A DNA stretch of 62,900 nt, the filler included, from Reclinomonas americana ATCC 50394 (lineage: Eukaryota): NCBI GenBank assembly GCA_048213135.1. It is 18 parts of 18 records of this genome, joined end to end, with 100 filler letters (N's around TTAATTAATTAA, not from the genome) between each part and the next. Parts side by side here need not be neighbours in the genome. Positions count along the whole stretch, not along the records: positions 1 to 8,635 come from AFZH01017933.1; positions 8,736 to 12,310 come from AFZH01017935.1; 16 more parts are not named here. One strand, written 5' to 3'. The translations under genes and the position numbers were made by a program. Under the pieces are notes generated by a model. That model was not told the DNA's origin. It was given only the letters and a program-made list of their open reading frames with translations, and did not search any database. Below are positions 1 to 62,900 of the stretch, in pieces; the first letter of the stretch is position 1; the number at the start of each line of letters is the position of its first letter.

Positions 1-280
1 GTGCCGTGGGCGCCATTGTCGCTGAAGGTCGTGGGGCGGAGGCTGTGGGAGGGATTGATGGCGGTGGCGAGGTGGGTGGCGGGGAGAGAGAGAAGAAGGA
101 GGAGGATGGACAGGAAGGCTGACAGAGAGAGTCTCTCTCCCATCTCATTCTCTTCCCACCCTCACCTCCCGTCTCACTATCTTCCTCCCTCACCTCCATT
201 CCCCTTCCCTCACTTCCCCCCCTCTCTCCTCACTTCCCCTATTCCTCCCTCCCCTCACTTCCCCTCACCCCCCTTCCCAG

Positions 281-2072
281 AAAATCCTACATCACCTGGC
301 TCACCACCCACGTGGACAAGATGAACGCGAAAAAAATCTCCCCGCTGGACCCCAAACACTTTCCCCCCGACCCACTCATCCTCAACGCCGACAAGACGAC
401 GGCGCTGCTGCTTATATGCTTGCACTTGGTGCGCGAGACCTCGGTCACGGCACTCGATCTGGCGCGCCTGGCGCACAGCGGCACTCTGCCGCTGCTCGGC
501 GGCTTCAACTGGGTGCCTGGCTCGCTTAAAATGGACCTGCGCGCGTCGCTCGACTTTGTGCGACCGACGCACGACTTGTTTCAGACGGAGCTGCTGGCGA
601 ACGATGTGGCGCTCTTGTGTCGCACGCTGTGCTTGGAGACGCCTCCGATTGCCTTTGCGCCGTTGGCGGGCAAGCTGATTCACGAGGCACGACTGCCTTC
701 GGCGACGTTGGAGTTGGTGGAGCGCTTCCATGAGTGGTTGGTGCGCGAGGGTCTCGTGCCGGGCGACTTGCGCTTGTCGTGGGCGAGGCATTTTGGTGCG
801 GCAGCCACGCCCCGGAATCCCGCAGGCAAGCGCGTGTACACGCTAATGCCGGTGTCGGTGCGAAGGCGCGTGCTGCCGGAGGCATTTGTGGCGTGCGAAC
901 TCGTCACGGTGCTGATGATGGTGTACGCGATGCACGAAGAGGGTTGTCCGCGCTACACGGCGGCCGCGGAGGATACCGCCATGCGTCGCCTGCTGGAGGA
1001 GTTCCCGCCGTGGGTGGACGTTGTGGCGACGTGGAACGGCACCGCCGTCAAGACCGAGGCGCTGCATCGATTGCCCATGTCGGAAGAGTGGAGTACTCCT
1101 CGTCGATGCGTATCGATCGTCACAAGATCGTGCTCCCTCACACGCGCACGTGCAGTGATATTCGGTTAATGTCCAAGGAGAGTCTCGCCACATTCGTTCG
1201 TCTGTGCCACCGACAGATCCTCACATTTCACCCGATCAATGATTACGGTCTGTGTCGATCGCGAAACACAAGAAGAGGCCTGTGAGTGCTCACACGCGGC
1301 GTGCGCACAGACGACGAACTGCATCGCATGGTGCTGCGAGCGCAGCGTGAAGCACACCAGTCGAAAGCAGATCGGCCTCCAGCATCGCAGAAGAGGGAGG
1401 ATGAAGAGGAGGAGGAGGAGGAGGAGAAGAGGCAAAAACTGCCGAAAGGAACCAGCTCGCCGTGGGGCGTGCCCACCGACCGATGGGAGAGATTGCGGTG
1501 CGATCGAGAGAACTGGAATGTCGCTGCTGCTGAGCTTGCGGGTGACTCACCGCTTCGTTGCAGATCGGTGCGCACCGACGCCGCACCCATGAGCCGCGTT
1601 CCACACTTATTGGGCCTTGGATCGGGTCGGGTGGCTCACAAGATGCCAGCCGGGCACCAGCATCCCGTGGGTTCGCTTTCTTTTTTTTGTGTTCACATGC
1701 GCGCGTTTCCTCCTCTATGTCCTCACCCCCAATTTGGCAGGCAACATTCCGGCACCGTTGCAGCTCGCAGTTTGCTGGATGGCCGAGCGGTGCAGCATTC
1801 AGCTTGCGGTGCTGTGGGAGGGCTTGGTGCGCCTGAACAACATCTTGCGCCACGTCGACACGAGCGCCGAAGCGGAAAAAGTCGGAGGTGGTAGCGGAAG
1901 CGCGAAAAAGCGAGCACAACGCAAGCGCCCGCGCAACGAGGACGACGACGACGATGAGAGTGACCTCGGTGAGGTGAGTGCGTCGGCACCGCCTCGGAAA
2001 CGACGAAAACGACTGGCCCGCCGTCTGCTATTGGACTCGTCTTCCGACGAGGACGAAGACGAGGACGAATGA
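281..2072 (+). CDS. TAF1B: RNA polymerase I initiation factor TAF1B/Rrn7, 3' part, multi-exon (5' exons upstream of window)
   Basis: TTALLLICLHLVRETSVTALDLARLAHSGTLPLLGGFNWVP resembles the TAF1B/Rrn7 cyclin-fold motif (LAFCYLSLLWQREAITLSDLLR...IPY); also PEAFVACELVTVLMMVY and C-terminal LQLAVCWMAERCSIQLAVLWEGLVRL. Phase-consistent introns 1088-1155, 1248-1310, probably 1498-1563, and 1671-1740; TGA ends at 2072. Confidence 0.8.
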
Positions 2073-2630
2073 ATAGTGCATCCTTTCCTATTTTGTTTGC
2101 ACCGCGATGCACGGCCTCAAAAACGACATGTCTCCAATACAGAAAATAACGGGACCAATCGATGGTGTAGCAAACGGAGGCACTGCGCGGGATGTCTTGG
2201 AGGTGGGAGGAGGAGGGCAGGGAAAGGCACGGGTATCCCATGTGCGATGCTGGTGGTTTATTAAAAGCCACGGAATGGGATGCAAGAATCAAGCCAAATA
2301 TAAAAACAAATACTGTCGCGCATCTGCAGTCAAGCGATACATTCTCCCGGTCTACAGTACACTGTGGTGCCTGCTGCTGTATGGTGACGGATGGAAAGAT
2401 AGAGAGAGACAGTGGGCGCGTGCATGCCTGCAGGCGTTATTCGACATGCGCAACCGTTTGGTTGCCTGCCTGATTTGGCAATTTGCGCATAATTGGTGGC
2501 GGTCCAATCATATGATTCACTCAAATTTTCTCATTGATCGAGAGAGAGCACACCACACACACGCACACTCTCTTCATTTTTTTCTGTGTGTGCACGCGCG
2601 CGTGTGTGTGTGTGTGCGCCACAGAGAGTG

Positions 2631-4054
2631 ATGGGGTGCCAGCAATCAACACCAGTGCTTCCACTGCACACCAACAACAACACAATCAAAAGCAATACCA
2701 ACAACAACAACAACGTCGGTTGCGGGCCCGGGGCTCCGAAATGCCAATCTCCTCCAAAGCCGGCGCCGGCATTCAACGCCATTGCCGGTGGCGGATCCAA
2801 CTCGTCTCTCTCCGGCACCTCGTCCTCCTCCTCATCGTCGTCCTCCGCATTGACGCCCGTGCACAACAAGGACGCACCAATCATGGTCGTAATGGCGAAT
2901 GGGGACAGAATGTCGCCACAGCAGCAGCCACTTCCCGGACAAACAGTCAGCACACCAAGGTTTACAGTGGCCGTGCTGGCGGAGCATGAGGCGAGGACGC
3001 GTGTGGAGGGCATGAGCGATGAGTTGCCGACGCAGCCGATGGCGAATGTGTTGGAGGTGAGAAATTGCAAATAAGGATGGTGCTTCTGCAAGGGGGAAGG
3101 TGACCTGACTTCTTGTTGTGCTGTGCAGGGTCGTGCTGTGACCGAGTACTTGCTGCTGGCGTCGATACCAGAGGAGAAGGGAACGTGGCTGCAACGGAGA
3201 GACTCGTACGCGCAGGTTTGCAAAATTCCATGAATTCCTGGACTTCTTCCTCCTCCTTCCTCCTCCTCCTCCTCCCCCACCTCTTCTTCTCTTCCACTTC
3301 GCTCATGCCATCAACGCACACTGCACAGGTGCTAGAACAACGACCCGACTACCTCGGCAAGGAAGTTACGCACTGCTCCTTCCGCAAATCACCTGCGCGG
3401 TTGATACTGACGTGCAGGATACCTTCGCAGACCGTCCGCCAATGGTTAAAAAACCGCCGCATATGCGCGTGGATCGACGACGTGTCGCAGCAGTGCGTGT
3501 TGCAGGGTGGGGCGACACAGTCGCGCTCGTCACAGAGCTCGTTCGAGTCGGTGGGATCCACCATGCTGCGCACCGCCATACCCATGTCGCCGACAGCGAG
3601 CGCCACCGACTTCTTGTCGGGAGTCGGCTCGTTCACTGCCGGCGCCGGCTCGGAGCACGAGCAACTGGAGCAGGCACGTGAGGCGGTCGGGCAGCCGTTC
3701 AGTCAGCGAGTGGCCACTGGCTGCACGACCTCGCCGCGTTCCATGTTTGCCAACACCAACACCACGCGACAGACCTCCAATCCGATGCTGGCCACCGCGA
3801 GTCCGTCTCCGCACGCGCACACGCACCACCATCACCACCACATGCCGCTGGCGCAGCAGGCGGCGCACTATGCGGCGTTTCTGGGCACGGCGCAAGAAAC
3901 ACAAGGCAACGTGCCACCACAATTGCCGCCTCTGCTGCAGCAACAACAACACGATAGAGTTCGCCGACACTTGTCGCTCGACAGCGCGGAGAAGACGGAA
4001 ATCAATGCTGCTCCGCCGCGAGTGCCGCCAATACCCGCGGAGAGTAAAGAGTAA
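2631..4054 (+). CDS. Hypothetical protein with N-terminal MGCQQS acylation motif, 3 exons
   Basis: ATG 2631 (MGCQQST); phase-0 introns ~3058-3128 and ~3216-3329 join into the long ORF ending at 4054; low-complexity S/Q/H-rich tails. Confidence 0.6.
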
Positions 4055-4223
4055 GATGACAGTGTCGTGTGACGAAAGGGAAAGGGATGAATGGGGGAAG
4101 AGAGGGTGAAGGAGGGAAAGGGGAAGAGAGTGTGCAGGAAGAAAAAGAGACAGAGGGCCACAAGACGGAAGAGAGACGATGAAGTAACGTCACTTGCAGG
4201 ACGAGTCATACTCCAATCATCCA

Positions 4224-6405
4224 TCACCTGTGTATTCTCGGTGTCGGACCAGACCGCCTGCGCAAAGGCGGCGGCTGGTGATACTCTTCACCCTCTCGCT
4301 CATCGCCATCCATGTCGAGCGGCGACTTGCCGACCATGCGCTCCGCCACCTCCAGCGTCACCACCTCCTGGTCGACGACATCCTGCTCGGCCTCCTCGTC
4401 GTGAGCGCGGTGGTGGTGGTGGTGGCGGGCCGATGGCGGTCGGCGGGAGCTCGGTGACTCGGCGACGAGCACCGGGCGCGACAGCTGCTCAATGTGCGAC
4501 AGGAGCCAGCCGGTGCGCTTGTAGATCTTGCGGCGCTGCACGTCGTTCTTCGAGTCGGCCACGCGCTGTACCAGGCTCCAAATGTGACGCACACTCTCTG
4601 CGCACGAGGACGAGTGGTGAGATACCACAGCGCGCAGTCAGAATTCCAATACAAGGTGGACGCACCCTGGATCTGCTCCAGCTGCTGCGTCGAAAAGAGG
4701 ATCTTTTGGTCAAAGTCGTTGGTGATAAAGGCGTAGAAGAACGACAGCGCCTCTTCGAGATTGGTTTCGTCTGCAACGAGCAGTGAGAGGAAAGTCGCAC
4801 AGTGAAAGGAAAGGATGGCCAAGAGACGCAACCGACTCCGTGCTCGGGCGACGCCAGGTGCCAGATGAGTCGCTTCGGCGCCCACTCCATAATGTCGAGG
4901 ATTTCGGCGACACACGAGTTGAGGAGCCGGACAGAAGCGTCTGTGGGTGGGTCGAGGGCACTCGCAAACCAGGCCAGCGTGAGGAGCGAGTGCGAGAATT
5001 GATGGTGGGTTCGAGTGTCGTGGATTTGCGGGTGGACCACACTGATCGCAGAAAGGAGTTCAGCACATGGATGGGCGGCGAGAGGGGAGGGCGAAGGGAG
5101 GGGAGGAGACGGAACAGGCGGGCGGGGGTGTCGTGGCCGACGTGGACACAGTCGATGCGGTAGAGCTGGCGGATGAGTTCCATGGCTTGTTTTTCGTGCT
5201 CGAGGCCCTGTGGGATGACAGGGGGAGGAGGGTGAGGGCGAAGGGGAGGAGAAGGGGGGGAGGAGGAGGAGGAGGAGGAGGAGGAGGAGGAGGAGGAGGA
5301 GGAGGAGGAGGAGGAGGAGGAGGAGGAGGAGGAGGAGGAGGAGGAGGAGGAGGGGAGGAGGAGGAGGAGGGAGGAGGAGGAGGAGGGAGGAGGAAGGGAG
5401 GAGAGGAGAGAGGAGAGATGAGAGAGAGGCAGGAGGGAGAGGAGAGAGAGAGAGAAGAGGAGAGAGAGTGAGAGTGCAATCTGAGAAGGGCGAGTGGAGT
5501 CAGATAGGAGGAGTGGAAGAGGTGGCTCGCAACAAGAGCGATGACAAGGAATGAACGAAACGAGAGATGAGAGGAGCATAGAGGAAGAGACAAGCAAGAC
5601 AGAGAGAGATTCAAAAAAAGAAGAAGGCCACAGAGGAAGAGAGCACAGAGACACCATGCTCCCCCATCCCCCTCCCTCTCCCTTTTCACTCACAAGACAA
5701 GAAGGCGACATAAGAAGAGAGTGCAGAGAACGCATACTCCCCCATTCCCCATTTCCCACCCACCTGCGCAATCCTCCCCAACCTCGCACAACACACCGCG
5801 GCCGTCGTATGCGCCTTCATGCGGTTCTCCCGCGTACACGCCCCCGGCAACCTCCGCAACACCCTCTGCAGCGTATCCCCACACAACAGCAAGCAATCCT
5901 CATGTCTCTCCAGCTCCGCCAGTCGCACCGCAATCTGATGCTTCGCCACCGCGATCTTCAACAGAGTCTTGCTCAGAGTCACGGGCGGGTGTCGCCCACT
6001 CGACTCCAGCTGCATGTACGCGCAAAAGGCTTCCTCTGCGCGAGTCACACTGCATTCGGCCATGGCCGCAGTCGCCAGCACCAGAACCTGACTGGGATCC
6101 ACAACGACAATAGTGGTAGGAGATGGCGAGGAAATGGTAGGAGAATACGATTGAATGATCATTGGTTGCAGCTGAGGAGAATGCGATGGAACAACTGGTT
6201 GAGGAGATGGCGATGGAATGGCAGGAGAATGCGATGATATGGGGAGTGTAGGTGGGGTTGATTGGGGGAGGGCGAGGAGAGGTGGAGTGGGAGGTGCGGG
6301 TGGTTCGAGTCTGTTGGTAGAGGTGCGAGTTGTGGTGGTGGTGGTGTGGGAGGGAGTGGGTTCGATGACGGTGAGGTGTGGGTGGGAGGAGTGGTGGCAG
6401 CCCAT
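4224..6405 (-). CDS. Hypothetical protein: MGCHHSS acylation motif, P/S-rich linker, TPR-like helical region; multi-exon (intact 'gene C')
   Basis: ATG 6405; exon 1 to 5764 (..CCARLGRIAQ|GTGGGT); phase-0 intron 5763-5208 joins to GLEHEKQAMELIRQLY, giving a TPR-like helix pair. Further exons match ORFs 4489-5040, 4358-4915 and 4224-4628; internal splice sites uncertain. Confidence 0.55.
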
Positions 6406-6529
6406 TCTGTTGTTGACAGAGTGCGGTAAGTGAGTGAGGACATGATTGTGGTGTGACAACCGACGTTGTTGAACTGCTGGTTGTGTGTGGACGTCGCGTC
6501 GATGGTTTTGTATAGCTTGTGTGTTGTTT

Positions 6530-8569
6530 TTATTCGACGAGGAAGACTTCGTAGTCGGCAACTTGAAACAGGCGCGATCCCATTAGAGTCGTGTTGTCGC
6601 ATGCAGCGCCGTCGGTGCCCTGGTAAGAGTGCCCAAGGTTGCTGTTGCTGTTGCTGTTGCAGTTGCAGTTGTCAGCCAAGTAAAGGTCGAATCCTCCGAA
6701 TGCAGGCCCATATGCAGAGTTGTGATAAACGGCATGCTGTTTCTGATCGTCCTTCAGTGCAAAGCGTCGCGCACTTGCACCACTCCACGACGCTGAGAAC
6801 AAGAAGCTGGTGCCAGATGGATCGGCGGCATAAACGCCACCAGCGGTGCCAGTCTGCCACGACACAGGCGTGTATCCACCACACACTCGTCCCATCGACG
6901 ACTTGGCCAAAGTGAGCGTCGGCCTGCGCACAGTCTCACTCATCAGTCACCGAGCACAACAGGCTTCCCATTCTCCCGATCACTCACCCACGACTGTCAC
7001 ACCGCTGATGGAATGTGGCTGCCTTGAACCCATCTCGACTGCCCTTGAACAGCAACGTCAGCTTGGGCACACTCCCACCGCCACCTCTCGCTTGCTGCAC
7101 CCATTGCAGCACCACTCGCCCATCCACCGCACTCAGCAGATCACTTGTCTTCGCCCACACCGCTCGCTCCCGCTCCTCCCGCTCCCTGGCCTCGCGCTCG
7201 CGCTCCTCCCGCTCCCTGGCTTGCCGCTCACGCTCCTCCTGCTCTCTGGCCTGTCGCTCTCGTTCAGCCGCCTCACGCTCCTGAATCGCTCGTTCACGCA
7301 TCTCCAGCGGCTCGAGACGGGAGAGTAGCTGCACATGGACAGGAGAAAGAGTGAGGGAGAGGAGAGATGAACTCAACAATTCAAAGGCAATCACAAGACC
7401 AGACCTCAGCAACACCTCTCTCGAGAGATTCACGCATGCGACGCTCTGCAGCCAGCTGATCGCGAGCAGCTTGAATCTCAGCTTGCCTTGCCTGTCGTTC
7501 GTCAGCCAGTTGCTGGCGGCATTCGACGAGCATGCCCACGCAATCGACAAGTCGCTCAGTCGCGGCTTGTTGCTCGTGAGTCAATCGCACTTCAGCAGAA
7601 TGCCTCGCCTCCCTCTCGTGAGCCACCAACTGAGAAAGCTCGCGTACTTGCATGTGCAGCTGCACAAGCACGCATTCCCAGATATCAGAACAACGGAATG
7701 CATACTCATCACATCTCCTCTCGCAAACCTCTCGCAGCGGTCGCTCCACTCGCAACACATCACACACTCGTTCATGCTCCTCCCTCTCACCAAGCACACC
7801 ACGCCATCCACACCCCAGATCACCACCACGACACACTGTGTGCTGCAGTCGGCACTCCGTTTCTGCCACAACGAGAATAGCAACATCAGTGTCATGATAC
7901 ACCTCTCTCTCCATCAAGCGCCACTGACCAAGATGCCTCTGCATCTCCGCCAGTGCACACCGCTGCTGACATCCACGCGGACACACTCGCATGCATCCAC
8001 TCCAGCTGTGCTCCACCATCTCACTCAGCGCCATTCTTGCTCCACATCCGAGTGGACACTCGCGCAAGCATCCACTCCACTCGTGCTCCGCCGTGCGATC
8101 GAGTGTCATTTGCTGTCCACACCTCTCGCATGCATGCGGGCACTGCGTCAAGGCATGTGTGCGGTAATAGTCGCCCACCGTCTGTTCATCCATCAGTGAG
8201 GAAGACAGAAAAACAAACAACTCTCCATGACAACACAAACCATGGGTGCGTGGCACAGCGGGCATGCAATCTGTGACGCTCTCTCATTTCAACATCGCTG
8301 TTGATGCATTCAGCATCAACAGACTACTGCACAGAACCTTCATGTTGGTGTACATGAGTTGGAGTCGTCGTGGTGCCTCCTTCAACGTGGCGTGAGATGT
8401 GACTCCATCGCCACACAGATCCGATCCACTCTCCGTCACATGCTCACTGGCAATCATTGTCACAATGAGTGAGTCAAGCAAGCCAGCGCATTGTCTTCCT
8501 CACACTCACTCACCGACACAAGTGATGCAGCTCGCTTGCACACAGCACGAAATCCGGAGCACACAGATC
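6530..8569 (-). CDS. RING/TRAF-Zn-finger - coiled-coil - TLDc protein, copy A1 (exon 1 lost in the gap at 8636)
   Basis: TRAF-type fingers (CERCGQQM..EHEWSGC..CPLGCG..EH..C..CPRGC..RHL), E/R-rich helix, TLDc motifs LLFKGSRDGF..FHQRCD.RGPTL, GGYT..SW, SFLFS, GPAFGG..DL, SNLG.SY, FQVADYEVF*. Confidence 0.85.
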
Positions 8570-8597
8570 CTGACAACAAAACAATCATTAACGCAAG

Positions 8598-8630
<33 letters not shown>

Positions 8631-8635
8631 CGACG

Positions 8636-8735
8636 NNNNNNNNNNNNNNNNNNNNNNNNNNNNNNNNNNNNNNNNNNNNTTAATTAATTAANNNNNNNNN
8701 NNNNNNNNNNNNNNNNNNNNNNNNNNNNNNNNNNN
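8636..8735. other. Artificial gap spacer N44-TTAATTAATTAA-N44 (first of 17)
   Basis: Identical 100-nt spacers start at 8636, 12311, 16654, 18563, 20015, 23881, 25542, 28041, 32244, 35220, 36652, 45303, 47973, 50087, 56536, 57973 and 59827; the core gives stops in all six frames. Confidence 0.99.
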
Positions 8736-9024
8736 GGCAGGAGAATGCGAGGAAACAGCAGGAGATTGCGACTGAATGATCATCATTGGTTGCAGCTGAG
8801 GAGAATGCGATGGAACAGCTGGTTGAGGAGATGGCGATGGAATGGGAGGAGAATGCGATGAAATGGGGAGTGTAGGTGGGGTTGATTGGGGGGAGGGCGA
8901 GGAGAGGTGGAGTGGGAGGTGCGGGTGGTTCGAGTCTGTTGGTAGAGGTGCAAGTGGTTGTGGTGTGGGAGGGAGTGGGTTCGATGACGGTGAGGTGAGG
9001 GTGGGAGGAGTGGTGGCAGCCCAT
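8736..9024 (-). pseudogene. Duplicated 5' fragment of gene C (MGCHHSS...) between A1 and A2
   Basis: Near-identical to 6150-6405 but with a frameshift after LLALP; runs into the gap. Confidence 0.7.
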
Positions 9025-9138
9025 TCTGTTGTTGAGTGAGGGCGAGGATGTTGATGATTGTGGTGAATGACAACCGACGTTGTTGAACTGGTGGTTGTGT
9101 GTGGACGTCGCGTCGATGGTTTTGTAGCTTGTGTGTTT

Positions 9139-11582
9139 TTATTCGACGAGGAAGACTTCGTAGTCGGCCACTTGGAAGTTCTGCGATCCCATCAGGGTCT
9201 TGTCGTCGCATGCAGCGCCGTCGGTGCTCTGGTACGAGTTTCCAAGGTTGCTGTAGCTGTTGCTGTTGCTGTTGCAGCTGTCAACCAAGCGAAAGTCGTG
9301 TCCACCTCCGAACGCAGGTCCACCCTCAGAGTAATGATAAACGGCTTTCTGTTTCTGATCCGACTTCAGTGCAAAGCGTCGCGCACTCGCACCACTCCAC
9401 GAAGCAGAGAACAGGAAGCTGGTGACGGCTTGATCGGCGCCCCAAGCATTCGTCGACTGCCACGACACAGGCATGTATCCACCACACACTCGTCCCGTCG
9501 ACGACTTGGCCACAGTCAGCGTCGGTCTGCACACAGTCACACACTCATCAGTCACCGAACACTCAAGCTGTCGCTCTCCAATCACTCACCCACGATTGTC
9601 ACACCGCTGGTGGAATGTGGCTGCCTTGAACCCATCTCGACTGCCCTTGAACAGTAACGTCAACTTGGGCACACTCCCACCGCCACCTCTCGCTTGCTGC
9701 ACCCACTCCAACACCACTCGTCCATCCGCCGCACTCAGCAGATCGCTGTCAATCTTCCTCTCAGCTCGTTCTCGTTCCTCTCGCTCCCTGGCCTGCCGCT
9801 CCCGCTCTTCTCGTTCTCTCGCCTGCCGCTCTCGCTCCTCCTGCTCTCTGGCTCGGCGCTCGCGTTCAGCCGCCTCTCGCTCCTGAATCGCTCGTTCACG
9901 CATCTCCAGCGGCTCGAGACGGGAGAGTAGCTGCACATGGACAGGAGAAAGAGTGAGGGAGAGGAGAGATGAACTCAACAATTCAAAGGCAATCACAAGA
10001 CCAGACCTCAGCAACACCTCTCTCGAGAGATTCACGCATGCGACGCTCTGCAGCCAGCTGATCGCGAGCAGCTTGAATCTCAGCTTGCCTCGCCTGTCGT
10101 TCGTCAGCCAGTTGCTGCCGGCACTCGACAAGCATCCCCACACAATCGGCAAGTCGCTCATCGGCAGCTCGCATCTCAGCTTGCCTCGCCTCTCTTTCCT
10201 GCATCAGTTGCTCCCTGCTCTCAGCCACCAGCTGAGACAGTTCGCGCACTTGCACGTGCAACTGCGCACCCACACACGCCTCGAATCAGAACAAAGAGAG
10301 TGCATTCTCATCAACCAACTCCCACCCAACAAACCTCTCGCAGCGGTCGCTCCACTCGCAACACATCGCACACTCGCTCATGCTCCTCCTTCTCACCAAT
10401 AGTACCACGCCATCCACACCCCAGTTCGCCACCGCGACACACAGTGTGCTGCAGTCGGCACTCCGTTTCTGCCACCACACAACGTCAGTGTCATGATAAC
10501 ACTTCTCTCCTTCCAAGCACACTCACCAAGATGCCGCTGCATCTCCGCCAGTGAACATCGCTTTTGACATCCACGCGGACACACTCGCAGGCACCCGCTC
10601 CAGCTGTGCTCCACCATCTCACTCAGTGCCATCCTCGCTCCACATCCGAGAGGACACTCGCGCAAGCATCCACTCCACTCATGCTCCGCCGTGCGATCGA
10701 GTGTCATTTGCTGTCCACACCTCTCGCATGCATGCGGGCACTGCGTCAAGGCATGTGTGCGGTAATAGTCGCCCACCGTCTGTTCATCCACCAGTGAGGA
10801 GAGAAGCAAGACAAACAACTCTCCATGCCAAACACAAACCATGGGTGCGTGGCACAGCGGGCATGCAATCTGTGGTGCCTCTCTCATGTCAACATCACTG
10901 GCGATGCACTCTGCATCAAGAAGACAACCGCACACAACCTTCATATTGTTGTACATAAGCTGGAATCGACGCGGAACCTCATGCATAGTGGCCACCGACA
11001 TGACTCCATCGCCACACAGATCCGATCCACTCTCCGTCGCATGCTCACTGGCAATCATTGCCACAATGAGTGAGTCAAACAAGCCAGCGCACTGCCTTTC
11101 TTACCATTACTCACCGACACAAGTGATGCAGCTCGCTGGCACACAGCACGAAATCCGGAGCACACAGATCCTGACAACAAAACAATCATCAATGCACGCA
11201 CATGAGAGAGAGAGAGAGAGAGACAACTCACACTGCTGCATTCTCTCTCTCTCTCTCTCACTCTCTCTCTCTCCTTCACACTCACCATGCACACTGGACA
11301 CAGATACTCGTCCGCCAATGCACGCGACTCCGCAGCAACATGCTCCATCCACAAACGCGGTGGCTCCTTCACATCCTCCTTCTCCTTCTCTTCTCCTTCC
11401 ACCTCTGATGGAGGACGACGATGCACCGCGCGCACCACACAAAACACGTATTGTTCCTCATCAGCAAGTCGCATCACTTGCTGCTCGAGAACAACCTGAC
11501 TGGCATCCTCTGAAGCAGCAACAGGAGGGGGAAGAGGAGGAGCAGATCCACTGCCTTCGCCTCCACCGTCTTCGAAGCCCAT
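9139..11582 (-). CDS. RING/TRAF-Zn-finger - coiled-coil - TLDc protein, copy A2 (complete, multi-exon)
   Basis: ATG 11582 (MGFEDGGGEGSG); EYLCPVCM|DLCAPDFVLCASELHHLC variant RING, TRAF fingers, coiled coil, TLDc ending YEVFLVE* at 9139; same intron positions as A3. Confidence 0.85.
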
Positions 11583-12169
11583 TCTCAAACGAGACACGGA
11601 GCAATGAGGGCGGAGGACATGCATGTGTGCGCAGGACGCGTTCCTCTTGAGAGGGGTGAAGCAAACAGTGACTCATCGATGGGTGCTGCGCACGGAGAGT
11701 GCCAAAGACGGTTTGTTGGCACGTCTGCTTGATGCGCAAGAGGAGATCAAGAGAAGTATTCATGAAACCGGACAGCCCTTTCTTTTGCAACTGACGGGTG
11801 GAGGGAAGGCTGGGGAAGTGGAGCACTGAAGTCTCTGGGGAAGGGTTTGCACAGTTGATGGCAGAGGACTTCTGAACTGCATTTGCAGACAGATATCGCA
11901 AATATCGATGCGCAGAAGGGCACAAGCAACGTACTCAGGGCTTCTCACCATGGAGAAGATCGCCCTCCTCTTCTGCACAGTAGCCTTGTCGCTTTGCCAA
12001 ACAAATGCAACAAGAGCAGACGTCGAGGACACCTTTATCTCTCTTGTTCGAAATGTTGCTGCGCGGCAGTGGTCTCGTGCATCGCCTTTTGCGTCGATGC
12101 GCCTTGCCTTCTGTTGCTGGTGTTGCTGTTGAGAGACAGTCAACAGTGTCGCTGCTGCAAAGCGCGTGG

Positions 12170-12227
12170 ATGTCGTCCTCATCGTCAGCGGGAAAGAAGG
12201 CTGGAAAGGGTCAAAAGGGAAAGAAGG
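12170..12227 (+). CDS. Possible first exon (MSSSSSAGKKAGKGQKGKKG) of a gene running into the gap
   Basis: ATG followed by a K-rich peptide and a GTGAGT donor at 12228; no family recognisable. Confidence 0.3.
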
Positions 12228-48200: not shown

Positions 48201-51200
48201 CTTGTTTTGCAGGATCACATTTTGCTGTTTTGTTATGACTGGCCAGTCTCTCCCGTTAGTAACAATTGTTAATGTCGCTATTCCATCTCAATTTGTGTTT
48301 TCTGGTCACAGCCTTGTCATTGGGTCTCGCTCTCTCTGTCTCTGGTGTTCTATCTCTTCTCGCCTTTCAAATCTTTGTGCTTCGCTCTTTCTTTGTCATT
48401 TTCACTGTCTTGCTCTCTCTGACTCTCTTTGCCCTGTTTTCTGACTGCATCCCTTTCCCTGTTTAGCGTCAAGCGCGAGCACCTGCCTCCGCTCGTCTAC
48501 AGCATGATGACGGATGCACAGCTGCGCAAGGAGATGCGCAAGTGGGACTTGCCGGCCACCGGCACTCGTTCAGTTGCGTTGCTTTGCTGCTCTGCCCTGT
48601 TCACTCCACTGCGCGCTCACTCGCGCAGGTGCTGGAGAGGCGGCATCGCGAGTTTGTCGTGCAGTACAATGCGCAGTGCGACTCGCCCGACCCGCTCTCC
48701 GTGTCGGACATGATTCGCGGACTGCTGGAGGAGGAGCATCGTGTGGAGCGTGCGCGCCGGCATCAAGACAGTTGCGAGCGGTTGTGGAAGAGGAGGAGGA
48801 TGGGAGATCGTTTGCTGACCCTCCTATGCAGATGGCGAGGCCACCAGCAAGGCGGTGTTCAAGCAGCTGGAGGAGGAGGTGCGGCAGAGGAAGCAAGCAA
48901 TGGCGACGACTCCGACGACACCGGTGGTGGCGGTGGCGGAGGCGGAGGCGGAGGCGAGTGAGACTCTGAGGTGAGCGGAGGGAGAGGGGGGTAGGGGAGA
49001 AGAAGTTGTTATCAGTGAGTGTGCTGCATTGAGCGATAGCAGAGTGGCGAGGGGGGAAAGATATTGTCCTCTGCAAGAGTTCTCCTTTCGCTCCGTTAAG
49101 CGATTGCAGTTTTCGACGATTCTCTCGTGGCTGGTCAGAGGGGGAAAGAGATTGTGCTCTGCAAGAGTTCTCCATTCGCGCCGTTGTGCGATGGCAGAGT
49201 TTGTCGACGATTCTCTCGTGGCTGGTCAGAGGAGGTGAAGAGATTGTGCTCTGCAAATGTTCTCCTTTCTTTCCGTTGCGATAGCAAAGTTTATCGACGA
49301 TCCCCTTTTGTCGATACTTCAGTGCTATAGCTTGCTGCTTGCAATTGCCGAACAAGAAGAACTACGTGGTGACTTGCTTCGTCGTGAACAACTGTCAGTC
49401 TCTCCAGTTCCTTCTTCTTTCGATTTCCTCATCTGATTGTGGCTCCGATCTGCCTCTCTGTGTACACCATTCCGCACTTTTGTTGACAGGCAGAGATTGG
49501 AAGTATCGGCGAGTTACCCGTCGAGCGAAATATTGAAGCTGACATAGCTCTTCCTCTGTCTCTCACTTTTTCTCTCCTCGTTCTCTCTTCGATTCCATCG
49601 CTTCCCCACTCCCTCTAGTGCCGTCTGCCTATCCCTTGCTGCTCCCTTTCTGTTTCTCCCGCGCGCTCTCTTTCTCTCTCTCTCTTTCTTCCCTTTTCCT
49701 TCTCTTTCGCGGTACTTCTCCATTCCCCAATTTGTGAGAGAGACAATAACAGAGAGACAATGATAAAGAGTGAGCGAGCGAGGGAGAGACACGAAAGCAG
49801 AATGAGACAGACACGGAGAGAAAGAGAGACAGAAGGAGAGACAGAGATAGATTAAGAGAGCGAAGGAGTGAGCGAGAGAGACATGCATACAAAAAGAGAT
49901 AAATTGAGAAACAGAGAAAGAGACAGTGACCTCTTCCATTCTCCCTCTGGCGCCATCTACTTCTCCCTTGCTGCTCTTTGTCTGTTTCTTTCTCTTTTTC
50001 TACCCCCTCAATTCTCATTTTCACCTTCTCTTCTAACTCCCTTTGTAGTGTTGTTGATTCTCTCTCTCTCTCTTTCTCTCTCTCTCNNNNNNNNNNNNNN
50101 NNNNNNNNNNNNNNNNNNNNNNNNNNNNNNTTAATTAATTAANNNNNNNNNNNNNNNNNNNNNNNNNNNNNNNNNNNNNNNNNNNNGCCGTATGCTGTCT
50201 GCTTCTCCCTTCCCTCCCCCCTCCTCCTTTCCCCTGTTGCCGTCTTCTCTCTCTTATTCATGCGTGTCTCAACATGAGCTGCTCCCCCACCAGTCCTGCC
50301 GTTGCTGACTCGGCACCCCCGGTCGTGGCACCCCCGAGCCCAGCCGGCCCTCTTCCTCTCACCTGTCCACCCAGTCCGCCACCACCGGCAGACGAATCGG
50401 TGAATGATTGCGTCGCCCTTTTCTTCACTTTTGCCAACAACCTCACACGCCTTTCCCTCTACACAGGTCACCTGCGCACCGGCGAGTCCCGCAGCCGTGC
50501 CAGTATGCCCGCCGAGTCCACAATCGCCGAGTCGCAGCGCGCCTGTGGTGTCCGGGGACGATGTGCAGATTAAGGAGGAGGTGAAGGAGGAAGCAGAGGA
50601 GGAGGAGGAGGAAGAGTCGTATGTGGTGTGCTCGCAGCAGCACTTGAGCAAGTTGACGCCGTCGCAGCAGGCGGTGGAGTCGCAGGCTTCCATGTCGACG
50701 CCGTCGGGGAGTGGGGTGCCGGAGGTGAAGTCGGCGTTGCAGATGAAGCAGGGTGAGTGGGGTGGGAGGGAGGGAGGGAGGGAGGGAGGGAGGTAGAAGG
50801 GGGAGGGAGGGAGGGAGGGAGAGAGAGACAAAGAGAGAGGGAGAGAGAAAGAGATGTAGAGAGAGAGAGGGAAAAAGGGGTGCGTCACCAAAGATGATTG
50901 AGCAACTGGTGCTGTACGAAAGAGCGACGACATAGACAGGCGAACAGACAGACGGAGAGGACGTCTGGGAGAGGCAAAGAGAAAGAGAGAAAGGAGAGCT
51001 TTCGTTGTAAGGGTAAGATTGGGGCGAGCTTCTTGTGCCTGTGAGGGACAGAGAGGTGGCATTCATGTTGCCACTTCAGTGACTGCCTCTCTCACTGTGC
51101 TTACTACGCAGAGCGCGAGCGCGCCGTGAAGCGAGCGTTCGCCGCGCTGGCCACTCAGTCGCAGTCGGTGCAATCGACGGCATCGCCGCCGCGGAAACGG

Positions 51201-51422
51201 AGACGCGATGACAATGGTGCGACGGAGGGATTGTCGGCGTTGACGCCGGCGTTGGAGATGATGTCGGTGTGTGGAGGGATGAGAAAGGGACAGGTTGGTG
51301 ATATACGGCGCTCATTTGAGTTTGGGCAGGATATTGTGGTGACGCGATCGAATGGTGCACCGCTGCGGCCGCCGAGGAGGAGTGAGCGGGCGAGATTGCC
51401 GACGTATAGAGAGGAGGAATGA
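44806..51422 (+). CDS. RAD18: E3 ubiquitin ligase RAD18 (RING + SAP), multi-exon, spans three gaps
   Basis: Spliced RING LRCPVCHDFFTTAMQLRGCAHA|FCSLCVRRYF..CPVCRQ|..SDLIPVRQLDSVVSAF (intron 45017-46225 crosses a gap in phase); SAP LPPLVYSMMTDAQLRKEMRKWDLPATGTRS|VLERRHREFVVQYNAQCDS; FKQLEEEVRQR. Start codon and the 50467-51422 tail exons are less certain. Confidence 0.88.
47560..47972. repeat. ~125-145-bp tandem repeat x3 in a RAD18 intron
   Basis: CACTTTCCTC..CATACGCGTGTGTACC..AGAGTTCTG..GCTGTATGAATGGG at ~47570, 47716 and 47848. Confidence 0.85.
49040..49320. repeat. ~90-bp tandem repeat x3 in a RAD18 intron
   Basis: AGATTGTGCTCTGCAAGAGTTCTCC..CGACGATTCTCTCGTGGCTGGTCAGAGG repeated. Confidence 0.8.
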
Positions 51423-51542
51423 AGCGAGGAGAAGGGTGAGAAGTTTTGTGTGTTCTGCGGAGTGGGCTCAACTGAGGCAGAGAGGAGGGAGATGGACAAG
51501 GCATCATGCAAAACGGCAAACTCCGCAGTCCTGGCAGCGTGG

Positions 51543-51727
51543 ACCGAATGTAGTGTGAGCCGCGCAGAGGAAGCCCTTTGCGCGTACATGCAACTGGAGT
51601 CGAGTGGGCGGCACCCGACTGTGACTCTGAGCAAGACTCTGTTGAAGATCGCGGTGGCGAAGCATCAGATTGCGGTGCGACTGGCGGAGCTGGAGAGACA
51701 CGAGGATTGCTTGCTGTTATGTGGTTG
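51543..51727 (+). pseudogene. Internal fragment of gene C (ECSVSRAEEALCAY..CLLLCG) fused to the sequence upstream of A
   Basis: Near-identical to the reverse complement of 5880-6060; begins ~120 bp after the RAD18 stop. Confidence 0.75.
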
Positions 51728-52345
51728 CCGGGAAAGGGGGAAGGGGAGGACGACATCCACGCGCTTTGTAACAGCGACACTGTCTCAACAGCAACACCTA
51801 GAGGCAAGGCGCATCGACGCACGAGGCGATGCACGAGACCACTGCTGCGCAGCAACATATCGAACAAGAGAGATGAAGAAAGGTGTCCTCGAAGTCTGCT
51901 CTTGTCGCATGTGTTTGGCAAAGCGACAAGGGTATTGTGCAGAAGAAGAGGGCGATCTTCTCCATGGTGGTGGTGGTGAGAAGCCCTGAGTGCGTTGCTG
52001 GTGCCCTTCTGCACATCGATATTTGCGATATCTGTCTGCAAATGCAGTTCAGAAGTCCTCTGCCATCTGCAAGCCGTATCTCGGGGGGAGTGCAGTTCTC
52101 CACTTCCTCCCAGCCTTCCCTCCGCCCGTCAGTTGCAAGTGAATGGGCTGTCCGGTTTCATGCTTGTTTCTCTAGATCTCCTCTTGCCCATCAAGCAGAC
52201 GTGCCAACACACCGTCTGTCGCACTCTCCGTACGCAGCACCCATCGATGTGTCACTGTTTGCTTCACCCCTGTCAAGAGGAACGCGTCGTCCTGTGCACA
52301 CACATGCATGTCCTCCGTCCTCATTGTTCCGTGTGTCGTTGAGAG

Positions 52346-52652
52346 ATGGGTTTCGAAGACGGTGGAGGTGAAGGCAGTGGATCAGCTCCTCCTCTTCCCC
52401 CTCTTCCTCCTCCTCCTTCAGAGGATGACAGTCAGGTTGTTCTCGAGCAGCAAGTGATGCAACTCACTGCTGATGAGGAACAATACGTGTTTTGTGTGGT
52501 GCGCGCGGTGCATCGTCGTCCTCCGTCGGAGGTGGAAGGAGAAGAGAAAGATGTGAAGGAACCACCGCGTTTGTGGATGGAGCATGTTGCTGCGGAGTCG
52601 CGTGCATTGGCGGACGAGTATCTGTGTCCAGTGTGCATGGTGAGTGCGAGGA

Positions 52653-52695
<43 letters not shown>

Positions 52696-54893
52696 ATGCA
52701 GCATTGTGAGTCGTCTCTCTCTCTCTCTCTCTCATGTGCGTGCATTGATGATTGCTTTGTTGTCAGGATCTGTGTGCTCCGGATTTCGTGTTGTGTGCCA
52801 GCGAGCTGCATCACTTGTGTCGGTGAGTGAGGAAGAAAGTGAAGGCAGTGCGCTGGCGTGCTCGACTTGCTCATTGTGGCAATGATTGCCAGTGAGCATG
52901 TGACGGAGGCTGGATCGGATTTGTGTGGCGATGGGATCACATCTCACGCCACGTTGAAGGAGGCACCACGACGACTCCAGCTCATGTATGGCAACATGAA
53001 GGTTGCGCGTGGTTATCTATTGATGCAGAGTGCATCGCCAGTGATGCTCACATGAGAGAGCACCACAGATTACATGCCCGCTGTGCCACGCACCCATGGT
53101 TTGTTTGTCATGGAGAGTTGTTTGTCTTGGTTTCTCTCTCCTGACTGTGGATGAGCAGACTGTGGGCGACTATTACCGCACACATGGCCCATCGCAGTGC
53201 CCGTATGCGTGCGAGAGGTGTGGACAGCAGATGACACTCGATCGCACGGTGGAGCATGAGTGGAGTGGATGCTTGCGCGAGTGTCCACTCGGATGTGGAG
53301 CAAGAATGGCGCTGAGTGAGATGGTGGAGCACAGCTGGAGTGGGTGCATGCGAGTGTGTCCGCGTGGATGTCAGCAGCGGTGTTCATTGGCGGAGATGCA
53401 GAGGCATCTTGGTGAGTGTCCTTCGAGAGGAGAGAGCGGTGTATCGTGACACTGATTTGGTGTCTCTCGTGGTAGAAACGGAGTGCCGACTGCAGCACAC
53501 TGTGTGTCGTGGTGGCGAACTGGGGTTTGGATGGCGTGGTACTATTGGTGAGAAGGAGGAGCACGAACGAGTGTGTGATGTGTTGCGAGTAGAGCGACCA
53601 CTGCGAGAGGTTTGTGAGTGAGAGGAAATGTGATGAGAATGGATTCACTTTGTTCTGATTCGAGGCGTGTGTGCTTGTGCAGCTGCACGATCGAGTGCGA
53701 GAGCTTCCCCAGCTGCAAGTGCAAGTGCGTGAGCTATCTCAGCTCGTGGCTCACGAGAGGGAAGCTAGACAAGCTGCTGAAGTGCGATTGACTCGCGAGC
53801 AACAAGCGGCGACTGAGCGACTTGTCGATTGCGTGGGGATGCTCGTCGAGTGCCGCCAGCAACTGGCTGATGAACGACAAGCGAGACAAGCCACAGACGA
53901 GCAACTTGCTTCTGAGCGTCGCATGCGTGAATCTCTCGAGAGAGGTGTCACTGAGGTCTGCTACGTGATTGCCTTTGAATTGTTGAGTGCATCTCTCCTC
54001 TCCCTCACTCTTTCTCCTGTCCATCTGCAGCTGCTCGCCCGTCTCGAGCCGTTGGAGGTGCGCGAACGAGCGATCCAGGAACGGGAGGCGGCTGAACGAG
54101 AGCGACAGGCCAGAGAGCAGGAAGAACGCGAGCGGCAGGCCAGAGAGCAGGAGGAGCGCGAGCGGCAGGCCAGGGAGCGAGAGGAACGCGAGCGGCAGGC
54201 CAGAGAGCGAGAAGAGCGGGAGCGTGAGGCCAGAGAGCGGGAGGAGCGGGAACGAGTGGAGATACAAAAGAGCGATCTTCTGAGTGCGGCAGATGCGCGA
54301 GTGGTGCTGCAATGGGTGCAGCAGGCGCGAGGCGGCGGTGGGAGTGTGCCCAAGCTGACGTTGCTGTTCAAGGGCAGTCGAGATGGATTCAGGGTAACCA
54401 CATTCCATCAGTGGTGTGACAATCGTGGGTGAGTGATTGCGGAAATGAGAAGGAGAGCTCGGTGTGCTTGATAATTGATGGATGAGTGGCTGTACGCAGA
54501 CCGACGCTGACTGTAGCCGAATCGTCGACGGGACGAGTGTGTGGTGGATACACGCCTGTCTCGTGGACGTCTGCGGGCGGCTATGCCGCCGATCCGTCTG
54601 GCACCAGCTTCTTGTTCTCGGCATCGTGGAGTGGTGCAAGTGCGCGACGCTTTGCACTGAAGGAGGATAAGAAACAGCATGCCGTTCAGCACTACTCTGC
54701 GCATGGGCCTACATTCGGAGGATGCGACCTTCACTTGGCTGACAACTGCAACAGCAACAGCGCCAGCTACAGCAACCTTGGCAACCTTGGGAACTCATAC
54801 CAGAGCACCGACGGCGCTGCATGCGACAACACGACTCTGATGGGATCGCGCGCCTTCCAAGTGGCCGACTACGAAGTCTTCCTCGTCGAATAA
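52346..54893 (+). CDS. RING/TRAF-Zn-finger - coiled-coil - TLDc protein, copy A3 (complete)
   Basis: ATG 52346; phase-consistent introns include 52640-52766, 53002-53068 and 54429-54499. Spliced EYLCPVCMDLCAPDFVLCASELHHLCREH..LCGD..APRRLQLMYGNMKITCPLC, TRAF fingers, coiled coil, E/R helix, TLDc; TAA ends at 54893. Confidence 0.87.
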
Positions 54894-55005
54894 AAACAAC
54901 ACACAAGCTACAAAACCATCGAAGCGACGTCCTCACACAACCACCAGTTCAACAACGTCGGTTGTTCTCATGTCCTCAACATCCTCGTCCTCACTCAACC
55001 ACAGA

Positions 55006-55551
55006 ATGGGCTGCCACCACTCCTCCCACCCTCACCTCACCGTCATCGAACCCACTCTCTCCCACACCACCACAACTCGCACAACCAACAGACTCGAACC
55101 ACCCGCACATCCCACTCCACCTCTCCTCGCCCTCCCCCAATCAACCCTACCTACACTCCCCATATCATCGCATTCTCCTGCCATTCCATCGCCATCTCCT
55201 CAACCAGCTGTTCCATCGCATTCTCCTCAGCTGCAGCCAACAATGATCATTCAGTCGCATTCTCCTGCTGTTTCCTCGCCATCTCCAGCTGTTTCCTCGC
55301 CATCTCCTACCACTATTGCTGTTGTGGATCCCAGTCAGGTTCTGGTGCTGGCGACTGCGGCCATGGCCGAATGCAGTGTGACTCGCGCAGAGGAAGCCTT
55401 TTGCGCGTACATGCAACTGGAGTCGAGTGGGCGACACCCGCCAGTGACTCTGAGCAAGACACTGTTGAAGATCGCTGCGCGGTGGCGAAGCATCAGATTG
55501 CGGTGCGACTGGCGGAGCTGGAGAGACACGAGGATTGCTTGCTGTTGTGTG
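55006..55551 (+). pseudogene. Truncated, frameshifted copy of gene C exon 1
   Basis: MGCHHSS start at 55006; 5-nt insertion at ~55474 (AAGATCGCTGCGCGGTGGCG vs AAGATCGCGGTGGCG); homology to C stops at ..CTGTTGTGTGG. Confidence 0.75.
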
Positions 55552-56170
55552 GTTGCCGGGAAAGGGGGACGGGGAGGATGACATCCACGCGCTTTGCAAT
55601 AGCGACACTGTGTCGACTGTCTCTCAACAACAACACCAAGAGGAGGCAAGGTGCATCGACGCAAAAGGCGATGCACGAGACCACTGCCGCGCAGCAACAT
55701 TTCGAACAAGAGAGATGAAGGAAGGTCCTCGACGTCTGCTCTTGTCGCGTGTGTGTGGCAAAGCGACAAGGCTATTGTGCATGAAGAGGGCGACCTTCTC
55801 CATGGTGGTGGTGGTGGGATGCCCTGAGTGCGTTGCTGCTGCCTTCTGCATATCGATATTTGCAATATCTGTCTGCAAATGCAGTTCAGAAGTCCTCTGC
55901 CATCAACTGTGCAAGCCCTTCCCCGGAGATTGCAGTGCTCCACTTCCTCCGAGCCTTCTCTCCACCCGTCAGTTGCAAGTGAAAGGGCTGTCCGGTTTCA
56001 TGCTTGTTTCTCTCCTCCTGCGCATCAAGCATACGTGCCAACAAACAGTCTGTGACACTCTCCTTACGCAGCACCCATCGATGCGTCACTGTTTGCTTCA
56101 CCCCTCTCAAGAGGAACGCGTCCTGCGCGCATGCATGTCCTCCACCCTCATTGTTCCGGTGTCGTTGAGA

Positions 56171-56473
56171 ATGGGATTCGAAGACGGTGGAGGCGAGGGC
56201 AGTGGATCAGCTCCTCCTCATCCTCTTCCTCTTCCTCCTCTTGCTTCAGAGGATGACAGTCAGGTTGTTCTCGAGCAGCAAGTGATGCGACTCAGCGATG
56301 AGGAACAATACGTGTTTTGTGTGGTGCGCGCGGTGCATCGTCGTCCTCCGTCGGAGATGGAAGGAGAAGAGAAGGAGAAGAAGGATGTGAAGGAGCCACC
56401 GCGTTTGTGGATGGAGCACGTTGCTGCAGAGTCGCGTGCGTTGGCGGACGAGTATCTGTGTCCAGTGTGCATG
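56171..56473 (+). CDS. RING/TRAF/TLDc protein, copy A4, exon 1 only (rest lost in the gap)
   Basis: MGFEDGGGEGSG...EYLCPVCM|GTGAGT, homologous to A2/A3 exon 1. Confidence 0.75.
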
Positions 56474-56639
56474 GTGAGTGTGTGAAGGAGAGAGAGAGAG
56501 AGAGAGAGAATGCAGCATTGTGAGTCGTCTCTCTCNNNNNNNNNNNNNNNNNNNNNNNNNNNNNNNNNNNNNNNNNNNNTTAATTAATTAANNNNNNNNN
56601 NNNNNNNNNNNNNNNNNNNNNNNNNNNNNNNNNNNTTCT

Positions 56640-56965
56640 CTCCCCTTCTCCCCCTTCTCCCCCTTCTCCCCCATTCTCTTCCCCCTTCTCTCCCCCCTTC
56701 TCTCCCCCCTGTCTCCCCCCTGTCTCCCCCATCTCTCCCCCAATCACCTCCACTGTCTCCTCCACTGTCTCCTCCACTGTCTCCTCCACTGTCTCCCCCA
56801 CTGTCTCCCCCACTGTCTCCCCCACTGTCTCCCCCACTGTCTCCCCCACTGTCTCTCCCCTTGTCTCTCCCCTTGTCTCTCCCCCTTGTCTCTCCCCTGT
56901 CTCTCCCCTTGTCTCTCCCCCTGTCTCTCCCCCTTGTCTCTCCCCCTTGTCTCTCCCCCTTGTCT
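56640..56965. repeat. 12-bp pyrimidine minisatellite (CTGTCTCCCCCA/CTTGTCTCTCCC)n
   Basis: Visible tandem 12-mers before the acceptor at 57020. Confidence 0.85.
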
Positions 56966-57020
56966 CATCCTCGACCCCCTTGTCTCATCCCCTTCCCCTT
57001 TCTGCCTTCCTCTTGCCCAG

Positions 57021-57440
57021 GCCTTTGGTTACTACCACGAAGCCGGCTCCGAACTCTTCACCCAAACCCGCGTCTTCTTCCACGAACAACTCTTCCGCGA
57101 ACCGGAGTCCGGCACCGGCCGTCGCGTCTTCCTCTCCTTCTCCCGCCCCACCCACACAGTGATGAAGCGACTGGTCGAGAGCTACCGCGCATCATCATCA
57201 TCCTCATCGTCGTCGGCCAGTGACTCGGTCGGCGGCAGTGAGTCCCGCCGCGACCTCTCGCGAGTGACCGTGGTGGCCATTCCACTCGGCGACGAAATCC
57301 AAAAACCGCGCGACCAGAGCCTGGTCGGCGGCTCTGTCGAGGCCTTCCAGGCCGTCTACGCCAAGTACCGCACGCTGTTCAAGTGGGATCAGGCGGCGGT
57401 CGAAGCCAGCGCGATGAAGTTGGTCGGCTGGGCGTCGTAA
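57021..57440 (+). CDS. Terminal exon of a hypothetical protein
   Basis: CAG acceptor at 57020 after a pyrimidine tract; GC3-rich ORF AFGYYHEAGSELF...MKLVGWAS*. Confidence 0.6.
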   Translation, partial: AFGYYHEAGSELFTQTRVFFHEQLFREPESGTGRRVFLSFSRPTHTVMKRLVESYRASSSSSSSSASDSVGGSESRRDLSRVTVVAIPLGDEIQKPRDQSLVGGSVEAFQAVYAKYRTLFKWDQAAVEASAMKLVGWAS

Positions 57441-57749
57441 ATGTTTATCGTAAGCGCGTATGTAGTGAATACACGGATAGTACCTGTTATAGTCAAGACT
57501 CCTGATCCCAGACGGATACACACCTGTTGCTTGTCAAGGGTTTGGTGTCAGCAGAGCCCTGACGGCTGCGCGTGCTCATGCTTGCTCTCAACTGATCAAA
57601 TTCTCGAATGGAGAGCGAAACCTAAGGTTCAACAACCACCTCAGTGTTACGCAACTTCACCCACTTGCAAGGACAAGTCGGAGGGTGCCATACGACCCGG
57701 AAGTTCATCTTCGTCCCATCGGACGACTCTGAATCTCCTCACCACCGCC

Positions 57750-58072
57750 ATGCTGCGCCTTCAAGCCATGCGTCGCCAGTACAAGCTGGCCAAGGCCTTC
57801 CTCGAGCTCATGGAGGACCCCAAACAAGCCCCCGAAGTTGCGCGGGAAAAGAAGAGAATCGGAGATACATGCGGGTGATTGATGGATTGCCCGTGTGTTC
57901 AGATTCTCGCCCGCGTGCAACCTCTCCTCACGGCCTCCACCACCACCACCACCAAGGCCTCTACAGAGGACANNNNNNNNNNNNNNNNNNNNNNNNNNNN
58001 NNNNNNNNNNNNNNNNTTAATTAATTAANNNNNNNNNNNNNNNNNNNNNNNNNNNNNNNNNNNNNNNNNNNN

Positions 58073-58107
<35 letters not shown>

Positions 58108-59024
58108 GGGGAAGGCTGACTTGTGCGTTGTGTGTAGGTATGCCATTCATCTGCCTCCGCGTGAGACGCTGCTGGGAATGCCAAAGGGAAGTGTCGGGCA
58201 TGAATGTTGCGCGAAGATCGGATCTTGCCTCCCTCCTCGTTTCCCTCTGTGTCTGTGAACCTCCTCGTTCTCCCCTTGTCACTCCTCTTCGTCCTCCTCT
58301 TGCTTGTTGTTTTGTGGCCCTTGTTCCGTTCCTTTCTCATTCTTCCCCTTGCTTCCTCACTCTTCTTTCGAATTCCGTCTGCTTTCTCCTTCTCCTCTTC
58401 CTTCCCCTTGTTCCCCCTTTCCCCTCACCACCCCCTTCCCCTTTCCCCATAGACGCCCTCCGCGCTTCCACCACCACCGAAGTCCACATCCAGAGCCGCT
58501 TCGCCGCCGACATCAAAGCCCGCTCGCTCAACGACGCCGGCTACCTCCTCGGCCTCATCGCCTCCACGCGCAACCTGTGGTTCCTCACCCTCGGCTACGA
58601 CCCTTATGACGATTCGAATCTGGTGAGCAACCCGCACCTCGCTTGCCCTTACAGTCTCGTGCATCTTATCGGTGTTTTACAGCTCGACGACATTGCGCTG
58701 GAGGGCTTCACCTTTGTGCAAACGTCGTCGGCCCTCAGCTTTGCCACCATCTCCGCGTTGCTGCTCAACGTGCTGGCCGAGGGGCCGCACATGATGCAGT
58801 CGTCGATCAAGTACCTCACCGAGGGCGTGACGCGCGCCAAGGCCAGCAAGGTTTGCAGGGGGAGAGCGCGTGCATTAAGAGAGTTTCTTGCTTATGCATT
58901 TGTGCAGCCGCTCCTGGAGATCAAGTGGGACGAGTGGCTCGAGCGACCATTGGAGGAGCTGCGGCGAGATCGCCACATTCCGCCCTCGGCGCTGATCGCT
59001 GCGAGAGAAGCGTCGCGGCAGTGA
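57750..59024 (+). CDS. Coq4-family protein (bacterial-like), metal-binding motif degenerate; spans gap 57973-58072
   Basis: MLRLQAMRRQYKLAKAFLELMEDP..; spliced NDAGYLLGLIASTRNLWFLTLGY..LDDIALEGFTFVQT..EGVTRAKASK|PLLEIKWDEWLERPLEELRRDRHIPP. The C-terminus matches the Coq4 tail (KPL...WEE..E.PL.ELR.EL.I). Introns 57837-57902, 58623-58682, 58851-58907. Confidence 0.75.
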
Positions 59025-59724
59025 TGTGGATGGACAGGGAGCCTCGTCGGTTGACGAGAGGATGGTCAGTGTAAATATTGTGAATGCGATGCAACCAGCT
59101 TATCTTGAGTGTCTGGGTTTCAAGAGTGGCGCACTTGGCATGGACAGGAGAGGATATCAATTGCATGTTGTGAATGAGATGCCACCTGTCTGACATGGGG
59201 CAGAGAAATGCAGACTGGACTCTATTTATCTCTCGCCACAGTCGGATACTCTCTCGCACGCACATCCAGGCACAGTCGCAGAGTAATTTCCATCTTTCTC
59301 ACGCCAGTGTGATTCTCCCACTCATTGCACGCGCTTTCTAACTGAGGACATATCAGTTCTATCATCGTCTCTCGCTTGTCACTCTTCTTGTGCTTCTGAG
59401 ACACCTCTCCTTCCGTCCTCTCTCTCTCTCTCTCTGTGCTTATTTTTCCTCCGCAACACTTACCCTTCTGTCCCCTCTCATGTTCACACAAACTCAGAAT
59501 CGATCTCCTCGCCACTCTCTTATTTTTCTCGCTCTCTCATTCCCCAGTGCGCACACACGCTTGCTGTCGCTGCCGACGTGCGTGACATTCTGTCAATCTC
59601 CATCTCTATCTTCACGCTTCTGCGGAACCTTCTCTTTCTGACCACACTCCCTCTTCTCTCCCTCGCCATTTCTGTCTCCAACTACAGTACCTCAGCCTCT
59701 GTTCTCTCTCTCTCTCTCTCTCTC

Positions 59725-59767
59725 TCGTATTACTTCGTATAATGTATCCTACTACGTAGTTATTACG
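59725..59767 (+). other. Degraded 454 Titanium paired-end linker (loxP-derived), library artefact
   Basis: TCGTATTACTTCGTATAATGTATCCTACTACGTAGTTATTACG vs linker TCGTATAACTTCGTATAATGTATGCTATACGAAGTTATTACG; follows (CT)n near a contig end. Confidence 0.9.
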
Positions 59768-59951
59768 AGTAACTGACGAGACTAGTTCGTAGTACGTTCG
59801 GTTTCCTCTTCCGTTCCTTCTTACTCNNNNNNNNNNNNNNNNNNNNNNNNNNNNNNNNNNNNNNNNNNNNTTAATTAATTAANNNNNNNNNNNNNNNNNN
59901 NNNNNNNNNNNNNNNNNNNNNNNNNNTATTCTCTCTGCTTTCTGTGCGCAG

Positions 59952-62900
59952 TTCGACCTACTCGAAGGAACTGCGTGACATTCTCGATGCGTGCCTGACG
60001 CGCAACACAGCAGCACGACCGAATGTGAGCCAGTTGTTGGGCTTCCCGGCGATGATTGAAAAGGTGGGGGAGGGTGAAGATGGAGAGGCGCTCTGTCATA
60101 CATGCACTCACCTGCCTTTCCCGTTTCGCTGCCGCAGGCCACACAATTGTCCATTGAGCTGCCAACCAAGCACTCGAAACATTCAGCCGCCGCCGCCGCT
60201 GGAAGTTCCTCTGGCGAAGGTCAGTTCCTTCGCATCGCCTTGCCCTCTTGTAAAGAATCACTCAGTCTCTCTCTTTTCATGTACGCAGGATCCTCGTCCG
60301 CCTCCGCCGACAAGAGACCGAGTGCCGTCGCCCCCGCTCCGAATCCGTCGGTGGTGCAGCCAGGAGCTCCACTCGGGGCCAATCGCCCGAGACCACAAGG
60401 TTTTATTGCGATTCTCTTTTCCAGCCTCCTTCACACATCCTTCCACCGGCTCATGCGATGCCTCCCAGCCGTTGCCGCCGCCGCCGTCGCTCCCGCGTCC
60501 GCCGCAGTGGCAGCACCTCCGAAAAAAGTCGGCGTGATTCCCGGCCATGTCATTCGACCGAGTGCGCAGCCGGCTGCTGTCGCTGGCAATCCATCGCCCG
60601 CCGCCGTTGCGGCCGCGTCAGCTGCTGCCGCTGTCATGGCTCCTCCGGCACCGCAGCGAGCATCGGGTCCGACGCCGCCGCCGTCGCAGCTGGCCAGACC
60701 AAGCGTACACTCCAAGACGCGCGTGCGCAGCAAGCCCGGCGTTCCGCCCGTCGTGGTTGCGTTTGTGTACATGGGCTGAGTGGGAATTCTCTCATTCTCT
60801 CTCTCTTTTAAGTGTTTCACTCCCACTCTCTCTTTCACGTGCTTCACTCTCACTCTCTCCCTCTCCATTTCTCCTTCTCTCTTTCGCGTGTTTCGCTCTC
60901 TCTCTCTCTCTCTCTCTTCCTCCCCCTCTCCTTTTCCCTCTCCCTCTCCATTTCTCCCTCCTTTACCTCTCCTTCTCCCTCTCCCTCTCTCCCTCCCTCT
61001 CCCTCTCCCTCTCCTCTCTCCCCCCTCTCTCCCTCTCCCTTCTCCCTCACCCTTCTCCCTTCCCTTCCCTCTCCATTTCCCTTTCCCTTTATCTCCCTCT
61101 TCCCTGCCCCTCTCTCATTTGTTCATCTCCAGTTGCGAGTGGAACCCGTGCGCCGCATTGTCGCCCCGGCCGCAGCCATTGCTGCACCACCGGCAAGACC
61201 CATGCTGCAAGCCAACGCTGTGCCGAGTTTCGCAATCGTACCTTGCCTTGTTCAACCGTGTCGGCCATCCTGACAATCGATGTCGACAGACTTTGTGTAC
61301 CCGATGGTGCCGCAACCGCAACCACAAAACAAGGGCCAGCAGCAACAACAGCGGTCACGACCCACGGTTCTCGATCTGCGACAGAAGCGCATCGCTGGTG
61401 AGCCTCACCAGTGGCGAGACAGAGTGTGCACCACAGAAAGAATGGGCGTCTACCAGCGAGAGAGAGAGAATATGTGCCTCTCAGTCGTCCTTCTCCTCTC
61501 CCACCTGCACCTGACCCAAGCGTATCGCAGATGCACAAAAAGCCAAGGTGCAGGCCATTAACGAGGTAGCCTCGTTGCCTGATGTGGTGGTGCCATCCAA
61601 AGCAGGGTACGTGCGCACTATCGGTTAATGTCTGTCCGCGACCACTCACTTGCCTCTGCGCATGCACACAGCGCCTCTGGCCAGCTCTCGCCATTGTCGC
61701 CACGATCGGCAGCGCGTGAGAGAATTCAACAGAAGCGTTTCGCCAACGACGACGATGCCGCATCTGACTCGCCGCCGTCCCTGTCGCCCTCGGCGGACCA
61801 GAGCTCGCCAGCGCCCAAAGCCACCGATGTCAGTCGTGTGAACGAGATGATGGGACAGGCGATTGGCGTGGCAGGAATGTCGCGACCGAGCGCGCCAGTG
61901 GGAGTGGCACGGCGGCACTTTGGTGCTGGTCCAGCCGTCATTCAAGTGCGCAAGGTGAGCTGCGGGGTTGGTGGGGAAAGTGATGTCTTTTTGCACCTTG
62001 AGTCGAGCGGGGGTAATGTTGAATGTGGATGGTTCGCATAACCTCACCTTTCGCCGGTTTCCTCCTGCTGTCTCGTGCTTCAACTCTTGTCATGTGTTTG
62101 TTTCACCTTCAGCAAATTTGGGTCTCTATTAATTCTCATTTTCGAGCACTCCCTGCCTCTTTCGATTATTTCTCCTCTTATCGATTCTAAATCGTATCCC
62201 AGCACATCTCCCTCTCCGCCATGCTTTCTCGGCACCCGTTTCCCGTTTTTCTTGTCATTCCTCCACGTTTGTTCTCTCTTCTCATCTGCCCCTTGTTTCC
62301 TTCCCATTGCTTTCCTGCCCCTCTCTTCTCCCTCCCCCCTCTCTTCCCCCTCTCTTCCCCCTCTCTTCCCCTTGCTCTTCCCCCTTGCTCTTCCCCCTTC
62401 TCCTTCCCCCCTTCTCCTTCCCTTCCCCTCCCCTTCCCCCCTCTCTCTTCCCCTTGTCCCTTTCTCACATTTCTCCAACAGGTGGCTCCTGTGGTCCACG
62501 GCCCGACAGTGCCCACCACTGCCAGTGCAGCAGCTCCAGCGGTCACCACTGCCGCCACTGCTGCTGCTGCCCCAACATCAACAATGTCTTCCGAGAGCAG
62601 CAACGACAGTCTTGGGCGCAAGACGCGCACATTGTTGGTGCGACGCATGGTCAGCTCACCGAAGCCGTCGCCGCCGAGCTCACCAGCACGCCGTGCCGTG
62701 AGTGCCGGTGCGATCGACGAGTTGGATGGTGAGTGTTATGTGTATTCGTGGGTGCGCACGGTTGAATGAGTCACTGAGTGGAGTGCTGCTTGCTCGCTTG
62801 CTTGCACAGGTCCCGAGTCATATGTGGACGGTTTGTCTTTGCAGAATTGCTGCTGCTTTATTCTTCATCATCCTCTCTCTCTCTCTCTCGTCTTACTTTC
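59952..62900 (+). CDS. Protein kinase, probably NEK/NIMA-like: subdomain XI plus long low-complexity multi-exon tail (partial)
   Basis: YSKELRDILDACLTRNTAARPNVSQLLGFP (59952-60063) is a kinase subdomain XI typical of NEKs; downstream A/P/S-rich exons separated by GT-AG introns. Confidence 0.7.

Follow-up and report, generated by a model that had tools for sequence, protein, structure and literature searches.

What kind of protein is encoded by a gene that begins like a TRAF-family ubiquitin ligase and ends in a TLDc domain? A stretch of 62,900 nt from Reclinomonas americana ATCC 50394 (hereafter the window) supplies a specific case that can be put to the test: here TLDc stands in the exact place of the receptor-binding MATH domain of TRAFs. 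We propose, in a judgment that is finely balanced, that the gene, a member of a small spliced family, encodes a TRAF/SIAH-like protein whose recognition domain has been swapped for TLDc. If it is true that TLDc serves as a substrate or partner receptor of a ubiquitin ligase, the known function of the domain would be widened, and attention would turn to a large unstudied family present in protists and in corals and their symbionts. Should the RING-like cluster be inactive, the protein would represent one further lineage-specific domain shuffle.

Gene copies and splicing

The window is not contiguous; it chains 18 contigs by 17 spacers of 100 nt (N44 + TTAATTAATTAA + N44). A tblastn search of the window with the model of copy A2 gave matches only at 6533-8575, 9142-11582, 52418-54890 and 56243-56473, and this search, together with blastn, confirmed the four copies described in the first-pass annotation:

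6530..8569, minus strand: A1, exons 2-9 only, 523 aa, open
8569-8514, 8446-8338, 8270-8241, 8181-7929, minus strand: A1 exons 2-5
7862-7729, 7659-7405, 7328-6988, 6923-6530, minus strand: A1 exons 6-9
8636..8735, no strand: artificial spacer joining two contigs, one of the 17 in the window
9139..11582, minus strand: A2, complete, 620 aa, 9 exons, spliced model open, all introns GT..AG
11582-11286, 11170-11115, 11047-10939, 10869-10840, 10779-10527, minus strand: A2 exons 1-5
10468-10335, 10261-10007, 9930-9590, 9526-9139, minus strand: A2 exons 6-9
51544..56535, plus strand: tandem repeat with a 3823-bp unit (51544-55366); the next copy starts at 55367 and runs to the end of the contig (self-blast)
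52346..54893, plus strand: A3, complete, 646 aa
52346-52639, 52767-52822, 52893-53001, 53069-53098, 53159-53411, plus strand: A3 exons 1-5
53476-53609, 53683-53955, 54031-54428, 54500-54893, plus strand: A3 exons 6-9
56171..56473, plus strand: A4, exon 1 alone (101 codons), the contig end (56535) lying inside intron 1

A1 is 86.4% identical to A2 over 2245 nt and 83.2% identical to A3 over 2339 nt (blastn), and A2, A3 and A4 have the initiation codon and first residues in common. The tandem amplification claimed for all four copies holds only for the step from A3 to A4. A4 shares its strand and contig (50187-56535) with A3, which it follows at a distance of 1.3 kb, and 51544-52721 is 87.4% identical to 55367-56535 over 1214 nt (self-blast). 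The adjacency of A1 (contig 1-8635) and A2 (contig 8736-12310), by contrast, is artificial, because the contigs were concatenated. A1 is without exon 1 because its contig stops (8635) in a (CT)n run of intron 1. The A4 contig ends in the same repeat, with an overlap of about 12 nt between the two contig ends. A4 may thus be the exon 1 that A1 lacks, and the gene count is therefore 3 or 4.

The gene model has nine exons and eight introns of 58-127 nt. The earlier claim of a spliced gene was upheld, with GT-AG at every intron in the three long copies; each copy that has a given splice site keeps it, along with the reading phase, and the three near-complete copies are open. Our model includes an extra intron (67/69/67 nt) within the third exon of the earlier one, since A1 and A3 would otherwise be out of frame.

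Domain architecture

The module order that had been described was recovered in the spliced protein, with a Cys/His cluster, TRAF-type fingers, a long helix, an E/R helix and then TLDc in the position that MATH occupies in TRAFs. In A2 the modules map as follows:

11008..11300, minus strand: RING-like Cys/His cluster, residues 95-131, exons 1-3 (from motif spacing)
10368..10863, minus strand: five C2HC zinc fingers of TRAF/Siah type in an array, encoded by exons 4-6 (residues 157-282)
10007..10261, minus strand: exon 7, a helix of 85 residues; in the model, a parallel trimeric coiled coil
9748..9930, minus strand: E/R-rich helix, residues 379-439, 30-nt (10-residue) repeats
9142..9747, minus strand: TLDc domain, interrupted by intron 8 (9589-9527); residues 440-620

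The five finger units are spaced C-x2-6-C-x11-12-H-x3-4-C, with Phe replacing the second Cys in finger 5 of A3. Pfam zf-TRAF did not match the window exons directly (the best match was zf_UBZ at 2.8e-4, below the cut-off), but spacing, relatives, family profile, fold and the ESM Atlas all support the assignment made earlier, and the fingers are of TRAF type. An exhaustive HMMER search yielded eight finger relatives, five of which carry Pfam zf-TRAF and two Sina_ZnF above the cut-off (P0002 and P0004). Among solved structures the finger family profile matched TRAF6 (5vo0) at 6e-10 and TRAF4 at 4.1e-7; the same profile also matches a designed C2H2 array at 6.5e-10. With the AF2 finger model (pLDDT 70.1 overall, about 80-85 in the fingers), Foldseek placed TRAF6 (3hcs_A) at the top with an E of 7.3e-4, the only match at E<=0.001 among 157, and VIA gave a Z of only 5.3 (rmsd 1.4 A over 52 residues), with Siah1 at Z 4.8-5.0. 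In the ESM Atlas, zf-TRAF clusters made up 10 of 30 matches, at 0.93.

The Cys/His string quoted as a variant RING is present in the spliced protein, with the spacing C-x2-C-x10-C-x4-H-x2-C-x2-H-x8-C-x-D in A2, and its eight candidate ligands are conserved in all copies that include them (dN/dS of the region 0.28-0.33). The RING consensus has 1-3 residues between the third ligand and the His, and a Cys at ligand 6; the cluster departs from it at three points, namely a four-residue loop from third ligand to His, His for Cys at ligand 6, and the C-x-D end. Profile support was not obtained in one weak test, a home-made HMM of six RING-like segments from relatives, which gave the cluster 1.8 bits, a score equalled or exceeded by 127 of 1000 shuffles. 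A Pfam search of exon 1 alone at E<=10 returned no RING match, the cluster itself spanning three exons. By eye, a RING-like Cys-rich cluster lies N-terminal to the fingers in four of the eight finger relatives (P0002, P0003, P0006 and P0008), of which P0002 alone passes a Pfam RING model. E3 ligase function for the cluster is thus best described as a candidate activity.

For the coiled coil, the tests of the earlier description diverged. AF2 models the A3 equivalent of exon 7 as long helices (pLDDT 75-89), and three copies of exon 7 gave an ipSAE of 0.68, against 0.01 for the best of three controls; in a calibration on two copies, not three, 21 of 30 proteins with structures solved as same-chain pairs attained that mark, and none of 23 solved as single chains did. 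The trimer runs agreed on at least 97% of contacts, with partner pLDDT of at least 83 and contacts at each 3-4 residues. A crude heptad test, however, was non-significant, its score being equalled or exceeded by 249 of 1000 shuffles. The model suggests that the protein may self-associate via this segment. The E/R-rich helix was found as described: AF2 gives one helix (pLDDT 93-97), and TRF detects the 30-nt repeats, with 5.0 copies at 54100-54248 in A3, where the helix is longer. We regard helicity as established.

The C-terminal TLDc domain was confirmed by a Pfam TLD match to A2 exon 9 at 7.5e-13 over profile positions 54-169 (7.5e-13 to 1.4e-11 over the exon-9 matches). The PF07534 cut-off of 24.5 bits is surpassed by exon 9 of A2 (49.2) and A3 (45.1), and open reading frames containing exon 9 reach 48.3 (A1) and 51.2 bits (A2). 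Exon 8 of A2 accounts for profile positions 25-51 with an E of 0.025, which is short of the threshold, and the spliced domain aligns unbroken over the intron 8 junction with the TLDc of P0010-P0015. MATH had no Pfam match in any exon at E<=10. We therefore rejected TRAF sensu stricto, as the protein has no MATH/TRAF-C and its C-terminus is TLDc, and we describe it as TRAF-like.

Relation to known proteins

The TRAF family resembles the window protein in module order (TRAF6 consists of RING, TRAF zinc fingers, coiled coil and MATH/TRAF-C), and TRAF6 is the best solved match of the fingers by both profile and fold. The window protein differs in having TLDc for MATH, five fingers, an inserted E/R repeat helix, a deviating RING-like spacing and fingers below Pfam zf-TRAF significance. 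In SIAH/Sina E3 ligases, too, a Cys/His end (RING in SIAH) precedes C2HC fingers from the same superfamily, but the fingers number two, the substrate is bound by a beta-sandwich domain, and there is neither coiled coil nor TLDc. The closest named relatives of the finger array, at 28-39% identity, are the amoebozoan proteins P0003 (Pelomyxa schiedti) and P0006 (Planoprotostelium fungivorum). In both, a Cys-rich RING-like cluster immediately precedes the fingers, and in P0006 the fingers are followed by a helix, but neither carries TLDc: P0003 ends in pentapeptide repeats and a SPRY-looking region (by eye), and P0006 in a second copy of the module and a RanBP2 finger.

On the TLDc side, a clade profile of 172 positions matched the solved TLDc structures 7u8o, 6r82, 4acj and 7uzg, mEAK7 (7u8o) at 5.7e-10 and NCOA7 chains at 2.9e-4 to 6.7e-4. 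The characterised proteins mEAK7/TLDC1, OXR1, NCOA7 and TBC1D24/Skywalker belong to the same domain family (Pfam TLD) but are distant from the window clade (E 5.7e-10 to 6.7e-4) and have other partner domains (TBC, LysM, myristoylation). The known role of mEAK7, OXR1, NCOA7 and TBC1D24 is V-ATPase binding and regulation, and TLDC2 is a V-ATPase binder as well; to our knowledge, the few TLDc members studied all bind V-ATPase, and what TLDc does at the molecular level is still debated. Fusions within the clade include EGF, TSP1, chitin-binding or MACPF modules. P0012, a TLDc protein of this secreted-module group, has by eye a hydrophobic, signal-peptide-like N-terminus.

BTB-type domains occur in 43 of 120 TLDc relatives, among the matches listed. 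These BTB/KCTD-TLDc and BTB-BACK-TLDc proteins are found in corals, dinoflagellates, amoebae and glomeromycete fungi (for example P0013 of Stylophora, P0030 of Pocillopora, P0070 of Symbiodinium, P0043 of Planoprotostelium and P0014 of Funneliformis), and belong to the same TLDc clade as the window protein, with 29-44% identity to exon 9 and the motif S-Y-S-N-L-G in common. As in the window protein, TLDc is joined to a module of the ubiquitin-ligase world; the partner is BTB, a domain of Cul3 substrate adaptors, rather than a RING-like cluster with TRAF fingers, and most have two TLDc copies (78 of 121). The fusions are named from annotation alone, and we found no paper on them in titles or abstracts. 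In our tree, the window TLDc forms a separate, long-stemmed clade that is not nested in any BTB clade.

The first-pass annotation did not recognise the architecture as a characterised system, and this agrees with our searches. None of the eight finger relatives has TLDc, and none of the 120 TLDc relatives, among the matches listed, has a RING/TRAF Pfam family or likeness to the N-terminal module. As judged from sequence, a TRAF-type front half joined to TLDc appears not to occur elsewhere in the databases searched, where we likewise found no relative with this architecture to show its conservation.

Proposed function and alternative explanations

In the protein that we propose, about 620-650 residues would be laid out as an acidic, proline-rich head, the RING-like cluster, five C2HC fingers, the coiled coil, a rigid E/R helix of variable length and TLDc. 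The coiled coil would form an oligomer, the zinc-finger/RING-like end would recruit or form ubiquitin-conjugating machinery, and the E/R helix would act as a spacer, with the clustered TLDc domains binding a partner or substrate. E3 activity, TLDc as substrate receptor and the identity of any partner are all putative.

Two alternatives concern the gene itself. The copies could be pseudogenes or part of a repetitive element, decaying and non-functional, given that the 3.8-kb unit is repeated together with its flanks, that A3 is missing one Zn ligand and that A1 and A3 seem frameshifted if the extra intron is ignored. We hold this to be extremely improbable, as a single model leaves every copy open, dN/dS between copies is 0.23-0.31 at dS 0.27-0.41, and frame is kept by indels in exons (2/2, 4/6 and 7/9 divisible by three) but not in introns (0/10, 2/9 and 3/13); the two exceptional exon indels (41+16) sum to 57, a single event divided by the aligner. 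That a zinc-finger/helix gene and a TLDc gene were wrongly joined would fit the finding of the same fusion in no database protein searched, but is very improbable in light of open frames that, in one copy or more, run through the junctions. A1 has a single open frame across exons 5-7, joining fingers to helix, and A3 a 248-codon open frame across exon 7, intron 7 and exon 8, joining helix to the N-terminal part of TLDc. Since the exon 8 part of this frame contains no Met, a separate start codon for TLDc is absent from it, and intron 7, at just 75-76 nt, leaves no space for a terminator and promoter between two genes. GT-AG sites and phases conserved across three copies, and a TLD profile that continues across intron 8, also argue against a false join. 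We conclude that the gene structure and purifying selection are established, and that this family of an intron-rich eukaryote is real, selectively maintained and small, with 3 or 4 copies, at least two of them in true tandem.

A more serious competitor, which we nonetheless consider less probable than our proposal, is a non-catalytic scaffold, in which the RING-like cluster is degenerate or structural and an oligomeric adaptor brings clustered TLDc domains to a partner such as V-ATPase, with no ubiquitination. Several TRAFs act mainly as adaptors, and the absence of RING profile support and the unusual ligand spacing are consistent with this idea. The characterised TLDc proteins all act through binding, not catalysis, and critical glycines are described for Ncoa7 (PMC8608904). 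An acidic stretch lies immediately upstream of TLDc in the window protein, resembling Ncoa7 and Tldc2, although the effect reported for it there was non-significant (PMC8608904). Weighing against the scaffold are the conservation of all eight putative ligands under dN/dS of 0.28-0.33, the location of the cluster in the RING position of TRAF, SIAH and the nearest relatives, and the remoteness of this TLDc clade from the V-ATPase binders. Because of that remoteness from OXR1/NCOA7 and the secreted-type fusions, V-ATPase binding is not to be assumed, and a part for the window protein in V-ATPase or vacuole-damage sensing is speculation.

Returning to the ligase that we propose, TLDc as its recognition end is plausible because so many of the listed TLDc relatives carry BTB. 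Against the proposal, the fusions to secreted-type modules mean that the clade is not bound to ubiquitin ligases. A broader idea, which we think unlikely, is that ubiquitin ligases in general use this large, fast-evolving TLDc clade as a cassette for target recognition (RING-like/TRAF here, Cul3-BTB in corals, dinoflagellates, amoebae and glomeromycete fungi). It would then be an unrecognised class of substrate receptors comparable to MATH or SPRY, and the diverging tandem duplicates here would form a cell-autonomous surveillance or defence family. For the window protein, dN/dS is highest overall in the C-terminal part of TLDc (0.41-0.55, versus 0.11-0.25 for the fingers), and this rapid evolution indirectly favours TLDc as the end of the ligase that recognises its target.

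Gene copies and their arrangement

The window comprises 18 contigs, whose lengths run from about 1.3 kb to 8.6 kb. Its 34 runs of 44 N, paired around TTAATTAATTAA, form 17 spacers of 100 nt (N44, TTAATTAATTAA, N44), and any neighbourhood-based finding that spans one of these spacers is unsafe. GC content ranges from 47 to 62%, GA/CT microsatellites are often found at contig ends, and the introns of the genes are short and of the GT-AG type. The first-pass annotation had placed a TRAF-like E3 ligase family at four sites, and tblastn with the A2 model matches those four alone in the window.

Gene copies and joins in the window
6530-8569, minus strand: gene copy A1
9139-11582, minus strand: gene copy A2
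52346-54893, plus strand: gene copy A3
56171-56473, plus strand: gene copy A4
8636-8735, 12311-12410, 16654-16753 and 14 more: spacers, artificial joins between contigs

A1 is 86.4% identical to A2 over 2245 nt and 83.2% identical to A3 over 2339 nt. The proposal that the family was amplified in tandem holds for one pair of copies and fails for the other. A3 and A4 are on a common contig (50187-56535), on the same strand, and represent a real tandem duplication with a 3823-bp repeat unit (51544-52721 versus 55367-56535, 87.4% identical). The adjacency of A1 and A2, in contrast, is an artefact, since a spacer lies between the contigs at 1-8635 (A1) and 8736-12310 (A2). A1's contig is cut off within intron 1, in its (CT)n run; this repeat also forms the end of A4's contig, with about 12 nt shared between the two contigs. 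Given this shared repeat and overlap, A4 may be the first exon of A1, such that the genes may number three or four.

Gene model and selection

In a first model, A2 was open as eight exons encoding 643 aa, and A1 and A3 are each 2 nt shorter than A2 within the third of these exons. That exon contains a further GT..AG intron, of 69 nt in A2 and 67 nt in A1 and A3, and with it the frame is regained in all three. We dropped the 8-exon model because A1 and A3 are in frame only under the 9-exon model, and on that same basis rejected the reading of these two copies as frameshifted pseudogenes. The 9-exon products are 620 aa for A2 and 646 aa for A3, and A1 exons 2-9 encode 523 aa; all donors are GT and all acceptors AG in every copy.

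Over the whole alignment of the three copies, dN/dS is 0.31, 0.23 and 0.27 at dS values of 0.31, 0.27 and 0.41. Exon indels are multiples of three in 2/2, 4/6 and 7/9 events, and two odd ones (41 and 16), located in the repeat that encodes the E/R helix, total 57; for intron indels the counts are 0/10, 2/9 and 3/13. The low dN/dS and the frame-keeping exon indels argue that the copies are maintained coding genes, not pseudogenes.

Several observations bear on whether the finger and TLDc exons belong to one gene or two. A single open frame spans exons 5, 6 and 7 with their introns in A1, and another spans exons 3-5 in A2. An open frame of 248 codons in A3 runs from exon 7 through intron 7 and on through exon 8, and its exon 8 portion contains no Met, so that the TLDc domain lacks a start codon of its own there. 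Intron 8 splits this domain: the TLD profile can be followed to position 51, where exon 8 ends, and is taken up again from position 54 as exon 9 begins, and the spliced TLDc aligns unbroken over the junction with six TLDc proteins. Exon joins 1-2 and 2-3, alone among the joins, were placed solely by splice signals and phase.

Intron 7 is identical at 76/76 positions between A1 (7329-7404) and A2 (9931-10006), compared with about 55-88% identity for the other introns. The perfect match suggests a recent gene-conversion tract at intron 7 between A1 and A2, copies that are on different contigs.

Zinc fingers and the RING-like cluster

The spliced protein contains five consecutive units with C-x2-6-C-x11-12-H-x3-4-C spacing, which had been described as TRAF-type fingers. 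Pfam zf-TRAF had no direct match on the finger exons, for which the best hit was zf_UBZ at 2.8e-4, under its cut-off. A word-index search of proteins of at least 304 aa with A2 exons 3-5 gave 170 candidates, none of which scored, and the finger piece as a single sequence matched selenoprotein W alone in the PDB (E 0.39). The description is nevertheless borne out by relatives, family profile, fold and the ESM Atlas. When 1.84 billion representatives were searched exhaustively with HMMER, using as query an A1 finger piece that includes a 21-residue in-frame intron read-through, only eight proteins came back at E<=0.001 (best 1.2e-8). Pfam detects zf-TRAF in five of the eight, Sina_ZnF above cut-off in two, RING in one and TLD in none; the named relatives belong to two amoebozoans, Pelomyxa schiedti and Planoprotostelium fungivorum. 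A finger profile, for which the window fingers and one local part from each of seven relatives replaced a MAFFT whole-protein alignment, matches TRAF6 (5vo0, 6e-10; 3hcs, 2.7e-8), TRAF4 and FLN29, and also C2H2 arrays, among them a designed array (6.5e-10). The AF2 finger model (pLDDT 70.1, fingers about 80-85) has repeated beta-beta-alpha units. TRAF6 3hcs_A is its sole Foldseek match at E<=0.001 out of 157, by VIA TRAF6 has a Z of 5.3 with an rmsd of 1.4 A across 52 residues and Siah1 a Z of 4.8-5.0, and zf-TRAF clusters account for 10 of the 30 nearest in the ESM Atlas. We accept the fingers as TRAF/Siah-type.

In A3, Phe replaces the second Cys of the fifth finger (53527-53529, plus strand), which is Cys in A1 and A2; the fifth finger may be lost in A3. 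One finger relative, P0003 from P. schiedti (881 aa), has a RING-like cluster and fingers; pentapeptide repeats come next, and its C-terminus looks like SPRY by eye. P0003 is another case of a swapped C-terminal module on a TRAF-like scaffold.

The cluster N-terminal to the fingers, spread over exons 1-3, has the pattern C-x2-C-x10-C-x4-H-x2-C-x2-H-x8-C-x-D, with three spacings or ligands off the RING consensus. Its putative ligands are all retained in all copies. Pfam RING has no match on exon 1 alone. Six RING-like segments taken from the relatives were made into an HMM, against which the cluster scored 1.8 bits, a value reached by 127 of 1000 shuffles; the test is weak, and its outcome negative. 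The first finger, beginning CPLC, starts 25 residues past the cluster, in what we take to be a TRAF6-like layout, and this position matches the layout of P0006, a database relative of the finger array. CPLC was also considered as the last RING pair; this was ruled out, as its unit, C-x2-C-x12-H-x4-C, is spaced like the following fingers and lies about 25 residues past the C-x-D. The cluster is a putative RING that is itself unproven, and E3 activity is therefore unproven as well.

Helices between the fingers and TLDc

For the A3 stretch, AF2 predicts long helices in exon 7 (pLDDT 75-89) and a single helix in the E/R region (pLDDT 93-97). A 30-nt tandem repeat codes for the E/R helix. A3 has 5.0 copies of it (54100-54248, plus strand), more than A1 or A2, such that the spacer that separates the putative coiled coil from TLDc differs in length among the paralogues. 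A crude test of exon 7 for a/d hydrophobic heptads was not significant, the score being reached by 249 of 1000 shuffles. When exon 7 was modelled as a trimer, the score was 0.68, versus 0.01 for the best of three controls; in a calibration on two copies, not three, 21 of 30 proteins solved as one-chain pairs and 0 of 23 solved as single chains attained that mark. At least 97% of contacts agree between trimer runs, with partner pLDDT of at least 83 and in-register contacts every 3-4 residues. The trimer model supports a predicted self-association of the exon-7 helix.

The TLDc domain and its relatives

The C-terminal TLDc domain claimed in the first-pass annotation was confirmed by Pfam TLD matches to the exon-9 translations of A2 (7.5e-13) and A3 (1.4e-11) and to the A1 ORF containing exon 9 (1.4e-12). 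A profile of the clade matches the solved structures of mEAK7 (5.7e-10), Skywalker (9.4e-7), 4acj (1.7e-5) and NCOA7 (2.9e-4). The TLDc fold is certain, but the clade is distant from those members that have been studied. FastTree analysis of 124 TLDc domains groups the three copies into a clade by themselves (support 100, stem 0.6), within a part of the tree that is unresolved.

The TLDc profile matched 1802 proteins of at least 320 aa at E<=1e-5 among 7999 scored candidates, and 120 of the 1802 were listed. According to precomputed Pfam lists, BTB-type domains (PF02214, PF00651, PF16017) are present in 43 of these 120 and a RING or zf-TRAF family in none; other partners among the 120 are EGF, TSP1, chitin-binding, crystallin, EF-hand, Stig1 and MACPF modules. 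Since the window's own protein would itself appear there as "TLD only", the first 300 residues of A2 were searched against the listed relatives, with a best E of 0.33. The TLDc relative P0094 has nine C2HC-like patterns, but what it contains is Stig1 repeats, not TRAF fingers. Clade members (P0010-P0136) come from corals, rotifers, dinoflagellates, amoebae, choanoflagellates and glomeromycete fungi; among the matches listed, 78 of 121 have two TLDc copies and KCTD-type BTB fusion is frequent. A literature search at listing and abstract level found no published account of TLDc fused to TRAF/RING or to BTB/KCTD, nor of this large clade.

Possible function and divergence between copies

The layout of the protein is TRAF-like, but a MATH domain is absent, and the protein is thus not a TRAF. 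The most likely mechanism would be that of an oligomeric ligase or ligase-associated scaffold, in which a rigid spacer would carry the TLDc domains, presented as a cluster by the oligomer. BTB is a Cul3 substrate-adaptor fold, and its recurrent fusion with TLDc in this clade is the strongest indirect argument that TLDc serves as a recognition module. The fusion of TLDc to secreted-type modules is a warning that the clade would be a general binding module. OXR1, NCOA7, TLDC2 and mEAK7 are known to bind the V-ATPase (PMC8608904), and in that paper the effect of the poly-E motif of Ncoa7 and Tldc2 was not significant; an acidic stretch upstream of TLDc in the window's protein recalls this motif.

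dN/dS by part of the protein, among the three copies
RING-like part: 0.28-0.33
Fingers: 0.11-0.25
Helix (exon 7): 0.14-0.48
E/R helix: 0.10-0.14
TLDc N-part: 0.11-0.26
TLDc C-part (exon 9): 0.41-0.55

By these values, the recognition-type end of the protein changes fastest overall. The fast TLDc C-part fits either a diversifying receptor or relaxed constraint, which are indistinguishable with three sequences.

Other features of the window

Rfam and tRNA scans found nothing in the window. Among 124 other ORFs of at least 145 aa, the only Pfam match was a Serinc (serine incorporator) fragment covering profile positions 88-208 (9e-17), in the first feature below; it confirms that the DNA is of eukaryotic origin.

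Additional open frames
23015-23635, plus strand: ORF with the Serinc fragment
5879-6150, minus strand: conserved open stretch
51544-51740, plus strand: conserved open stretch
55300-55560, plus strand: conserved open stretch

The conserved open stretch, which is within the 3.8-kb repeat unit, sits about 450-700 nt 3´ of each copy's stop and about 600-800 nt 5´ of the next start. It has no Pfam match, and a frameshift separates one of its copies from another. It may represent a small gene, an unannotated 5´ exon or a UTR.

Follow-up and report, generated by a model that had tools for sequence, protein, structure and literature searches.

Intact tandem genes of Reclinomonas americana combine conserved zinc fingers with a fast-changing TLDc exon

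Reclinomonas americana ATCC 50394 carries a tandemly repeated gene family, with at least three full-length genes and a fourth first exon, whose copies are intact. Their zinc fingers and the core of their TLDc domain are under strong purifying selection, and in the last TLDc exon (exon 9) roughly one position in two changes at the synonymous rate, alike in all three lineages. Diversifying selection on this exon is plausible but unproven, and the fast-changing half of the domain hints at selection for different binding partners. The reading that we place first, at a probability of about 0.5, is that the proteins form a ligase-like scaffold in which TLDc would be the partner-binding module, and that the copies diverged in this module partly by positive selection.

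Gene copies and the tandem array

The window, meaning the whole stretch of 62,900 nucleotides that was analysed (assembly GCA_048213135.1), is made up of 18 short contigs (1.3-8.6 kb) joined by artificial N linkers, and the assembly is highly fragmented. Features are collected in Table 1. An earlier reading of the window, made from its sequence only, had compared the genes A1 and A2, which lie on separate contigs with a linker between them and need not be neighbours. A1 lacks exon 1 because its contig ends (at 8635) within a (GA)n run of intron 1. Judging from sequence, the A4 first exon may be this missing exon, and the tail of contig 15 and the reverse-complemented end of contig 1 share a 13-nt overlap, in a motif that is not unique.

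Table 1. Coordinates of genes, exons and other features along the window
Feature	Position	Strand	Remarks
ORF 'B'	5686..6406	-	directly downstream of A1; translations, repeat boundaries
A1	6530-8569	-	contig 1; exons 2-9 present
A1 exon 9	6530..6923	-	C-terminal two thirds of TLDc and stop codon; variable exon
A1 exon 8	6988..7328	-	Glu/Arg-rich helical repeat, then N-terminal third of TLDc
A1 intron 7	7329..7404	-	identical to A2 intron 7 (9931-10006)
A1 exon 7	7405..7659	-	coiled-coil region; gene model
A1 exon 6	7729..7862	-	fourth CCHC zinc finger; gene model, pattern match
A1 exon 5	7929..8181	-	'Zn-finger exon', three CCHC fingers
A1 exons 2-4	8514-8569, 8338-8446, 8241-8270	-	rest of RING-like Cys/His motif; introns 2 and 3 between
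Artificial linker, contig 1 / contig 2	8636..8735		N44-TTAATTAATTAA-N44
A2, complete, 9 exons, 620 aa	9139..11582	-	contig 2; gene model
A2 exons 1-5	11286-11582, 11115-11170, 10939-11047, 10840-10869, 10527-10779	-	gene model
A2 exons 6-9	10335-10468, 10007-10261, 9590-9930, 9139-9526	-	gene model
A3, complete, 9 exons, 646 aa	52346..54893	+	gene model
A3 exons 1-5	52346-52639, 52767-52822, 52893-53001, 53069-53098, 53159-53411	+	gene model
A3 exons 6-9	53476-53609, 53683-53955, 54031-54428, 54500-54893	+	gene model
A4, intact first exon, 101 aa	56171..56473	+	tblastn, repeat match, open frame

As had been claimed, reading frames are kept: in gene models built from the sequence, the frames of A1, A2 and A3 are open and all predicted introns are GT-AG and 58-127 nt long (in A2, eight introns of 58-115 nt). 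Where exon lengths differ between copies, the difference is always divisible by three (3, 18, 57 and 6 nt), which is mostly not so for introns. In exon 7 of A2 the 5' half has been swapped for unrelated-looking sequence, with long runs where A1 equals A3 and A2 differs.

Repeat comparison gives a unit of about 3.8 kb with flanks common to all copies, and on contig 15 positions 51544-52721 and 55367-56535 match at 87% identity. ORF 'B' is part of the unit; translation shows a frameshift or truncation in its copies behind A2 and A3, and a Pfam comparison of this ORF found no family. Given the fragmentation, and A1 and A2 being joined only by a linker, one might suspect that the copies are not paralogues and stem from assembly errors or from divergent alleles of a single gene. 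This is extremely improbable: the A4 first exon lies on the same contig as A3, 3.8 kb after the A3 start, which argues for a real tandem array, and pairwise dS over the whole coding sequence (0.27-0.36), together with many indels, is far beyond ordinary allelic divergence.

Uneven divergence and gene conversion

The contrast between the two ends of the genes, first noticed by eye between A1 and A2, is borne out by alignment. The zinc-finger exon differs at 3 of 84 residues (about 3 of 85 in the sequence-only reading) and the last TLDc exon at 31 of 127 aligned residues (about 28 of about 130), with the expected two in-frame indels, of 3 aa and 1 aa; the three loop strings quoted in that reading occur in A1, A2 and A3. 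Its impression of near-identical introns holds for intron 7, with no mismatch in 76 positions, but every other A1-A2 intron differs. Over introns 2-8, 80 of 452 aligned bases differ and there are 30 gap columns; intron 7 aside, single introns are 13-43% different between A1 and A2 and 8-27% different in the other two pairs.

The copies swap sequence by gene conversion and are thus recombination mosaics. A1 and A2 share an identical tract of 213 bp (A1 7276-7488, A2 9878-10090) that spans intron 7 and exon sequence, and a mosaic test on A1, A2 and A3 finds 160 runs among 397 informative sites, as few as which were seen in none of 10,000 shuffles; exon 9 itself is mosaic to some degree, its 68 sites falling into 35 runs (p = 0.025). 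With conversion real and the mosaic structure very strong, it could be argued that conversion homogenises only the 5' part of the genes, zinc fingers and introns included, and that the TLDc exon displays the true, older divergence. We consider this very unlikely. The zinc-finger exon lies outside the identical tract and its adjoining introns are 14-25% different. Synonymous divergence (dS) in exon 5 (0.16-0.31) is similar to that in exon 9 (0.20-0.31; for A1 vs A2, 0.21 in exon 5 and 0.31 in exon 9), and 5' conversion therefore fails to account for the contrast; the two exons differ in dN, at 0.015-0.039 in exon 5 versus 0.083-0.163 in exon 9. Over the three pairs, dN/dS is 0.07-0.21 in exon 5 (0.07 for A1 vs A2) and 0.41-0.55 in exon 9. 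The expectation of elevated dN/dS is thus confirmed for the TLDc exon relative to the zinc-finger exon, with dS alike, but not for structure-defined loops, where dN/dS (0.43-0.55) is the same as in strands and helix.

Selection on the TLDc exon

The identity of the fast-changing domain is shown by the profile match and backed by predicted structure. Pfam PF07534 (TLD; curated cut-off 24.5 bits, profile length 170) matches exon 9 of A1, A2 and A3 at 46.8, 49.2 and 45.1 bits (E = 4e-12, 7.5e-13 and 1.4e-11) over profile positions 54-169. The tails of exon 8 extend the match to positions 24-51 (3-51 in A3) with 15.9-17.8 bits, sub-threshold when taken alone (for the last 57 residues of A1 exon 8, positions 25-51 at a sub-threshold E = 0.013), and the profile is continuous over the exon 8/9 junction, passing from position 51 to 54. 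An AlphaFold2 model of A1 exon 9, which leaves out the N-terminal third of the domain, reaches a pLDDT of 93.7 and is predicted to have the TLDc fold, a beta-sandwich of two antiparallel sheets. The 12 best rows listed by Foldseek against the PDB are all TLDc structures with probability 1.00 and query-normalised TM-scores of 0.55-0.68, at E-values of only 3.6e-3 to 9.3e-2.

The claim that changes cluster in loops stands only in part. Of the two stretches that had been singled out, a post hoc choice, 22 of 35 columns are variable, versus 21 of 99 outside them, but there is no enrichment in loops assigned by DSSP on the exon 9 model (20 of 72 variable codons in loops vs 16 of 55 in strands or helix, odds ratio 0.94). 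A runs test along exon 9, with columns scored as variable or invariant, gives p = 0.12, and 6 of 13 candidate sites fall in loops of the model.

When exon 9 sites were halved by their entropy in 61 other TLDc proteins, omega was 0.14 in the conserved half and 1.11 in the family-variable half (interval about 0.69-1.83), and a separate omega for each half is preferred to a single value (LRT 38.6, p = 5e-10), so the contrast within exon 9 exceeds chance. Branch omegas do not differ significantly (0.46, 0.69 and 0.50; heterogeneity p = 0.75), which argues against one decaying copy.

These figures also suit an explanation by relaxed constraint, which is a serious, if tentative, contender: neutral drift at TLDc positions that are tolerant in every TLDc protein, with no adaptive diversification and with the zinc-finger contrast reflecting different structural constraint only. 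The family might then act through dosage, in stress or in regulating the V-ATPase, in the way suggested for the expanded TLD families of ciliates. For the family-variable half, a test against omega = 1 is not significant (2dlnL = 0.16) and counting estimates are 0.87-0.92; loops and strands are equal in omega; and variable exon 9 sites coincide with family-variable columns (2.80 vs 1.86 bits, p = 5e-6), as relaxed constraint predicts. Tandem TLD expansions of Tetrahymena utriculariae are also mainly under purifying selection, according to passages of one study (PMC11834939).

On the other side, M2a fits exon 9 better than the nearly neutral M1a, at borderline significance, with a class of omega ~3.4 at 19% of codons (LRT 5.65, chi-square p = 0.059), in a comparison of three sequences only, with a model that assumes no recombination and copies that are mosaics. 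In parametric simulations under the null, 3 of 109 replicates give an LRT as high as this, and without indel neighbourhoods the observed value becomes 7.20 and 6.96 (chi-square p = 0.027-0.031). At 7 of 127 codons the three copies have three different residues, and in our judgement a neutral rate at half of a folded domain would be unusually high for three intact, constrained genes. These site tests are inflated because the three sequences are recombination mosaics. Multi-base codon changes likewise inflate site-model selection tests, and 14 of the 46 changed codons between A1 and A2 have two or three base differences. The proposal of diversifying selection on a ligand-binding surface therefore survives insofar as dN/dS is raised and conversion is not the cause, but none of the independently defined site classes in exon 9 (family-variable half, structure-defined loops) has an omega significantly above 1.

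Protein architecture, relatives and meaning

The N-terminus of the protein is acidic; then come, in order, a RING-like Cys/His motif split over exons 1-4, four CCHC fingers (pattern C-x2-4-C-x10-13-H-x3-6-C), a long coiled coil and Glu/Arg-rich helix, and TLDc. The RING consensus is C-x2-C-x9-39-C-x1-3-H-x2-3-C/H-x2-C-x4-48-C-x2-C; in a pattern search this canonical cross-brace spacing matched none of the three proteins, and a pattern relaxed to allow a C3-to-H spacing of 4 and a His as ligand 6 hits A2 95-160 and A3 94-159. No zinc finger exceeds its Pfam threshold: in exons 5-6 the only matches are to zf_UBZ, sub-threshold at 20.3-23.1 bits (cut-off 25.6), with no match to zf-TRAF at E up to 10 and none to B-box. 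The predicted fold of exon 5 is unusable (pLDDT 41.5).

A zinc-binding N-terminus, followed by a coiled coil for oligomerisation and a globular domain at the C-terminus, would amount to the layout of a TRAF- or TRIM-type ubiquitin ligase. TRAF proteins have a RING, TRAF-type zinc fingers, a coiled coil and a MATH domain. The genes described here arrange their parts in the same order, with a Cys/His motif at the N-terminus, then several CCHC-type fingers (whose pattern we take to resemble TRAF fingers), a coiled coil and, where TRAF proteins bind their partners, a globular C-terminal domain; unlike them, they end in TLDc and not in MATH (TRAF-C), lack the zf-TRAF match and have a non-canonical RING spacing. 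By analogy, TLDc would be the module that binds a partner or substrate. In the favoured reading its binding face would have diverged among paralogues partly via positive selection (~7-19% of codons, omega ~3-7), and different copies might bind different partners with a common catalytic and oligomerising scaffold.

TLDc domains of relatives often occur in ubiquitin-ligase-type architectures. BTB_2, BTB, BACK, RING or B-box domains are present in 20 of the 123 TLDc relatives scanned, and the other 103 have no ligase-type domain. BTB proteins act as Cullin-3 adaptors, and BTB-TLDc or BTB-BACK-TLDc proteins (P0007, P0095, P0139 and others) are among the closest relatives, with 34-43% identity over exon 9 and with TLDc in the Kelch/MATH position of such adaptors; their N-terminal module is another one, and the genes in the window have no BTB.

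OXR1, NCOA7, TBC1D24 and mEAK7 are V-ATPase-binding TLDc proteins. They have the fold predicted here and account for the 12 best listed Foldseek rows, but identity is only 12-20%, with no match to any solved chain at the sequence level, and their N-terminal partners are different. In these proteins TLDc is described, in passages of one paper, as highly conserved (PMC13570293). A tandem expansion of TLDc genes specific to one protist lineage has a parallel in the ciliate families of Tetrahymena utriculariae (OG0000067) and Paramecium bursaria. In Tetrahymena utriculariae, 18 of 22 TLD-bearing copies are tandem duplicates, 84 of 236 codons are under negative and 2 under positive selection, and the expansion is read as oxidative-stress adaptation; unlike in our family, fusion to RING, zinc fingers or coiled coil is not mentioned in the passages concerned (PMC11834939).

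The sequence-only reading had likened the family to arrays of immune receptors, and we found nothing that ties it to immunity. A related but more specific idea is that the genes would be the protist equivalent of TRIM5-like restriction factors, a tandem array of RING-like ligases with zinc fingers and coiled coil whose rapidly diversifying TLDc would recognise variable targets such as viral, parasite or non-self proteins. TRIM5alpha itself combines RING, B-box, coiled coil and SPRY, in clustered genes with variable SPRY loops. Here, too, paralogues are clustered, the N-terminal scaffold is conserved and amino-acid divergence is concentrated C-terminally, and one database relative (P0072) joins RING, B-box and TLDc. 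The family differs from TRIM proteins in having no B-box in exons 5-6 and no SPRY, in positive selection that is borderline only and in having no known link to viruses, and we regard this idea as improbable. If it were true, TLDc would gain a second, receptor-like role, and its frequent fusion with BTB, BACK, RING and B-box in protists and invertebrates would be explained.

TLDc has been studied almost only as a conserved regulator of V-ATPase or oxidative-stress resistance. Here it appears to occupy the substrate-recognition position of a ligase-like scaffold, a position that recurs in the 20 related database proteins, and no other part of these tandem genes changes as fast. Were relaxed constraint the whole explanation, the genes would be a duplicated family of the usual kind. 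Should the divergence prove adaptive, TLDc could be added to SPRY, MATH, Kelch and LRR on the list of folds put to use for variable recognition, which would offer a basis for testing the many TLDc expansions in protists that lack an explanation.

Array layout and gene structure

The 18 contigs of the window (1.3-8.6 kb each) are connected by 17 linkers of the form N44-TTAATTAATTAA-N44, located at 8636-8735, 12311-12410 and 15 other places. The stretch at 6530-9530 that raised the question of variable TLDc sequence runs from the last part of contig 1 (1-8635) across the first of these linkers into the beginning of contig 2 (8736-12310). The paralogous zinc-finger/TLDc genes A1 and A2 thus stand side by side by construction of the window and not by assembly, because a linker separates their contigs, and neighbourhood across a linker is no evidence of genomic adjacency. 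The tandem family itself is real. A tblastn search with pieces of A1 recovered three TLDc-bearing copies (A1, A2 and A3) as well as a fourth first exon at about 56100-56500, here called A4. Within contig 15, the segment 51544-52721 is repeated at 55367-56535 with 87% identity and a period of about 3.8 kb, and identity between copies is 84-87% over 2.5-3.6 kb, flanks included.

Contig 15 (last part, 56171-56535) stops, and the reverse-complemented contig 1 (first part, 8570-8635) starts, within the same (GA)n/(TC)n stretch in intron 1, which is probably where the assembly broke. The two contig ends overlap by 13 nt, in a motif that is present in A3 too, and A4 may be the missing exon 1 of A1. 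Given that A4 may belong to A1, the copy count is at least three and possibly four.

Features of the array and of the remaining window (positions along the whole stretch)
Feature	Position	Strand	Remark
A1	6530-8569	-	zinc-finger/TLDc gene
A2	9139-11582	-	zinc-finger/TLDc gene
A3	52346-54893	+	zinc-finger/TLDc gene
A4, intact first exon	56171-56473	+	within second repeat copy, contig 15
Predicted exon 4, 30 nt	8241-8270, 10840-10869, 53069-53098		encodes a Cys-Pro-Leu-Cys pair; conserved in all three copies
ORF B	5686-6406	-	~125 nt downstream of the A1 TLDc gene; open ~240 codons
ORF B copy after A2	8736-9030	-	frameshifted or cut at repeat boundary
ORF B copy after A3	55000-55720	+	frameshifted or cut at repeat boundary
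Serinc (serine incorporator) exon	23015-23635	+	Pfam E = 9e-17
Internal tandem repeats	13519-14731		contig 3
Internal tandem repeats	22279-23017		contig 6
Internal tandem repeats	47534-47972		contig 13
Internal tandem repeats	26151-26423		contig 8

Every repeat unit carries a second reading frame, ORF B, ~125 nt downstream of its TLDc gene, with a Pro/Ser/Thr-rich part followed by a conserved C-terminal part; it is open over its length after A1 only and matches no Pfam family. A 181-bp piece of ORF B at 51544-51724, 94% identical to 5879-6059, forms the upstream edge of the array. Outside the array, a Pfam scan of 23 and then 150 long ORFs gave Serinc as its sole match, which confirms the DNA as eukaryotic, and the internal tandem repeats (units of ~90-330 bp, 72-97% identity) appear to be unrelated to the TLDc array.

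Exon boundaries were taken from the DNA alignment of A1, A2 and A3 and are common to all copies, giving nine exons separated by eight introns (58-127 nt) with GT-AG borders. The open frames encode proteins of 620 aa (A2) and 646 aa (A3); exon 1 is missing from A1 solely because the contig stops within the (GA)n stretch of intron 1. Exon lengths differ between copies by 3, 18, 57 and 6 nt, all of them multiples of three, and intron lengths mostly by other amounts, which lends comparative support to the predicted gene model. The predicted exon 4 is flanked by two introns of ~60-69 nt. The coiled-coil part varies between copies in both content and length: exon 8 of A3 (54031-54428) has 57 extra bases of Glu/Arg-rich repeat relative to A1 (6988-7328), exon 7 of A3 (53683-53955) has a 30-nt insertion and a 12-nt deletion, and the 5' half of exon 7 of A2 (~10160-10261) has been replaced by sequence that looks like a more downstream portion of that exon, as an internal duplication or conversion would produce.

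Contrasting evolution of exons 5 and 9

The sequence-only reading had set near-identical zinc fingers and introns against hypervariable TLDc loops and attributed the difference to diversifying selection, as in immune receptors. Its exon counts hold up: A1 and A2 differ at 3 of 84 residues in exon 5, the zinc-finger exon, and at 31 of 127 residues plus two in-frame indels in exon 9, the last exon of the TLDc domain. The intron at ~7330-7405 (intron 7) is indeed identical, with 0 of 76 bases differing, and lies within a stretch of 213 bp over which A1 (7276-7488) and A2 (9878-10090) are identical and which takes in the adjoining ends of exons 7 and 8. Over introns 2-8 together, however, 80 of 452 aligned bases differ and 30 columns are gaps, and the introns other than intron 7 are individually 13-43% different. 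Nor do the changes in exon 9 gather in loops, since variation affects 20 of 72 codons in loops of its AlphaFold2 model, compared with 16 of 55 in strands or helix. The description was therefore overstated as regards loops and introns, and the immune-receptor analogy for the array is conjectural.

One alternative is that gene conversion homogenised only the 5' part of the copies. A1, A2 and A3 are mosaics: 397 informative sites, each showing one of three possible patterns, fall into 160 runs, fewer than in any of 10,000 shuffles, and the longest runs span 27, 28 and 14 sites. Although conversion has shaped the copies, it is not the reason for the contrast between the two exons: synonymous divergence is alike in both (dS 0.16-0.31 in exon 5, 0.20-0.31 in exon 9), which rules out conversion confined to the 5' part as the cause. 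It is non-synonymous divergence that differs (dN 0.015-0.039 and 0.083-0.163), giving dN/dS (omega) of 0.07-0.21 in exon 5 and 0.41-0.55 in exon 9. Decay of a single copy is also ruled out, as the branch omegas of 0.46, 0.69 and 0.50 do not differ (p = 0.75).

Selection on the 127 codons of exon 9 was assessed with a purpose-written codon-likelihood program on the three-taxon tree of A1, A2 and A3. Model M0 gave omega 0.57, and M2a assigned omega 3.4 to 19% of codons; M2a against M1a yielded a likelihood-ratio statistic (LRT) of 5.65 (chi-square p = 0.059), from only three sequences whose exon 9 is itself weakly mosaic (p = 0.025). This value was reached by 3 of 109 replicates simulated under the fitted M1a. 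Power was moderate, in that 30 of 48 replicates simulated under the fitted M2a exceeded 5.99. Misalignment near indels could be ruled out as the source of the signal of omega above 1, which remained without residues 22-33 (LRT 7.20, 118 codons) and without all three indel neighbourhoods (LRT 6.96, 105 codons). Candidate sites with posterior above 0.8 are 26, 28-31, 58, 63, 66, 71, 78, 81, 91 and 118 in A1 exon-9 numbering, which is uncertain within loop 1 because two alignments place a 3-aa gap differently. As a caveat on such site tests, 14 of the 46 codons changed between A1 and A2 in exon 9 carry two or three base changes.

Since picking sites for their variation would be circular, we defined site classes independently in two ways. 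The first used entropy per column in 61 other TLDc proteins drawn from an exhaustive search (2,882 matches). The 36 variable positions of exon 9 fall at family-variable columns (2.80 versus 1.86 bits, p = 5e-6); for the family-variable half, counting gives omega 0.87-0.92 and likelihood gives 1.11 (interval ~0.69-1.83; omega = 1 not rejected), as opposed to 0.14 in the family-conserved half, and two omegas fit better than one (LRT 38.6). The second used secondary structure in the AlphaFold2 model: loops had omega 0.43-0.55, and strands and helix 0.37-0.60. The fast sites thus evolve at about the neutral rate and are not specific to loops. What we observe is a strongly conserved zinc-finger scaffold joined to a TLDc domain whose last exon has half of its sites evolving at the neutral rate; positive selection on a few sites of exon 9 is plausible, at about even odds, and is not established.

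Domains, relatives and proposed role

Pfam tests were run exon by exon, and the RING-like motif, split over exons 1-4, was judged by pattern; its Cys/His residues fit a relaxed RING pattern only. Exons 5-6 contain four C-x2-4-C-x10-13-H-x3-6-C fingers, which reached no Pfam threshold (zf_UBZ scored 20-23 bits, the cut-off being 25.6) and gave no zf-TRAF row in the scan; the fold model of the zinc-finger exon (pLDDT 41.5) is unusable. Profile positions 54-169 of TLDc (PF07534), which make up the C-terminal two thirds of the domain, are encoded by exon 9 (E = 4e-12 to 7.5e-13). The 57 residues that end exon 8 show a sub-threshold match to the preceding positions 24-51 (3-51 in A3), so the domain continues across intron 8. 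The exon 9 model (pLDDT 93.7) has as its best PDB matches only TLDc structures, namely the V-ATPase-binding proteins NCOA7, mEAK7, OXR2, Skywalker and Oxr1 (probability 1.00, TM-score 0.55-0.68), at an identity of only 12-20%; the sole result of a PDB sequence search with the exon 9 profile was an antibody light chain, a spurious match (E = 0.21).

The TLDc domain of V-ATPase-binding proteins has been called highly conserved (PMC13570293), and its fold has been described (PMC8329711). Tandem expansion of TLD genes in a protist is already in print for Tetrahymena utriculariae, where tandem duplicates make up 18 of 22 TLD-bearing copies, FEL assigns negative selection to 84 of 236 codons and positive selection to 2, and the authors interpret the expansion as an oxidative-stress adaptation (PMC11834939). 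In Symbiodinium, one study lists a TLDC2 homologue among the positively selected genes (PMC12284398). The titles and abstract openings listed from an open-access collection yielded no description of a RING/zinc-finger/coiled-coil/TLDc family.

DNA searches for more copies gave 161 pattern matches in the genome contig collection and 416 in the metagenome contig collection, none confirmed as a relative. No protein in the searched collections exceeded 52% identity (best of 2,882 matches); longer proteins gave one match at 39%, proteins of near length 71 matches at up to 51%, and the zinc-finger exon found no relative among longer proteins. Six matches checked for protein clusters were singletons without informative names. 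We scanned for domains in 123 of the best 150 TLDc relatives (thresholds 1e-3, 1e-3 and 1e-6), the omitted 27 being the shortest, below ~230 aa. BTB_2, BTB, BACK, RING or B-box domains occur in 20 of the 123, including RING, B-box and TLDc together in the relative P0072 and BTB, BACK and TLDc in two others. In the remaining 103, TLDc stands by itself or is accompanied by other domains (kinase in two; PKD, fn3 and Ras in one each). A protein kinase is joined to TLDc in P0114 and P0120. Five predicted proteins among the relatives (P0002, P0033, P0038, P0114 and P0151) have four to seven TLDc domains, with seven in the 1,833 aa of P0002, which could reflect either a genuine multi-domain architecture or the fusion of tandem genes during gene prediction.

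Judging from domain layout, TLDc in this branch may often serve as the partner-binding module of ubiquitin-ligase-type proteins. A1, A2 and A3, whose RING is non-canonical, would then represent a TRAF- or TRIM-like version of such ligase-type TLDc proteins.
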